A stretch of 64,000 bases of DNA from an uncultured Gemmatimonadales bacterium (GCA_963815515.1 CAWFGP010000003.1:1277513-1341512), one strand, 5' to 3'; shown: positions 1 to 64,000, counted from the stretch's first letter. The notes: a model not told the origin generated them from the sequence alone. Translations and numbers: made by a program.

Positions 1-1
1 C

Positions 2-937
2 CTCGGCCTGGCCACGGCCAACTCGCTCGCGGCCATCGCCGCGGGTGCCCGGCAGATCGAGTGCACCGTGAACGGGATCGGCGAGCGCGCCGGGAACGCG
101 GCGATGGAGGAGCTGGTCATGGCCAGCCACGTCCGCGGGCCGCTGCTGGGCTTCCGCTGCAACGTCGAGACCCGCGAGATCTACCGCACGAGCCAGCTGC
201 TCTCCTACCTCACCGGCAGCTTTCCCCAGCCCAACAAGGCCATCGTCGGCCGGAACGCCTTCGCGCACGAGGCGGGGATCCACCAGCACGGCATGATGCA
301 GAACGGGCTGACGTACGAGATCATCCGGCCCGAGATGGTCGGCATCCCGCGCTCGACGCTGGTGCTGGGCAAGCACTCGGGCCGCCACGCGCTCGAGCGC
401 CGCTACCGCGAGCTGGGGTACGACCTGACCGACCTCCAGCTGGCCGAGGTCTACCGCCAGTTCAGCGCGCTCGCCGACCGCAAGCGCGAGATCCTCGACG
501 AGGACCTGCTGGCCCTGGTGCACGAGAGCTTCCACGACGCGCCCGAGGAGTATCAGCTGAGCCACCTGCGCGTCGTCTGCGGCAGCATCACGCCGACCGC
601 CGAGGTGCGGATGACGGGAGCCTGGGCGGGCGAGCGCTCGGCGCGCGGCACCGGCGACGGCCCGATCTCGGCGGCGTTCACGGCCATCAGCGAGATCCTG
701 GGGCGCCCCATCGAGGTGCTGAGCCTCTCGCTCCGCTCGCTTACGCCCGGCCGCGACAGCGTGGGCCAGGTGTTTCTCCAGGTCAAGGTCGACGGCAAGT
801 CGCTCTCGGGCAACGGGGCCTCCACGGACATCGTCGAGGCCAGCGCCCGGGCGCTGATCCACGCGCTCAACAAGGCCCATCACGCCGACCGGCTCGAGGC
901 CAGCTCGCTCAACTCCGTTTACCTGTGGGGCGTGTAA
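2..937 (+). CDS. leuA: 2-isopropylmalate synthase, C-terminal part (5' end outside window)
   Basis: Frame is open from the window edge. The translation ..ARQIECTVNGIGERAGNAAMEELVMA..HEAGIHQHG.. matches the LeuA catalytic core and regulatory C-terminus. It sits in an ilv/leu operon. Confidence 0.9.
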   Translation, partial: LGLATANSLAAIAAGARQIECTVNGIGERAGNAAMEELVMASHVRGPLLGFRCNVETREIYRTSQLLSYLTGSFPQPNKAIVGRNAFAHEAGIHQHGMMQNGLTYEIIRPEMVGIPRSTLVLGKHSGRHALERRYRELGYDLTDLQLAEVYRQFSALADRKREILDEDLLALVHESFHDAPEEYQLSHLRVVCGSITPTAEVRMTGAWAGERSARGTGDGPISAAFTAISEILGRPIEVLSLSLRSLTPGRDSVGQVFLQVKVDGKSLSGNGASTDIVEASARALIHALNKAHHADRLEASSLNSVYLWGV

Positions 938-2631
938 TGCGAGAGCAGCTCACGGGCTCGCAGATCCTCTGCCGGGCCCTGCTCGAGGAAGGCGTGGACG
1001 TGCTCTTCGGGTACCCCGGCGGCGCGATCATGCCGTTCTACCACGCGCTGCCCGAATACCCCGAGCTCCGCCACGTGCTGGTGCGCCACGAGCAGGCCGC
1101 GGCCCACGCGGCCGATGGCTACGCCCGCGCCAGCGGCCGGCCGGGCGTCTGTGTCGCGACGTCCGGCCCCGGCGCGACCAACCTGGTGACCGGGATCGCC
1201 ACGGCGCACATGGACAACACGCCGCTGGTGGCGATCACCGGGCAGGTGCCGCGCGCCATGATCGGACGCGACGCGTTCCAGGAGACCGACATCATCGGCA
1301 TCACCCAGCCGATCACCAAGCACAACCGGCTGGTCGAGGACGTCGAGGAGCTGGCGGAGGCAGTCCACGAGGTGTTCGCCGTAGCCCGGGAAGGCCGGCC
1401 CGGGCCGGTGCTGCTCGACGTGCCCAAGGACGTGCAGAACCAGAAGCTCGAGTACGCCGGCGGGGCGAACGGGAGCGCGCGGGGGGCGACGGGACGGCGG
1501 GAGGGATTGATCGGCCGCCCGACGCCGACGGCGCTGGTCGAGGCGGCGCGGCTCATTGCCCGGGCCGAGCGCCCGCTCATCATGGCGGGTCACGGCGTGA
1601 TCCTGAGCGACGCGTACGACGAGCTGCGCACGCTGGCGGAGCGCACGGGCGTCCCGGTCATCACGACGCTGCTCGGGATCAGTGCGTTTCCGGAGTCTCA
1701 TCCGCTGCACCTCGGCATGCCGGGGATGCATGGCGAGGTACACGTCAACCGCGCCATTCAGCAGGCCGACCTCATCATCGGTATCGGGCTCCGGTTCGAC
1801 GACCGGGTGACCGGCAACCTCGCCGCGTTCGCGCGCGGTGCCAAGGTGATTCACATCGAGCTCGACGCGTCGGAGATCGGGAAGAACGTCCCTGTGGCCG
1901 TCGGACTGGTGGGCGACGCGCGCGGCATCCTCCGCGAGCTGCTCGAGGCGCTCGAGGCGCGACACTGCGACGCGTGGCGCGCCGAGATCGCGACCTTCGT
2001 CCGGCCCCGGTTCGAAAGCTTCAAGGGCGAGCTCTCGGCCGAGGGGATCCTCGGCGCCGTGGAGGATGCCAGCCAGGGCCGGTGCACGGTCGTCTCCGAC
2101 GTGGGCCAGCACCAGATGTGGGTGGCCAAGCTGTTCCGCTATCAGCGGCCCAACACCCACATCACCTCCGGCGGCCTCGGCACCATGGGCTTCGCGGTGC
2201 CGGCCGCCATGGGCGTGGTGATGGCCCGCCCCGGCGAGCCGGTCTGGGCCATCTCGGGCGACGGCGGCTTCCAGATGAACATGCAGGAGATCGCCACCAT
2301 GGTGCAGGAACGGATCCCGGTGAAGATGGCGATCTTCAACAACGGGTATCTGGGCATGGTGCGGCAGTGGCAGCAGTTCTTCCACGGCCGCCGCTACTCC
2401 TCGACGCCGATCTGGAGCCCCGACTACGTGCGCCTGGCCGAGGCGTACGGTATCCCGGGGTGGCGCGTCGAGCGCGGCGATCAGGTGGATGCGGCTCTGC
2501 GCGGCGCGCTCGACCACGACGGCCCGGCGCTCATCGAGTTCCTCATCGAGCAGGAGGCGAATGTGTTCCCGATGATTCCACCGGGCGCGTCGCTCAGCGA
2601 GCCGATCGAGTCGGAAGCGGTCACCGCATGA
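937..2631 (+). CDS. ilvB: acetolactate synthase large subunit
   Basis: ATG 937 overlaps the leuA stop (TAATG). N-terminus is MREQLTGSQILCRALLEEGVDVLFGYPGGAIMPFYHAL, and the TPP motif GDGGFQMN is present. The 61..936 part of the tracked ORF overlaps leuA in another frame and is rejected. Confidence 0.93.
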   Translation: MREQLTGSQILCRALLEEGVDVLFGYPGGAIMPFYHALPEYPELRHVLVRHEQAAAHAADGYARASGRPGVCVATSGPGATNLVTGIATAHMDNTPLVAITGQVPRAMIGRDAFQETDIIGITQPITKHNRLVEDVEELAEAVHEVFAVAREGRPGPVLLDVPKDVQNQKLEYAGGANGSARGATGRREGLIGRPTPTALVEAARLIARAERPLIMAGHGVILSDAYDELRTLAERTGVPVITTLLGISAFPESHPLHLGMPGMHGEVHVNRAIQQADLIIGIGLRFDDRVTGNLAAFARGAKVIHIELDASEIGKNVPVAVGLVGDARGILRELLEALEARHCDAWRAEIATFVRPRFESFKGELSAEGILGAVEDASQGRCTVVSDVGQHQMWVAKLFRYQRPNTHITSGGLGTMGFAVPAAMGVVMARPGEPVWAISGDGGFQMNMQEIATMVQERIPVKMAIFNNGYLGMVRQWQQFFHGRRYSSTPIWSPDYVRLAEAYGIPGWRVERGDQVDAALRGALDHDGPALIEFLIEQEANVFPMIPPGASLSEPIESEAVTA

Positions 2632-3143
2632 CCGTCACGCGCGCCGTGACCGTGCTGCTGGAGGACCGTCTCATCACCTTTACCCGTGCCGTCGGGCTGC
2701 TCCGGCGGCGAAACCTGCCCGTGCGCAGTCTGGCCGTCGGGCCGACGGTGACGCCGGGCATCTCGAGACTCACGATCATGATCCAGTCCGACGAAGCCAC
2801 GGCCGAGCGTGCCGTGCAGCAGTTGCAGAAGGTGGTCGGCGTCCGCGCCGCCGCCGCCTTTCCGGCCCGTGACGGCGTGAGCCGCGAGCTGGCGCTGGTG
2901 AAGGTGCGCGCCACCGGCGAGCGCTACGGCGAGCTGCTCGACGTGGTGCAGCTGTACCATGCCTCGGTGGTGGACGACAGCCCCGAGGCCATCATCGTCG
3001 AGCTGACCGGGTCGGAGGCCTTCGTGCTCTCCTGCATCCGCGCGCTCGAGCGGTTCGAGGTGCTGGAGGTGGCGCGCAGCGGCGCCGTGGCGCTCGAGCT
3101 CGGACTGACCGATGCCGGCGCCCGGGTGCCGGCCAACACCTAA
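2628..3143 (+). CDS. ilvN: acetolactate synthase small (regulatory) subunit
   Basis: ATG 2628 overlaps the ilvB stop (ATGA). ACT-domain-like sequence ..[28 protein letters not shown].. is present. The position after ilvB is typical. Confidence 0.88.
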
Positions 3144-3157
3144 CGAGAGACGGAGTC

Positions 3158-4231
3158 ATGACGAACGATCCCGTGCGCGTGTACTACGACACCGACGCCG
3201 ACCGAAGCCGCCTTGCCGGCCGCACCTTCGCCATCATCGGCTACGGCAGCCAGGGGCACGCCCACGCCCTCAACCTCCGCGACAGCGGCGCCAAGGTCAT
3301 CGTCGGCCTCCGGAAGGGGGGCGGCTCGTGGGACAAGGCCGAGGCCGCGGGACTCGACGTCCGGACGGTCGCCGAGGCGGCGGCCGCGGCCGACGTCATC
3401 ATGATGCTCACGCCCGATCAGGACGGCCGGGCCATCTACGAGGGCGGCGTGGCTCAGGGGCTCAAGCCGGGCAAGACCCTGATGTTCGCCCACGGGTTCA
3501 ACATCCATTACGGCGAGATCGCGCCGCCGGCGGGCGTGGACGTGTCGATGGTGGCGCCGAAGTCGCCCGGACACCTGGTCCGGAGCGAATTCGAGGGCGG
3601 CCGGGGCGTGCCCGGGCTCGTGGCGGTGCACCAGGACGCGAGCGGCCAGGCCCTGGCCAACGCCCTGGCATATGCCTCGGGCATCGGGTGTACCCGCGCG
3701 GGCGTCATCGAGACGACCTTCCGCGAAGAGACCGAGACCGACCTGTTCGGCGAGCAGGCGGTGCTCTGTGGCGGGGTCACGGCCCTGGTGAAGGCGGGCT
3801 TCGAGACCCTGACCGCCGCCGGCTACCGGCCCGAGATGGCGTACTTCGAGTGCCTGCACGAGCTCAAGCTGATCGTCGACCTGATGTACCGGGGCGGGAT
3901 GCAGTTCATGCGCTACTCGATCAGCGACACGGCCGAGTACGGCGACTACACCCGGGGGCCGCGGGTCATCACCGACGAGACCCGCGCGGAGATGAAGCGG
4001 ATCCTCGACGAGATCCAGAACGGGTCGTTCGCCCGGGAGTGGCTGGCGGAGAACCGGAACGGCCGGCCGAACTTCGAGCGGATGCGCCAGGCCGATCGGG
4101 ACCACCAGATCGAGCGCGTCGGAGCCGAGCTCCGGGCCATGATGCCCTGGTCCGAGGAGGGGAAGGCCGCCCAGCGGGCCGCCGGGGAGCCCAAGGAGCC
4201 GGCCGCACGGAAGGCCGCGACCGTCTCGTGA
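3158..4231 (+). CDS. ilvC: ketol-acid reductoisomerase
   Basis: [36 protein letters not shown] (Rossmann motif). The 357 aa length fits a class I KARI. Confidence 0.95.
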
Positions 4232-5649
4232 CGGCACCCCGCACCCTGTTCGACAAGGTCTGGGAGGCACACGTCGTCGAGGACCCGGGCGGCCCGCCAG
4301 GCGGCCCGGCGCTGCTGTACGTGGACCTCCACCTGGTCCACGAGGTCACCTCGCCCCAGGCCTTCGAGGGGCTCCGGCTGGCGGGCAGGGGCGTCCGGCG
4401 GCCGGAGCTCACGGTCGCGACCGTCGACCACAACGTTCCCACCGGCGACCGGCGGCTCCCGATCGCCGATCAGGTCTCTGCCCGCCAGGTCGCCGCCCTG
4501 GGGCGGAACGCCCGGGAGTTCGGGGTGGAGCTCTTCGACCTCGACAGTCCCGAGCAGGGCATCGTGCACGTGATCGGGCCCGAGCTGGGCCTCACCCAGC
4601 CCGGGATGGTCATCGTCTGCGGGGACTCCCATACCTCCACCCACGGCGCGTTCGGGGCTCTGGCCTTCGGCATCGGCACGAGCGAGGTCGAGCACGTCCT
4701 GGCCACACAGTGCATCGTCCAGTCCCGGCCCCGGACCATGGAAGTCCGCTTCTCCGGCCTCCCGGCCGCCGGAGTGACCGCGAAGGACCTGGTGCTGGCG
4801 CTGATCCGCCGCATCGGAACCGCCGGCGCCACCGGGCACGTCATCGAGTACACCGGCGAGGCCATCCGGGCGCTCTCCATGGAAGGCCGGATGACGGTCT
4901 GCAACATGTCCATCGAGGCCGGCGCCCGGGCCGGCATGGTGGCCCCCGATGCCATCACGACGGCGTACCTGCGGGGGCGTCCGCGGGCGCCCACGGGGGC
5001 GACTTGGGACCGTCTCCGTTCCGAATGGGAGTCGCTCCATAGCGATCCCGGCGCCGCCTTCGACGCCACGATCGAGATCGACGCCGCCAGGTTGGGCCCC
5101 CAGGTCACCTGGGGGACGAGCCCCGGGATGACGGCTGAGATCACCGAGCGCGTGCCCGATCCGGCCGACCAATCGTCCGACGCCGACCGCGAGTCCTACG
5201 CTCGCGCGCTCGAGTACATGGGCCTCGTTCCGGGCACACCGCTCGAAGGTCTCAAGGTCGATCGCGTGTTCCTGGGGTCGTGTACCAACGCCAGAATTGA
5301 GGACCTTCGCGAGGCTGCCAAAGTGGCACACGGTAGAAAAGTCGCGGGCGGCGTGCGCGCGATGGTCGTGCCCGGCTCCCAGCTGGTGAAGGCGCAGGCC
5401 GAGCGCGAGGGACTGGACCGGATCTTCACCGACGCCGGATTCGAGTGGCGCAATCCGGGCTGTTCGATGTGCCTCGGGATGAACGACGATATCCTGGGAC
5501 CGGGCGAGCGCTGCGCGTCGACATCGAACCGCAATTTCGAAGGACGGCAGGGGAGGGGAGGGCGCACGCACCTCGTCAGCCCGGTTATGGCGGTCGCGGC
5601 GGCGGTCGAAGGGTGTCTGGTGGACGTTCGAAGCTATATGCGGGGCTAA
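4228..5649 (+). CDS. leuC: 3-isopropylmalate dehydratase large subunit
   Basis: GTG 4228 overlaps the ilvC stop (GTGA). Motifs seen: [35 protein letters not shown] (aconitase-family Fe-S ligands). Confidence 0.93.
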
Positions 5650-5806
5650 AAGCCTAGATATGCATGGGAAGTATGGTGGTATACGTGGTGATGTAATGCT
5701 TTACTTGATGAATGTACCACCAACGTTGACAACTAATTGCTGATTTCACTTGAAGTAATGTAGCACGTTATCATATCCGAAAGTCAGAATATTTATCCAG
5801 GATCGT
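5650..5806. other. anomalous AT-rich (about 38% GC by hand count) intercistronic spacer between leuC and leuD
   Basis: 60 G+C in 157 nt by my count, against visibly GC-rich flanks. Imperfect direct repeat ACTTGATGAATGTA (5703-5716) / ACTTGAAGTAATGTA (5748-5762). Inverted repeat TGGTGGTA (5674-5681) / TACCACCA (5715-5722). TTGACA at 5726-5731 and TATCAT at 5769-5774. Confidence 0.8.
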
Positions 5807-6421
5807 ATGCAACCGTTCAAAAAGCACTCCGGACGCGCCGTTTCGCTGCCTAGAGCCAACGTCGACACCGATCAGATCATTCCGAAGCAGTTCCTGAAGC
5901 GAATCGAGCGGACCGGCTTCGGACCGTCGCTGTTCTTCGACTGGCGCTACCTGGCGGACGGTTCGCCCAACCCGGATTTCGAGCTCAATCGGCCCGGAGC
6001 CGAGGGCGCTTCGATTCTGATTGCCGGGTCCAACTTCGGTTGCGGCAGCTCGCGCGAGCATGCACCGTGGGCGCTGGCAGAGTACGGCTTCCGGGCTATT
6101 GTCGCCCCATCCTTCGCCGATATCTTCTTCGGCAACTGCTGCCAAAATGGCTTGCTGCCCGTGGTTTTGCAAGAGCCCCAGGTCCAGGAATTGTTCCGGC
6201 GGACGGCGGCGGCCGGTGGGGGCTATGACCTCACTATCGACCTGGTGGAGCGAACCGTGCGTGACGGACGGGGCTTTCAGGCTGGGTTCATCATGGACGA
6301 GTATCGGCGGGAGATGCTGCTCCAGGGGCTGGACGAGATCGGCAAGACGCTGCGGAACGAGACGGCCATCGCGGCGTTCGAGCGCCGGCGCGGTGCCATC
6401 GCCGGCGGGGCGCCCGCATGA
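5807..6421 (+). CDS. leuD: 3-isopropylmalate dehydratase small subunit
   Basis: [50 protein letters not shown]. Confidence 0.94.
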
Positions 6422-7494
6422 CACGCTATACCATCGCGGTGCTGCCCGGCGATGGCATTGGCCCCGAGGTGACGGCCGAGGCCCTCCGGGTCCTGCAGGC
6501 AGCCGCCGAGCTCTTCGGTTTCGGCCTGGACACGGCGGAGTACGCCGTCGGCGCGGCCGGGGTGGCCGAGGCCGATGACTCGCTGCCGGCGCGCACTGCG
6601 GACGCGGTGGTCCAGGCCGACGCGGTACTGCTCGGGGCGGTCGGCCACCCGTCTCTTGCCGCGGCCGAAGGCCGCCGGCGGCCCGAGGCGGGTCTCCTGG
6701 CCCTGAGGAAGGTCCTTGGTGCGTATGCCAACCTGCGGCCCGCCACCGTGCACCCCGCCCTGCGCCATGCCTCCCCGCTCCGGCCCGAGCGGCTGGAAGG
6801 GGTGGACCTCCTGATCGTGCGGGAGCTGCTGGGCGGGCTGTATTACGGCCAGCCCAGGTCACTCGAGCGCGAGACCGCGGTCAACACCATGCGGTACTCC
6901 GTGGCCGAAATCGAGCGGGTGGCACGGGTGGCGTTCGAGGCAGCGAGGGGCCGGCGGCGGCTGGTCACGTCGGTGGACAAGGCCAACGTCCTGGAGGTCT
7001 CCCAGCTCTGGCGGGAGACGGTGACCCGTGTCGGGCTGGACTACCCGGAGGTGCGGCTCGAGCACCTCTACGTCGATTACGCTGCCATGCGCCTGGTGTC
7101 CCACCCCGCCGCCATCGATGTGCTGCTCGCCGAAAACCTCTTCGGTGACATCCTGAGCGACGAAGCGGCGGTGCTTACGGGCTCGCTGGGGCTGCTTCCC
7201 TCGGCCTCCATCGGCGACGGGCCGGGGCTGTTCGAGCCGGTGCACGGTTCGGCCCCGGACATCGCTGGCCAGGGCATCGCCAACCCGCTCGGCGCCATCG
7301 CGTCGGTGGCCATGCTGCTCCGCTACGGGCTCGATCAGCGCGAGGCAGCCGATCGGGTCGATCTGGCGGTGGCCGAGGTCCTGACGGCCGGGGCGAGGAC
7401 CCCCGATATTGCCGGCCGCGGGGAAGCCACTGTGGGCACCCGGGAAATGGGCGAACGAGTGGCGGCCATGGTCCTCGGAGCCGGGGTGAGCTAA
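6418..7494 (+). CDS. leuB: 3-isopropylmalate dehydrogenase
   Basis: ATG overlaps the leuD stop. Motifs [13 protein letters not shown] and [12 protein letters not shown] (isopropylmalate/isocitrate dehydrogenase signature). Confidence 0.94.
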
Positions 7495-7525
7495 GCCAAG
7501 CCCCATGGCTCGGTGCGGCGGTGAG

Positions 7526-8212
7526 CTAGACCCGGCGGCTCGGGGCCTCCCGCCGCCCTGCCCGCTCCCACCACCAGACCCACAATGCCGCCCACCCGGT
7601 CCCGACCAGCAACCCGCCGATCACGTCCGAAGGCCAGTGCATCCCGAGGTACATCCTCGAGAACGCGACGAGGAGCGAGAGCAACACCGCGGCGCCCACC
7701 AGCGCCAGCCGCGTCGTGCGCGGCCAGGGCGCGGCCCAGATGAGCGCCCCGAGACCGAACACGAGCGGCGTCAGCGTAGCATGGCCGGACGGAAAGGAGT
7801 ACCAGCCGCCGCCGCGCATGAGGCGGAGAATCACATGCGGACGGGCGCGATGGAAGAGGTATTTGAGCAACCCATAGAGCGCCCAGCCGCTCAGCGTCGC
7901 GCTAGCGTAGCCGACGGCTTCGGAGCGACGCCGGATCATCGCCAGCCGAAGGCTGATGAGGAGGCTGAGCGGAATCTCGACCCCGCCCGAGCCCAGGAAG
8001 CTCGCGGCACGCATGACCTGGGTGGACCAGTTTGGCCGATGCCGGCCCAGGGCCAGCATCAGCCGGGTGTCCAGCGCCTGCGTCCACCCCACCTGGACAG
8101 CCACCGCGAGCGCGGCGAACAGGATGAGGCACACGAGGGCGAGCGCCGCCGCCCGCGTGGCGCGTGCCGAGGAACGCGGCCGATCGACGCCCCCCGCGGC
8201 CCCGGGGGCCAC
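7526..8212 (-). CDS. PAP2-family membrane phosphatase
   Basis: Classical PAP2 motifs: KYLFHRARP, FPSGHA, SRMYLGMHWPSDV. Several hydrophobic helices. Confidence 0.8.
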   Translation of the reverse strand: MAPGAAGGVDRPRSSARATRAAALALVCLILFAALAVAVQVGWTQALDTRLMLALGRHRPNWSTQVMRAASFLGSGGVEIPLSLLISLRLAMIRRRSEAVGYASATLSGWALYGLLKYLFHRARPHVILRLMRGGGWYSFPSGHATLTPLVFGLGALIWAAPWPRTTRLALVGAAVLLSLLVAFSRMYLGMHWPSDVIGGLLVGTGWAALWVWWWERAGRREAPSRRV

Positions 8213-8225
8213 GCGCGCCGTGGCG

Positions 8226-9902
8226 TTAGAGATCGGTCACCGCACCCAGGCTGGCACTCGAGACCTGGCGCGCGTACTTGTGCAGCACGCCTGCCGTATA
8301 GCGCGGGGCGGGCGGATGCCAGGCGCTCCGCCGCCGGGCCAGCTCGTCGTCGCCCACGCCGAGGGAGAGAAGCCGCTCGTCCGCGTCGATGGTTATCGAG
8401 TCACCCTCCTGGACCAGCGCGATCGGTCCGCCGACGGCGGCCTCGGGCGCGACGTGCCCCACCACCAGCCCGTAGGTTCCGCCGGAGAAGCGTCCGTCCG
8501 TGATCAGCGCCACCGAGTCGCCGAGCCCGGCGCCGATGATGGCCGACGTCGGCGCGAGCATCTCCCGCATACCGGGCCCGCCGCGCGGCCCCTCGTAGCG
8601 GATGACGAGCACGTCGCCCGGCCGGATGCCGCCGGCGAGAATGACCTCGAGGCAGGCCTCCTCCGACTCGAAGATGCGGGCCGGGCCAGTGATGCGCCGC
8701 TGCTTCACGCCGGTGATCTTGGCGACGGACCCCTCGGGAGCCAGGTTTCCGCGCAGCACCGCCAGGTGGCCCTGGGCGTACAGCGGCTTGCCCCATGGCC
8801 GGATCACGTCCTGGTCGCCCCGCGGCTCGACCGGCAGGTGGGCGAGCGTTTCGGCGACGGTCTTTCCGCTGATGGTCAGCGCGCCGCCGTGGAGCAGCCC
8901 GTGCGCCAGGAGCATCTTCATCACCTGCGGCACCCCGCCGGCCGCGTGCAGGTCGGTGGCCACGTAGCGGCCGGACGGCTTGAGGTCGCAGAGCACCGGG
9001 ACCCGGGCGCGGATGGCCTCGAAGTCGTCGAGCTCGAGCGGCACGCCGGCCGAATGGGCGATGGCGAGCAGGTGGAGCACGGCGTTGGTGCTGCCGCCGA
9101 TGGCCATGGCCACCGCGATGCCGTTCTCGAATGCCTGGCGCGTGAGGATCTGAAGGGGCAGGAGGTGCCGGCGCACGGCTTCCACCAGCACCTCGCCCGA
9201 CTGCGCCGCGCTCTCGGCCTTCTCCGCGTCCTCCGCGGCCATCGTGGAGGATCCGGGCAGGCTCATGCCCATGGCCTCGAACACGGACGACATCGTGTTG
9301 GCGGTGAACATCCCCCCGCAGGAGCCCTTGCCGGGGCAGGCGTGGCGCTCGACCTCGAGCAGCTCGCGCTCGTCGATACGGCCGGCGCTGAACTGGCCCA
9401 CGGCTTCGAAGGCGCTGACCACGGTCAGGTCCCGGCCGTGCAGGTGGCCCGGGCGGATGGTGCCGCCGTAGACGAAGATCGCGGGGATATTCATCCGGGC
9501 GATCGCGATCATCGCGCCCGGCATGTTCTTGTCGCAGCCGCCGACGGCCACCACCCCATCCATGCTCTCCGCGCCGCAGGCGGTCTCGATCGAGTCCGCG
9601 ATCACCTCGCGGGAGACGAGCGAGTACTTCATCCCCTCCGTCCCCATCGAGATCCCGTCGCTCACGGTGATCGTGCCGAAGATCTGCGGCATGGCGCCGG
9701 CCGCTCGCACCGCGGCCTCGGCCCGGTGCGCGAGCACGTCGAGGCCGGCATTGCACGGCGTGATCGTGCTGTAGCCGTTGGCGATCCCGATGATCGGCTT
9801 GCCGAAGTCCGCGTCGCCGAAGCCGACGGCGCGAAGCATCGCCCGGTTGGGGGCGCGCTGGACGCCGGCGGTAATCGCATCGCTGCGGAGAGGGTTGGGC
9901 AT
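8226..9902 (-). CDS. ilvD: dihydroxy-acid dehydratase
   Basis: [49 protein letters not shown]; 558 aa, IlvD/Edd family. Confidence 0.94.
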
Positions 9903-9985
9903 CGCGGGAATCTAATCGAGGGGGGGAGCGCGGCCTCCCCCCGTCGGGGCGGCGACAGCTGACGGGCGCGGTGCGCCCGGTGCGC

Positions 9986-11452
9986 TCAGGCGTCGTAGTA
10001 CAGGAAGAACTCGTACGGGTGCGGCCGGAGATTGATCGGCGCGATGTCCTTCGTCCGCTTGAGCGAGATCCACGCGTCCAGGACGTCCGGCGTGAAGACC
10101 TCACCTTCCAGCAGGAAGTCGTGATCGGCTTCCAGGGCGGCCACGGCTTCCGCCAGGGACCCCGGCACCGTCTTGATGCTCTGCTTCCGCTCGTCGTGCA
10201 GCTCGTACAGGTCCTCGTCGATCGGCGCTGGCGGCTCGAGCTTGCGCTGGATGCCGTCGAGGCCCGCCATGAGGAGCGCGGAGAACGCGAGGTACGGGTT
10301 GGCGGTGGGATCCGGCGCGCGAAACTCCACCCGCCGAGCTTTCGGGCTGCTCGAGTAGGTCGGGATCCGGCAGATGGCCGACCGGTTCCGGGCCGAATAC
10401 ATGAGGTTGACGGGCGCCTCGAAGCCGGGCACCAGGCGACGATAGCTGTTCGTCGTGGGCGCACAGAGCGCCAGCAGCGCCGGGGCGTGCGCGATGAGGC
10501 CGCCGATGTAATGGCGCGCGGTCTCGGAGAGCAGCGCGTAGCCGTTCTCGTCGTAGAACAGCGGGTGGTCGCCCTTCCAGAGTGACTGGTGCACGTGCAT
10601 GCCCGATCCGTTGTCGCCGAAGAGCGGCTTGGGCATGAACGTGGCCGTGTAGCCCAGGTTATGGCAGACGTTCTTGATGACGTACTTGTAGGCCATCATG
10701 CGGTCGGCGGTCTGCACCAGGGTGCCGAACCGGAAGTCGATCTCGGCCTGGCCCGCGGTGGCCACCTCGTGATGCTGCACCTCGACCGGAATGCCCGCCT
10801 CGATCAGCGCGAGCATGATCTTCGAGCGGACGTCCTGCAGCCGGTCGACCGGGGGAACCGGGAAATAGCCCTCCTTGTGCCGCGGACGGTGGCCCAGGTT
10901 GGGCGTGCCGCCGTTCCGCCCCGAGTTCCAGACCCCTTCCTCGGCGTCGATATGGTAGTACCCCTCGTGGGCGTTCTGGTCGAACCGCACGGAGTTGAAG
11001 ATGAAGAACTCCGCCTCGGGCCCCCAGTACGACGTGGTGGCGATGCCCGTCGTGCGCAGGTACTCCTCCGCCTTGAAGGCGATGAACCGCGGATCGCGCG
11101 TGTAGGGCTCGAGCGTGAGCGGGTCGTAGATGTCGCACGTCAGCGAGAGGGTTGGCACCTCCAGCACCGGATCCACGAACGCCGTCGAGACGTCCGGGAG
11201 CAGCAGCATGTCGCTCTCGTTGATGGCCTGGAAGCCGCGGATGGACGAGCCGTCGAAGCCGAGACCCTCTCGGATCATGTCCTCGTCGAGCGTGGCGGCC
11301 GGGATGGAGAAGTGCTGCCAGGTCCCGGGCAGGTCGCAGAACTTGACGTCCACGACCTTCGCGTTCTTCTGCCTGATCAGGTCCAGGAGCATGCCGACCT
11401 CACTGGTCTGGGCGACACGGCCGGGGGCTTTGGTGCGGGCGGTAGTGGCCAT
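9986..11452 (-). CDS. glnA: glutamine synthetase, type I
   Basis: FCDLPGTWQHFSIP, KPLFGDNGSGMHVHQSLW, NSYRRLVPGFEAP. Start chosen at MATTARTK; the ORF extends 20 codons further upstream. Confidence 0.9.
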   Translation of the reverse strand: MATTARTKAPGRVAQTSEVGMLLDLIRQKNAKVVDVKFCDLPGTWQHFSIPAATLDEDMIREGLGFDGSSIRGFQAINESDMLLLPDVSTAFVDPVLEVPTLSLTCDIYDPLTLEPYTRDPRFIAFKAEEYLRTTGIATTSYWGPEAEFFIFNSVRFDQNAHEGYYHIDAEEGVWNSGRNGGTPNLGHRPRHKEGYFPVPPVDRLQDVRSKIMLALIEAGIPVEVQHHEVATAGQAEIDFRFGTLVQTADRMMAYKYVIKNVCHNLGYTATFMPKPLFGDNGSGMHVHQSLWKGDHPLFYDENGYALLSETARHYIGGLIAHAPALLALCAPTTNSYRRLVPGFEAPVNLMYSARNRSAICRIPTYSSSPKARRVEFRAPDPTANPYLAFSALLMAGLDGIQRKLEPPAPIDEDLYELHDERKQSIKTVPGSLAEAVAALEADHDFLLEGEVFTPDVLDAWISLKRTKDIAPINLRPHPYEFFLYYDA

Positions 11453-11559
11453 GACGGTGTCTCGCGCGGTCAAAGGGTGAAGAAGCAGGGGCAGCCGGGA
11501 CGCGAGCACCACGGCGAGCGCGAGCGCCCGCGCCGCGCCCGCGTCCAGGTGGACACCGT

Positions 11560-11952
<393 letters not shown>

Positions 11953-11963
11953 GGTCGTGTGCC

Positions 11964-13490
11964 TCAGGCCGCGATGCTGGTCGTCGACCTCGCCGCGGGG
12001 CCGCTCAGCATCACGGTGCCCACGGAAAGGTCGGACGAATCGGGATAGGCGAGCGCCCCCATCTCCGGAATGTCGAGGCCCAGCTCTTCGATCTCGGCGG
12101 AGATGCGGTGGCCCTTGGTCACCAGCGAGGTGATCTGCCAGGCGATGACGGTGAGCACGCCGACGCCGACGATGTTGGCCACGCCGCCGACTACCTGCGC
12201 GAGGAATTGGGACGCGTCACCATAGAAGAGCCCGGTGACGGCGCCCTTCACGCCGTTGAACCCATCGCCGTACGTCCCGTCGGCCAGCAGGCCGAGCGAC
12301 AGGATGCCCCACAGGCCGTTGACGCCGTGCACCGAGATGGCGCCGACCGGATCGTCGAGCTTGAGCGTGCGCTCGACGAAGAACACCGACCAGCAGACCA
12401 GCGCGCCCGCCACCCCGCCGATCAGCACCGCCGACGGCGCCGTGACGAAGGCGCACGGCGCGGTGATGGCGACGAGGCCGGCAAGCGCCCCGTTCGCGAT
12501 CATCGAGGGATCGGGCTTGCCGTACTTGAGCCACATGTAGAGCATCGCGATGGCGCTGCCGGCCGCGCCGGCGAGCATCGTGTTGGTGGCGATGACGCCG
12601 ATGCGCAGGTCGCTCCCCGCCAGGGTCGAGCCGGCGTTGAAGCCGAACCAGCCGAACATGAGGATGAACGTGCCGATCATGGCCATCGGGATGTTGTGTC
12701 CCGGGATGGCGTTGGCCGAGCCGTCGGCGTTGTACTTGCCGCGCCGGGCGCCCAGCAACTTGCAGGTGACGAGCGCCATCACGCCGCCGGTCATGTGCAC
12801 CACCGAGCTGCCCGCGAAATCCACGTGGCCGTGCCCGAGGCCGAAGTTGTTGCCCAGCTGCGAGAGCCAGCCACCGCCCCAGACCCAGTTGCCGTAGATG
12901 GGGTAGATCACGGCTCCCACGAACAGGCTGAAGACGCAGAACGCGGAGAACTTCCAGCGCTCGGCCAGTGCGCCCGTGGGGATCGTCGCCGCCGTGTCCA
13001 TGAACACCATCTGGAACAGGAAGTAGGCGAAGACCGGCGCGGTGTAGGCCACGCCCGTGAGGAAGAAGCCCTGGGTCCCGAACAGGCCGAAGGACTTCCC
13101 GAACAGGGTGACCACGAACTCCTGGTTCAACTGATCGTAGCCGCCGAGGGTGCCGAGCGCCCCGACCCCGCCCGCCTGGAGGGCGAAGCCCACTGCCCAG
13201 TAGGCCAGCATTCCGATCCCGTACACCATGAAGTTCATCGTGATGGTATGGCTGGCATTCTTGGCCCGGGTGAATCCCGTCTCCACCATGGCGAAGCCGG
13301 CCTGCATGAACATCACGAGGAATCCCGCCACCAGGGTCCAGGCGAAATTGATAGCGACCGTATTGTCGGCGGCCGACTTGGCCACGTCCGCGAGGCTAGG
13401 CGTGGCTGGTGTTCCCTGCGCCAGCAGCGCGTGTGGCGCCAGGGCACAGAGGGCGACAAGTGCCGAGCCCCATCGGGCATGTCCTCGCAT
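11964..13490 (-). CDS. amtB: ammonium transporter
   Basis: Amt family: DFAGSSVVHMTGG, FGWFGFNAGS, multiple TM helices and an N-terminal signal peptide. Confidence 0.92.
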   Translation of the reverse strand: MRGHARWGSALVALCALAPHALLAQGTPATPSLADVAKSAADNTVAINFAWTLVAGFLVMFMQAGFAMVETGFTRAKNASHTITMNFMVYGIGMLAYWAVGFALQAGGVGALGTLGGYDQLNQEFVVTLFGKSFGLFGTQGFFLTGVAYTAPVFAYFLFQMVFMDTAATIPTGALAERWKFSAFCVFSLFVGAVIYPIYGNWVWGGGWLSQLGNNFGLGHGHVDFAGSSVVHMTGGVMALVTCKLLGARRGKYNADGSANAIPGHNIPMAMIGTFILMFGWFGFNAGSTLAGSDLRIGVIATNTMLAGAAGSAIAMLYMWLKYGKPDPSMIANGALAGLVAITAPCAFVTAPSAVLIGGVAGALVCWSVFFVERTLKLDDPVGAISVHGVNGLWGILSLGLLADGTYGDGFNGVKGAVTGLFYGDASQFLAQVVGGVANIVGVGVLTVIAWQITSLVTKGHRISAEIEELGLDIPEMGALAYPDSSDLSVGTVMLSGPAARSTTSIAA

Positions 13491-13570
13491 GACACACTTC
13501 CCGGGTTAGAGAGTGGGTGGCCTGATCGGCCGCGAGCGTCCGCCCGGACCAGAAGCAGCGCTCCCGGGTG

Positions 13571-13599
13571 AGTATGGAGGCACGGACAACCGCTGTCAA
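13571..13599 (-). promoter_or_regulatory. candidate sigma70-type promoter for amtB-PII-glnA
   Basis: On the minus strand, TTGACA (13599-13594), a 17 nt spacer, then CATACT (13576-13571), about 80 nt upstream of the amtB start. It lies in a locally AT-richer region with repeated CTTGACAG and ATTATGCA motifs. Confidence 0.3.
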
Positions 13600-14024
13600 G
13601 CATTTCTTGCATAATCGGCCAAAATGTCAGCGCAAGAATGCGAGAATCGCGCAGAAAGGCTGTCAAGTCGAGATGAGAAGTGCATAATGTGCGTTGATTG
13701 TGAGACACCTGGGGTCATGGAAGACCGGGTCCGCAAGCAGCCTGCGGCGGGCGGCGGGCGGCGGGTGACTTCCCGCCGCCGGGGTTAGCCTATACTGTCC
13801 GAATCGACCGTCCGAACTCGCCCGTCGCTCCCGGAGGTCCGCTGCCCCTGCTCGTCTGTTCGTCTTGTCGCGGCCCGCTGCCCGACGGCAGCACCCATTG
13901 CCCGCGCTGCGGGCCGGGCAGTCTGGCGCTGCTCGGGCCCGATCACGCGCCGGCCGTAGACCGGCCGCCGGAGCCGGACCGGAGCCACACCCTCGCCCGC
14001 GCCCTTGGCCGGCAGTACCGGGTC

Positions 14025-15602
14025 ATGCGGCTCCTGGGCCGCGGCGGATTCGCCGAGGTGTACGAGGTCCGGGACGAGGATCTCCAGCGGCGGCTCGCGG
14101 TCAAGGTGCTCCGGTCGGATATCCCCTGGAGCGCGGCCACGCTCGCGCGGTTCAAGCAGGAGGGGCGGGCGATCGCGCGGCTGAGCCATCCCAACACCCT
14201 CGCGATCCATTTCGTCGGCGAGGCCGAGGGGCTGGTCTTCTACGTCATGCCGTTCTGCGAGGGGCGGACCCTGTCCGAGGTGCTGCGGGCGGACGGGGCG
14301 CTCTCGGTGGCCCGGGCTCTCGCAATCGCCGAGCCCATTCTCGAGACGTTGCAGCACGCGCACGAGAACGGGCTGGTGCACCGGGACGTGAAGCCCGACA
14401 ACATTCTCATCGAGGCCGGAACCGGCCGGCCGCTGCTGGTCGACTTCGGCATCGTCAAGTCGCTGGACGGCGGGGCCGGCCACACCCAGACCGGTTTCAT
14501 CGTCGGCACGCCGCTCTACATGAGCCCCGAACAGGCCCTCGGCCGGGCGGACGTGGACGCTCGCGCCGACATCTACGGCATGGGCGTCGTGCTCTTCCAG
14601 ATGCTCACCGGGGCCCCGCCGTTCGAAGGCGAGGACTCGCAGGAGATCGTCACCCGCCACCTGCACGAACCGGTGCCCGTCGCCACGCTCTCCCGCGACC
14701 GCGTCCCCGGCTGGCTCTCGGCGGCGATCGTCCGCTGCCTCGCCAAGCATCCCGACGACCGGTATGCCAGCGCCCGCGCGGTGCTCGAGGCGCTGCGCGA
14801 GGGGCGGGCGTCGGGCGGTGCACTCCCGGACGCGGCCCCGCCGAGCGGCGAGGCCAGGCCGGCCCGCTCGGAAGACGAGACGCCCACCGCGGCGATGCCG
14901 CGGGCGCGGCCGCGCCGTCCGGCGGGGCGCCGCCGCACGCTGGTGGCGCTCGGGCTGGTGGCGGCGGCCACCGCGCTCTGGGCCTCGGTCCGGCCGCACG
15001 CATCGCTGGTGGTGCACAACCGGCTCACCGAGTCCATCGCTGTCACGTTGGAGGACACCGGGTTCACCGTCGCCGCGGGCGACAGCGCGCGCCTGCCGCT
15101 CCGTGCGCGGGCGCCGCTCGAAGCGCACTGGGCCATGGTCCGGCCAGTCGCACCCGAGGGACGCATGCTGGGCGGCGAGGTCGAGGGAAGCTTCATCAGC
15201 GACAATGTGCGCGGCGAGGTGCGCGAGATCGTCGGCGCGGGTACTGACGGTCGCGCGCGGTTCTCGCCCCTAGTGGTGAACGCCACGTCGCGTCGCCTGC
15301 ATGTGACCGTCGTCAGTGGGCGCGATACCTCGGACTGCGGCTGTACGATTCCCCCGGGCGACTCGCTCCGGATGGGCTACTACCCGCTGGTGCCCGGGAG
15401 CGGCGTGCGGGTGCACGACCCCGCCCGCGCCGCGGGACGGTTCGACGCCATGTTGACCGGCGTGGACTCCGTCAGCGGCGCAGTGGTGTTCCGGGTGACG
15501 CCCAGTACCCTTATCGCGCCGCCACCCGTGCCGCGTGCCGAGTCACGCGCGCCCGCGACCGCGCCATCGAACCCCCTCAAAGCCTTTCTCCCAGTCCGCT
15601 GA
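14025..15602 (+). CDS. Ser/Thr protein kinase with one TM helix and a C-terminal DCGC ectodomain; true start probably upstream
   Basis: Hanks motifs LGRGGFAEVY, AVKVL, HRDVKPDNIL, DFG, GTPLYMSPE. TM helix LVALGLVAAATALWA. The in-frame upstream sequence encodes a zinc ribbon (CSSC..CPRCG) but has no ATG/GTG/TTG. Confidence 0.85.
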   Translation: MRLLGRGGFAEVYEVRDEDLQRRLAVKVLRSDIPWSAATLARFKQEGRAIARLSHPNTLAIHFVGEAEGLVFYVMPFCEGRTLSEVLRADGALSVARALAIAEPILETLQHAHENGLVHRDVKPDNILIEAGTGRPLLVDFGIVKSLDGGAGHTQTGFIVGTPLYMSPEQALGRADVDARADIYGMGVVLFQMLTGAPPFEGEDSQEIVTRHLHEPVPVATLSRDRVPGWLSAAIVRCLAKHPDDRYASARAVLEALREGRASGGALPDAAPPSGEARPARSEDETPTAAMPRARPRRPAGRRRTLVALGLVAAATALWASVRPHASLVVHNRLTESIAVTLEDTGFTVAAGDSARLPLRARAPLEAHWAMVRPVAPEGRMLGGEVEGSFISDNVRGEVREIVGAGTDGRARFSPLVVNATSRRLHVTVVSGRDTSDCGCTIPPGDSLRMGYYPLVPGSGVRVHDPARAAGRFDAMLTGVDSVSGAVVFRVTPSTLIAPPPVPRAESRAPATAPSNPLKAFLPVR

Positions 15603-16294
15603 TGACGCTTCCCGATGGAGGATCCGGGTCGGCCCCGCGGGCCGGGGGTGTGCTTTCGCCCGACCCGCGCGCCGAGCCGTTCCGGTTTCCCTGGCTGGCG
15701 CTCGTGCTCGTGGCACTGCTGCTCGCGGCGGCGGCGGCGGGTGTGGTGCTCCTGCTTCGGCCGCGCCTGGCGTTCACCAACGGGCTGGCGGGACCGGTCC
15801 GCGTGGTCGTGGGGGAAGGCACCCCGCGGACGGTGGCTCCGGGAGCGCGCGTGCGGATCGGCGTCGCGCGAGGGCAGACGATGGTGGCGCAATGGGAGCT
15901 GGTCCGGCCGCTCTCCGCCGACGGCCGGCCGATGGGTGAGGACGTACGGGGATCGGCCGTGCTGCGCGGGCCCTCGGGGACCATGAACATCGCCGCCACC
16001 AGCCGGACAGCGGACCAGGCCTATTTCGCGCCGCTCGTCACCAACGCCTCCGCCCAGACGCTCCGCGTCGTGGTCAACGCGGGACTGCAGAGCGCGACGG
16101 ACTGCGGGTGCGCCGTGCGTCCCGGCGCGCGGCGCGTCTTCATCGGATACTACCCGCTGTACCAGAACAGCACGGTACTTGTGCGCGCGCCGGGTGGGGC
16201 GACGGCGGAGTTCCGCGATCTGGGGCCGCAGGTGACGAGCAAGGATGGGACGGTGGGGCTGCGGTTCGAGGACAAGGACCTGCGGGCTCGCTGA
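15602..16294 (+). CDS. membrane-anchored protein, paralog of the kinase ectodomain (DCGC domain), unknown function
   Basis: ATG overlaps the kinase stop (TGATG). One TM helix (LALVLVALLLAAAAAGVVLLL). Blocks shared with kinase residues ~322-520: W.(M/L)VRP..(E/D)GR.(M/L)G, F.PLV.NA, DCGC..PG, GYYPL. Confidence 0.7.
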   Translation: MTLPDGGSGSAPRAGGVLSPDPRAEPFRFPWLALVLVALLLAAAAAGVVLLLRPRLAFTNGLAGPVRVVVGEGTPRTVAPGARVRIGVARGQTMVAQWELVRPLSADGRPMGEDVRGSAVLRGPSGTMNIAATSRTADQAYFAPLVTNASAQTLRVVVNAGLQSATDCGCAVRPGARRVFIGYYPLYQNSTVLVRAPGGATAEFRDLGPQVTSKDGTVGLRFEDKDLRAR

Positions 16295-16317
16295 CGGCCG
16301 GTCTGCTGAGGGCGACG

Positions 16318-17517
16318 CTACTCCGGCTCGCGCGGGCGGCGCTTCGAGCCGAGCGCGCTGCCGGGCGTCACCGCGGCAAATCCGAATTTTTCGCGCAGCT
16401 GATCCACGGCGACCGAGAGATCGCGCAGCCGGCGCCGCTCGGGCGGCTCGAACAGGTCCGCCTCGGCGGCGACACCCAGGTTGGTGGCCGAGATGCCGAT
16501 GAGCCGGACGCCGCGGTCCCGGCCGCGCACGTCGGCGAAGGCCGCCCGGAACAGGTCGCGCGCGGCGGCGTAGAGCTCGGCGTCGAGGTCGGTGGCGATC
16601 TCGAGCGTGTGCCGCCGGCTGACCGTGAAGAAATCGTCGTGGCGCAGCTTGAGCGTCACCGTGCGGGCCACGAGATGCTCGTCCCGAAGCTGGCCCGCCA
16701 CCCGCGCGGTCAGGAGCGAGAGGGTCGCCTCGAGCGTGGCGGGGTCGCGCAGATCGCGCGAGAGCGTGGTCTCACGGCTCACCGACCGCGGCAGCCGGCC
16801 ACCCCGGAGCGTCGTGCCGCCGTAGCCGTTCACCCGGCGCTTGAGCGCCCGTGCCTCGGGGCCGATCAGGCGCTCGAGCGCCGGCTCCTCCATCCGCTGT
16901 ACCTGCCAGACGTCCGTCAACCCCAGCTCCACCCATCGCGCCGCCGTCTTGGGCCCTACGCCCGGCATCGCCTTGAGCGGCAGGCCGGCGAGGAAGCCCT
17001 CTTCCCAGCCGGCGCGCACCTCCATCAGGCCGCGCGGCTTGGCCGCATCCGACGCCAGCTTCGCGATCATCCGGTTGGGGCCGATGCCGATGCTGCAGTC
17101 GAGCCCGGTGTCGCGCCGCACCTCGTCCCGCACCTGTTCCGCGACGGGCAGGAGCGACACCGGGTGGAGTCGCTCCATCCCGCCAAAATCGAGATAGGCC
17201 TCGTCCAGGCTGGCCATCACCACGGTGGGACTGAAGCGCTCGAGCACCGCGCGGACGGCCCGGGAGGCTTCGCCGTACGCGGAGAAGGCGCCTTGGAAGA
17301 AGGTGGCTTGCGGGCAGAGCCGGACGGCCTGGCCGATCGGCATGCCCGCGTGAATGCCGTAGCGGCGGGCGCCGTAGGAAGCGGACTGGACCACGCCGCG
17401 CTGATCCCGTCGCCCGCCTACGACCAGCAGCTCGACATCCCGGAGCTCGGGATGCCGCTGCCGGCACACCTCGACGAAAAACGCGTCGAGGTCGACGTGG
17501 AGGATGCGGGCGCTCAT
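16318..17517 (-). CDS. dinB: DNA polymerase IV (Y-family)
   Basis: MSARILHVDLDAFFVEVCRQRHPEL..VVGG..RGVVQSASYGARRYGIHAGMP. Start taken at MSARIL. Confidence 0.9.
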   Translation of the reverse strand: MSARILHVDLDAFFVEVCRQRHPELRDVELLVVGGRRDQRGVVQSASYGARRYGIHAGMPIGQAVRLCPQATFFQGAFSAYGEASRAVRAVLERFSPTVVMASLDEAYLDFGGMERLHPVSLLPVAEQVRDEVRRDTGLDCSIGIGPNRMIAKLASDAAKPRGLMEVRAGWEEGFLAGLPLKAMPGVGPKTAARWVELGLTDVWQVQRMEEPALERLIGPEARALKRRVNGYGGTTLRGGRLPRSVSRETTLSRDLRDPATLEATLSLLTARVAGQLRDEHLVARTVTLKLRHDDFFTVSRRHTLEIATDLDAELYAAARDLFRAAFADVRGRDRGVRLIGISATNLGVAAEADLFEPPERRRLRDLSVAVDQLREKFGFAAVTPGSALGSKRRPREPE

Positions 17518-17695
17518 GCCTGAAATTAGTCCACTTCGGGGCCTCCTCGGCATGCAATGATCTGCACAGCTTGTGCGGGCCGGTCCGTTTGCGTTGTTTG
17601 AGTCTGGGAGTCGCCGGGCCGGCGACTGCCCCTCCCAAACACCCGCATCATCCGTTCCCCTGTTCCCTCGGGCCGTTCACCCAAGAGGAGATGCC

Positions 17696-19009
17696 ATGAG
17701 TCGTATGCGCACGCTGCTGCTGGCTGGCGCCGTGGTCGCTGTCGCCGCCTGTTCGGACGATGCCGTCCAGCCCGACGCCGGCTCCGCCGGGGCCGAGTTC
17801 TCTCTCCGGGGGCTGCGTGTCTCCAGTGGACCGGAGCAGGTGATGCCGGGGGAGGTCATCGTTAAGTTGAAGGCCGGGGTCGACGCGGCGACGGTGGGCA
17901 AGGCGCACGGCCTCGCGGTGAGTGGGCGGGGGTACCAGGATGCGTTCGTGGTGCTGAAGGGGGCGATGGGGGCGGAGCATGCGACGGCGGCGGCGCTGGG
18001 GAAGGATGGGCGGGTGGTGTACGCGGAGCCGAACTATCTGCGGCAGCCGACGGCGATCGACCCGAAGCTCTGGGCGTTCTTCAATCCCGGCGGCCTCAGT
18101 ATGAAGTTCACGAGCGGGAAGTCGAAGGGGCAGCCCCTTCCATCGTCGTACGCTTCCCTCTCGGATAAGGACGAGGACAACATTCAAGGCTACGTTGTGG
18201 GTGGGAGCGACGTGGTAATCGGCAGTATCGACACCGGCGTCGACCTGGACCATCCGGAGCTCGTCGGCCGGACGATCGCGGGCAAGGACTGGTACAACAA
18301 CGACAACGACCCGAGCGACGACCAGGGGCACGGCACTCACACGAGCGGGACCATGGCCGGCACGAACGTGGGCGTGGCGGGCGTGGCGGGGGCGGCATCG
18401 CACGTGAAGGTCTATGTCCAGAAGGTCTGCGGGCGCCGGGGCTGCCCGACAGCTGCGATCGTCAACGCGATCCGGGCCGCGGCGGACTACCCGGGTATGG
18501 TCGCCATGAATCTCAGCCTGGGCGGCGGCAGCGAGTCTCAGGCGGAGAAGGACGCCATCGCCTATGCCACCGGCAAGAACGTGCTGGTGATCGCCTCCGC
18601 GGGGAACGACGGGACCACCACGGTCTCCTGTCCCGCCTGCGACGTCAACGCCATCTCGGTCGCCGCCACGACCTGGCGGGATGAGCTCGCTTCGTACTCG
18701 AACTCGGGGCCCGGACTGGACATCTCCGCGCCGGGCGGCAACTGCTATTCCAATACAACGCCCGAGGGCTGCATCTACAGCGCGTATCTGAATGGCGGGT
18801 ACAGCTGGCTCCAGGGTACGTCGATGGCTGCTCCGCAGGTGACCGGCGCGGCTGGGACCGTGGCGTCGGTGACGGGTCTCCGCGGCAGCGCACTGCGGTC
18901 CCGCCTTCTCGGGACGACCGACAACATTGGCAGTGCCGCCTCCTTCGGGGCGGGTCGCCTGAACGTGTACCGTGCTGTGACGAACTCGTCATTGCCGTCC
19001 GGCCAATAG
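17696..19009 (+). CDS. subtilisin-like S8 serine protease, lipoprotein
   Basis: SD AAGAGGAG lies upstream. Lipobox LLLAGAVVAVAAC. Catalytic triad contexts GSIDTGVDLDHPEL, HGTHTSGT, GTSMAAPQVTG. Confidence 0.9.
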   Translation: MSRMRTLLLAGAVVAVAACSDDAVQPDAGSAGAEFSLRGLRVSSGPEQVMPGEVIVKLKAGVDAATVGKAHGLAVSGRGYQDAFVVLKGAMGAEHATAAALGKDGRVVYAEPNYLRQPTAIDPKLWAFFNPGGLSMKFTSGKSKGQPLPSSYASLSDKDEDNIQGYVVGGSDVVIGSIDTGVDLDHPELVGRTIAGKDWYNNDNDPSDDQGHGTHTSGTMAGTNVGVAGVAGAASHVKVYVQKVCGRRGCPTAAIVNAIRAAADYPGMVAMNLSLGGGSESQAEKDAIAYATGKNVLVIASAGNDGTTTVSCPACDVNAISVAATTWRDELASYSNSGPGLDISAPGGNCYSNTTPEGCIYSAYLNGGYSWLQGTSMAAPQVTGAAGTVASVTGLRGSALRSRLLGTTDNIGSAASFGAGRLNVYRAVTNSSLPSGQ

Positions 19010-19047
19010 AGCACGATCCGGATATCACATACGGCAGGTCCGGTGCT

Positions 19048-19088
19048 GCATGATCGGGGCACCAGCATGATCCGGGCACTAGCATGAA
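19048..19088. repeat. 17-bp tandem repeat, about 2.4 copies
   Basis: GCATGATCGGGGCACCA / GCATGATCCGGGCACTA / GCATGAA.., read directly from the sequence. Confidence 0.8.
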
Positions 19089-19091
19089 GTC

Positions 19092-19127
19092 GCGCGGCGG
19101 TCCTTCGGGCCGCCGCGCCGCTTTTTG
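19092..19127 (+). terminator. rho-independent terminator after the S8 protease gene
   Basis: GC-rich hairpin GCGCGGCGG-TCCTTCGGG-CCGCCGCGC followed by CGCTTTTT. Confidence 0.65.
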
Positions 19128-19247
19128 GGTCCGGTGCTCCGTTGTTCGCCCCTGAAGTGATCGACTGCCCCTCCCATCCCGCTCGTTGCTCGCTAGCTTT
19201 CCCCCGTCGCAGCTTCCCGCATTCGCCCCCGAAAGGACCTTCGCTCG

Positions 19248-20132
19248 ATGCACGTCGGCTTCCTCGGTCTCGGCGCCATCGGCACCCCGATGGCCGCCCA
19301 CCTGGCCCGGCGCGGCCCGCTCACGGTCTGGAACCGGACGGCGTCGCGCGCGGCCGAGTTCGCAGGCCGCCACGGCGCCACACTGGCGGGAACCCCGCGC
19401 GAGGCGGCGGCGGCCGAGGTGGTCATCACGTGCCTCGGCACTTCCGCGGATGTCGCCGGGTTGCTCGACGGACCGGATGGCCTCCTTGCGGGGCTTCGGG
19501 CAGGCGCGCTGTTCCTCGACTGCACCTCGGGCGACCCGGCCACCTCGCGGCGGATCGCCGAGCAGCTGGCCGCGCGGGGCGTGGCCTTCGCGGACGCGCC
19601 GGTGAGCGGCGGCACCAACGGCGCCGAGGCCGGCGCGCTCACGGTGATGGTGGGCGCCGACGCCGCCACGTTCGCGCGCGCCCGGCCCGTGCTCGAGGCC
19701 TTCGGGCGGCGAATCGAGCACGTGGGCCCGGTCGGCGCGGGCGACGCCCTCAAGGCGGTGAACAACGCGTTCCTGGCCCTCAACATCCTGGCGGCGGGCG
19801 AGGGCCTGGCGGCGCTCGTCAAGGCGGGCGTGGCGCCGCGCACGGCGCTCGAGGTGCTGAATGCGTCGAGCGGCCGCTCGTTCGTGAGCGAGGTGCTCGT
19901 CCCCGAGCGCGTCCTCACGGGCGCCTGGCCGCGCACCTTCCGCCTGGCGCTGCTCGACAAGGACGTGGGGATCGCGACCGACCTGCTGGCGCAGACGGGC
20001 GTGCCGGGGCCGGTGTTCGAGCTGGTCCACGCGCTCCTCGCCGCCGCCCGAGCCGAGCTGGGCGAGGCGGCCGACTACCTCGACCCCATTCGTCTCACCG
20101 AGCGGCAGGCCGCCGTGGAGATTCGCGGCTGA
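19248..20132 (+). CDS. NAD(P)-dependent beta-hydroxyacid dehydrogenase (3-hydroxyisobutyrate dehydrogenase family)
   Basis: MHVGFLGLGAIGTPMAAHLARRG (Rossmann motif), DAPVSGG, GAGDALKAVNN. Confidence 0.8.
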   Translation: MHVGFLGLGAIGTPMAAHLARRGPLTVWNRTASRAAEFAGRHGATLAGTPREAAAAEVVITCLGTSADVAGLLDGPDGLLAGLRAGALFLDCTSGDPATSRRIAEQLAARGVAFADAPVSGGTNGAEAGALTVMVGADAATFARARPVLEAFGRRIEHVGPVGAGDALKAVNNAFLALNILAAGEGLAALVKAGVAPRTALEVLNASSGRSFVSEVLVPERVLTGAWPRTFRLALLDKDVGIATDLLAQTGVPGPVFELVHALLAAARAELGEAADYLDPIRLTERQAAVEIRG

Positions 20133-20193
20133 TGCCCACTTGCCGCGCTGCGTCGCTGTCCTCAGTTTCCGTCGACCCGCACGGATTGAGCCG

Positions 20194-20652
20194 ATGAGCG
20201 ACTGGGGAATCACCACCAAGGTGCCCGCCGAAGTCGTATTGGTGGAAGGCCTCGTCCTCGCCGGCGACCTTCACCTGTACGCCCGGCCCACCTATCCGCC
20301 CGGGCCCGAGACGCCGCTGGAGATGCTCAACCGGACGGATGTCTTCTTCGCGCTCACGCTGAACGCGGGCGTCACCTTCATTCCCAAGTCGCAGGTGGTG
20401 GTGGTGACGTGCCGCGGCCAGTCGCGCACGACGGACCCCGACCGCCTCACCGCCGCGCGCCGGATCGAGCTGGAAGTGGTGACGCAGGCGGGCGGGGAGT
20501 TCCGGGGACAGGTCATGGCGGAGCTGCCGCCATCCCGTGGCCGGACCTTGGACTTCCTCAACGGCACCGATCCCTTCTTCGAGCTCGGCGCCGACGACGT
20601 CACCTGGTACTTCAACAAGTCGCGCATCAGGCTTGCGCGGCCCCTCGACTGA
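20194..20652 (+). CDS. hypothetical protein built from two internal repeats
   Basis: Repeat halves ..ETPLEMLNRTDVFFALTLNAGVTFIPKSQVVVV.. and ..GRTLDFLNGTDPFFELGADDVTWYFNKSRIRLA... No family recognised. It sits 9 nt upstream of the pilT-like gene. Confidence 0.55.
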   Translation: MSDWGITTKVPAEVVLVEGLVLAGDLHLYARPTYPPGPETPLEMLNRTDVFFALTLNAGVTFIPKSQVVVVTCRGQSRTTDPDRLTAARRIELEVVTQAGGEFRGQVMAELPPSRGRTLDFLNGTDPFFELGADDVTWYFNKSRIRLARPLD

Positions 20653-20660
20653 GACTCCCT

Positions 20661-22130
20661 GTGGCCCGGCTCGATCGTCTGATCCAGGTGTTGTACGAGC
20701 AGCGCGGCGATGCGCTGCAGCTCGCCGTCGGCAAACCGGTGACGCTCCTCGCCAATGGCTCGGGACGCGCGCTCACGCGGGACCCGCTGACCGACGTCCA
20801 GATCCTCGCCCTGGCGCGCGAGGTGGCCGACGCGGACGCCACGGCGCGCCTCGGCGGCGGTGAGGCGTTCAGCTTCGGCTACCGGTCGCCGAGCGGACAG
20901 GTCACCATCGCGCTGACGCGCGACGCCACCGGCCCGATGGTCGAGGTGCGGGCCGGCGCCCCGGCAGCCGGGGTGCCGGCCGGTGGCGCGGCGGTGCCCG
21001 GCAGCGTCGCGGGCCGGAGCGGCGCCGAGCTGGCCGAGGCGCGCGCGGCCCTGGACGAGCTGTTCCGCCGGCTGGTGGACGCGGGCGCCTCGGACCTCCA
21101 CCTCCGGAGCGGTGAGGCGCCCCTGCTGCGCCGCCACGGCGAGCTGGTGCGCGAGGATCTCCCGCCGATCCCGGCCGAGCGGCTCGAGCTGATGCTCCTG
21201 AGCATCATGTCGCCGCGCGAGGTGGGCGAGTTCCGGGAGACGGGTGATACCGACTGGGCGTACGAGATCGCCGACCTGGCCCGATTCCGGTGCAACGCGG
21301 GCCGGGACCGCCACGGCCCCTTGGCCGTCTTCCGGGTCATCCCGGCCAGCATTCGCACCGCCGACGAGATGGGCCTGAGCCGCGAGGTCCAGAACCTCTG
21401 CTATCTCACCAAGGGCCTCGTGGTCGTGACCGGTCCGACCGGCTCGGGCAAGAGCACCACGCTCGCCGCGCTGGTGGACCTGGTCAACCGGACACGCACC
21501 GACCACATCATCACGATCGAGGACCCGATCGAGTTCGTGCACCAGAGCAAGAAGTGCCTGGTGACGCAGCGGCAGGTCGGGGTGCACACCCGCTCGTTCA
21601 AGCACGCGCTCCGCGCGGCGCTCCGCGAGGACCCCGACATCATCCTGGTCGGCGAGATGCGGGATCTCGAGACGGTCTCGATCGCGATCGAAACCGCCGA
21701 AACCGGGCACCTGGTGTTCGGGACGCTGCACACCACGACCGCGTCGTCCACCATCGACCGCATCATCGACCAGTTTCCGCCCGACCGGCAGTCGCAGGTG
21801 CGGGTGATGCTGTCGGAATCGCTCCGCGGCGTGATCTCGCAGACCCTCTGCAAGAAGATCGGCGGCGGCCGCGCGGCCGCGCGGGAGATCCTGCTCACGA
21901 TTCCCGCCGTCTCCAACCTGATCCGCGAAGGAAAGACGTTCCAGATCCCGTCGGTGATGCAGACCAACCGCAAGGCCGGAATGGCGACGCTCAACGACGC
22001 GCTGATGGAGCTGGTGGACGCCAAGCAGGTGGAGCCCAAGGAAGCGTACATGAAGGCCGTCGAGAAGGCCGGGTTCGCCGCGGCGCTCAGGGCCAAGCGG
22101 CATGACGTCTCCTTCCTCGGCGAGGGATGA
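20661..22130 (+). CDS. PilT-like type IV pilus retraction ATPase with an extra N-terminal domain
   Basis: GTG start. Core motifs GASDLHLRSGEAPLLRRHGEL, Walker A GPTGSGKSTT, IITIEDPIEF, ILVGEMRD, TGHLVFGTLHT. About 120 extra N-terminal residues resemble a degenerate copy of the PilT N-domain. Confidence 0.85.
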   Translation: MARLDRLIQVLYEQRGDALQLAVGKPVTLLANGSGRALTRDPLTDVQILALAREVADADATARLGGGEAFSFGYRSPSGQVTIALTRDATGPMVEVRAGAPAAGVPAGGAAVPGSVAGRSGAELAEARAALDELFRRLVDAGASDLHLRSGEAPLLRRHGELVREDLPPIPAERLELMLLSIMSPREVGEFRETGDTDWAYEIADLARFRCNAGRDRHGPLAVFRVIPASIRTADEMGLSREVQNLCYLTKGLVVVTGPTGSGKSTTLAALVDLVNRTRTDHIITIEDPIEFVHQSKKCLVTQRQVGVHTRSFKHALRAALREDPDIILVGEMRDLETVSIAIETAETGHLVFGTLHTTTASSTIDRIIDQFPPDRQSQVRVMLSESLRGVISQTLCKKIGGGRAAAREILLTIPAVSNLIREGKTFQIPSVMQTNRKAGMATLNDALMELVDAKQVEPKEAYMKAVEKAGFAAALRAKRHDVSFLGEG

Positions 22131-22935
22131 CGCGGGGCGGCACACGCCCGCCGTATCGCCCATCCTCGTGCTGGTCAACCCGCAGGACATCGTCAACATC
22201 GCGAGCGCCGTGCGCATCGCCAAGAACTTCGGGATCGAGCGGATGCGGCTCGTGGATCCCGAGGTGTTCGATCCCTGGCGCATCGAGGGGATCGCGCACA
22301 ACACGGCGGACTTCGTCGCCCGGATCGAGATCCTCCCGACGCTCCAGGCGGCGCTGGCCGACTGCGTGTCGGCCACGGTCCTGACGGGGCGGGAGCGCGC
22401 GGCCAAGCGACGGACGCTGCGGCCCCGCGAGGCGGCCGCCGAGCTGGTGCAGGAGCTGGAGCACGGCCCGGTCGCGATCGTCGCAGGCCGCGAGGACAGC
22501 GGGCTCACCAACGCCGAGCTGGATCTCTGCCGCACGGTCGTCACCATTGCGACCGATCCTCGCCATCCGTCGCTCAATCTGGCCCAGGCCGTGGCGATCA
22601 TGGCCTACGAGACCTGGAATGCGCGGGGCGGGGAGGCCCTGCCGCTCAAGCCGCCCCGGCACGTGGCGGCGCCGGCCACGTCCGAACAGCTCGAGATCCT
22701 CTTCGCCGACTGGCACCGGGCGCTCTGGGCCATCGACTTCTTCAAGACCCGCCGATCGGAGAACGTGATGCGCGCGTTTCGCGAGATCATCTTCCGCGCG
22801 GAGCTGGACGGCCGCGAGTCGTCGCTCGTCCGCGCGATGGGCATCGAAGTGGCTCGCTACCTCCAGCGGGTCGGCGCGCCGTTCGCCGGTACGCCGCCGG
22901 CCGCCGGGGAGAGCGCGGGAGACGAGGGGGTATGA
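22102..22935 (+). CDS. SpoU/TrmH-family RNA 2'-O-methyltransferase (TrmJ-like)
   Basis: ILVLVNPQDIVNIASAVRIAKNFGIERMRLV, VAIVAGREDSGLTNAEL, SLNLAQAVAIMAYE. The start overlaps the pilT-like 3' end by 29 nt and is uncertain. Confidence 0.75.
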   Translation: MTSPSSARDDAGRHTPAVSPILVLVNPQDIVNIASAVRIAKNFGIERMRLVDPEVFDPWRIEGIAHNTADFVARIEILPTLQAALADCVSATVLTGRERAAKRRTLRPREAAAELVQELEHGPVAIVAGREDSGLTNAELDLCRTVVTIATDPRHPSLNLAQAVAIMAYETWNARGGEALPLKPPRHVAAPATSEQLEILFADWHRALWAIDFFKTRRSENVMRAFREIIFRAELDGRESSLVRAMGIEVARYLQRVGAPFAGTPPAAGESAGDEGV

Positions 22936-23462
22936 GCCGCCAGCGCTCCAGCGCCTACTGGGCCGCGAACCGCTACAGTGACGAGGCGGCCGAGCCCACG
23001 CCGACCGCGCCGCTGCACGACTTGCCCGCGGCGGCCGCCGCGCGATTCAAGCTGCTCCGCGCCGGCCTGACCGAGCTTGCGGGCGTGGCGGAGGCGGTGC
23101 GCTACATGGGTGCGAGCTGGCGCTGGGCCTGGGAGTACGGCGTTGGCAACCGGAAGCTCTGCTGGGTGCACGTGATCGGCGACGCGCTGTCGGCCACGTT
23201 CACGATGAGCGACTCGGAGGAGGATCGCCTGCGCCGCGCCGGCCGCGTGCCCGCCGACGTCGCGCGGGCGATCGCCGAAGGACAGCGGACCGGACCCCTC
23301 CGGTGGTGCTGGGTGCCGCTCGACGACCGCCGAGCGGTCGACACCTTTCTTCGTCTCGCCGCGCGCAAGGCGGAGTGGCTGGGGGAGCGTCCGGCCCCGC
23401 ATCGCTCGCCGCAATTGCGGGCTCGCCGCAAGGCTTCCGGTGGGTCCGAGGATTCCGAGTAA
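22932..23462 (+). CDS. hypothetical protein
   Basis: ATGA overlap with the upstream gene and host-like codon bias. No motif recognised with confidence. Confidence 0.5.
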   Translation: MSRQRSSAYWAANRYSDEAAEPTPTAPLHDLPAAAAARFKLLRAGLTELAGVAEAVRYMGASWRWAWEYGVGNRKLCWVHVIGDALSATFTMSDSEEDRLRRAGRVPADVARAIAEGQRTGPLRWCWVPLDDRRAVDTFLRLAARKAEWLGERPAPHRSPQLRARRKASGGSEDSE

Positions 23463-23584
23463 AGCAGTCGGAATAGCAATTCGATCGGGTTGTGTACTTG
23501 AATGTGCGGACTATACTTCGGCGCGCCCTCGGCCGAGGGCGTTTGTGTGCTCGGCTGGGCCACTCTCTCAGCGTGGGATCGCTA

Positions 23585-24172
23585 ATGCGTACGATGGCTC
23601 TCGTGGTTGGCGGCATCGGCGCCACCGCGCTCGTAGCCCTGCTCGTGTTCGGTGGCGCGCCCAGCCAGGCGCAGCAGTCGAAGCCCGTCGCCGACTCCGT
23701 CACGGCTCCCGTGATCACCGACACCGGATCGCTCAAGGGTCCCCGCCAGCCGATCTTCTTCCGCCATGACATCCACGCCGGCCAGTTCAAGATGCAGTGC
23801 CAGTACTGCCACTACTCGGTGGCGGTCTCGCCCGAGCCCGGCATCCCGTCGATGCAGACCTGCATGGGCTGCCATCTGGTGGTCGGCGGCAGCGACAGCG
23901 CCGCCAAGACCGAGATCAAGAAGGTCCGCCAGGCCTGGACCGACAAGCAACCGGTCGAGTGGACCCGCGTGCACTTCATCGCGCGCCACGCGCACTTCCC
24001 GCATCAGCGGCACATCAAGGCGCTCGGCCCCAACGCCTGCACCACCTGCCACGGCGATGTGACCCGCATGCCGCAGGTATTCAAGGCGAACAACGTGAAC
24101 AACATGGGCTTCTGCATCACGTGCCACGTCGAGCGGAAGGTTTCGCGCGACTGCTCCGTCTGCCACTACTGA
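23585..24172 (+). CDS. actA: alternative complex III subunit ActA, pentaheme cytochrome c
   Basis: Five CxxCH motifs (CQYCH, CMGCH, CTTCH, CITCH, CSVCH), an N-terminal TM/signal, and first position in the act operon. Confidence 0.88.
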   Translation: MRTMALVVGGIGATALVALLVFGGAPSQAQQSKPVADSVTAPVITDTGSLKGPRQPIFFRHDIHAGQFKMQCQYCHYSVAVSPEPGIPSMQTCMGCHLVVGGSDSAAKTEIKKVRQAWTDKQPVEWTRVHFIARHAHFPHQRHIKALGPNACTTCHGDVTRMPQVFKANNVNNMGFCITCHVERKVSRDCSVCHY

Positions 24173-24188
24173 TGGTCGGCAAACGGGG

Positions 24189-24270
24189 GAGTCATCCGGT
24201 GAGCGGCGATGGGGAGTCATCTGATGACCGGCCGGTGCAGAGTCATCCTGAGCGAAATGAAGGAGCCATG
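24189..24270. repeat. two degenerate left-arm copies of the REP-like element in the actA-actB spacer
   Basis: GAGTCATCCGGTGAGCGGCGATGGGGAGTCATC and AGTCATCCTGAGCGAAATGAAGGAGCCATG, compared with the consensus GAGTCACCCTGAGCGAAGCGAAGGGGGCATGCC. The second copy contains the actB SD (GAAGGAG) and ATG. Confidence 0.6.
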
Positions 24271-27200
24271 GCCCGACGCATGACATCCGACGAACAGTCC
24301 GAGTCTACGCCCGAATCCACCATGGACCGCCGGAAGTTTCTGACCGTGGTCGGCGCCACGAGCGGCGGCGCCCTCGCGCTCTCCGGCTGTTCCACCAGCC
24401 GGGTCGAGAAGCTGGTGCCGTACCTCGTGCAGTCGGAAGACCAGATCCCCGGCGTCGCCACCTGGTACGCCAGCACGTGCACCGAGTGTGAGGCCGGTTG
24501 TGGCCTGCACGTGCGCACGCGCGAGGGCCGCGCCGTCAAGCTCGAGGGGAATCCCGAGCATCCGGTCAATCAGGGCAAGCTCTGCTCCCGCGGTCAGGCC
24601 TCGCTGCAGGGGCTGTACAACCCGGGCCGCATCAAGGCCCCGATGGTGCGCAGCGCCGACGGACGGTTCAGCGAGATCACCTGGGACGATGCGATCGCCC
24701 GGCTGTCGGCCAAGCTGACCGAGGCGGGCGGCAAGGTGGCGGTGCTCAGTGGAGCGGGGCGGGGGACTTTCTCGGACCTCCTCGCGGCCTGGACGAGCGC
24801 GCTCGGCGGCCGGCTGGTCCGCTGGAGCCCGCTCGACCCCGAGCCGGTGCGCGCGGCCAATCGCCAGGTATTCGGCCTCGACCAGCTGCCGGCGCACGAC
24901 TTCGGCAGCGCCAAGTACATCCTGTCGTTCGGGGCCGACTTCCTCGACACGTGGCTCTCGCCCACCGAGAACCAGCGCGGCTTCGCCGACGCGCACGGCT
25001 TCGCCGATGGCGACGTCGCCAAGTTCGTCTACGCCGCACCGCGCATGGACCTCACCGGTCTCAACGCCGACGAGTGGCTCGCGACGCGTCCCGGCACGGA
25101 GACGGCTCTGGCGCTCGCCATGGCCAACGTCGTGGCCCGCCTCCGCGGCGCGGCGGCCCCGGTGACCGCGGCGCTCTCCCGGTTCACGCCGGCGATGGCC
25201 GCGCAGGAAACCGGCATCCCGGCCGAGCGGATCGAGCGCATCGCGAAGGAGTTCGCGGCGGCGCAGCCGAGCCTGGCGGTGGCGGGCGGCATCGGCGCGC
25301 AGCATGCGGGCGCGGCCCAGCTCTGCGCGGCGGTCAACCTGCTGAACTACGTCGCCGGCAACATCGGGCAGACGGTCCGGTTCGGCGCCGAGCTCGACGG
25401 CGGCGACGGTTACATTGCGCTCGCCCGCCTGGGCGCCGCAATCGACGGTGGCCAGGTGGCCGTCCTGCTGGTGCACGACGCCAACCCGGTCTACACGCTC
25501 CCCAAGGCTGCTGGGTTCGTCGAGCGGCTCACCAAGGTGCCGTTCAAGGTGGCCACCGCGCTCTTCCTCGATGAGACGGCCGCGAGATGCGACCTGCTGC
25601 TGCCGCAGCACCACGCGCTCGAGCGCTGGGACGATCTCGCCCCGCGGTCCGGGGTGCGGAGCCTCATGCAGCCGGTGATGGAGCCGGTGTTCAACACCCG
25701 CGCGGCCGGCGACATCCTGCTCCAGGTGTCGCGCAAGGCGGGCGGCGCGCTGGCCGCCTTCACCGCGCCGACCTGGGAGGCGCACCTGCGGGGCCGCTGG
25801 CAGGCGCTCGCCGCCGAGCGGAAGGAACCCGACGTTGAGGGCTTCTGGCGCGCGGCGCTCCAGCGGGGCGGGGTGTTCGACGAGCCAGGGACCCCGACAC
25901 CGGTCACGCTGGCCGCGTCGGCCACGGACGTGGCCTACACCAAGCCCGCGTTCGAGGGGAAGGGCGACTTCGTCTTCCTGACCTATCCGCACGCCAACCT
26001 GCACGACGGCCGCGGCACCAACAAGCCCTGGCTGCTCGAGAACGCCGATCCTGTCACCAAGATCACCTGGCACTCGTGGGTGGAGGTGAGCCCGGAGACC
26101 GCAAAGACCCTCGACATCCGGAACGGGGAGATCCTCCGGCTCACGAGCGCCGCCGGGGCGGTCGAGGCGCCGGCTTACGTCTATCCAGGACTCCACCCGG
26201 ACGTGGTCGCGATGCCGCTCGGCTTCGGCCACACCGAGTACGGGGCCTATGCGCAGGGCCGGGGCGTCAACGCGCTCGACTTGCTCGCCGCCCCGGCGGA
26301 CGATTTCGTGACCTACCTCTCCACCCGGGTCACGCTCGAGAAGACCGGCGGGTTCCGCAGGCTTGCGAGCGTCGAGGGCGTCCCGCGCCAGCTCGGGCGG
26401 GGCATCGCGGAGGCGATGCCGCTGGCGGCGGCCAAGCGGGGTCTCACGATCAAGGAAGCGTACCTCGAGGAAGGGCACGGCGAGCACGAGGTCAACCCCG
26501 AGCGCGAGGTCGCGGCGCTCAAGGGGTGGAGTGAGCAGCAGTTCAAGATGACGCGCCACGGCGACTACACCCGCGACCTTCCGCAGTGGGGCATGGCGAT
26601 CGACCTGGCGCGCTGCACCGGCTGCCAGGCCTGCGTCACGGCCTGCTACGCGGAGAACAACATCCCGACCGTGGGCGAGCCGGAGATTCTCAAGGGCCGG
26701 GAGATGACCTGGCTTCGGATCGAGCGCTACTGGGAGGGCGGCGAGGAGCCGGGCGAGCCGGTGTCGGCGCGCTTCGTCCCGATGCTGTGCCAGCACTGTG
26801 CCAACGCGCCGTGCGAGCCGGTCTGCCCGGTGTATGCCGCGTATCACACGGCCGACGGTCTCAACGGCCAGGTCTACAACCGCTGCGTGGGTACGCGCTA
26901 CTGCGCTAACAACTGCCCGTACAAGGTGCGGTACTTCAACTGGTACAAGTACAACGAGATGGCTTGGCCGGAGCCGCTCCACCTCCAGCTCAACCCGGAC
27001 GTGACGGTGCGGGCCCGCGGCGTGATGGAGAAGTGCACCTTCTGCATTCAACGGATCCGCGGCGCGCAGAACCAGGCGCGGCTCGAGGACCGGCCAATCC
27101 GGGACGGGGAGTTCACGACGGCGTGCGCCCAGGCCTGCCCGTCCGACGCGATCGCCTTCGGCAACGTCAGGGATCCCGAGAGCCGCGTGGCCGCCATCAA

Positions 27201-27294
27201 GCAGGACCACCGTGGCTACCACGTGCTCGAGGAGATCAACGTCCGCCCGGCGATCACCTATCTCGCCAAGGTCCTGCATTCGGTGGAGGCCTAA
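24268..27294 (+). CDS. actB: alternative complex III subunit ActB (molybdopterin-oxidoreductase-like plus 4Fe-4S ferredoxin domains)
   Basis: Tat signal MDRRKFLTVVGATSGGALALSGC. N-terminal Cys cluster CTECEAGCGLHV. C-terminal ferredoxin motifs CTGCQACVTAC and CQHCANAPCEPVCP. 1008 aa. Confidence 0.9.
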   Translation: MARRMTSDEQSESTPESTMDRRKFLTVVGATSGGALALSGCSTSRVEKLVPYLVQSEDQIPGVATWYASTCTECEAGCGLHVRTREGRAVKLEGNPEHPVNQGKLCSRGQASLQGLYNPGRIKAPMVRSADGRFSEITWDDAIARLSAKLTEAGGKVAVLSGAGRGTFSDLLAAWTSALGGRLVRWSPLDPEPVRAANRQVFGLDQLPAHDFGSAKYILSFGADFLDTWLSPTENQRGFADAHGFADGDVAKFVYAAPRMDLTGLNADEWLATRPGTETALALAMANVVARLRGAAAPVTAALSRFTPAMAAQETGIPAERIERIAKEFAAAQPSLAVAGGIGAQHAGAAQLCAAVNLLNYVAGNIGQTVRFGAELDGGDGYIALARLGAAIDGGQVAVLLVHDANPVYTLPKAAGFVERLTKVPFKVATALFLDETAARCDLLLPQHHALERWDDLAPRSGVRSLMQPVMEPVFNTRAAGDILLQVSRKAGGALAAFTAPTWEAHLRGRWQALAAERKEPDVEGFWRAALQRGGVFDEPGTPTPVTLAASATDVAYTKPAFEGKGDFVFLTYPHANLHDGRGTNKPWLLENADPVTKITWHSWVEVSPETAKTLDIRNGEILRLTSAAGAVEAPAYVYPGLHPDVVAMPLGFGHTEYGAYAQGRGVNALDLLAAPADDFVTYLSTRVTLEKTGGFRRLASVEGVPRQLGRGIAEAMPLAAAKRGLTIKEAYLEEGHGEHEVNPEREVAALKGWSEQQFKMTRHGDYTRDLPQWGMAIDLARCTGCQACVTACYAENNIPTVGEPEILKGREMTWLRIERYWEGGEEPGEPVSARFVPMLCQHCANAPCEPVCPVYAAYHTADGLNGQVYNRCVGTRYCANNCPYKVRYFNWYKYNEMAWPEPLHLQLNPDVTVRARGVMEKCTFCIQRIRGAQNQARLEDRPIRDGEFTTACAQACPSDAIAFGNVRDPESRVAAIKQDHRGYHVLEEINVRPAITYLAKVLHSVEA

Positions 27295-27297
27295 CCG

Positions 27298-28668
27298 ATG
27301 GCTGTCGTCGCACCGCCAAGTCGCGCGACCCGCCCTGAGCTCGTGATTAATCAGACCCACGCGGACGTCACCCGCGACGTGGTCGCGACGTTGGAGCCGG
27401 CGAGCCGCGGGTACCTGCTGCTCCTGGGCCTGGCCGTCGCGATGTTCCTCGGCGGGCTCACGACGTTTCTGATCCTGGTCAAGGACGGGCTGGGCCACGC
27501 CGGTTACACCCCGCCGGTATTCTGGAGCGTCTACATCACGACCTTCGTGTTCTGGATCGGCATCGGCCACGCGGGCACGCTGATCTCCGCGATCCTGTTC
27601 CTGTTCCGGAGCCCCTGGCGCACGGCGGTCTACCGCTCGACCGAGGCGATGACGGTGTTCGCGGTCATGACGGCGGCGCTGTTCCCGATCATCCACATCG
27701 GGCGGCAGTGGGTCTTTTACTGGTTGCTGCCGTACCCGAACCAGCGCTGGCTCTGGCCCAACTTCAAATCGCCGCTGATCTGGGACGTGTTCGCGATCTC
27801 GACCTACTTCACGGTCAGCTCGACGTTCCTGGTCTTCGGGCTCATCCCCGACGTCGCCGCCGTCCGCGACAAGGTCACCGGCTGGCGCAAGCAGGTCTAC
27901 ACGCTGGCTTCGGCGGGCTGGCAGGGGACCGACAACCAGTGGCGTCACTACTCGCGGGCGTACCTCTACCTGGCGGCGCTGGCCACCCCGCTGGTGCTCT
28001 CGGTGCACTCGGTGGTGAGCTGGGACTTCGCGGCGTCGATCGTTCCCGGCTGGCACGGCACGATCTTCGCCCCCTACTTCGTGGCCGGCGCCATTTACTC
28101 GGGTCTCGGCATGGTGATCACTCTGCTCGTCCCGCTCCGCCGGACGCTCAGGATCGAGCACATGATCACCGACTATCACTTCGACAACCTGGCCAAGCTG
28201 ACGCTGCTGACCGGATCAATCCTGTTCTACGCCTACGGGATGGAGTACTTCGTCGGGTGGTACAGCGGCAGCACCTTCGAGCAGACCACGTTCTACCGCC
28301 GGGCGTTCGGCTCGATGTGGTGGGCGGGCTGGACCATGATCATCTGCAACGCCTTCGTGTCGCAGCTGCTGTGGTTCCGGAAGATCCGCACCAACCTGAC
28401 GGCGCTGTTCGTCATCTCGATCTTCATCAACCTCGGGATGTGGTTCGAGCGCTTCGTAATCATCGTCAGCTCGCTCAGCAACGACTACATCCCGTGGGCC
28501 TGGTCCAATGCGAACATTACCTGGGCCGATTGGGGGATCCTGCTCGGTTCGTTCGGCTGGTTCGCGATGTGGTTCCTGCTGTTCGCCAAGAGCTTCCCGA
28601 TCGTCGCGATCCAGGAGATCAAGGAGATGATCCCCATGCCGCGGAAGCGGCCGGGAGGGCAGCACTGA
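27298..28668 (+). CDS. actC: alternative complex III subunit ActC (NrfD/PsrC-like membrane subunit)
   Basis: Polytopic NrfD-like protein of 456 aa at the typical operon position. Confidence 0.88.
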   Translation: MAVVAPPSRATRPELVINQTHADVTRDVVATLEPASRGYLLLLGLAVAMFLGGLTTFLILVKDGLGHAGYTPPVFWSVYITTFVFWIGIGHAGTLISAILFLFRSPWRTAVYRSTEAMTVFAVMTAALFPIIHIGRQWVFYWLLPYPNQRWLWPNFKSPLIWDVFAISTYFTVSSTFLVFGLIPDVAAVRDKVTGWRKQVYTLASAGWQGTDNQWRHYSRAYLYLAALATPLVLSVHSVVSWDFAASIVPGWHGTIFAPYFVAGAIYSGLGMVITLLVPLRRTLRIEHMITDYHFDNLAKLTLLTGSILFYAYGMEYFVGWYSGSTFEQTTFYRRAFGSMWWAGWTMIICNAFVSQLLWFRKIRTNLTALFVISIFINLGMWFERFVIIVSSLSNDYIPWAWSNANITWADWGILLGSFGWFAMWFLLFAKSFPIVAIQEIKEMIPMPRKRPGGQH

Positions 28669-29195
28669 TGGCCAAGGGCAAGCGGGTCCGGCGCGCGCCG
28701 GGCGTTCTCGCCTCCTTCGTCCACGTGGATGCCGCGGTCGACGCCATTCGGGCGCTCCGGGCCCGAGGGCATCGGAACCTGGTGGTCTATTCCGCGTCGC
28801 CCAACCACGAGATCGAGGAGGCGTTAGACCAGTCGGTGAGTCCGGTCCGCCTGTTCACGCTGATCGGCGGCCTCACTGGGTGCGCCGCCGGGTTCGGCAT
28901 GACGATCTGGATGTCGCTCGACTGGCCGCTCCTGGTGGGCGGGAAGACGATTGCCTCGATCCCGCCCTATGTCGTGATCGCGTTCGAGCTCACCATCCTG
29001 CTCGGCGCGCTCAGCACGGTGACGGCCGTGGCGTTGTTGAGCGTGCTCATGGGGAAGCGCGGCATCGCGTACGATCCTGCCTACAGCGACGACCAGATCG
29101 GCGTCTTCGTGCCGGCCGGGTCGGACCAGGCGGGAACGGTCGAGCAGCTGCTGCGCTCGGCCGGAGCGGTGGAGGTGCGACGTGAAGCGGCCTGA
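28668..29195 (+). CDS. actD: alternative complex III subunit ActD
   Basis: ATG overlaps the actC stop (TGATG). Soluble N-terminal part followed by two TM helices (LFTLIGGLTGCAAGFGMTIWM, YVVIAFELTILLGALSTV). Confidence 0.8.
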   Translation: MAKGKRVRRAPGVLASFVHVDAAVDAIRALRARGHRNLVVYSASPNHEIEEALDQSVSPVRLFTLIGGLTGCAAGFGMTIWMSLDWPLLVGGKTIASIPPYVVIAFELTILLGALSTVTAVALLSVLMGKRGIAYDPAYSDDQIGVFVPAGSDQAGTVEQLLRSAGAVEVRREAA

Positions 29196-29901
29196 CCGGG
29201 TGCTGTCACCGGCGCGTCGGACGGCCACCATCGCGCTCCTGACCGTTCTCCTGGGCGGATGCGACGTCTGGTACAACCGGGTACCCTCGCCCGACGATCT
29301 CTGGTACGTGATCCCCTGGTTCGACCACATGATCACCGCCAAGTACGTGCGCCCGTATCAGAGCGCGGCGGTCCCACGCTACACCCCGCCCGGCACCGTC
29401 CCGGTCACCGGCGGCGAGGCCGACTGGTCGGGCGAGTGGACCACGGGCAAGACCACCACGGCGGACGCGCTCAAGAATCCCTATGCCGCCGACGCGGCCG
29501 AGAACCAGGGCGCCGCCGCGCCCGGCCCCGACGTGTCCGTCATTCCGCACGACGTCGACGCGGCGGGCGACACGCTCTTCCAGACCTACTGCGCCGTCTG
29601 CCACGGGTCGGCGGGGGACGCGAAGGGACCGGTCTCCTCCCGGATCGGCGCGCCGTCCCTGCTCACCGGACGCGCGCGCGGGTACTCGGACGGCTACATC
29701 TACAGCATCATCCGCTACGGCCGCGGCGTCATGCCGCGCTACGGTGACAAGGTCTACCTGCCCAGCGACCGCTGGGCGATCGTGAACCACCTTCGGAAGC
29801 TCCAGGGCCAGGCGCCGCTCGGACCCGAGCCGGCGGGCACCGCCGTCGGGATCCCGCCGGGGCCGAGCGCGACCGGATCGACCGGGGAGAGGCCCCGATG
29901 A
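29182..29901 (+). CDS. actE: alternative complex III subunit ActE, monoheme cytochrome c lipoprotein
   Basis: Lipobox LLTVLLGGC and a single CAVCHG heme motif. Confidence 0.85.
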   Translation: MKRPDRVLSPARRTATIALLTVLLGGCDVWYNRVPSPDDLWYVIPWFDHMITAKYVRPYQSAAVPRYTPPGTVPVTGGEADWSGEWTTGKTTTADALKNPYAADAAENQGAAAPGPDVSVIPHDVDAAGDTLFQTYCAVCHGSAGDAKGPVSSRIGAPSLLTGRARGYSDGYIYSIIRYGRGVMPRYGDKVYLPSDRWAIVNHLRKLQGQAPLGPEPAGTAVGIPPGPSATGSTGERPR

Positions 29902-31268
29902 ATGCCACGCTTCACGAGCGCATCGTCCAGCGGGCGGTCGCCGGCAAGTACGATCTTCTCCTGGGCGTGGGCGGCGGCTGCACTGCGCTCGGCCTGATTC
30001 TGTTCATCCTTGCGCTCCGCAGCGGGCAGGCGGACCGGGCCTGGCACCTCTTCCACGTGAACTGGCTGTACTTCACGGGACTGGCCGGGGGCAGCGTGGC
30101 GTTCGTGGCCGTGCAGAAGATCACCAACGCCAAGTGGTCGGGGATGATCATCCGGTTCGCGTCGGCATCGGCGGCGTTCCTGCCGGTCTCGCTGGTGGCG
30201 CTGCTGCTCATCTTCACCGCCGGCTACCCGGCGATCTACGGCCCCATGGTGACCGCCGCGCACGAGCTCCAGCACGGCAAGGCGGTCTGGCTCTCGCACG
30301 GATTCATGTTCGCCCGGCTGGCCATCGGCCTCGGCCTGCTCACGGTGATCGGCTGGAAGCTCATCCGGGCCGACCTGGTGCCCGACCTGCTCGCCGTGCG
30401 GGGGGCCGCGCCGGCCAACCGGCGCGCGCTCTACGACCGGTGGACCCGGGGCTACGACGGCAGCGCGGACAGCGAGTTGGCCGTGCAGGAGCGGATCGGC
30501 CGGCTGGCACCGACGTACATCGTGATCTACGCGGCGGTGTTCACGCTGATCGCCTTCGACGGCATCATGGCCCTGCAGCCCCACTGGTTCTCGAACCTGC
30601 TCGGCGGGTTCTACTTCATGGGGTCGTTTCTCGGCGCGCACATGCTGCTCGCGCTGATGATGATGTACGGCAGCACCCATCTCGGCGTCACCGACCTGGT
30701 CTCCCCCAAGCAACGCCACGACCTGGGCAAGCTCTGCTTCGGCTTCACGGTGTTCTGGACCTACCTGATGTGGGCCCAGTTTCTGGTGATCTGGTACGGC
30801 AACCTTCCCGAGGAGACCGGGTTCGTGTTCGCGCGGCTGTGGGGACCCTGGCTGGCGGTGGGCAAGGCGGTGTTCATCGGGATGTTCCTGGTCCCGTTCT
30901 TCGGCCTGCTCGGGGTGGCACCGAAGAAGACGCGCGTCACGCTGGGCTTCTTCGCGGTCGTGAGCCTCATCGCGCTCTGGCTGGAGCGCTACCTGCTCGT
31001 GATGCCGTCGGTGACGTCGCTTCCCGGGCCGCGGTTCGAACTGCCCGAAGCGGGTCCGACGCTGCTCTTCTTCGGGCTGTACCTGCTGACCTATGCGATT
31101 TTCGCCCGCACCTTCCCGATGATCTCGCCTCGCCTGGCCGGGATCACGCTGGAGCGCGAGCGCGGGCACACCAGCGCCCACGTCTCCGCCGAGTTCGACC
31201 ACGAGGAGAGTCTGAAGGATTACGTGTTGCCGGAGTCGATCGAGCGGCGCGAGCGGCCCCGCGGGTAG
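29898..31268 (+). CDS. actF: alternative complex III subunit ActF (second NrfD-like membrane subunit)
   Basis: ATGA overlap with actE. Polytopic, 456 aa. Confidence 0.85.
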   Translation: MNATLHERIVQRAVAGKYDLLLGVGGGCTALGLILFILALRSGQADRAWHLFHVNWLYFTGLAGGSVAFVAVQKITNAKWSGMIIRFASASAAFLPVSLVALLLIFTAGYPAIYGPMVTAAHELQHGKAVWLSHGFMFARLAIGLGLLTVIGWKLIRADLVPDLLAVRGAAPANRRALYDRWTRGYDGSADSELAVQERIGRLAPTYIVIYAAVFTLIAFDGIMALQPHWFSNLLGGFYFMGSFLGAHMLLALMMMYGSTHLGVTDLVSPKQRHDLGKLCFGFTVFWTYLMWAQFLVIWYGNLPEETGFVFARLWGPWLAVGKAVFIGMFLVPFFGLLGVAPKKTRVTLGFFAVVSLIALWLERYLLVMPSVTSLPGPRFELPEAGPTLLFFGLYLLTYAIFARTFPMISPRLAGITLERERGHTSAHVSAEFDHEESLKDYVLPESIERRERPRG

Positions 31269-31287
31269 TTTGGAATGCGGACCGTTC

Positions 31288-31354
31288 GTCACCCTGAGCG
31301 CACGCGAAGGGGGCATGCCTCGAAGCATGCCCCCTTCGCTGCGCTCAGGGTGAC
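31288..31354. repeat. REP-like palindromic element (full copy)
   Basis: GTCACCCTGAGCGCACGCGAAGGGGGCATGC-ctcgaa-GCATGCCCCCTTCGCTGCGCTCAGGGTGAC. This is a near-perfect inverted repeat. Confidence 0.9.
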
Positions 31355-31375
31355 AGCGCCGAGGGCGGCGCTGTC
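31352..31375. terminator. second hairpin between convergent actF and anti-sigma genes
   Basis: GACAGCGCCG-aggg-CGGCGCTGTC: 10-bp stem, 4-nt loop. It overlaps the anti-sigma stop and has no clear T-run. Confidence 0.35.
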
Positions 31376-32426
31376 ACTTGCTGCGCATCTCCGCGTTCAG
31401 ACGCCGGATCATGGCCCGCAGGCTGTCGGTGGGCAGATCGCCGGTGATGGCGAGCATCCGGTCGCCGACCTGCATCGCCATCGCACGATCGGCGTCGGGT
31501 CGAGGCACGGCGGAATCGCCCGGGAGGAAGACGGTGTCGACGTCGGCCATGGCGCGCCGGGAGAGCATCTGGGAGACGTCGGTGGCCGGCCCCTCGATGG
31601 TGCGGATCACCTGCCCGGACGAGAGCTGCTGGGCCACCACCGTTACGGGGCGCGAGTCCCGCTCACCGTTCTGAATCTGAACCTGCACCACGGGAAGGCC
31701 GTCAATGTGCGGCACCCGCTCGCCGGCCTCGGCCTTCGCGCCATCCCACGACATCGTCCGCCACATCCCGTTGAGCTCGAGGGCGCGACGGTCGGGCCGT
31801 TCCAGCTGGGTCAGCTCGAGCGCCGGCTTCGGGTCGAGCACGGACAGCGCCGCCGCGGTTCGCGAGGCGGCAGCGACGGATTCCGCCCGTGCCGCGGCGA
31901 CCGCGGTCTGGCGGGTCGGCCCGGCGGCGCCCGGACGGGCGGCCCGCTCGGGAGCGCGACCGGCAGCCGGTGATGCACCGGCGGCCGGCCGGGGGGCGAT
32001 GAGCCGCGCGGCGGGCGTCACCGAGGTCGATGCGACGGTCCGCTGCGCGGCGGTGGACTCGCGGACCGCCACCGGGTTGATGGGCCGGCCCGTGTCGGAC
32101 GAGCGCAGGAACGAGCTGGCAGTCCACCCCAGGCCGACGGCCGCCACGAGGCTGGCTGCCCAGGCGACGATGCTCAGGCGCCGGCGGCGCTGAGACGCCG
32201 CTTCGACCGCCCGCCGGCGCAACACCTCGAATGCCGGGGGCACGTTGCGCGGGGGCGCGAGGCGGGACAGCAGCGCCGTGGTCCGATCCCTGAGGGCGGC
32301 GATGCCGTCGCGCAGGGCCTGGCAGGACGGGCAGTCGGCGAGATGACTTTCGATCTCGACGCACTGCGTCCGGCTCAGCCCCTGGTCGAGGTAGGCGTGG
32401 AGCTCGTCCTCAGGAATGTGCCGCAT
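31374..32426 (-). CDS. anti-sigma factor (zf-HC2), single-pass membrane protein
   Basis: MRHIPEDELHAYLDQGL..HLADCPSCQ, TM helix IVAWAASLVAAVGLGW, and location downstream of the ECF sigma gene. Confidence 0.8.
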   Translation of the reverse strand: MRHIPEDELHAYLDQGLSRTQCVEIESHLADCPSCQALRDGIAALRDRTTALLSRLAPPRNVPPAFEVLRRRAVEAASQRRRRLSIVAWAASLVAAVGLGWTASSFLRSSDTGRPINPVAVRESTAAQRTVASTSVTPAARLIAPRPAAGASPAAGRAPERAARPGAAGPTRQTAVAAARAESVAAASRTAAALSVLDPKPALELTQLERPDRRALELNGMWRTMSWDGAKAEAGERVPHIDGLPVVQVQIQNGERDSRPVTVVAQQLSSGQVIRTIEGPATDVSQMLSRRAMADVDTVFLPGDSAVPRPDADRAMAMQVGDRMLAITGDLPTDSLRAMIRRLNAEMRSK

Positions 32427-32928
32427 CGGTCCCCGTTCTGACGTTCTGCCTGTCGTGGGCGTCCACCAGGCGGCGGCGCGCGCGGGCCAGCGTCGTTCCC
32501 ACCGCGCCGACGGCCAGGCCCGTCTGGGCGGCAATCTCCGGATAGCTCAGGCCCGCGTCCCACAGCAACAGGATCTCCCGATCCCGCGGGGTGAGCGTGT
32601 TGAGCGCCTCCTGCACCGACTCCACCTGCTCGTCGTGTTCCACCGTGTCGTCCGCGGCCGGGGTGATCGTCGGCTGCGCGATCGGATCGCCCTTGAGGAG
32701 CGTCAGGTGGCGCTTCCGCCGCATCGCGGCGCGCGCCTCATCCCGCGCCAGGTTCGCGGCGACCGCGAAAACCCATGCCCGCGGCTTCTCCGGGCGATGG
32801 GACAGAGCGCGGACAAACACCTCCTGTGCCAGGTCTTCCGCGCGCTCCGCGTCCCACACTTTCCGGTACAGGAAGCGCACGACGGCAGTATAGGTGCTCT
32901 GGTAGAGCTGCTCGAGGTCGTCGGTCAC
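32410..32928 (-). CDS. ECF (sigma-70 family group 4) RNA polymerase sigma factor
   Basis: GTG start. Region 2 DAERAEDLAQEVFVRAL. Region 4 LTPRDREILLLWDAGLSYPEIAAQTGLAVGAVGTTLARARRRL. Confidence 0.88.
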   Translation of the reverse strand: MTDDLEQLYQSTYTAVVRFLYRKVWDAERAEDLAQEVFVRALSHRPEKPRAWVFAVAANLARDEARAAMRRKRHLTLLKGDPIAQPTITPAADDTVEHDEQVESVQEALNTLTPRDREILLLWDAGLSYPEIAAQTGLAVGAVGTTLARARRRLVDAHDRQNVRTGTDAAHS

Positions 32929-33034
32929 CGAACCTCCGTGGGTGTTCCCGGGAGACACGGCTTCCGCGGGACGCCGGGGAGGCCGAATCGCCCTGAAGGA
33001 CGGCCAACCTCCCGATTCTTGCACACTTGCGCAG

Positions 33035-33829
33035 TCAGGAACGTACCGCCGCCCGGCGCCGGCGCGGACCGAAAACGCAGCCTGGGTGGAGTCCCCGATT
33101 CTTGGGCGGCCACTCGAAGCAGAGATCCGGCTTGGCAGTCCGGCCGTCGGCGCGGTGGCGGCCGTGCAGGGTGCAGGCAACGCCGTCAGGGCCCAGGTAC
33201 CCGCACGCGGAGATCATCTCCACCTCCAGCGAGTAGTCACCGGCTCGTTCGATCTTGCAGAGATATGGCGACCGGCGCGAGCGCACAAGCGCTTCCAGCC
33301 GGCGCTGGGCCTTGGTGCACATGATCTCGACCTGGAGATCCCGGCAACAAGCGGCCTTGCGGGTGTTATCGGCCGTGCGGCAGGGCGCGGTTGCACAGGG
33401 ATTGACCCCGGCGGTAGCATCGCCCAGCACGGGCAGGGCTCGGGCGGGAGGCGGGAGGTCCTGGATGGCATTCTGGCAGTCCTCCACCACCACGAACCGG
33501 TCGCCGCCGAGCTGCAGCGGCTGGGGCTCCCGCCGAGACCCGCGTGGTGCCGCGCCCTCGAACCCATGGGCGCGGCAGGTGGCCCGGCCGCCGTCCTCGT
33601 GCAAGTATCGGCACCCGACGTGGAGCACGGCTTCGACGTAGAGATCCCCTTCGCCCTCCCAGAGCTCGAGAAAGTCGATCCGCTCCGTGTGGCCGAGGAG
33701 CCACGTGGCCTCATGGTCGAGGCTGGTGGGACCCTCCTCGAGCTCTCCGATGCGGAGGGTCACCGGGAGGCTCTTGCACTGGGCACCTAGGCTGCGGCAG
33801 GGAGGCACGTGCGGTGGCATCGTGGCCAT
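33035..33829 (-). CDS. Cys-rich protein, possible duplicated YkgJ/UPF0153-type zinc- or iron-chelating domain
   Basis: Two similar modules (..VGCRYLHEDGGRATCRAHG.. and ..SACGYLGPDGVACTLHG..PDLCFEWP) plus CATAPC..AACCRD, recalling the CxxCxxCC family. Assigned from memory of the motif only. Confidence 0.45.
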   Translation of the reverse strand: MATMPPHVPPCRSLGAQCKSLPVTLRIGELEEGPTSLDHEATWLLGHTERIDFLELWEGEGDLYVEAVLHVGCRYLHEDGGRATCRAHGFEGAAPRGSRREPQPLQLGGDRFVVVEDCQNAIQDLPPPARALPVLGDATAGVNPCATAPCRTADNTRKAACCRDLQVEIMCTKAQRRLEALVRSRRSPYLCKIERAGDYSLEVEMISACGYLGPDGVACTLHGRHRADGRTAKPDLCFEWPPKNRGLHPGCVFGPRRRRAAVRS

Positions 33830-33900
33830 AAGCTAATCGGGGTTGTCGGGCGAGAGCGTTCCTACTTCCCTTCGGGGACCATCCCGGTATACTTGGGTTC

Positions 33901-33918
33901 TTGTGAAAGGGTTCACAA
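33901..33918. promoter_or_regulatory. perfect CRP/FNR-type palindrome upstream of the cupredoxin gene
   Basis: TTGTGAA-AGGG-TTCACAA, which equals TGTGA-N6-TCACA. Its centre is about 46 bp upstream of ATG 33956. Confidence 0.55.
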
Positions 33919-33955
33919 GGAGCATGACTACCCTGTTTCGGAGGCGAGAGCGGCG

Positions 33956-34438
33956 ATGCGTGTGACTTCCATGGTGGCGGGGCTGGCCATCGTTTTGGCC
34001 GCCTGTGGCGGCGAGAAGAAGGCTGAAGATCAATCGACCACGACGGCGACCCCCGAACAGCAGCCCTCGGCTGCGCCCGCTGCCGCCCCTGCTGCCGGCG
34101 GCGGTGGTACTCACGATGTGAACATGGTGCTCGACGGCAGCACTTACAAGTTCGATCCCGCCGAGCTCACCATCAAGGCCGGCGACGTGATCAACTTCCA
34201 CAACAAGAGCGGCGGCCCGCACAACGTGTCGTTCTGGGCCGACAGCATCCCGAGCGGCGCGGCGGACGTGCTGAAGGGAAGCATGCCCGACCAGATGGCT
34301 CCGCTCGAGGGCCCGCTGCTCACCGAGCAGGACGCGATCTACAAGGTCAGCTTTGCCGGCGCACCGGCGGGGGACTACAAGTTCTACTGCCTGCCGCACC
34401 TCGCGCTGGGCATGCACGGCAAGATTACGGTCCAGTAG
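33956..34438 (+). CDS. plastocyanin/pseudoazurin-like blue copper lipoprotein
   Basis: Lipobox LAIVLAACGG. Type-1 Cu ligands: GGPHNV (His) and YCLPHLALGMHG (Cys-x2-His-x4-Met). Confidence 0.85.
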   Translation: MRVTSMVAGLAIVLAACGGEKKAEDQSTTTATPEQQPSAAPAAAPAAGGGGTHDVNMVLDGSTYKFDPAELTIKAGDVINFHNKSGGPHNVSFWADSIPSGAADVLKGSMPDQMAPLEGPLLTEQDAIYKVSFAGAPAGDYKFYCLPHLALGMHGKITVQ

Positions 34439-34465
34439 GACGCCGCACCGCTGCTCGTCTCACGA

Positions 34466-34541
34466 GCGCGGGGAAGGGGGCATGCCTTGAGGCATGCCCC
34501 CTTTCGCGGAGTCTACCCTGGGTGAAGCCAGGGCTCAGGGT
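34466..34541. repeat. REP-like element (degenerate copy)
   Basis: GGGAAGGGGGCATGCC-ttga-GGCATGCCCCCTTTC core hairpin, followed by ..GCTCAGGGTGACGC. The right arm contains the stop codon of the PAP2_3 gene. Confidence 0.75.
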
Positions 34542-35443
34542 GACGCTTCGGCCGGTGTCAGTCTGCCGACCGCAAGCGCCACCACGACCCCGACCATAAG
34601 ACCGGCCAGCGCGTCGACCCCGTAGTGCATCTGGCAGTAGACCACACCCACCCCGAGCAGGATCGTCGGCGCCAGCAGGAAGAGCCCCAGGCGGCGCGAG
34701 CCGCTGGCGGCGGCGAGCGCGGCGGCCACGGTGGCCGCGACGTGCGAGCTGGGGAAGGCCGCTCCGTAGGAGCTGCCCTGGGCGAGCGTGTCGTACACCA
34801 GCCGAGCCGCGGCGTTGTCGAGGAACCAGGGCGACGGTCGCGGGAACATGTAGTACGGCCCGGCGACGGGGAAGAAGATGAAGGCGAGGTAGCAGACGAC
34901 GAACGTGGTCATCACCGCCAGCACGAAGCGCCGGGCCGCCGCGACGTCGCCCCGGTAGAGGAAATAGAACGCGGGGATCGACACGACGAAGTAGTAGGAG
35001 AAGTAGGCGGCGTGCAGCACGGTCGACCCGACCGCGCTCGGCGCCGCCCGCCACCACTCGCGGCTCACCTGCGTCCCGAAGACCGCCAGCTCCCAGCGCT
35101 GCACGAGTCCGTCGTGTAACGGGACCCCGCCCGCGTTCAGCACGTCGAGCTGCCCGTAGAGACCCACCAGCAGCAGCAAGGGATAGATCTCGCGCAGGGT
35201 GCGCCCCACGCGTCCGAGCCCCGGCCGTGCGAGCAGGGCGATGAGCACCGCGGTCAGCCCATTCGCCGCCACCACCCACCAGCAGGCCGGCCGCGCGCCC
35301 GCCCGATGAATGGCCACCGCCGACACGATCGCCAGGTATCCCAGCAGGACGATGTCCACCGGCAGCAGCCGGGGCTGGCGGGGCGGGAGACGCACCGGAA
35401 CGCTGGGCTGGACGGCTAGAGCCATCCGGCGGCTCGGTACCAC
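34535..35443 (-). CDS. PAP2_3 (Aur1/inositol-phosphorylceramide-synthase-like) membrane phosphotransferase
   Basis: Polytopic. Motifs AAFPSSHVA and QMHYGVDALAG, resembling the Aur1-type P-S-x-H and H-Y-x-x-D motifs. Last gene of the spt operon. Confidence 0.6.
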   Translation of the reverse strand: MVPSRRMALAVQPSVPVRLPPRQPRLLPVDIVLLGYLAIVSAVAIHRAGARPACWWVVAANGLTAVLIALLARPGLGRVGRTLREIYPLLLLVGLYGQLDVLNAGGVPLHDGLVQRWELAVFGTQVSREWWRAAPSAVGSTVLHAAYFSYYFVVSIPAFYFLYRGDVAAARRFVLAVMTTFVVCYLAFIFFPVAGPYYMFPRPSPWFLDNAAARLVYDTLAQGSSYGAAFPSSHVAATVAAALAAASGSRRLGLFLLAPTILLGVGVVYCQMHYGVDALAGLMVGVVVALAVGRLTPAEASP

Positions 35444-36384
35444 GCGTAGGTCTCCGCCAGCCCGGTCTCGAGATTCCGGCTCGCTCGCCAGCCGGTGTCC
35501 CGGGCCAGCGACTCGGGGTCGCCGGTCCAGGCGGGCTGGAAGAACTCGTTGGCCTTGTCGGCGGTGAGGATGGTGGTCTGGCCCGCGAGGCGCGCGGCAG
35601 CCTCCGTCACCCTCAGCACGCCGCGGCCGATCGCGGCGGGAATCCGGATGACGGCCGGACGTCTGCCCATCGCGCGCCCGACCGCCAGTGCCATCTCCGC
35701 CCCGGTGAACACCTCGGGGTGGCAGGCGTAGTAGGTACGGCCCACCGCGGCGGCGGTCGTGCCGGCGGCCACCAGCGCGTCGGCGAGGTCGGCGCCGTGC
35801 ACCGCGGAGAGCTCCTGCGTGCCGTCGCCGAGTACCGGCGCCACGCCGAGCCGGGCCAGCCGGAACACCTTGAGCACTTCCTGGTCGCGCGGCCCGTAGA
35901 CCATCGAGGGGCGGACGATCGTCCAGGAGAGGCGGCTTCCGGTGATCACGGCCTCAGCAGCGAGCTTGCTACGGCCATACTGCGTGACGGGGTGAGGCGG
36001 CTCGTCGCCGCGAAGGGGGCTGCCTTTGACCGTGGGGCCCGCGGCGGCCATCGACGAGACGAAGACCAGACGGCCCACGCCCGCCTGCTCGGCGGCCTCG
36101 GCGATGTTGCGCGTGCCGTCGCGGTTGGCGGCAAGAAAGTCGACCTCGCTGCGCGCGGCCACCACACCGGCCACGTGATACACCACGTCCTGGCCCTCGA
36201 CCGCCCGCTGCAGCGCGGCGCGGTCGTGGAGGTCGCCGGGCACCACGCGCACGCCGAGCGGCGCGAGGGCCGCCGCCTTGCTGGCCGAGCGCGCCAGCAC
36301 GGTCACCTCGTCCCCCCGGCGGTGCAGGGCCTCGGTGAGATGGCTGCCCACGAAGCCCGTCGCCCCGGTGACCAGCGCCTTCAT
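35416..36384 (-). CDS. NAD(P)-dependent epimerase/dehydratase-family reductase (CerR-like, predicted ceramide reductase)
   Basis: MKALVTGATGFVGSHL and YGRSKLAAE (YxxxK). ATGA overlap with the upstream gene. Confidence 0.6.
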   Translation of the reverse strand: MKALVTGATGFVGSHLTEALHRRGDEVTVLARSASKAAALAPLGVRVVPGDLHDRAALQRAVEGQDVVYHVAGVVAARSEVDFLAANRDGTRNIAEAAEQAGVGRLVFVSSMAAAGPTVKGSPLRGDEPPHPVTQYGRSKLAAEAVITGSRLSWTIVRPSMVYGPRDQEVLKVFRLARLGVAPVLGDGTQELSAVHGADLADALVAAGTTAAAVGRTYYACHPEVFTGAEMALAVGRAMGRRPAVIRIPAAIGRGVLRVTEAAARLAGQTTILTADKANEFFQPAWTGDPESLARDTGWRASRNLETGLAETYAWYRAAGWL

Positions 36385-37517
36385 ATGGGCCGGTCGTAGA
36401 GCCGGTAGGTCTTGTAGACCTTGAAGGTCATCTTCTCGAGCCCGGCGTTCATGGCCGGATTGTCCTCCAGGATCCATCCCGCCTCGCCCCAATAGATCTT
36501 GCGCTCGCCCGACTTGGTCCAGATCCAGTGATACAGCATCGCGTCGACGCCCTTGCCGCGATACTCGGGCAGCACGCCGAGGAGCAGGATGCGGGCGCGC
36601 CGGATCTTCCGGGTCTTGAGGGCCCAGAGGAGCTTGAGGATCATCGGGAACATGCGGCCCGAGCGATTCCGCCGGAAGACGACGTTGAGATCCGGCAGAG
36701 TGATCCCGAACCCGATCACCTTGCCGTCCTTCTCCGCGATCGGCACCAGCTCCGGGATGACCACGGGCTTGAACTGCTCGGCGAGGTGGTCGATCTCGTG
36801 CTCGGTCATGGGCACGAAGCCCCAGTTCTTCTCCCAGGCCGCGTTGTAGAGCTCCTTGATGCGCTCGACCTCGCCCTGGAAGTTCTTCATGTCCAGCGGC
36901 CGGATCGTGATCCCCATGCGCTGCCGGATGAGCTCGGTGCCACGCGCCAGCCGCTCCGGGACCGGGACGTAGCGATCCTCTCGACCGCCCTCGTAGACCC
37001 ACAGGTCCTTGGCCTTCACGAACCCCGCGCGCTCGAGGAGGGTGACGTAGTACCGCGGGTTGTGCGGCATCATGAGCGCGGGCGGAGTGTCGAACCCGTC
37101 GACCAGGAGCCCGCACTCGTCGTTCACGGAAAACGAGGCCGGCCCTCGCAGCACGTCGTGGCCCCTGGTGCGGCCCCAGCCGGCGGCTGCTTCGAGGAGC
37201 TGGTCGGCCACCGCCTGATCGTCGACGCTCTCGAAGAAGCCGAAGAAACCGACCCGGTCCCCATGGGTCTCGTTGTGCAGGCGATTGCTGATGGCGGCGA
37301 TCCGACCCACGACCTCGCCGTCGCGTTCAGCCAGGAAGTACTCGGCCTCGGCGTGCTCGAAAAAGGGATTCCTCTCGCGGGACAGGAGCAGGTCCACGTC
37401 CCGACGCAACGGCGGGACCCAGAGAGGGTCCCGCGCGTGGAGCCGGTAGGGCAGGTCGACGAAGCGCTTGAGATCTCGTCGGTCGCGCGCCGCGCGGATG
37501 CGCAGCCCCTCGGTCAG
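36381..37517 (-). CDS. GNAT-fold acyltransferase (bacterial ceramide synthase-like); start codon uncertain
   Basis: ..LKRFVDLPYRLHARDPLWVPPLRRDV..FFEHAEAEYFLAERDGEVVGRIAAI..LLGVLPEYRGKGVDAML... No ATG/GTG/TTG lies between the spt stop and the conserved N-terminus. A CTG at 37517 would give a CTGA overlap. Confidence 0.55.
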   Translation of the reverse strand: MTEGLRIRAARDRRDLKRFVDLPYRLHARDPLWVPPLRRDVDLLLSRERNPFFEHAEAEYFLAERDGEVVGRIAAISNRLHNETHGDRVGFFGFFESVDDQAVADQLLEAAAGWGRTRGHDVLRGPASFSVNDECGLLVDGFDTPPALMMPHNPRYYVTLLERAGFVKAKDLWVYEGGREDRYVPVPERLARGTELIRQRMGITIRPLDMKNFQGEVERIKELYNAAWEKNWGFVPMTEHEIDHLAEQFKPVVIPELVPIAEKDGKVIGFGITLPDLNVVFRRNRSGRMFPMILKLLWALKTRKIRRARILLLGVLPEYRGKGVDAMLYHWIWTKSGERKIYWGEAGWILEDNPAMNAGLEKMTFKVYKTYRLYDRPI

Positions 37518-38758
37518 ATGACCCCCAGGTCCCGGCCGATCCGCCCGAACTGCTCGAGCGAGAAGTCGATCTGCTCGAAGGTGTGCGTCGCCATGACGCT
37601 GGTGCGGAGACGGCACTGCGACGGCTGCACCGCGGGCGGCGCCACCGGATTGGTGAAGACCCCGGCGTCGAACAGGCGGCGCCACATCAGGAAGGTCTTC
37701 TCCATGGGGCCGATCAGCACCGGCACGATCGGCGTCTCGGTCGGGCCGATCTCGAAGCCCAGGCTCCGGAAACCGGTCTGCAGCCGGCGGGTGTTGGCCC
37801 ACAGGCGGTCGCGCCGCTCGGGCTCGTCCTGCAGGACCTGCAGCGCGGCCAGCACGCCCGCGGTGTTGGCGGGCGGCAGCGAGGCGGTGAAGATCAGCGG
37901 CCGGCTGTGATGCTTGAGGTAGTGGACCACGCTCTCGGTAGCGGCCACGAAGCCGCCGATCGACGCCAGCGACTTCGAGAAGGTGCCGGCGATGATGTCG
38001 ACGTCGTCGGTCATGCCGAAATGGGCGGCGGTGCCGTCGCCGTTCGGCCCGAGAACGCCGAGGGCGTGCGCGTCGTCGAGCGCGAGCGCCGCGCCGTGCT
38101 TCCGGGCCACCCGCACGAGGGCCGGCACGTCGGCGATGTTGCCTTCCATCGAGTACACGCCGTCCACCACGATCATCGAGCCCTTCCCCGAGCCGTTCCG
38201 CTCCATGCGGCGCTCGAGGTTGGCCAGGTCGCCGTGGTTGAAGCGCTCGGTCTCGCCGTAGGACATCTTGGCGCCGTCGACGATCGAGGCATGGTCGAGC
38301 TTGTCCAGGTAGACCACTTCGCCGCGGCCGACGAGCCCGGAGATCAGGCCGAGGTTGGCGGAGTAGCCGGTGGAGAAGACCAGGCAGGCTTCCTTGCCCA
38401 GGAACTCGGCCAGGGCGTGTTCGAGCTGCTCGTGGAGATCCAGTGTCCCATTCAGGAACCGGCTGCCCGTGCAGCCCGAGCCGTAGCGGCTCAGAGCCCG
38501 GCTGGCAGACTCGAGCACCTTCGGATGATGGGTCAGGCCGAGGTAGTTATTGGACCCCAGCATGATCCGCTTCTGTCCGTCGATGACGACGACGGTGTCC
38601 TCCGATTCGGAAATCGGATTGAAGTATGGATAGAGGCCAACGGCCTGCAACTCACGCGCTTTGGTGAATTCGCGACACTTGTCGAACAGCGCGACCTGTT
38701 GAAGCTCTTGAGTATCCACGGCGCCTCGGCCAGAAGTGGAGGTGAGGAGGGGCCTCAC
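37514..38758 (-). CDS. spt: PLP-dependent alpha-oxoamine synthase, predicted serine palmitoyltransferase
   Basis: GTG start. GSNNYLGL, DDAHALG, FSKSLASIGGF (PLP lysine). The family includes Spt, BioF and Kbl; the Spt assignment rests on operon context. Confidence 0.6.
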   Translation of the reverse strand: MRPLLTSTSGRGAVDTQELQQVALFDKCREFTKARELQAVGLYPYFNPISESEDTVVVIDGQKRIMLGSNNYLGLTHHPKVLESASRALSRYGSGCTGSRFLNGTLDLHEQLEHALAEFLGKEACLVFSTGYSANLGLISGLVGRGEVVYLDKLDHASIVDGAKMSYGETERFNHGDLANLERRMERNGSGKGSMIVVDGVYSMEGNIADVPALVRVARKHGAALALDDAHALGVLGPNGDGTAAHFGMTDDVDIIAGTFSKSLASIGGFVAATESVVHYLKHHSRPLIFTASLPPANTAGVLAALQVLQDEPERRDRLWANTRRLQTGFRSLGFEIGPTETPIVPVLIGPMEKTFLMWRRLFDAGVFTNPVAPPAVQPSQCRLRTSVMATHTFEQIDFSLEQFGRIGRDLGVI

Positions 38759-38939
38759 ATCGCATTGCGACAGAATGGCTTAAAGTAGTCAACCACCGGA
38801 GGTGACACAAGTTGCAGAGGCCGGGAGAGCCGGCTCCCGGACTCCGGAATCGGCGTTCGGGCCGCAAGGCCCGCGCCGCCAGGCGGAACCATCCGAGATT
38901 GCTTGACTTGGCCCCCGAAAACGCCGAGCTTTCCACCCT

Positions 38940-39454
38940 ATGCCAGAGCCCGTCGAGCCGTCGAGCCGCCGTTCGTTTCTCCGGACCTGCGCCCTTGCCG
39001 GCCTGGGTCTGGTGGGCGCCAACGGGCTTGCTGCAGGGCCAGATTTCGGGCGTCGGAGCCCTCGGGCTCGGTCGACCCGGATCCCGAGGTACCGAACGAG
39101 CAGGTCGCCAGGATCCTCAAGGAGCTGTTCGGCGACCGGCCCATCATCAAAGGCCACATCTCGCTCGACATGCCGCTGGTGGCGGAAGACGGGCGCATCG
39201 TACCGGTCATTATCGAGAGCGACCTGCCGATGACGCGCGAGCACTACGTCAAGGCGGTCCACCTCATCGTCGACCACAATCCCGACCCCCATCTTGCCGC
39301 CTTTCACCTGACGCCGGCCCTGGGCTCGGTGGCCTTGCAGACCCGCATCAAGATGAAGCGCACCACCTGGGTGCGGGCGATCCTCGAGACCTCGACCGGC
39401 GAGGTGTGGGCGGCCTACGCGCACGTCAACGTCTCGCTCAACGGGTGCGGCTGA
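38940..39454 (+). pseudogene. soxY: SoxY sulfur-carrier protein, reading frame broken between Tat signal and mature domain
   Basis: ATG 38940 frame: MPEPVEPSSRRSFLRTCALAGLGLVGANGLAAGPDFG (Tat signal). Another frame from about 39050: ..SEPSGSVDPDPEVPNEQVARILKELFGDRPIIKGHISLDMPLVAEDGRIVPVIIES..VNVSLNGCG*. Adding one base in the GGG run near 39048-39050 joins the two. Confidence 0.75.
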
Positions 39455-39786
39455 TGACCATCGGCGACGCCCGGATTCGCATTCCCGATCGGATCGCCCG
39501 CGGCGACCTCATCATCGTGAACGCCATCGTCGTGCACCCGATGGACACCGGATTCTTCCGTACCACCGAAGGGCAGCCGATCCCCGCGTACTTCATCAAG
39601 GACGTCGTGGTGACGTACGGCGACGAGCAGGTGGCCCGGTTCGAGTGGACCTCCGGCGTGAGCAAGGATCCGATCGTGAGCTTCACCCTCACGGCGGACA
39701 AGGAGGCGCCGCTCACGATGGTCTGGACCGACTCGAAGGGCGGAGTGTACCGGCAGTCCGTCGCCATCGCGTTCGCCGCCGCATAG
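39454..39786 (+). CDS. soxZ: SoxZ sulfur-carrier partner
   Basis: ATG overlaps the soxY stop (TGATG). MTIGDARIRIPDRIARGDLIIVNAIVVHPMDTGF..YFIKDVVVTYGDEQVARFEWTSGVSKDP. Confidence 0.85.
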   Translation: MTIGDARIRIPDRIARGDLIIVNAIVVHPMDTGFFRTTEGQPIPAYFIKDVVVTYGDEQVARFEWTSGVSKDPIVSFTLTADKEAPLTMVWTDSKGGVYRQSVAIAFAAA

Positions 39787-39835
39787 GGTTGTCCTCCCGC
39801 AGCCCGGCGGGCGCGCGTCCCCTGGCCCGTCTCCC

Positions 39836-40789
39836 GTGACCCCTCTCCCCACGCTGATCGTTACGATGTCCGCCCTCGCGGCCCCGGCTCCGGCCCGCGA
39901 CTCGGCGCCGCCGTTCATCGCGCGGCGGATCGCCGACGGGGTCTACGTCGTCCCGGGGGACACCGGTCGCGGCTCGGAGGGCCGGCCCAACGCCGGCTTC
40001 ATCGTCACCCGCGAGGGTGTGGTCGTCGTGGACGCGCTGGCGAGCCCCCGTCAGGGCGAGGCGCTGCTCCGGACGATCCGCTCGGTGACGCCGCAGCCGA
40101 TCAAGTGGCTCGTCCTGACCCATCACCATCCCGACCACCACTTCGGCGCCATCGTATTCCGGCGCGCGGGAGCCAAGGTCATCGCGCACCCCGACACCCG
40201 CGTGCTCGCGAGCGAGGGCGGACCCGACGCGCTGGTGGCGGACTGGGTGCGCGTCGTGGGGCTCGATGCCATGCACGGATTCGAGTTTGCGGACGTGCCC
40301 GACCGGCCGGTCACATCGGCCGACACGCTCCGAATGGGCGGCCGGACGATCGTGATCACCCACCCGGGCGCCGGACACTCCGCGGGCGATCTCATGATAT
40401 GGCTGCCGAAGGAGGGCGTGCTGTTCGCGGGCGACCTGCTCATCGAGGACGGCGTGACGATGGTGGTGGACGGGAGCGCGCGGGAACTCCTTCGAAGCCT
40501 GGCGCGGATCGACAGCCTGCGGCCCCGGGTGGCCGTGCCGGGGCATGGCGCACTCCCGACGAGCCCCACGGTGCTGGTCGCCCGCACGCGGAGCTACATC
40601 GCGAACCTCGAGGCCGAGATGCGGGCGGCGGTGGAGAAGGGAGTGCCGATGCAGCGGGCGCTCGCCGCGTTGCCGCCGCCGGACGAGAACCGTCCGGTGT
40701 CGCTCAACTCGCGCCGCCGGCGCAACGCCGCGCGGGTGTACGTCGCGGAGGAGCGTTCGTGGATGGGATTGGAGGACTCGCTGCCATGA
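39836..40789 (+). CDS. MBL-fold metallo-hydrolase (SoxH-like by context)
   Basis: LVLTHHHPDHHFGA metal motif and an N-terminal signal-like segment. Confidence 0.7.
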   Translation: MTPLPTLIVTMSALAAPAPARDSAPPFIARRIADGVYVVPGDTGRGSEGRPNAGFIVTREGVVVVDALASPRQGEALLRTIRSVTPQPIKWLVLTHHHPDHHFGAIVFRRAGAKVIAHPDTRVLASEGGPDALVADWVRVVGLDAMHGFEFADVPDRPVTSADTLRMGGRTIVITHPGAGHSAGDLMIWLPKEGVLFAGDLLIEDGVTMVVDGSARELLRSLARIDSLRPRVAVPGHGALPTSPTVLVARTRSYIANLEAEMRAAVEKGVPMQRALAALPPPDENRPVSLNSRRRRNAARVYVAEERSWMGLEDSLP

Positions 40790-41760
40790 GGCGACTCGGT
40801 CGGGGCATTCCGCCGGCTCTTCGGCTTGTGACCCTGGCGCTGGTCGCTCCGGCGTGCGCGGGACACCCGGCAACGGTTGCAGAACCTCCCGCCCAGGCCG
40901 GCGTCTCAGTCACGGGCGCCGGGAGTGCGTCGGTGCCCGCGCTGGTCTCGACCGATGAGCTGGCACGTTGGCAGGCCCAGGGGCCGGTCGTGGTGATCGA
41001 CGTCCGGACCGACGTCTTCGCCTACCTCAAGGGGCATCTGCCAGGCGCGGAGTACCTCAACAGCGAGACGCTTCGCGCGAGCGAGGGCGGGATTCCGATG
41101 CGCCTGCTCTCAGCCGGTGCCTACCGGGAGCTGTTCGCTCGGCTCGGGGTCGATCCCGGCCGCCCGGTGGTCATCTACAGCGCAGGCGAGTCACGAAACA
41201 TCGACGCCACCTTCTTTGCCTGGCTGCTGGCTGGCGCCGGGCAGCCACGGGTGTATGTGCTCGACGGCGGCTTCTTCAAGTGGCAGCTCGAGCAGCGCCC
41301 GGTGGTGCAGCGATATCCCCGGATTCCGGTGGCCCACCTCTCCGACCGGCCGTTCCGGCCGGAGGCCGCTTCGCTCGAGGAGGTGCAGGCGGCGATTCAC
41401 GCAGGGGCAGTGCTGGTGGACGCGCGCTCGCCCGACCAGTACGAGGGTACGGCGGGTGCGCAGATGCGCCACGGGCACATCCCGGGGGCGATCAGCCATT
41501 ACTGGCAGGACGATCTCACGCAGGTGGGGTTCGGCCACGTGTGGAAGCCCGTGGCCGAGCTGCGGCGGGCCTACGAGGCGCAGGGGATCACGGCCGGCAA
41601 GGACATCATTGCGTACTGCAACAGCGCCACCGAGGCGAGCCACGTCCACTTCGCGCTGCGCTATCTGCTGGGGTATCCGCGGGTGCGGATCTACGTGGGC
41701 TCGTGGACCGAGTGGGCCGAGGACGAACCGCTGCCGGTGACGACCGGTCCCCGGCCCTAG
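40786..41760 (+). CDS. tandem-rhodanese thiosulfate sulfurtransferase, lipoprotein
   Basis: ATGA overlap with the upstream gene. Lipobox LALVAPAC. Two rhodanese domains. Active-site loop AYCNSATEAS. Confidence 0.85.
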   Translation: MRRLGRGIPPALRLVTLALVAPACAGHPATVAEPPAQAGVSVTGAGSASVPALVSTDELARWQAQGPVVVIDVRTDVFAYLKGHLPGAEYLNSETLRASEGGIPMRLLSAGAYRELFARLGVDPGRPVVIYSAGESRNIDATFFAWLLAGAGQPRVYVLDGGFFKWQLEQRPVVQRYPRIPVAHLSDRPFRPEAASLEEVQAAIHAGAVLVDARSPDQYEGTAGAQMRHGHIPGAISHYWQDDLTQVGFGHVWKPVAELRRAYEAQGITAGKDIIAYCNSATEASHVHFALRYLLGYPRVRIYVGSWTEWAEDEPLPVTTGPRP

Positions 41761-41761
41761 C

Positions 41762-43192
41762 TCACCGCATCGCGATCCCGGCCCGCAGCTGACCCGGCCG
41801 CCAGATCCGCCCACCGCGCATCACCAGCTCCACCGAGTCCAGATGGTCGATGTCCTCCAGCGGATTCTTGCTGAGCAGGACCAGATCGGCGTAGCGGCCT
41901 GCCTCGATGGTGCCGACCTGACGTCCCGCCTGGCCGCCGATGGCGCGGGCGGCATCGCGCGTGGCCGCCAGGAGCGCGGCGGTCGGGGTCAGCGCGATGG
42001 AGTCCACCAACAGCCGGAGCTCGCCGAAAAGCGACGCCCGCTCGCTCACAGGGCCATAGGCGACATGGTCGCTGCCGGCGCTGATGCGCACACCGCGCCG
42101 CACCGCCTCGCGGGCGATCTCCACGCCGAACTCCGCCGCGGCGCGCACGTACGCCTCCTGTACCGACGGCACATGCCGCCGGCGGGCATCGTAGGCCACG
42201 AGGCTGTGCCGTGTGGCATCGAGGGTCGGCTCGAACATCGTGCCGCGCGCGGCCATCGAGTCGAGGGTCGCGAGGATGCGAGGGTCGTGTGCCGAGACCG
42301 CGGTGGCCACCCGGGCGGTGACCGCCTGCAGGTCACCGTCGTTGACGAGGGTGTCGCGCTCCTCGGCAGTGAACAGCTCGCCGGCCAGGCCGGCGGCGTG
42401 GACCACGCCATCCATGCCGGCCGTGCTCTCGTCCGCCACGTTGGCGGGCTGGAGCCAGGCGTGTCCCCAGACGGGCATTCCGGCCCGATGCGCGGCCGCG
42501 GTCAGGAGGCGGACGGAGACGCTGTCGAGCTGGGCATAGAGCTTGAGTCCCATCGCGCCGGCCTGGCGGGCCGCCGCGACGACGCCCTCCGGATCGTCGC
42601 CCCGATTGTATTGGATCGGGGACCACCCCAGCCACTGCATCGTGAGCGCCGGCGCCTGCCGGTAGACCACCCCGCGGTCGGTCTGCACCGCCCGGAAGCC
42701 GTTGAAGAAGAAGCGCCGCCCGGCAACGAGCTGCATCGCATAGACACGGGGGGCGGCCTCGAAGCCGGACACGCGGGAGAGCAGCGCCACAGGATTGTTC
42801 CCCATGTCGCGCACAGTGGTGACGCCCTGGGCGAGCAGGTCACGGAGATCGAGACCGAGCGCTTCGGTGGCGCTTCCCCCAGTGAGGAAGAGCAGGTGCA
42901 CGTGGCTGTCGATCAGGCCCGGGATGAGGTACTGGCCACGGGCCTCGATCACCCGGGCGCCATGGGGTATCCTGCACTCCCCGGCCGCGCCGGCGCAGAG
43001 GATCCGGTCTCCCCGGACCACGGTCACGGCATTGGTGACCGGCGCGTGGCCGGTCCCGTCCCACAATGTGGCGCCGACGATGGCGGTCGAGGGGCTGACG
43101 GGGGGCGGCGGCACCAGCTTGGCTCGAGGCGCGCCACAGGCGGCGGCCAAGCCGACCAACAGGGGAACAGCGCGCGAGGCGAGGCGGGTCAT
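41762..43192 (-). CDS. amidohydrolase-family metallo-hydrolase, lipoprotein
   Basis: GLIDSHVHLL metal motif, lipobox LVGLAAAC, start taken at MTRLASRA. Confidence 0.75.
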   Translation of the reverse strand: MTRLASRAVPLLVGLAAACGAPRAKLVPPPPVSPSTAIVGATLWDGTGHAPVTNAVTVVRGDRILCAGAAGECRIPHGARVIEARGQYLIPGLIDSHVHLLFLTGGSATEALGLDLRDLLAQGVTTVRDMGNNPVALLSRVSGFEAAPRVYAMQLVAGRRFFFNGFRAVQTDRGVVYRQAPALTMQWLGWSPIQYNRGDDPEGVVAAARQAGAMGLKLYAQLDSVSVRLLTAAAHRAGMPVWGHAWLQPANVADESTAGMDGVVHAAGLAGELFTAEERDTLVNDGDLQAVTARVATAVSAHDPRILATLDSMAARGTMFEPTLDATRHSLVAYDARRRHVPSVQEAYVRAAAEFGVEIAREAVRRGVRISAGSDHVAYGPVSERASLFGELRLLVDSIALTPTAALLAATRDAARAIGGQAGRQVGTIEAGRYADLVLLSKNPLEDIDHLDSVELVMRGGRIWRPGQLRAGIAMR

Positions 43193-43422
43193 GGGCAGCC
43201 TGCTCCATCTTGCTTCGAGCAACCAGCGCCAACCCCGGCGCCGTGAACTGCCCGATGATAATCCAAGATGCGAACGGACGGGTGGTGCCGCGGTGATTCA
43301 GAAGGAGTAGTACAAGGTGACCCCGGCCACCAGCCGCGAATGCGGCAAACGTCATGCCCAGCACTCCGGGGCGGCCCCGGCCGTGGTTGCGGCGATCTCG
43401 CTGGCTCCCTAGTCTTACCTCC

Positions 43423-44415
43423 GTGTCCACCTCCCAGATTCATCGTCCGCGGCGCCGGCGACGCACCGACGCCCTCCGCCGCCTCGTGCGCGAGCACCAG
43501 CTCGAGGTCGGGGACCTGATCCAGCCGCTCTTCGTGGTCCATGGCGCCCGGATCGAGCGGGAAATCGCCTCGATGCCCGGGGTCTGCCACCTGTCGGTCG
43601 ACGAGGCGCTCGATCGGGAGGTCGACCGGGTCCGCGGTCTCGGCATCTCCGCCGTCCTGCTGTTCGGCCTGCCCGCGGCCAAGGATGAGATCGGGTCGGA
43701 GAACTTCGCCGAGGACGGCATCGTACAGCGGGCGCTGCGGCGCCTGCGCGCGCGGCACGCGGACCTCCTGCTCCTGACCGACGTCTGCTGCTGCGAATAC
43801 ACCAGCCACGGTCACTGCGGCGTCCTCCGCGGGGAGAGCGTCGACAACGACGCCACGCTCGAGATCCTGGGCCGCGTGGCGCTCACGCACGCGGCGGCCG
43901 GTGCCGATATCGTGGCGCCGAGCGGCATGATGGACGGCATGGTGGCCACGATCCGCGCCGCGCTCGACGGCGCGGCGTACACCGACACCGGCATCCTGAG
44001 TTACGCGGTGAAGTATGCGAGCGCCTACTACGGCCCATTCCGCGAGGCGGCCGAGAGCGCGCCGACGTTCGGCGACCGGCGCGAGTACCAGATGGACTAC
44101 GCCAACGTGCGGGAGGCGCTGCTCGAGGCAGCGCTGGACGAGGCGGAGGGGGCCGACCTGCTCATGGTCAAGCCGGCCCTCGCCTATCTCGATGTGGTGC
44201 GCGCGGTTCGCGAACGGACGGCGCTGCCGCTCGTGGCGTACAACGTGAGCGGGGAGTATTCCATGGTGAAGGCGGCGGCCCGGCTCGGCTGGATCGACGA
44301 GCGGCGGGTGGTGCTCGAGTCGCTCACCGGTATGCGGCGCGCCGGGGCGGACGCGATCATCTCGTACCACGCGAAGGACGTCGCCGGCTGGCTGGCGGAA
44401 GCGGCCCGGGGATGA
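43423..44415 (+). CDS. hemB: porphobilinogen synthase
   Basis: [30 protein letters not shown] (Zn site), PSGMMDG, VKPA. The GTG 43423 start gives a typical length of about 330 aa; ATG 43354 is also possible. Confidence 0.9.
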
Positions 44416-45716
44416 CGGATCTGCGCGCCTCGACCCAGGTGACGAAGGCCTCCGAGCGGCTGTTCGCCGCGGCGCAGCGCGTCCTGCCCGGCGGCGTCAA
44501 CAGCCCGGTGCGCGCGTTCCGGAGCGTCGGCGGCATCCCCCGCTTCATCGCGCGGGGCGAGGGGGCGTGGCTCGAGGACGCCGACGGCAACCGCTACGTC
44601 GACCTGGTGCTCTCGTGGGGCCCCCTCATCCTGGGCCACGCCCACCCGGAGGTCTTCGCGGCGGTGGTGGAGGCCGCCGGCCGGGGAACGACCTACGGCG
44701 CGCCGACCGAGCTCGAGGTTCGTCTGGCCGAGCGCGTGGTGGCCACGTTCCCGGCGATGGAAATGGTGCGCTTCGTGAGCAGCGGCACGGAGGCGGCGAT
44801 GAGCGCGGTGCGGCTCGCACGGGCGGCCACCGGCCGCCAGGCGATCGTCAAGTTCGACGGTTGCTACCACGGTCACGCCGATCCGTTCCTCGCCTCCGCC
44901 GGCTCGGGCGTGGCCACGCTGGGGCTGCCGGATTCGCCTGGCGTAACGGCGGCCACCGTCGCCGACACGCTGATCGCACCGTTCAACGATCTCGCCGCTG
45001 TGGAGGCCTTGTTCGCGGCGCGAGGGTCGGACATCGCTGCCGTGCTGGTGGAGCCGGTGGCGGGGAACATGGGCGTGGTGCCGCCGGCCCCGGGGTTCCT
45101 GGAGGGCCTCAGGGCCGTGACCCGGCGCGCGGGCGCGCTGCTCGTCTTCGACGAGGTGATGACGGGCTGGCGGGTGCACCCGGTGGGGGCGCAGGTGCTC
45201 TACGGCGTGCAACCCGATCTCACCATTCTCGGCAAGGTGGTCGGTGGCGGGCTTCCGGCGGCCGCGTACGGCGGGCCACGGTCGCTGCTCGAGCTGATCG
45301 CCCCGGCCGGACCGGTCTACCAGGCGGGGACCCTGTCGGGCAACCCGCTCGCGATGGCCGCCGGGCTCGCGACGCTCGACGTGCTGTCGCGCCCCGGCAC
45401 CTGGGAACGCGCCGAGCGCTGGGCCGAGCGCGCGGCGGCCGCCATCGAGTCGGCCGCCGCTCTGGCGAGTGTGCCGGTCATCGTCCAGCGCGTGGGCACG
45501 ATGCTGACCCCGTTCTTCACCGACGCGCCCGTGCGCGACTATGCCGACGCCAAGCGCACCGACAAGGCCGCGTACAACGCGTTCTTTCACGCCATGCTCG
45601 AGGGGGGCGTCTACCTCCCGCCGTCCGCGTTCGAGGCCTCGTTCACGTCCGCCGTGCACGGCGACGTGGAGCTCGCTGCGTTCGAGGCCGCGCTGGGCGC
45701 CGCATGGGCGCGGTAG
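44412..45716 (+). CDS. hemL: glutamate-1-semialdehyde 2,1-aminomutase
   Basis: [31 protein letters not shown]. Confidence 0.93.
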
Positions 45717-47095
45717 CGATCGTCGGCGGCGGCATCGCCGGGCTGACCGCCGCGTACCGGCTGAAGCAGCGCGGGGTGCGGGTCGTGGTGTACGAGGCGG
45801 GCGAGCGGGTGGGCGGCGCCATCTGGACCAGGCGATCGGACGGGTACCTCGCCGAGCTCGGACCCAACTCGATCGCGGCGCCCTCGACGGCGGTGCGCAG
45901 CCTGATCGCGGAGCTGGGACTGGAGCCGAGCCTCGTGGTCGCGTCCCCCGAGGCCAAGAAGCGTTACGTCGTCCGCAAGAACCGGCTGCTGCCGCTCCCG
46001 ATGTCGCCTCAGGACTTCCTCACGACACGGCTGCTCTCCAACGGGGCCAAGCTGGCGGTGTTCGGCGAGCCACTCGTCGACCGCAGCGACTCGCCGGTCG
46101 AGGAGAGCATCGCGACCTTCGTCCGCCGCCGGTTCAACCAGGAAATCGTGGACTACGTCGCCAACCCGTTCGTCGCCGGCATCTACGCCGGCGACCCCGA
46201 GCAGCTCTCGGTCCGCCACGCGCTGCCGAAGCTGTACGGACTCGAGCGTACGCACGGCTCGATCATCAAAGCATTCGCCGGCATGATGCGCGCGCGAAAG
46301 CGGGACGCCGACGCCGCGGCCACGGCGATGGCCGGCGGGATGGTCTCGTTCCGTTCGGGCCTGCAGGAGCTGCCCGACGCGCTTGCGCGCGAGCTTCACG
46401 CCGAGATCCGGCTCCGGGCTCCGGTCACGCAGCTCCGCTCGGGACCCAAGGGGTGGACGGTCGGCGCCGCCTTCCAGCAGGCGGAGCTGTACGACGCGGT
46501 CGTATACGCCGCGCCGGCGCACTGCGTCGACGAGATCGACCTCGACTTTCCGGCCGGCGACCGCGTCGGGACGCTGGCCAGCATCGGCCACCCGTCGGTC
46601 GCGGTGCTGGTGCTCGGCTTCCGGCGCGAGGATGTGGCCCACCCGCTCGACGGCTTCGGATTCCTGGTGCCGGAGGTCGAGCGGCGGCATGTGCTCGGCG
46701 TGCTCTTCTCGTCTACGCTCTTTCCGGGCCGGGCGCCGGACGGTCACGTGACGCTCACCGCGTTCGTGGGCGGTGTCCGGAATCCCGACCTGGCCAACGC
46801 CGACCAGCCGACCATCACCGCGCGGGTGATGGACGATCTCCGCGCCCTGCTCGGCGCCAAGGGCGAGCCCACCTTCCGAGCCTTTCATCTCTGGCCCAGG
46901 GCCATTCCGCAGTACGACCTCACCTACGGCCGGTTCAAGGACATCATGGACGAGGCCGAGCGGCGGAATCCCGGGCTCGCGCTCGCCGGCTCGTACCGGG
47001 AGGGCGTGGCCCTCGGCGAGGCAATCGCCTCGGGCGAAGAGGCGGCGGCGCGGGTGGCGGCGCTGCCGGCCGCGGCGGGATCCGGCGCCCGGTGA
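45704..47095 (+). CDS. hemY: protoporphyrinogen oxidase (FAD, HemY type)
   Basis: [30 protein letters not shown] dinucleotide fold; 463 aa; heme operon context. Confidence 0.85.
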   Translation: MGAVAIVGGGIAGLTAAYRLKQRGVRVVVYEAGERVGGAIWTRRSDGYLAELGPNSIAAPSTAVRSLIAELGLEPSLVVASPEAKKRYVVRKNRLLPLPMSPQDFLTTRLLSNGAKLAVFGEPLVDRSDSPVEESIATFVRRRFNQEIVDYVANPFVAGIYAGDPEQLSVRHALPKLYGLERTHGSIIKAFAGMMRARKRDADAAATAMAGGMVSFRSGLQELPDALARELHAEIRLRAPVTQLRSGPKGWTVGAAFQQAELYDAVVYAAPAHCVDEIDLDFPAGDRVGTLASIGHPSVAVLVLGFRREDVAHPLDGFGFLVPEVERRHVLGVLFSSTLFPGRAPDGHVTLTAFVGGVRNPDLANADQPTITARVMDDLRALLGAKGEPTFRAFHLWPRAIPQYDLTYGRFKDIMDEAERRNPGLALAGSYREGVALGEAIASGEEAAARVAALPAAAGSGAR

Positions 47096-48054
47096 GTGCG
47101 CCGCTCCGGATCGGCACCCGGGCGAGCGCGCTCGCGCTCTGGCAGACGGAGCATGTACGGGCGCGGCTCCACGCCGCCGGGTACCAAACGGTGCGGGTCG
47201 AGGTTCGCACGACGGGTGACATGGTGCAGGACGTGCCGCTCTCGCAGATCGGGAGCCGCGCCCTCTTCACGCGGCAGATCGACGACGCGATGCTGGCTGG
47301 GCGGATCGATCTGGCGGTGCATTCCCTCAAGGACCTGCCCACCCTGCTGCCGGATGGGATCGCGCTGGTGGCAGTAGGCGAGCGCGAGGACGCGAGTGAC
47401 GCGCTCGTGGGACGCGGGCCGATCCAATGGGCCGACCTGCCGCAGGGCGCGGTCCTCGCGACCAGCAGCCTCCGCCGGCGGGCGCAGGTGCTTCACCTTC
47501 GGCCCGACTTTCAGATCCGCGACATCCGCGGCAACGTGGACACCAGGCTCACCAAGCTCGACGGGAGCGTGGAGTGGTCGGCCATCCTGCTGGCCACGGC
47601 TGGGCTCCTGCGGCTGGGCTTGGGCGGCCGTATCGGCCAGCGGCTGCCGCCCGATCTGATGTTGCCGGCGCCCGGGCAGGGCGCGCTCGCCGTCACCGCG
47701 CGTGCGGGAGATGCGCCGGCCGCCGCGGCCGCGGCACGGGCGGTCCACCACACGGCGACGGCGGTCGCGGTAGCCGCGGAGCGGGCCTTCCTCCGCACGC
47801 TCGAGGGCGGGTGCCAGGTGCCGGTCGCCGCGTACGCCGAGCAGGATGGCCAGGGTCGGCTCCGGCTGCACGGGCGGGTCGTGTCGCTGGGCGGGGAGCG
47901 GGGTGTCGAAGGGATCGAGACCGGGCTTGCCGTGGACGAGGAGCAGGCCGACGAGCACGGGACAGCCCTGGCCGAGCGCCTGCTGGACGACGGCGCGGCA
48001 TCGATCCTGGCGGAGGTGCGCGCCGCGGCGGCGCCCGTCGTCCCGGAGCCCTGA
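47092..48054 (+). CDS. hemC: hydroxymethylbilane synthase
   Basis: GTG overlaps the hemY stop (GTGA). LRIGTRASALALWQTEHV, AVHSLKDLPT, RGNVDTRL, EGGCQVP. Confidence 0.92.
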   Translation: MSAPLRIGTRASALALWQTEHVRARLHAAGYQTVRVEVRTTGDMVQDVPLSQIGSRALFTRQIDDAMLAGRIDLAVHSLKDLPTLLPDGIALVAVGEREDASDALVGRGPIQWADLPQGAVLATSSLRRRAQVLHLRPDFQIRDIRGNVDTRLTKLDGSVEWSAILLATAGLLRLGLGGRIGQRLPPDLMLPAPGQGALAVTARAGDAPAAAAAARAVHHTATAVAVAAERAFLRTLEGGCQVPVAAYAEQDGQGRLRLHGRVVSLGGERGVEGIETGLAVDEEQADEHGTALAERLLDDGAASILAEVRAAAAPVVPEP

Positions 48055-48806
48055 TGCCGGCCACCGTGCTCGTCACCGCATCGGCCGGCACGTTTCCGGG
48101 CCTGGCCGAGGGGCTGCGGGCGATCCCGGTCGGGGTCGAAGAGGTGCCGCTGCTGACGTTTGCCCCGCCGCTCGACTGGCGGCCGGTGGACGCCGCGGTG
48201 CGGGATCTCGGCCGCTACGCGGCGGTGGCGTTCACCTCGCCCCGGTCGGCGCACGCCTTTGCGGAGCGGCTGGCGGCGCTTGGCGTTGCGGGTGCCGTGA
48301 CCGGAACCTGGGCGGCAGGCGCGGGCACGGCGCAGGCCCTGGGCGACGCACTCGGCGAGGTGCATCGGCCGGACGAGCGTGAGGTCGGCAAGCGGGGCGC
48401 CGCGGCGGCGCTGGCTTCGGCGCTCGCGGAGGCACTGCTCGCAGCGGGTGCGAGCGGGCCGGTGCTCTTCCCCTGCGGCGACATTCGCCGGGACGAGCTG
48501 CCGTCCCGGCTTCGCGACGACGGCATCGCGGTCGAGGAGGTCGTCTGCTATCGGTCGGTGCTGGCCGGCGAATCGGAGGCCCGGCGCGCGATCCAGCGGG
48601 TGCAGATCGTCGTGGTGGCCAGTCCGAGCGTAGCCGACCTGCTCGCGCGGGCCTGTCCGCCGGGCGTCCGGCCGGCGCTGCTCGCGGTGGGGCCGACGAC
48701 GGCCGCGGCGGCCCGCTCCTCGGGATGGCCGCCCGCGGGTGTGGCCAAACGTCCGACCACTGAGGCGCTCGTGGCCGGCGTTCGCGCGCTCATGCTCGCA
48801 CGCTGA
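48054..48806 (+). CDS. hemD: uroporphyrinogen-III synthase
   Basis: ATG overlaps the hemC stop. HemD-like size, ..AVAFTSPRSAHAF.., position between hemC and hemE. Confidence 0.75.
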   Translation: MPATVLVTASAGTFPGLAEGLRAIPVGVEEVPLLTFAPPLDWRPVDAAVRDLGRYAAVAFTSPRSAHAFAERLAALGVAGAVTGTWAAGAGTAQALGDALGEVHRPDEREVGKRGAAAALASALAEALLAAGASGPVLFPCGDIRRDELPSRLRDDGIAVEEVVCYRSVLAGESEARRAIQRVQIVVVASPSVADLLARACPPGVRPALLAVGPTTAAAARSSGWPPAGVAKRPTTEALVAGVRALMLAR

Positions 48807-48813
48807 GAGACGC

Positions 48814-49845
48814 ATGAACGATCTCTTCCTCCGCGCCTGCCGGCGCGAGCCCGTGGAGCGGCCCCCGGTCTGGATGATGCGCCAGGCCGGCCGCTACCTG
48901 CCCGAGTATCGCGCGGTGCGGCAGCGCGCCGACTTCCTCACGATGGTGGGCACGCCGGAGCTGGCCGTCGAGGTCACCCTGCAACCGGTGGATATCCTCG
49001 GCGTCGACGCCGCGATCATCTTCAGCGACATCCTGGTCGTCCCGCAGGCCATGGGCATGGGACTGTCGGTCGACGAGGGCATCGGCCCGCGCTTCCATCA
49101 GCCGCTTCGCGCGCCGGCCGATTTCGATCGCCTCCGCGACCCCGTGCCCGAACGCGACCTGGGCTACGTGCTCGACGCCCTCCGGCTCGCGCGCCGCGAG
49201 CTCGCCGGGCGGGTGCCGCTCATCGGGTTCGCGGGAGCGCCGTGGACCCTCATGAGCTACATGGTAGAGGGGGAGGGAACGAAGACGTTCACCCAGGCAA
49301 AGCGGCTGCTGGTGCAGGAGCCCGAACGGGCCCACGCGCTGCTGGCACGGCTGGCGCAGGCGGTCGGCGCGTTTCTCGTGGCGCAGGTGCAGGCCGGGGC
49401 GCAGGCGGTCCAGCTGTTCGACTCCTGGGCGAGCGCACTGGGTCCGCGCGATTTCCGCGAGTTCGCGCTGCCCTATCTGGCGGAGGCGGTGCGGATCGCC
49501 CGTGGGGCGGGTGTGCCCGTCATCGCCTTCGCGCCGGGCGCGGGGTGGGCGCTGGAGGAGATCGCCGCGGCCACGGGGGCGGACGTCGTCGGCATCGACT
49601 GGCAGACCGACGCGGCCGATGCGCGCCGCCGCCTGGGCAACAGCCCGGTGGCATTGCAGGGCAACCTGGATCCCTGCTGGCTCTATGCGTCGCCGGCCAC
49701 CATCCGGACGCGCACCCACGAGATGCTGGCCGCCTTCGGTGGCCGGGGGCACATCGCGAATCTCGGCCACGGCATCAATCCCGACGTGCCGGTCGCGAAT
49801 GCCAGGGCGTTCGTCGACGCGGTCAAGGAATGGCGCGCGCCGTGA
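48814..49845 (+). CDS. hemE: uroporphyrinogen decarboxylase
   Basis: MNDLFLRACRREPVERPPVWMMRQAGRYLPEYR signature. Confidence 0.93.
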   Translation: MNDLFLRACRREPVERPPVWMMRQAGRYLPEYRAVRQRADFLTMVGTPELAVEVTLQPVDILGVDAAIIFSDILVVPQAMGMGLSVDEGIGPRFHQPLRAPADFDRLRDPVPERDLGYVLDALRLARRELAGRVPLIGFAGAPWTLMSYMVEGEGTKTFTQAKRLLVQEPERAHALLARLAQAVGAFLVAQVQAGAQAVQLFDSWASALGPRDFREFALPYLAEAVRIARGAGVPVIAFAPGAGWALEEIAAATGADVVGIDWQTDAADARRRLGNSPVALQGNLDPCWLYASPATIRTRTHEMLAAFGGRGHIANLGHGINPDVPVANARAFVDAVKEWRAP

Positions 49846-49852
49846 GGCGGTC

Positions 49853-50836
49853 ATGGTGAGCGGGCCCAACCTTCGCGCCCGGGTGTCGGCGCTGATGGAG
49901 CGCCTGCACGACGACACGACCGGGTTCTTCACCGGACTCGACCGCGGGGGGCGGTTCCGCGAGGACCGCTGGGACCGGCCGGGCGGCGGCGGCGGCGTCG
50001 CCCGCGTGCTGTCGGAGGGGGCCACCTTCGAGAAGGCGGGCATCAACCGGTCGGCGGTCTCCGGCGTGCTGCCGCCCGGCGCGGCGCAGCGCCTCGGAGC
50101 CAGGGTCACGGGGATCGAGGAGCTGCAGTTCTACGCCACCGGCGTGAGCCTGGTGATCCATCCCAGGAGCCCGATGGTGCCGACCGTGCATCTCAACATC
50201 CGCTACTTCGATCTCACCAGCCCCTCCGGCGAGACGCTCGATGCGTGGCTCGGCGGTGGCACCGATCTCACGCCCACCTATCCGTTCCCCGAGGACGCGG
50301 TCCATTTTCATCGCGCGCTCAAGACCATCTGCGACCGGCACCACCCGTCCTTCTACCCCCGCTTCAAGAGCTGGTGCGATCACTATTTCGTGAACACGCA
50401 CCGGGGCGACGAGCGGCGCGGCATCGGCGGCGTGTTCTTCGACAACCTGCGCGACGGCGACAGCGGGCTCGAGCTGGTGCGCCTGGTGGAGTTCCTGCAG
50501 GACATGGGCGCGGCGCTTCCCGAAGCGTACGGGCCGCTGGTCGAGCGGCGACGAGACATGGCCTACGGCGAGCGCGAGCGCCGGCTGCAGCTCGCGCGGC
50601 GGGGCCGGTACGTCGAGTTCAACCTGGTGCACGACCGGGGAACGCTGTTCGGGCTTCAGACCAACGCGCGCATCGAGAGTGTGCTGATGAGCCTGCCGCC
50701 GCTTGCGGCCTGGGAATACGCGCCGGTGTATGAGGCGGGCTCGTTCGAGGCAGAGCTGATGGGGATGCTGGAGCCGCGGGACTGGGCAGGGGAGGGTGGG
50801 GGTGGAGACGAGGGAATCCACTCCGAGTCACCCTGA
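49853..50836 (+). CDS. hemF: oxygen-dependent coproporphyrinogen III oxidase
   Basis: FREDRWDRPGGGGGVARVL..GATFEKAGIN, SLVIHPRSPMVPTVHLN, NLVHDRGTLFGL. Confidence 0.92.
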   Translation: MVSGPNLRARVSALMERLHDDTTGFFTGLDRGGRFREDRWDRPGGGGGVARVLSEGATFEKAGINRSAVSGVLPPGAAQRLGARVTGIEELQFYATGVSLVIHPRSPMVPTVHLNIRYFDLTSPSGETLDAWLGGGTDLTPTYPFPEDAVHFHRALKTICDRHHPSFYPRFKSWCDHYFVNTHRGDERRGIGGVFFDNLRDGDSGLELVRLVEFLQDMGAALPEAYGPLVERRRDMAYGERERRLQLARRGRYVEFNLVHDRGTLFGLQTNARIESVLMSLPPLAAWEYAPVYEAGSFEAELMGMLEPRDWAGEGGGGDEGIHSESP

Positions 50837-50893
50837 GCGAAGCGAAGGGGGAGGGGTCGGGTCATGCCCCCTTCGCTCCGCTCAGGGTGACTC
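50825..50893. repeat. REP-like palindromic element (full copy) spanning two convergent stop codons
   Basis: GAGTCACCCTGAGCGAAGCGAAGGGGG-aggggtcgggtcatg-CCCCCTTCGCTCCGCTCAGGGTGACTC. The left arm encodes the hemF ..ESP-stop. The right arm encodes the ..ESP-stop of the aldehyde dehydrogenase on the other strand. Confidence 0.9.
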
Positions 50894-52383
50894 AGGCGTG
50901 TGGCCCGGAACCGGCCGCTCACGATACGGATACCAGTAGGACTTCCGCTCCATGACGTAGTCCAGGTGTACGTGCTTCGGCTCGCGAAACGCGTCGAGTC
51001 CCTCCTCGCCCAGCTCGCGGCCAACTCCGCTCCAGCGCATGCCTCCGAACGGAGCCGCGTCGTTGTCCGACAGCGGGTCGTTGATCCAGAATGTTCCCGC
51101 CTTGATCTCCTGCATCGCCCGCATGGCCGTCCCGAGGTCGGTGGTGTAGATGGACGCGCCCAGCCCGTAGCGGCTGTCGTTGGCCATCGCGATGGCCTCG
51201 TCCGCGTCGCGCGCGACCGTGAGTGAGAGCACCGGGCCGAAGATCTCTTCGGTCGTGGGCAGCGAGCCGTGCCGGACGTTCGTGAGGATCGTCGGCTCGA
51301 GGAAGTGCCCGCGGAGCCCGCCGGGCTGGACCCGGCAGCCGCCGAGGAGGAGCCGCGCGCCCTCCTTCACCGCCTGCGCGATCTGCCGCTCGACGGTGTC
51401 GAGCGCCTCGGCGGAGATCAGCGGACCGACGTCGACGCCGAGTCCATCGGGTCGCCGATGCGGAGCGTCCGCACGTAGGCCTCGAGCCGCCGGGTGAACT
51501 CCTCCGCGATCGGCTCGACGAGATACACCCGCTTGGGCGAGGTGCAGACCTGGCCCGCGTTGAGCAGCCGCGCCCAGGCGACTCCCGGCACGGCCACGTC
51601 GAGATCCGCGTCCTCGAACACGATGAACGGATCGACGCTGCCGAGCTCGAGATTCACCTTCTTCAGATCCTGGCCGGCCTGCGCCGCGATCCGGCGTCCC
51701 GCCGCCACCGAGCCGGTGAAGGCGATCAGGTCGACGCGTGGGTGGCGGACCAGCGCCTCGCCCGTCCCGGGGCCGCCGGTCACCATGTTGACCACGCCGG
51801 GCGGCAGGCCGTCGAGGCAGCGCGCCAGCCGCAGGCTCGAGAGGGGGTTCTGGTGCGGCGGCTTGCAGACGAGCGTGTTCCCGGCGGCGAGCGCGGGCGC
51901 CACCTTCCACGCCATGAGCAGCAGGGGGAAGTTGAACGGTACGATCGCCGCGACGACGCCGAACGGCTCCTTGATCGTGAAATTGATCTGGTGCGCCGCC
52001 ACCGGCGGGATCGAGCTGCCGTAACTCCGCCGGCCCACCTCCGCGTAGTAGTCGAAGCACGCGGCCACCCACTCGATGCAGTCGACGGCTTCGATGAGCG
52101 GCTTCCCGGTCTCGCGCGCCATGAGGGTCGAGAGCTCGCGCGCGTCGGCCCGTATCCTCGCGGCCACCGCGCGCAGCAGGCCGGCCTTCTCGACGCCGGG
52201 CACCCGCCACCAGGCGGGCTGGGCGCGGGCGGCGGCCTCGACCGCGGCGGCCACATCCTCCGGCCCGCAATCGGAGACGATACCGAGGCGATCGAGGGTG
52301 GCGGGATTGCGGATGTCGCGGGTGGCGTGGGCGCTGGCGGGCACCCAGGCGCCGTCGATCAGGACGGGGGCGACGTCGGGCAT
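50882..52383 (-). pseudogene. NAD(P)-dependent aldehyde dehydrogenase, interrupted by a single-base frameshift
   Basis: N-terminal part 52383..51418 (MPDVAPVLIDGAWV..FTGSVAAGRRIA..ELGSVDP..RIGDPMDSASTSVR*). It continues in another frame 51447..50882 (..GLGVDVGPLIS..EEIFGPVL..). The frame switch is near 51439-51444. Confidence 0.8.
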
Positions 52384-52541
52384 GCGAAGTCCTCGCAAAA
52401 GATGCGGCGGCAGCAGTCGGTCGGAAAGAACCGTTCGCAATCTAGCTCGGGCGTGCCCGATCGTCCCAACGCACCGGTGCGGTTGCTCTGGTGTGCCCGC
52501 ACGACCCGGCGCCGCAAGCATGGCGGGCGAGGCCTCTCCCC

Positions 52542-54308
52542 TCAGCGCATGATATGGCGCCATGTGCGCGTCGTGGGTGGCGCCCCCGGGAGCATGCGAC
52601 CGATGTTGCTGCGCAGCACCACCGATGCTCCATCTTCGGTCGTGACGACGGTGTCCGCCACCGCGCGGAGCCGGCCGTGATCGTTGCGGAACAGCACGAC
52701 ACGGTCGTACCCGATTCGGCCCACCGGCTGAAGCCTCTCCCGCGCGTAAGGCCCCAGCATGCCAGGCGCGAACCACTGACCCGGGACCCCCTGGTAGGTC
52801 GATTCGACGCCATCGCGGTAGAACCGGAGGTGCCGGGTGGTGTTGGCGAGCAGCGACCAGTTCCCGTACAGCGCCAGGATGTAGCTGCTCATCTCGTAGT
52901 GGTCGGCGAATGGTGCTCGCCGATCCCGCTGGTCGAAGATGATCACCAACGAGTTATCGGCCAGCCTCGGAGCCAGCGCCCCGAGGGTCTCGAGTCTCAT
53001 CTTGTGTGCCTCCCACTCGCGCACGAATGCCTGCTTGACGGTGAAGTGGAGGAGGCTCCCCACAAAGACCATTTCTGAGAGGGCAGCGCCGGTGACGAGG
53101 CCCGGGAGCCGGAGCGCGCCCATCAGCGCTGGCAGCGCCATGGCGATGCCGGGGAGCGCGACAAAGTTTCCCCGGCTCCCGTAGCTCAGACCGAATGAGT
53201 AGTCGATGCCGATGGGAGAGCCCGCGAGCGCGATGCCGGCAGCGGCAAGCATTCCTATGGCCGTGGTGAGGGCGCACCAGTACCGGCGATCCTGCTGCGA
53301 GCCGGCGCGACGGATGAGAGCGACGCAGGTGCAGCCGGCGATGGCGGCCGCGCCAGCCGCGACAGGCGCCCAGTCGGCCGCATTCAACGATCGCCGTCGC
53401 ACATAATGAAGGGCGATCCTCCAAGGCGCGAAGGCGGCGATCACCGCCTGTGCCATGTTGTGCAGGAATGTGCCGGGCGCCAACCGGTCGGGCGAGAGGC
53501 GGTACAGCTGCTCGCCGTACATGGGGAGTATCACCAGGCGCCAGACGCCGGCGATCGCCAAGATAGCGGTGAACCCGACCAGGAGCCGGGTGAACCGGGG
53601 TCGCTCCTCCTGTGCATACAGCCAGCGCCCGGCGAAGAACGCCGGAGGAATGAGCGCCAGCCCCTCGTGTGTCAGGATGGCACCGAGGTACGCCGCGAAA
53701 CCGCCCACGATGAGCCATCGCGGGCGGCCGAGCGACTTGGGCGATCCGGGATCGAGACACAGGATGGACACCAGTGTCAGCAGGCAGCCGACATGGTAGT
53801 GCACCGTCGCCGCCCAGAGCGGCTGAAGCGGGGCCAGCGGATACGTGAGAAAGATCGCCGCCGCCGCGAAGCCGAACCACTCCTCGTCCACCAGGCGTCG
53901 CGCGACGGCCGCGATTGCGATGGCATTGAGGGTGAGGAGCCCAACGAGGAGCCAATGCACCGCCGCCACGGTGTGCAGAAACGCCAACCGCGTGAGCGCG
54001 AACGCAACGAACGCGAACGGACGCTCTGAGCGGAGCGCCCAACTCGTGTCGGTCAGGACGAACGCGATCGGCTCATGGTCGACGCCCTGCAGGGGCTGGA
54101 GCAGCTGCACCGAATCGTCCCAGTAGAGTCCCAATGCGCTCGCCTGAAGGCCGTGCACGAGGAGGCTCAGCACGAGAATGGCAGCCGCCGCCCGACCAGG
54201 ACGCAGTCTCACGTATACCGGCCCTTCCGTCGAAGTGGTGGTGATTCCGCATCCTGCGATGGCAGTCGCTTTCCGTCTCAACGTGCTCATCGGAAGCCGG
54301 CGGGACAA
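52542..54308 (-). CDS. large polytopic membrane protein with a C-terminal soluble domain, unknown function
   Basis: At least 10 hydrophobic segments followed by about 180 non-hydrophobic residues. No family recognised. Confidence 0.55.
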   Translation of the reverse strand: MSRRLPMSTLRRKATAIAGCGITTTSTEGPVYVRLRPGRAAAAILVLSLLVHGLQASALGLYWDDSVQLLQPLQGVDHEPIAFVLTDTSWALRSERPFAFVAFALTRLAFLHTVAAVHWLLVGLLTLNAIAIAAVARRLVDEEWFGFAAAAIFLTYPLAPLQPLWAATVHYHVGCLLTLVSILCLDPGSPKSLGRPRWLIVGGFAAYLGAILTHEGLALIPPAFFAGRWLYAQEERPRFTRLLVGFTAILAIAGVWRLVILPMYGEQLYRLSPDRLAPGTFLHNMAQAVIAAFAPWRIALHYVRRRSLNAADWAPVAAGAAAIAGCTCVALIRRAGSQQDRRYWCALTTAIGMLAAAGIALAGSPIGIDYSFGLSYGSRGNFVALPGIAMALPALMGALRLPGLVTGAALSEMVFVGSLLHFTVKQAFVREWEAHKMRLETLGALAPRLADNSLVIIFDQRDRRAPFADHYEMSSYILALYGNWSLLANTTRHLRFYRDGVESTYQGVPGQWFAPGMLGPYARERLQPVGRIGYDRVVLFRNDHGRLRAVADTVVTTEDGASVVLRSNIGRMLPGAPPTTRTWRHIMR

Positions 54309-54501
54309 GGACCGGGGGGAGCCGGCTGAGGCGGGTTTGAGCGTCCACCGGCTGGGGTTTGCCCCACCTTGCAGAGCATCGTTAGGTTGACAGGTACCCC
54401 TCGTGCACTCCCAGCGCTCAGCCCCTGGTCACGTCGACTTCTCAAGCGTGGCGCTGGACCCAAGGGTCATGAATCAGTCAGCCGGATGGAGGCTATCCGC
54501 C

Positions 54502-55623
54502 ATGTCTGCCGCTCGATCGGTCCAGTTCACGGGACTCGCCTTCGCGAATCCTTTCCTGCTCTCTTCCGCGCCGCCGACCGAATCGGAGAGCAACATCCTT
54601 CGGGCATTCGAGGCCGGATGGGCCGGCGTAGTGACCAAGACGATCGGCCTCCACCCCGTCGTCAACGTCGTCGGGGCCAAGGCCAAGTTCATGCGCACGT
54701 CGCCCGAGGACGCCTATGTCTCCATGAGGAAGCGCCCGGGTGCGGCGCTGCACTCTTCCTGGAACTGGGAGCTCATCTCCGACAAGACCCTCGATTGGTG
54801 GCTTCCCCGCATCCGGCGGATCAAGGAGGCCTTTCCCGATCGGATTCTCATCGCCTCGATCATGGCCGGCTCGGGCAACGACAAGGAGCTGCAGAACTGG
54901 CAGCGGCTCGCTCGGGACTGCCAGGACGCCGGGGCGGACGGGCTCGAGCTCAACTTCTCCTGCCCCCACATGGACCGCCGCGACATGGGGTCCAACATCG
55001 GCAAGGACCAGGGGCTCTGTTCGGTGGTGACCGAGGCGGTGAAGGAAGTCGCTACGGTGCCGGTCTGGTGTAAACTGACGCCCGCGACGGCGGAGATCGA
55101 AGTCGAGGCGGCCGCCTGCTTCCGTGGGGGAGCCGACGCCATCGTCTCCTCCAACACGTTCCCTTCGCTTCCCCTGATCGATCCCGACACGCTCGAATTC
55201 GAGATCAACGTGGATGGCCTGGTGTCGAGCGGCGGTCTCGGCGGGCCGGCCATCCTCCCGCTCTCGCTGGCCAAGATGGCCCAGATGACCCGCGCGTTCC
55301 CCGACAAGAGCTTTTCGGGGATCGGCGGGATTTCCGACTTCTCCCAGGCGCTCTCCTACATCCTCCTCGGGTGCGGTACGGTCCAGGTCTGCACGGCCGC
55401 CATGCTCGACCAGGCGGTGGGGCCCAACGTGATCAAGCGGCTGCTGGCCGGGCTCGACGCCTTCCTCGAGCGGCATGCGGCGGACGGGTGGACCGGGGTC
55501 GAGAGCTTCCGGGGGCTCCGGCGGGACAGGATCGTGGCGCAGTCGGAGATCCGGAGGCCCGACGCGGCTGATTATCACTCGGGATACGAAGTCGCTGAAG
55601 GGTATGCCCCGCAGCAGGCATAG
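54502..55623 (+). CDS. dihydropyrimidine dehydrogenase catalytic-domain homolog (PreA/DHOD-like TIM barrel) lacking a ferredoxin domain
   Basis: VQFTGLAFANPFLLSSAPP, GLELNFSCPHMD (DPD-type SCPH motif), GGISD. There is no CxxCxxC cluster in the C-terminus. Start chosen at MSAARSV; ATG 54403 and 54469 are also in frame. Confidence 0.7.
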   Translation: MSAARSVQFTGLAFANPFLLSSAPPTESESNILRAFEAGWAGVVTKTIGLHPVVNVVGAKAKFMRTSPEDAYVSMRKRPGAALHSSWNWELISDKTLDWWLPRIRRIKEAFPDRILIASIMAGSGNDKELQNWQRLARDCQDAGADGLELNFSCPHMDRRDMGSNIGKDQGLCSVVTEAVKEVATVPVWCKLTPATAEIEVEAAACFRGGADAIVSSNTFPSLPLIDPDTLEFEINVDGLVSSGGLGGPAILPLSLAKMAQMTRAFPDKSFSGIGGISDFSQALSYILLGCGTVQVCTAAMLDQAVGPNVIKRLLAGLDAFLERHAADGWTGVESFRGLRRDRIVAQSEIRRPDAADYHSGYEVAEGYAPQQA

Positions 55624-55625
55624 CT

Positions 55626-55690
55626 GCCACCCTGAGCCAGGCGAAGGGGACATGACCGGAGTCATGGCTCCTTCGCTTCGCTCAGGATGA
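55626..55690. repeat. REP-like palindromic element (divergent copy)
   Basis: GCCACCCTGAGCCAGGCGAAGGGGACATGAC-cgga-GTCATGGCTCCTTCGCTTCGCTCAGGATGAC. Confidence 0.85.
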
Positions 55691-55706
55691 CACAGGGAGG
55701 AGAAGA

Positions 55707-57194
55707 TTGCCCGTGACACTCGACCGAATCATCAAGGGCGGCAACGTCGTCACCCCCGCCGGGACATTCATCGGGGACATCGGCATCGCCGGCGAGAAGA
55801 TCGTGGCGCTCGCTGCCGAGCTCGAGCCCGGCGCGGGCACCCAGGTCATCGACGCGACCGGGCATCACGTCCTGCCCGGCGTGCTCGACGTGCACGTGCA
55901 TCTCGCCCTCCCGTTCTGCGGCACCGTCTCGGCCGACGACTACCGCACCGGCACCCGGGCCGGCGCGCGGGGCGGGGTCACCACGGTGATCGACTTCGCC
56001 ATCCCCTATGCCGGTGAGTCGCTCGGCCAGGCGGCCGACAACTGGATGAAGAAGGCGGAGGGGAAGGCGCTCATCGACTACACCTTCCACATCTGCATCA
56101 CCCGCTGGAACGAGCACCAGTCGCAGATCAAGGGGATGGTGGACCGCGGGTTCACCACCTTCAAGGAGTTCATGATCTACGAGTCGGAGGGGTGGCAGTC
56201 GGACGACCGCGCCCTGTTCGGCACGCTGGAGCAGATGCGGGAGCACGGCACCATGCTCCTGGTGCACGCCGAGTCCGCGCGCGTGCTCGACGAGCTCATC
56301 GCGCGCCACCACACGCCGGAGCTGATGGCCCGCTACGGCGCGCGGCTCCACCCGATGACCCGTCCGAATTTCGTCGAGGCGGAGGCCATCCAGCGTGCCG
56401 TGCAGTGGTGCGAAGCGACCGGCGGCCAGCTCTACATCGTGCACATGTCCACCGCCGAAGGCTCGGACATCGTGCGCGCGGCGCAGGCGCGCGGCGTCCC
56501 CGTGCTGGCCGAGACCTGCGCGCAGTACCTGGTTCTGGATGACTCGGTCTTCGAGCGTGAGGATGGACACCTCTTCGCCTGCTGCCCCCAGATCAAGAAG
56601 CCGAAGGACGTCGAGCGGCTGTGGAGGGGGCTCCGCGGCGGCGAGGTCTCGGTCGTCTCGACCGATACCTGCACCTTCACCCGCGAACAGAAGGCGATGT
56701 GGAACGGGGACTGGACCAAGATCCCGATGGGGCTTCCCGGCCTCGAAACCCTGCTCCCGCTGGTCTACACCCGCGGCGTCCTCGGCGGGCGGCTCACGCT
56801 GGAGGAGCTGAGCATGAAGCTCAGCACCAACCCGGCGCGGATCATGGGCCTCTATCCCCGAAAGGGCGCCATCATGGTGGGTGCCGACGCCGACCTCGCG
56901 ATCATCCATCCCACCGCGACCCGCACCGTCACCCCCTCGGCGATGGAGACTAACGCCGACTGGTCGCCGTACGAGGGCTGGGAGCTGGCGGGGTTCGCCC
57001 GGACGACGCTCTCCCGCGGAGAGGTCATCGTGGATCAGTACGCCGTGGTCGGCCGCGAGGGGCGCGGGCAGTGGCTGCCGCGCACCACCGCCGGCCTCGA
57101 GGCGTCCCGCGCAGCATCGCCCGCAGCACCGCTGCCCGACACGCGGGGCCCGTCTTCACGCCCACGTGCCGAGCGTCCAGTCGGGGCGCGGTGA
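55707..57194 (+). CDS. dihydropyrimidinase / D-hydantoinase
   Basis: IIKGGNVVTP..VIDATGHHVLPGVLDVHVHL, FKEFMIY (carbamylated-Lys context), VHAE, TDTC. TTG start with SD GGGAGGAG. Confidence 0.88.
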   Translation: MPVTLDRIIKGGNVVTPAGTFIGDIGIAGEKIVALAAELEPGAGTQVIDATGHHVLPGVLDVHVHLALPFCGTVSADDYRTGTRAGARGGVTTVIDFAIPYAGESLGQAADNWMKKAEGKALIDYTFHICITRWNEHQSQIKGMVDRGFTTFKEFMIYESEGWQSDDRALFGTLEQMREHGTMLLVHAESARVLDELIARHHTPELMARYGARLHPMTRPNFVEAEAIQRAVQWCEATGGQLYIVHMSTAEGSDIVRAAQARGVPVLAETCAQYLVLDDSVFEREDGHLFACCPQIKKPKDVERLWRGLRGGEVSVVSTDTCTFTREQKAMWNGDWTKIPMGLPGLETLLPLVYTRGVLGGRLTLEELSMKLSTNPARIMGLYPRKGAIMVGADADLAIIHPTATRTVTPSAMETNADWSPYEGWELAGFARTTLSRGEVIVDQYAVVGREGRGQWLPRTTAGLEASRAASPAAPLPDTRGPSSRPRAERPVGAR

Positions 57195-58684
57195 CGACTC
57201 CCGCCGGCATCGTTCCAGAACACGCGGGCTCCGGGGCGGAGGACATCACCCGGAGCCCGCTCTGGAACCCCGACCTCGCTCCAACGCCCCCTGAGCGCCG
57301 CACCTGGTCCACGTACAACATCGCGGCCCTCTGGATCGGGATGAGCGTGGTGATCACCACGTACACCCTCGCCTCCGGCCTCATGCAGCAGGGGATGACC
57401 TGGTGGCAGGCGATGGTCACCATCCTGCTCGGCAACACGGTCGTGCTCGTGCCGATGGTGCTGAACGCGCACGCCGGGACGAAGTACGGCATCTCCTTCC
57501 CGGTGCTCTGCCGGGCGAGCTTCGGAGTGCGTGGCGCCAATCTCCCCGCGATACTCCGGGCGATCGTCGCCTGCGGCTGGTTCGGGATTCAGTCCTGGAT
57601 CGGCGGGCTCGCGCTGGACGCGCTGTTTCGTGCGGCGTGGCCGGGCTGGGCAAGCGTGCCGGGAAGCACCGCGATCACGTTCATGGTGTTCTGGCTGATC
57701 CAGGTCGCCGTGATCCTCAAGGGGACAGAGGGGATCAAGCTCCTGGAAAGCTGGTCGGCCCCGCTGCTGCTGGCCGGTGGCGCCATTCTCCTCTGCTGGG
57801 CCATCAGGGCCGGAGGTGGACTGGGCCACCTGCTGACCGAGTCGGAGCGACTGCGGCGCGGGAGCACGCCGTTCTGGGCCCTGTTTCCGTCGGCGCTCAC
57901 CGCGTCGGTGGGATACTGGGCCACGCTGAGCCTCAACATCCCCGACTTCACCCGCTACGCCCGGAGCCAGCGCTCCCAGATGCTGGGCCAGGCGCTGGGG
58001 CTTCCGACCACCATGACGGCGTTTGCCTTCATCGGAGTGGCCGTCACCAGTGCCACCATCGTGCTCTTCGGCGAGGCGATCTGGGACCCGATCGTGCTGA
58101 TCGGCCGGATCGGCGGCACCGGGGTGATCGTGTTCGCGGCGCTGGTCGTTCTCGCGGCGCAGCTCACGACCAACATGGCGGCGAACGTGGTCTCGCCGTC
58201 CAACGACTTCTCCAACCTGAGCCCGAAGCGCATCAGCTACGTGACCGGCGGGCTCATCACCGCGGTCATCGGCATCCTGATGATGCCCTGGCGGCTCTAC
58301 GCCGACGCTGCGGCCTACATCTTCACGTGGCTGCTGGGCTACTCGAGCCTGATGGGCGCGCTGGGCGGCATCCTGATTGCCGACTACTGGATCATCCGCC
58401 GGCAGCGGCTGGTACTGGACGACCTGTTCCGGGAGCGGGGCGCGTACACCTATCGCAACGGCGTCAACTGGCGGGCCGTCGCGGCATTCGTGATCGCCGT
58501 CTTGCCGGTGATACCGGGCTTCGCGCGGGCGGTGGTGACGCCGGGAGGCGCGGTGGCGGACCCGAACTTCTTCGACCGGGTATACGCGTATGCCTGGTTC
58601 GTCACCTTTGGGCTGAGCTTCGTCGCTTATCTGGGGCTCATGCGCGGGGTGCCAGGTCGGACCCCACCCGCCTCAACTGCTTGA
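57191..58684 (+). CDS. NCS1-family nucleobase/hydantoin/allantoin permease
   Basis: GTGA overlap with the upstream gene. ..NPDLAPTPPERRTWSTYNIAALWIGMSV.., 12-TM-like profile. Confidence 0.85.
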   Translation: MTTPAGIVPEHAGSGAEDITRSPLWNPDLAPTPPERRTWSTYNIAALWIGMSVVITTYTLASGLMQQGMTWWQAMVTILLGNTVVLVPMVLNAHAGTKYGISFPVLCRASFGVRGANLPAILRAIVACGWFGIQSWIGGLALDALFRAAWPGWASVPGSTAITFMVFWLIQVAVILKGTEGIKLLESWSAPLLLAGGAILLCWAIRAGGGLGHLLTESERLRRGSTPFWALFPSALTASVGYWATLSLNIPDFTRYARSQRSQMLGQALGLPTTMTAFAFIGVAVTSATIVLFGEAIWDPIVLIGRIGGTGVIVFAALVVLAAQLTTNMAANVVSPSNDFSNLSPKRISYVTGGLITAVIGILMMPWRLYADAAAYIFTWLLGYSSLMGALGGILIADYWIIRRQRLVLDDLFRERGAYTYRNGVNWRAVAAFVIAVLPVIPGFARAVVTPGGAVADPNFFDRVYAYAWFVTFGLSFVAYLGLMRGVPGRTPPASTA

Positions 58685-58806
58685 CCACGGAGACACGGAA
58701 GGCACGGAAGACACACGGAGGAAAAGCGGAACTAAGTGGGTGTGCTGTTTACCTTGCGGCTGTTCCTCTGTGAGTCCTGTCCGTGTCTTCCGTGTTTCCG
58801 TGGTGA
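58684..58806. repeat. second class of intergenic imperfect palindrome rich in CACGGA(A/G) units
   Basis: Left arm ACCACGGAGACACGGAAGGCACGGAAGACACACGGAGGAA. Reverse complement of the right arm ACCACGGAAACACGGAAGACACGGACAGGACTCACAGAGGAA. Confidence 0.75.
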
Positions 58807-58836
58807 ACCTCTCTCAGGAAACCAGGAAGACACGAC

Positions 58837-59706
58837 ATGCCCCGAGTCGTGAAATGCGGATTGATCCAGGCGACCCACGCCTGCTCCACGTCCGAGAAGC
58901 TCGAGACCATTCGCGAAGCCAACATCGCCAAGCACATGGCGCTGATCGAGCGGGCTGGGCGCGAGGGCGTGCAGATCCTCTGCATGCAGGAGATCTTCAC
59001 CGGCCCCTATTTCTGCGCCGAGCAGAGCGCGCGCTGGTACGACGCGGTCGAGCGGATTCCGGACGGTCCGACGACGCGGCTGATGCAGGAAGTCGCCCGG
59101 CGCTACTCCATGGCGATCGTGGTGCCGCTCTACGAGGAGGACGGGGCAGGGATCTACTACAACACCGCGGCGGTGATCGACGCCGATGGGTCCTACCTCG
59201 GCAAGTATCGGAAGAACCACATCCCCCACTGCGCCCCGGGTTTCTGGGAGAAGTTCTACTTCCGGCCGGGCAACCTGGGCTACCCGGTCTTCAAGACCCG
59301 GTACGCCGACGTGGGTGTCTACATCTGCTATGATCGCCATTTCCCCGAGGGCGCGCGCGAGCTGGGCCTCAACGGTGCGGAGATCGTATTCAACCCGTCG
59401 GCGACCGTAGCGGGGCTATCGGAGTACCTGTGGAAGCTGGAGCAGCCGGCGCACGCGGTGGCCAACGCCTACTTCGTCGGAGCGATCAACCGGGTAGGGT
59501 ACGAGGATCCCTGGCGGATCGGCGAGTTCTATGGGCAGAGCTACTTCTGTAACCCGCGGGGGCAGGTCGTGGCGGAGGCGGCGCGGGACCGGGACGAGTT
59601 GATCACGGCGGAGCTGGACCTGGATCAGATTCGCGAAGTGCGGAATGTCTGGCAGTTCTACCGGGACCGGCGGCCGGAGACGTACGTGGGATTGTCCAAG
59701 CTCTAG
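58837..59706 (+). CDS. beta-ureidopropionase / N-carbamoyl-amino-acid amidohydrolase (nitrilase superfamily)
   Basis: CN-hydrolase triad contexts LCMQEIF (Glu), YRKNHIP (Lys), ICYDRHFPE (Cys). Confidence 0.85.
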   Translation: MPRVVKCGLIQATHACSTSEKLETIREANIAKHMALIERAGREGVQILCMQEIFTGPYFCAEQSARWYDAVERIPDGPTTRLMQEVARRYSMAIVVPLYEEDGAGIYYNTAAVIDADGSYLGKYRKNHIPHCAPGFWEKFYFRPGNLGYPVFKTRYADVGVYICYDRHFPEGARELGLNGAEIVFNPSATVAGLSEYLWKLEQPAHAVANAYFVGAINRVGYEDPWRIGEFYGQSYFCNPRGQVVAEAARDRDELITAELDLDQIREVRNVWQFYRDRRPETYVGLSKL

Positions 59707-59709
59707 CCC

Positions 59710-60147
59710 CTACCGTCCGATATCTTCGTTCCAGAGGTCCGGGTGGTCCCGGATGAAATCCGCCAGCAGGCGCTCGCAGGCAGGATCCCCGACCACCTCG
59801 ACGGCCACGCCCCGGCTTCGAAGCAATTCTTCCTCACCGCGGAACGTCCGGTTCTCGCCCACCACCACGCGTGGAATCCCGTACAGCAGAATCGCGCCGC
59901 TGCACATGGCGCAGGGCGAGAGCGTGGTGTAGAGCGTGCAGCCGCGGTACACCCCCGCCGGCTGCCGGCCAGCCCGCTCCAGGGCGTCCATCTCGGCATG
60001 CAGGACCACGCTGCCGGCCTGCTGGCGGCGGTTGTGCCCGCGCCCAAGGATGCGGTCCTCCCGGACCAGGACCGAGCCGATGGGGATGCCGCCCTCGCGC
60101 AAGCCCTGGCGGGCTTCGTCGAGGGCGGCTTGCAGGAAGTCGTCCAT
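59710..60147 (-). CDS. Fcy1-type cytosine deaminase (CDA-fold zinc deaminase)
   Basis: GGIPIGSVLV..LGRGHNRR, HAEMDALE, TLSPCAMCSGAILLYGIPRVVVGE. Confidence 0.75.
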   Translation of the reverse strand: MDDFLQAALDEARQGLREGGIPIGSVLVREDRILGRGHNRRQQAGSVVLHAEMDALERAGRQPAGVYRGCTLYTTLSPCAMCSGAILLYGIPRVVVGENRTFRGEEELLRSRGVAVEVVGDPACERLLADFIRDHPDLWNEDIGR

Positions 60148-60255
60148 GGGTGGAAGCTATCTCGTCGCGGATCTGCCCGCAGTCACCCCTTCTTCGTCTT
60201 CTTGTCGGTCCCGCCAGCGCGGGACACATTCGCTCAGAGGCGGAAAGGACGGGCC

Positions 60256-62610
60256 ATGGACCTCCTCGAGCAGCTCACGGCGGCGCTGGGTGACCGCTAC
60301 CGCGTCGAGCGGGAGCTCGGCCACGGTGGGATGGCGGTCGTCTTTCTCGCCGAGGACCTGAAGCACCGGCGACGCGTCGCCATCAAGCTGCTCAAGCCCG
60401 ACCTGTCGGCCGTCCTCGGCAGCGACCGGTTCCTTCGCGAGATCGAAATTGCGGCCACGCTCCAGCATCCGCACATCCTCCCGCTGTTTGACTCGGGAGC
60501 GGCCGGGGGCCTGCTGTACTATGTGATGCCGTTCGCGGAGGGCGAGTCGCTTCGGCAGCGGCTCGCGCGCGAACAACAGCTTCCGCTCGACGCCGCGCTC
60601 CGGATCACCCGGGAAGTCGGCAGTGCCCTGCAGCACGCCCACGAGCACGGCGTCATCCATCGCGATATCAAGCCGGAGAACATCGTGCTGTCCGGCGGGC
60701 AAGCCGTGGTTGCCGATTTTGGCATCGCACGGGCCCTTCACGCCGCGAGCCCGGAGCAGCTCACGTTGACGGGCATGGTGGTGGGTACACCGCAGTACAT
60801 GAGCCCGGAGCAGGCCGCCGGTGCGGCAGTGGACGGTCGCAGTGACCAGTACAGTCTGGCGTGCACCCTGTACGAGATGCTGAGTGGGCAGCCCCCCTTC
60901 ACCGGACCGTCGTCCCAGGCAATCATCGCGCGGCACTCGCTCGAGCCCGTGCCGAGCCTGCGGGTGGTTCGCGAGACGGTCCCGTCCGCAGTGGAGGGCG
61001 CAATCATGAAGGCGATGGCGAAGGTGCCGGCCGACCGCTTCGCCTCGATGCAACGGTTCCTGGACGCGCTGGAGTCGTCGGAGGGGGCCAGCGTCACCAC
61101 CGCCGTATCCGCGCAGTCTCGGCGCCCCTCGACGGCGCGCATGGCCCGGCGAGTGACGGCCGGGCTCGGAGCCGGCGTGCTGCTGGCGGCAGCCGCCTGG
61201 TGGCTCGTGCCTGGGCGAAGGACAACCGGTGCCCACCCCGGCTCGAGCGCAGTCACCGCCATCGCGGTGCTCCCCTTTCAGAACCTCGCGAGCAACCCGG
61301 ATAGCTCGTATCTCGGGGAGGGAATGACGGAGGGGCTCATCGCCGATCTGGCGCAGATCGGCTCGTTGAAGGTCATCTCTCGCTCCTCGGGGGCCGAGGC
61401 CGAGGGGACAGCGCGGTCGCTGGGTGAGCTCGCGAGCAAGCTCGGCGTAGAAGCCGTCGTGAAGGGCTCGATCCGCAGGGTGGGGGATAGCGTAGAGGTG
61501 AACGTGCGGTTCCTGCAGGCCCCGGACAGCACCCTGCTTTTCTCGGGAAACTATCACGGTCGACTCGGCGAGCTGCCGGACCTGCAGCGCAAGATCACTC
61601 TCGCCATCACCAACTCGATCAACGCCGAGCTCAAGGGTGCCGAGCGAAGCCGCCTGGACACGCGTCGCGAGGTGAATCAACGGGCATACGAAGCCTACCT
61701 GCGCGGGCGCTTCCACCTGGAGGCTGGCGAGCTCGAGCAGGCGCGGATGCAATTCGAGCGGGCGAGCCAGATCTCGCCTGATTGGGCGCCCCCCTACGTC
61801 GGCCTCGCCAACTACTACACATCGCTTCCCTTCTTCACCGACGTTGCGCCAGTCGACGTGCTGCCCAAGGCCCGGGGGGCGCTGGCGCAGGCCCTCGAGC
61901 TCGACGAGACGCTGGCCGAAGCGCACGCCGCCAACGCCTACATCCGGGCCTACTACGAATGGGACTGGCGGGCCGCCGAGCAGGAGTTCAGGCGCGCCCT
62001 CGAGCTGCGGCCGAGCGACGCGGACGCGTACTTCTCCTACAGCCGCTTTCTCGCGTCACGCGGCCGGCTCGATGAGGCGATCGCGCAGCTTGGGCGCGCC
62101 GTAGAGCTGGACCCGCTCTCGCACGCGCTTCAGGCCAATCGTGCCCTGCTCGACTACTTCGCGGGCCGGTATGACGAGGCCGGCAGCCGACTCCAGCAGA
62201 TACTCAAGAGCGACTCCACCGACGTCCTGGTCAAGTGGGGACTGGCGCTCGTGGCCGAACAACAGGGGAGACCAGAGGAGGCCATCGCGCTACTGGAGCC
62301 GATCAGCGGCGCCAGCCTCAACCGCAAGTCGTCGCTCGGCCATGCCTACGCGGTCGCCGGGAAGGGCCGCCAGGCACGGAGCATTCTCGCCGCGCTGCGC
62401 ACGGCGGCGGCCCACAGCTACGTGCCGTCGTACTATTTCGCACTGGTGCACGACGGCCTCGGCGAGCGCGAGCCGGCACTCCGCTACCTCGAGCGCGCGT
62501 ACGAGGAGCGCTCGACCGTGCTGGCCTACCTACTGATCGATCCGCGACTCGCGCCGCTGCGGGACGACGCTCGATTTCTCGCCTTGGCCCGACGGCTCGG
62601 AGGGCAGTAG
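60256..62610 (+). CDS. Ser/Thr protein kinase with TM helix, TolB-N-like module and C-terminal TPR repeats
   Basis: LGHGGMAVVFLA, AIKLLKPD, HRDIKPENIVL, DFG, GTPQYMSPE. Then AIAVLPFQNLASNPDSSYLGEGMTEGLI, followed by TPR-like ..AYxxxGxxxEA.. repeats. Confidence 0.88.
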   Translation: MDLLEQLTAALGDRYRVERELGHGGMAVVFLAEDLKHRRRVAIKLLKPDLSAVLGSDRFLREIEIAATLQHPHILPLFDSGAAGGLLYYVMPFAEGESLRQRLAREQQLPLDAALRITREVGSALQHAHEHGVIHRDIKPENIVLSGGQAVVADFGIARALHAASPEQLTLTGMVVGTPQYMSPEQAAGAAVDGRSDQYSLACTLYEMLSGQPPFTGPSSQAIIARHSLEPVPSLRVVRETVPSAVEGAIMKAMAKVPADRFASMQRFLDALESSEGASVTTAVSAQSRRPSTARMARRVTAGLGAGVLLAAAAWWLVPGRRTTGAHPGSSAVTAIAVLPFQNLASNPDSSYLGEGMTEGLIADLAQIGSLKVISRSSGAEAEGTARSLGELASKLGVEAVVKGSIRRVGDSVEVNVRFLQAPDSTLLFSGNYHGRLGELPDLQRKITLAITNSINAELKGAERSRLDTRREVNQRAYEAYLRGRFHLEAGELEQARMQFERASQISPDWAPPYVGLANYYTSLPFFTDVAPVDVLPKARGALAQALELDETLAEAHAANAYIRAYYEWDWRAAEQEFRRALELRPSDADAYFSYSRFLASRGRLDEAIAQLGRAVELDPLSHALQANRALLDYFAGRYDEAGSRLQQILKSDSTDVLVKWGLALVAEQQGRPEEAIALLEPISGASLNRKSSLGHAYAVAGKGRQARSILAALRTAAAHSYVPSYYFALVHDGLGEREPALRYLERAYEERSTVLAYLLIDPRLAPLRDDARFLALARRLGGQ

Positions 62611-62817
62611 AGGAGGCCGCCTTCCGGCGGTGCAAGACGGAGGGACAACGGGCCGGAGCGCTAAGTGGCGCTCCAGGCTTGCTGTTGGCCTGTGGCCAGC
62701 GCTCACAAACGCGCACTAGCGACAGTCATCACGCACCATTTCCCTGCACCATTCGCCCTGAGGGGGCCCCGCTCGCTAACCGTCGGCGTGGCGGTGGAGC
62801 AGCAACGCGAGGGAGGG

Positions 62818-63315
62818 TCACGCCCCGCCCGACTCGCGATCCGCCCGGTCCCGCTCGGTGACGTCCCGGGCCACCGCGTAGATCAGACCCGTGGCGGGCT
62901 CTGGGTATGACGTCCACTCCAGCCGCCGATAGCTGCCGTCCTTGCAGCGATAGCGATTCTGGAAACAGATGGTCTCCAGGCCGTTGGCGAGCTTGCTCAC
63001 CTCCGCGATTGTGTCGCTCCGGTCCTCGGGGTGGATTAGCTCGACGAAGGGGATCTTCAGCAGTTCCACCGCGGTGTAGCCCAAGACCCGCTCGAAGGAG
63101 GGATTGACCAGCTTGAAATGGCCGTCGATCCCTGCGATGCAGAGCATGTCCAGGGCATAGTTGAAGAACCGATCTAGGTCGTAGCGGGTATACTCCCCGG
63201 TCGCAGCCTCGCTCACCGAGACGCCGCAGCGGGGGCAGTAGCGCGCGCCCTTTGCCAGCGGCGCCTGGCATCGCAGGCACGAGCCCTGAGAATCTCTCGG
63301 TGGGACCGTCTCCAT
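62818..63315 (-). CDS. zinc-ribbon plus PAS domain protein
   Basis: N-terminal CLRC..CPRCG, then a PAS-like core ..LDMLCIAGIDGHFKLVNPSFERVLGYTAVELL..FVELIHPED..RYRCKDGSYRRLEW... Confidence 0.7.
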   Translation of the reverse strand: METVPPRDSQGSCLRCQAPLAKGARYCPRCGVSVSEAATGEYTRYDLDRFFNYALDMLCIAGIDGHFKLVNPSFERVLGYTAVELLKIPFVELIHPEDRSDTIAEVSKLANGLETICFQNRYRCKDGSYRRLEWTSYPEPATGLIYAVARDVTERDRADRESGGA

Positions 63316-63539
63316 GATGCACTCTCCCCCAAGCTACGCGTACAGCGGGGCGATGCGGTCGGGCGCACTCCCCCTCACGGTTCAGTATGCCGGGGTGGCT
63401 GGATCCCAGGTGTGCGCAGGCTCACCGAATCGCAGCCGAGATCCGGACGCGAGGTGGTGGGGAGTGCGGACGGTCGCCCGCCTAAACGAGCGTAAGTGGT
63501 TGAAAGCGGCCCGGCCGCCTCCGGCGGAGTGACCGGCTC

Positions 63540-63700
63540 ATGGGCCGGCCAGCCTGTCGGCCACGTCATCCCCTCTATTCCGAGCTCCTGAAGCCACCGC
63601 CGGATGCTATACTCAAGGGTGCTGCCCACCCCGGGCACGTGGGCCACTCGCTCACGTCCTCCGCGAAGCCGTCCATGCTCAGCCTTCACGATCCGACGCC
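63540..63700 (-). pseudogene. possible degraded tyrosine-recombinase C-terminal fragment
   Basis: The minus-strand translation ..EHGRLRGGRERVAHVPGVGSTLEYSIRRWLQELGIEGMTWPTGWPAH.. loosely resembles box II (H-x-L-R..A-G..L..IQ..LGH....T..Y-x-H) with indels and no catalytic Tyr. By eye only. Confidence 0.2.
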
Positions 63701-63711
63701 GGGGAGTCTCC

Positions 63712-63997
63712 ATGGCCAATTTCAGCAACGAACAGCTTGACAAGATTCGCGCTTTCCTCGAGAAAGTGGGTGTCAAGCCGGAGTGCCCTGCCTGCAAGAA
63801 GGGTATGCTAGTGATCGACCCGGGGACAGTTCGGACTCCATGAAGTGGTGCAGTTGCGCGAGAACCCCACGGGAGCGGCCGGTGGCACGGCGGGATCGAC
63901 GGGGAGAATCGCCACGTGTGTGCTCTGGGCCTGCAATATCTGCGGCTTCGTCCGAATGCACTCGTTGGCTGCGATCGGCCTAGACAACATGATGTGA
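63712..63997 (+). pseudogene. small double-CxxC zinc-ribbon protein, frame interrupted at a G4 run
   Basis: MANFSNEQLDKIRAFLEKVGVKPECPACKKGMLVIDPG then stops at 63843. Removing one G from GGGG (63822-63825) continues as QFGLHEVVQLRENPTGAAGGTAGSTGRIATCVLWACNICGFVRMHSLAAIGLDNMM*. A/T-ending codons are atypical for this genome. Confidence 0.4.
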
Positions 63998-64000
63998 AGA

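Follow-up and report, generated by a model that had tools for sequence, protein, structure and literature searches.

Among the closest described parallels to the locus reported here is the E. coli ilvGMEDA operon, which has internal promoters. A second is the ARG box, an 18-bp palindrome (TnTGAATwwwwATTCAnA) that usually occurs in pairs 2-3 bp apart. A third comes from the Actinobacteria, where the IclR-type leucine regulators NdgR, LtbR and AreB have 15-bp imperfect palindromic operators (PMC4340878). The DNA considered here, the junction between leuC and leuD in an uncultured Gemmatimonadales bacterium, shares some features with each of these systems and lacks others.

The window, a stretch of 64,000 nucleotides, begins within leuA, its first and partial gene, and carries a seven-gene operon in the order leuA-ilvB-ilvN-ilvC-leuC-leuD-leuB, beyond which the genes lie on the opposite strand (Table 1). 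NCBIfam identified ilvB, ilvC, leuC, leuD and leuB; ilvN is an ilvN-sized ORF between ilvB and ilvC that was named by size and position, with no family assignment. The original prediction, made from the sequence of the window, described an AT-rich spacer splitting leuC from leuD in an operon whose remaining junctions are tight. Recomputation confirmed the size of 157 bp and a GC content of 38%, and every other junction either overlaps or spans at most 14 nt. In 100-bp windows, GC content drops to 34-40% across the spacer versus 65-78% in the flanks. The genome mean is 69.7% for a genome of 4.64 Mb, and the spacer is by far the largest stretch below 48% GC within the window. Spacer positions outside the conserved blocks described below are also only ~46% GC, versus 70% for the genome; for comparison, the leuA-gltB promoter region is 61% GC.

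Table 1. Features of the leuC-leuD region and related sites. Positions are those of the window unless a contig is named; A1 is the alignment of crown-group spacers.
Feature	Position	Strand	Remarks
leuA/ilvB junction			TAATG overlap
ilvB/ilvN junction			ATGA overlap
ilvN/ilvC junction			14 nt
ilvC/leuC junction			GTGA overlap
leuC, 3-isopropylmalate dehydratase large subunit	4228..5649	+	NCBIfam TIGR00170, 745 bits; stop TAA 5647-5649
AT-rich intercistronic spacer leuC-leuD	5650..5806	+	157 bp, non-coding; 38% GC; single-copy; kept clade-wide
B1, TATGCA	5659..5664	+	A1 columns 26-31, 1.3-2.1 bits per column
27-codon ATG ORF, not a gene	5660..5743	+	start codon and frame unconserved
8-bp inverted repeat TGGTGGTA/TACCACCA, genome-specific	5674..5722	+	arms 5674-5681 and 5715-5722; pairing not kept in relatives
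B2, TATnC	5680..5684	+	A1 columns 48-52; 21 bp 3' of B1, same orientation
B3, ACTTnA	5698..5703	+	A1 columns 66-71; GCTTTA in focal genome
B4, GTAA	5714..5717	+	A1 columns 83-86; GTAC in focal genome
B5, TTAc	5737..5740	+	A1 columns 108-111; TTGC in focal genome
B6, 7-1-7 palindromic consensus tTTACTT-a-AAGTAAa	5745..5759	.	A1 columns 115-131; centre 5752
B7, TATCAc	5761..5766	.	A1 columns 132-137; TAGCAC in focal genome
B8, G[C/A]ATATTTATCCA	5787..5799	+	A1 columns 158-170; best-conserved non-coding block
-10-like hexamer in B8, [A/C]ATwwT	5788-5793		
Shine-Dalgarno-like AGGA, then conserved CGT before leuD ATG	5799..5806	+	A1 columns 170-177
leuD, 3-isopropylmalate dehydratase small subunit	5807..6421	+	NCBIfam TIGR00171, 250 bits
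leuD/leuB junction			ATGA overlap
leuB, final operon gene	6418..7494	+	NCBIfam TIGR00169; ATGA overlap with leuD
TGCATAAT	G000 C3:1276562-1276575 (L114:1170-1183)		-10 region of gltB promoter, divergent from leuA
TGCATAAT	13608-13615 and 13681-13688		
TGCATAAT	G000 C2:290863-290890		in ARG-box-like palindrome before argG
TGCATAAT	G000 C1:372702-372709		

The spacer had been interpreted as a foreign-looking insertion. It is extra, compositionally aberrant and structured DNA in a tight operon, as that interpretation held, but it is neither foreign nor recent. A BLAST search of the whole genome found the 157 bp once, and nhmmer, run with a profile built from 27 homologous spacers as well as with three sub-blocks, matched only the locus itself. 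Both gene ends were located in 22 genomes of the same genus, all of which have an AT-rich spacer of 77-160 bp at this junction; in two genomes of another family in the same order, the leuC-leuD gap is 10-11 bp. In a comparison set of 83 distinct LeuC/LeuD loci, with a tree built from LeuC+LeuD, the spacer-bearing lineages form one clade (45 rows, SH-aLRT 99), a genus-level group of uncultured soil Gemmatimonadales. All 45 rows have a spacer, of 77-205 bp; 41 of these are AT-rich, three carry an added REP-type hairpin and one is GC-rich. Most Gemmatimonadales loci outside the clade have junctions of -4 to 39 bp, and the others have unrelated GC-rich spacers or heptamer arrays. The element thus has a single, ancient origin and has been retained in every sampled lineage of the clade, and the simplest history would be a single acquisition by the ancestor of the clade, after which the spacer was inherited vertically and never lost.

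These data bear directly on the proposal that the spacer is a recent foreign or mobile insertion, such as a MITE, an IS remnant or a phage att scar, or else an assembly artefact. Such an origin would be in keeping with AT-rich DNA in a GC-rich genome and with the short direct and inverted repeats of the focal spacer. However, the spacer is single-copy, neither terminal inverted repeats nor a target duplication were found at its ends, no plasmid or phage similarity was detected, and independent assemblies from 45 species all have a spacer at this site. The single copy, the lack of plasmid or phage matches and the same-site presence throughout the clade together show that the spacer is not recent or mobile. 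A foreign, mobile or artefactual source is therefore scarcely credible and can be considered already refuted, with a miniature mobile element conceivable solely as a remote origin.

Other Gemmatimonadales carry different material at this junction. In L062, L069 and L083 it is filled by (GTAAGRR)n...(YYCTTAC)n inverted heptamer arrays with a GC-rich centre, in L068 by (TCAGATT)n arrays, and in L016, L020 and L050 by REP-type hairpins (GTCATCCCGAG...CTCGGGATGAC). Since both heptamer arrays and REP hairpins occur there, the leuC-leuD junction is a hotspot for hairpin repeats. The focal spacer has the same insertion site as these fillers and shares the short words GTAA/TTAC with them, but it is single-copy, lacks a repeat array (no heptamer arrays were found in it) and a conserved hairpin, and is conserved block by block across the clade, whereas the fillers come and go. 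Within blocks B4-B6, the words GTAA/TTAC and TTACTT/AAGTAA resemble heptamer units, a hint of a repeat-type origin that does not prove it. The spacer may have begun as a hairpin- or heptamer-type insertion that was later exapted.

Conservation within the spacer was assessed in alignment A1, which comprises 27 distinct crown-group spacers, and blocks were defined by per-column information. Spacer length among these 27 is 155-160 bp with a single exception, the full range being 148-160 bp, and gaps in the alignment are only single-base. Eight blocks, B1-B8, were defined in this way (Table 1). The ATG inside B1 is not conserved, being replaced in some relatives by TATACA or TATTCA, while the T and C of B2 are invariant or nearly so. 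The TATnCA-type words, found in B1, in B2 and as TATCCA in B8, all lie on the sense strand. B6 is the most persistent block in the clade, and B7 supplies the right-hand arm of another palindromic consensus, GTrAT-nn-ATyAC (B6/B7). The geometry relative to leuD is rigid: in crown and basal lineages alike, B6 starts at -60/-61 and B8 lies at -21/-22 from the leuD ATG. The basal lineages, which have spacers of 101-109 bp, keep B6 and have a B8-like GCATAA word at -21/-22. The presence of B6 and of this word at the same distances from leuD indicates that the 3' module predates the crown group. In one subclade, ~31-33 bp including B8 have been deleted and B6 is retained directly upstream of the ribosome-binding site, so that B8, judged from these sequences, is dispensable there. 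Autocorrelation gave weak peaks at 10-12, 22-23, 34-36 and 45 nt. An origin from tandem 22-bp repeats or iterons was considered and rejected, because these peaks stem from the shared conserved words and are not independent evidence.

Evidence that the blocks are maintained by selection comes from comparing them with the remainder of the spacer. The 43 block columns are 69-84% identical across all divergence bins, whereas the other spacer columns fall to ~31% identity, against a random expectation of 25%. The non-block columns diverge even faster than leuD third codon positions, which are 55-80% identical; between sequences as close as 96% in LeuD, identity is already down to 49% in the non-block columns versus 80% at third codon positions. 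This contrast indicates that the background is saturated and that the blocks are under purifying selection. The spacer is thus, on the evidence of these alignments, a real, old and clade-specific conserved non-coding element within a biosynthetic operon. The original prediction had set against itself the case of relatives with spacers of similar length and composition. Such spacers do occur in the relatives, but conserved blocks exist within them.

The selection data weigh on the third of the principal readings, that the spacer is a functionless relic: an ancient insertion, at a junction prone to take up hairpin or heptamer repeats, that became fixed in the clade ancestor and whose sole present role would be as filler bearing the ribosome-binding site of leuD. 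The unrelated fillers that other Gemmatimonadales have at this position, and the likeness of the B4-B6 words to heptamers, are what would be expected of such a relic. Neutral DNA, however, would not keep 43 columns ~70% identical while the rest drifts to ~31%, nor would it be expected to hold its length constant to within 3 bp across 27 species or to maintain 33-49% GC in a 70% GC genome. It has also survived in 45 of 45 lineages, although sister clades manage with a junction of 0-15 bp. We regard a functionless relic as distinctly unlikely.

The individual sequence features that first drew attention to the spacer are mostly specific to the focal genome. The direct repeats are present (TTTACTTGA/TTCACTTGA, 45 bp apart, TGATGTAATG/TGAAGTAATG and AATGTACCAC/AATGTAGCAC), as are the 8-bp inverted repeat and the 27-codon ORF; the repeats, the hairpin and the ORF lack conservation among relatives. 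As a coding sequence, the small ORF was rejected: 7 of the 27 relatives lack its ATG, and 1-nt indels and early stops interrupt its frame. A leader-peptide attenuator inside the spacer was likewise rejected, the ORF being unconserved and without a Leu run, and no terminator was found in the spacer on either strand. The inverted repeat TGGTGGTA/TACCACCA does not behave as a conserved helix, with 46.3% of cells paired across 27 relatives versus 46.1% in shuffled columns.

The same lack of conserved pairing was observed for the other candidate helices. Paired cells amount to 55.6% versus 56.5% in shuffled columns for the B6 hairpin, and to 57.8% versus 58.2% for the B6/B7 hairpin, with no covariation. 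A long-range pairing between TATGC at the 5' end of the spacer and GCATA in B8 showed apparent compensation in one sequence, but there was no column covariation and the RNAalifold result was null. RNAalifold returned zero consensus pairs both for the whole spacer (27 sequences) and for the 3' module, taken as the final 66 nt in 38 sequences. Relative to shuffles, the focal spacer has a fold z-score of +0.07 on the plus strand and -1.2 on the minus strand. A cmscan of positions 5300-6200 against Rfam at E<=10 gave only two chance matches, both outside the spacer. The original prediction had allowed for a small RNA or a regulatory leader. Such a structured RNA could be a small RNA gene in its own right or a cis-regulatory leader of leuD-leuB resembling a riboswitch or an attenuator. 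The focal minimum free energy fold does hold a 10-bp stem on TGGTGGTA/TACCACCA, in that one genome, and many relatives have short palindromes. However, with no Rfam match, a fold energy no better than that of shuffles, zero consensus pairs in two alignments, three helices without covariation and no terminator, a structured RNA is very improbable and has already been largely refuted.

A replication or segregation site embedded in the operon, whether an oriC or datA cluster of DnaA boxes, a dif site or a parS site, was also weighed. The DnaA box, TTATnCACA, has a core similar to TATnCA, B1 fits this box at 7-8 of nine positions in several relatives, and the words are spaced near multiples of 10.5 bp. 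Nevertheless, a search of the focal spacer allowing up to one mismatch found no DnaA box, the terminal CA of the motif is unconserved, dnaA lies on another contig (C5) and there is no turn in GC skew at the locus. These observations make such a site extremely improbable. Consensuses for sigma-54, sigma-32, ECF, parS, dif, IHF, TyrR, TrpR, Fur and CodY were compared by eye, and none is conserved across the alignment.

The original suggestion that the spacer is regulatory is probably right, and of the options raised (an internal promoter or operator, a small RNA, a mobile-element remnant or a regulatory leader), an internal promoter or operator appears to fit the fixed-position sequence blocks best. 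We therefore tentatively favour, at a little under an even chance, a DNA-level protein-binding module that would act as an operator, or as an (activator-dependent) internal promoter, for leuD-leuB. Such a module would be a ~155-bp AT-rich platform bearing ~eight short putative protein-recognition blocks at fixed spacing, comprising the TATnCA words (B1, B2 and B8), the 7-1-7 palindrome of B6, the B6/B7 palindrome and the -10-like block 21 nt 5' of leuD. Fixed block spacing over 140 bp, free sequence between the blocks and AT-richness together read as the footprint of promoter or operator DNA, and palindromic sequence that is conserved without covariation has the look typical of sites for dimeric DNA-binding proteins. 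From this pattern we infer that proteins would bind the blocks and that the output would be the initiation or the blockage of transcription of leuD-leuB. A regulator at the spacer would set the expression of leuD and leuB apart from that of the upstream genes. Given that a separate, conserved leader-peptide attenuator already stands at the 5' end of the operon, governing the whole leuA-ilvBNC-leuCDB transcript, the spacer would be a second, independent control point.

Evidence as to whether the module is a promoter in the strict sense is mixed. The genus uses sigma-70-type promoters, for example TTGACA-N17/18-TAGCCT at leuA. In B8, the AT dinucleotide of the -10-like hexamer is invariant in 38 sequences and the T six positions on is mostly conserved. 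At the -7 position of this candidate -10, T is confined to the crown group, and the basal lineages have C or A. No conserved -35 was found on either strand at 16-19 bp from the hexamer, and the columns 17-19 bp 5' of the candidate -10 carry less than 0.6 bit. Two hits of a promoter-consensus scan in the focal genome fall in unconserved columns. The TTGACA (5726) and TATCAT (5769) hexamers of the original prediction are present, but they too lie in unconserved columns. A transcription start predicted from the -10 in B8 would leave a 5' UTR of only ~7 nt. The lack of a conserved -35, the basal hexamers that do not end in T and the very short 5' UTR all disfavour a simple promoter. As a candidate promoter region, the spacer resembles the internal promoters of ilvGMEDA in being a control region inside a long biosynthetic operon with a 5' leader-peptide attenuator, from which distal genes would gain partly independent expression. 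It differs in lacking a conserved -35 and in being a dedicated 155-bp AT-rich insert between subunit genes rather than part of coding DNA.

The main rival to a DNA-level module is a linear element acting at the RNA level, with the blocks serving as single-stranded recognition sites in the polycistronic mRNA. These sites could be recognized by a translational repressor or activator of leuD, by a trans-acting small RNA, or by a processing nuclease, whose action could let leuA-leuC and leuD-leuB have separate stabilities. Several observations are consistent with this mechanism. The TATnCA words all lie on the sense strand, and the word recurs at the end of leuC and at the leuD start codon. The 3' module keeps a fixed distance to the leuD start and merges into the Shine-Dalgarno sequence, and in the deletion subclade B6 lies directly upstream of the Shine-Dalgarno sequence. 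The region is AU-rich and unstructured, as its fold z-score indicates, and would be accessible to ribosomes or nucleases. On the other hand, eight blocks at fixed spacing over 140 nt without structure would be unusual for RNA-protein or RNA-RNA recognition, the covariation-free palindromes of B6 and B7 are typical of dimeric DNA-binding proteins, and searches revealed neither a complementary small RNA nor a second target. We consider an RNA-level linear site a possibility to be taken seriously but, on the whole, doubtful. Rather less likely still is a new, clade-specific nucleoprotein module of ~155 bp, AT-rich and with helically phased words, in which a regulator would assemble inside the operon and control leuD-leuB independently of the 5' attenuator, or, in an alternative version, an RNA operator through which the aconitase-family LeuCD would act on its own message. 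Candidate regulators for the nucleoprotein module are the single Lrp/AsnC protein that the genome encodes, at G000 C3:~645.4-646.1 kb on the minus strand, and one of its two ArgR paralogues.

Searches with nhmmer, block PWM scans of the genome and a pattern scan of 41 genus genomes revealed no credible second site, so that no regulon points to a binding protein. A metagenome scan used a 15-base AT-rich pattern that proved too unspecific, with only 2 of 80 loci being real. Among known operators, the ARG box was compared with B8: AGAATATTTATCCA fits its 14-bp core at 12 of 14 positions, and B1 and B2, 21 bp apart, are like right half-sites. However, B1 and B2 lack left half-sites, the spacer holds no complete second box and B8 of the basal lineages fits poorly. 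Only 21 14-mers in the genome fit TG[A/C]AT-wwww-AT[T/G]CA at 12 or more of 14 positions. Two of these are in non-coding DNA of the leu operon, one being B8 and the other lying upstream of leuA. Among the 20 genus genomes with 420 nt available upstream, 18 keep the leuA-upstream 14-mer, L122 and L133 being the exceptions, and three outgroups lack it. An operator shared between the spacer and leuA was nevertheless rejected, since in the alignment this upstream 14-mer falls on the -10 of the divergent promoter of gltB, a glutamate synthase gene (AATAAT, 17 bp from TTGAC), and is not independent evidence. The 7-mers common to the spacer and the region upstream of leuA are not significant, a REP copy excepted. 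We know of no biological reason for arginine control of leuD. B8 may also resemble the E. coli Lrp SELEX consensus.

The comparison with NdgR-type operators is similarly incomplete. The 7-1-7 palindrome of B6, the association with leuCD and leuB, and sequence conservation without covariation are all shared. However, the NdgR motif, GTCCAC...GGAC, is rich in GC and bears no sequence relation to B6, and the NdgR site lies upstream of leuC beside the regulator gene; no regulator gene adjoins the focal operon and no regulon-wide motif was found.

Some of the ARG-box-like matches have further features in their surroundings. Ten of the 21 14-mers lie in one extremely AT-rich island of several kb (G000 C1:~1,132,000-1,137,000), which may be of foreign origin, or else a contaminating or mis-binned piece. 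In the focal genome, argG is preceded by an operator-like palindrome, TGCATGTTTATGCA, which overlaps TATGCATTATGCAT. The ArgR-family genes are at C2:300415-300597 and C2:1037082-1037273, one of them ~10 kb from argG. The octamer TGCATAAT occurs only five times in 4.6 Mb (Table 1). Its occurrence near nitrogen and amino-acid genes suggests that it could be the site of a shared regulator or a special -10 context.

The attenuator upstream of leuA (G000 C3:1276607-1276893, equivalent to L114:1215-1501 and to about -906 to -620 of the window) is of the classical leader-peptide type and is conserved in ~20 members of the genus. Its sigma-70-type promoter, CCCTTGACA-N17/18-TAGCCT, precedes a 33-codon leader-peptide ORF (MRISLALLVVLLSLLLTVLIGEQGVRGVPIRAT) rich in Leu, Val and Ile, after which an antiterminator (GGTCCGCGGCG) competes with a terminator (GGCGCCGCGGACC-loop-GGTCCGCGGCGC-TTTT) that ends in a T-run. 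No Rfam match to the attenuator was found. In L119 (G005), the leader-peptide ATG lies only 6 nt past the -10 (TAGCCT-CTAAAC-ATG), a spacing that implies a leaderless mRNA for the leader peptide, as read from the sequence.

To our knowledge, gene regulation in the Gemmatimonadota, a major soil phylum, is almost unexplored, and the leuC-leuD spacer provides a clean and well-footprinted test case. If the spacer is inert, it would serve as a caution that block-wise conservation alone can mislead. If instead it is a nucleoprotein module or an RNA operator for LeuCD, it would be a mode of leucine regulation that has not been described. Should it prove to be an internal promoter or operator, it would show how a seven-gene branched-chain amino-acid super-operon is subdivided, and blocks B1-B8 would offer a handle for fishing out the regulator.
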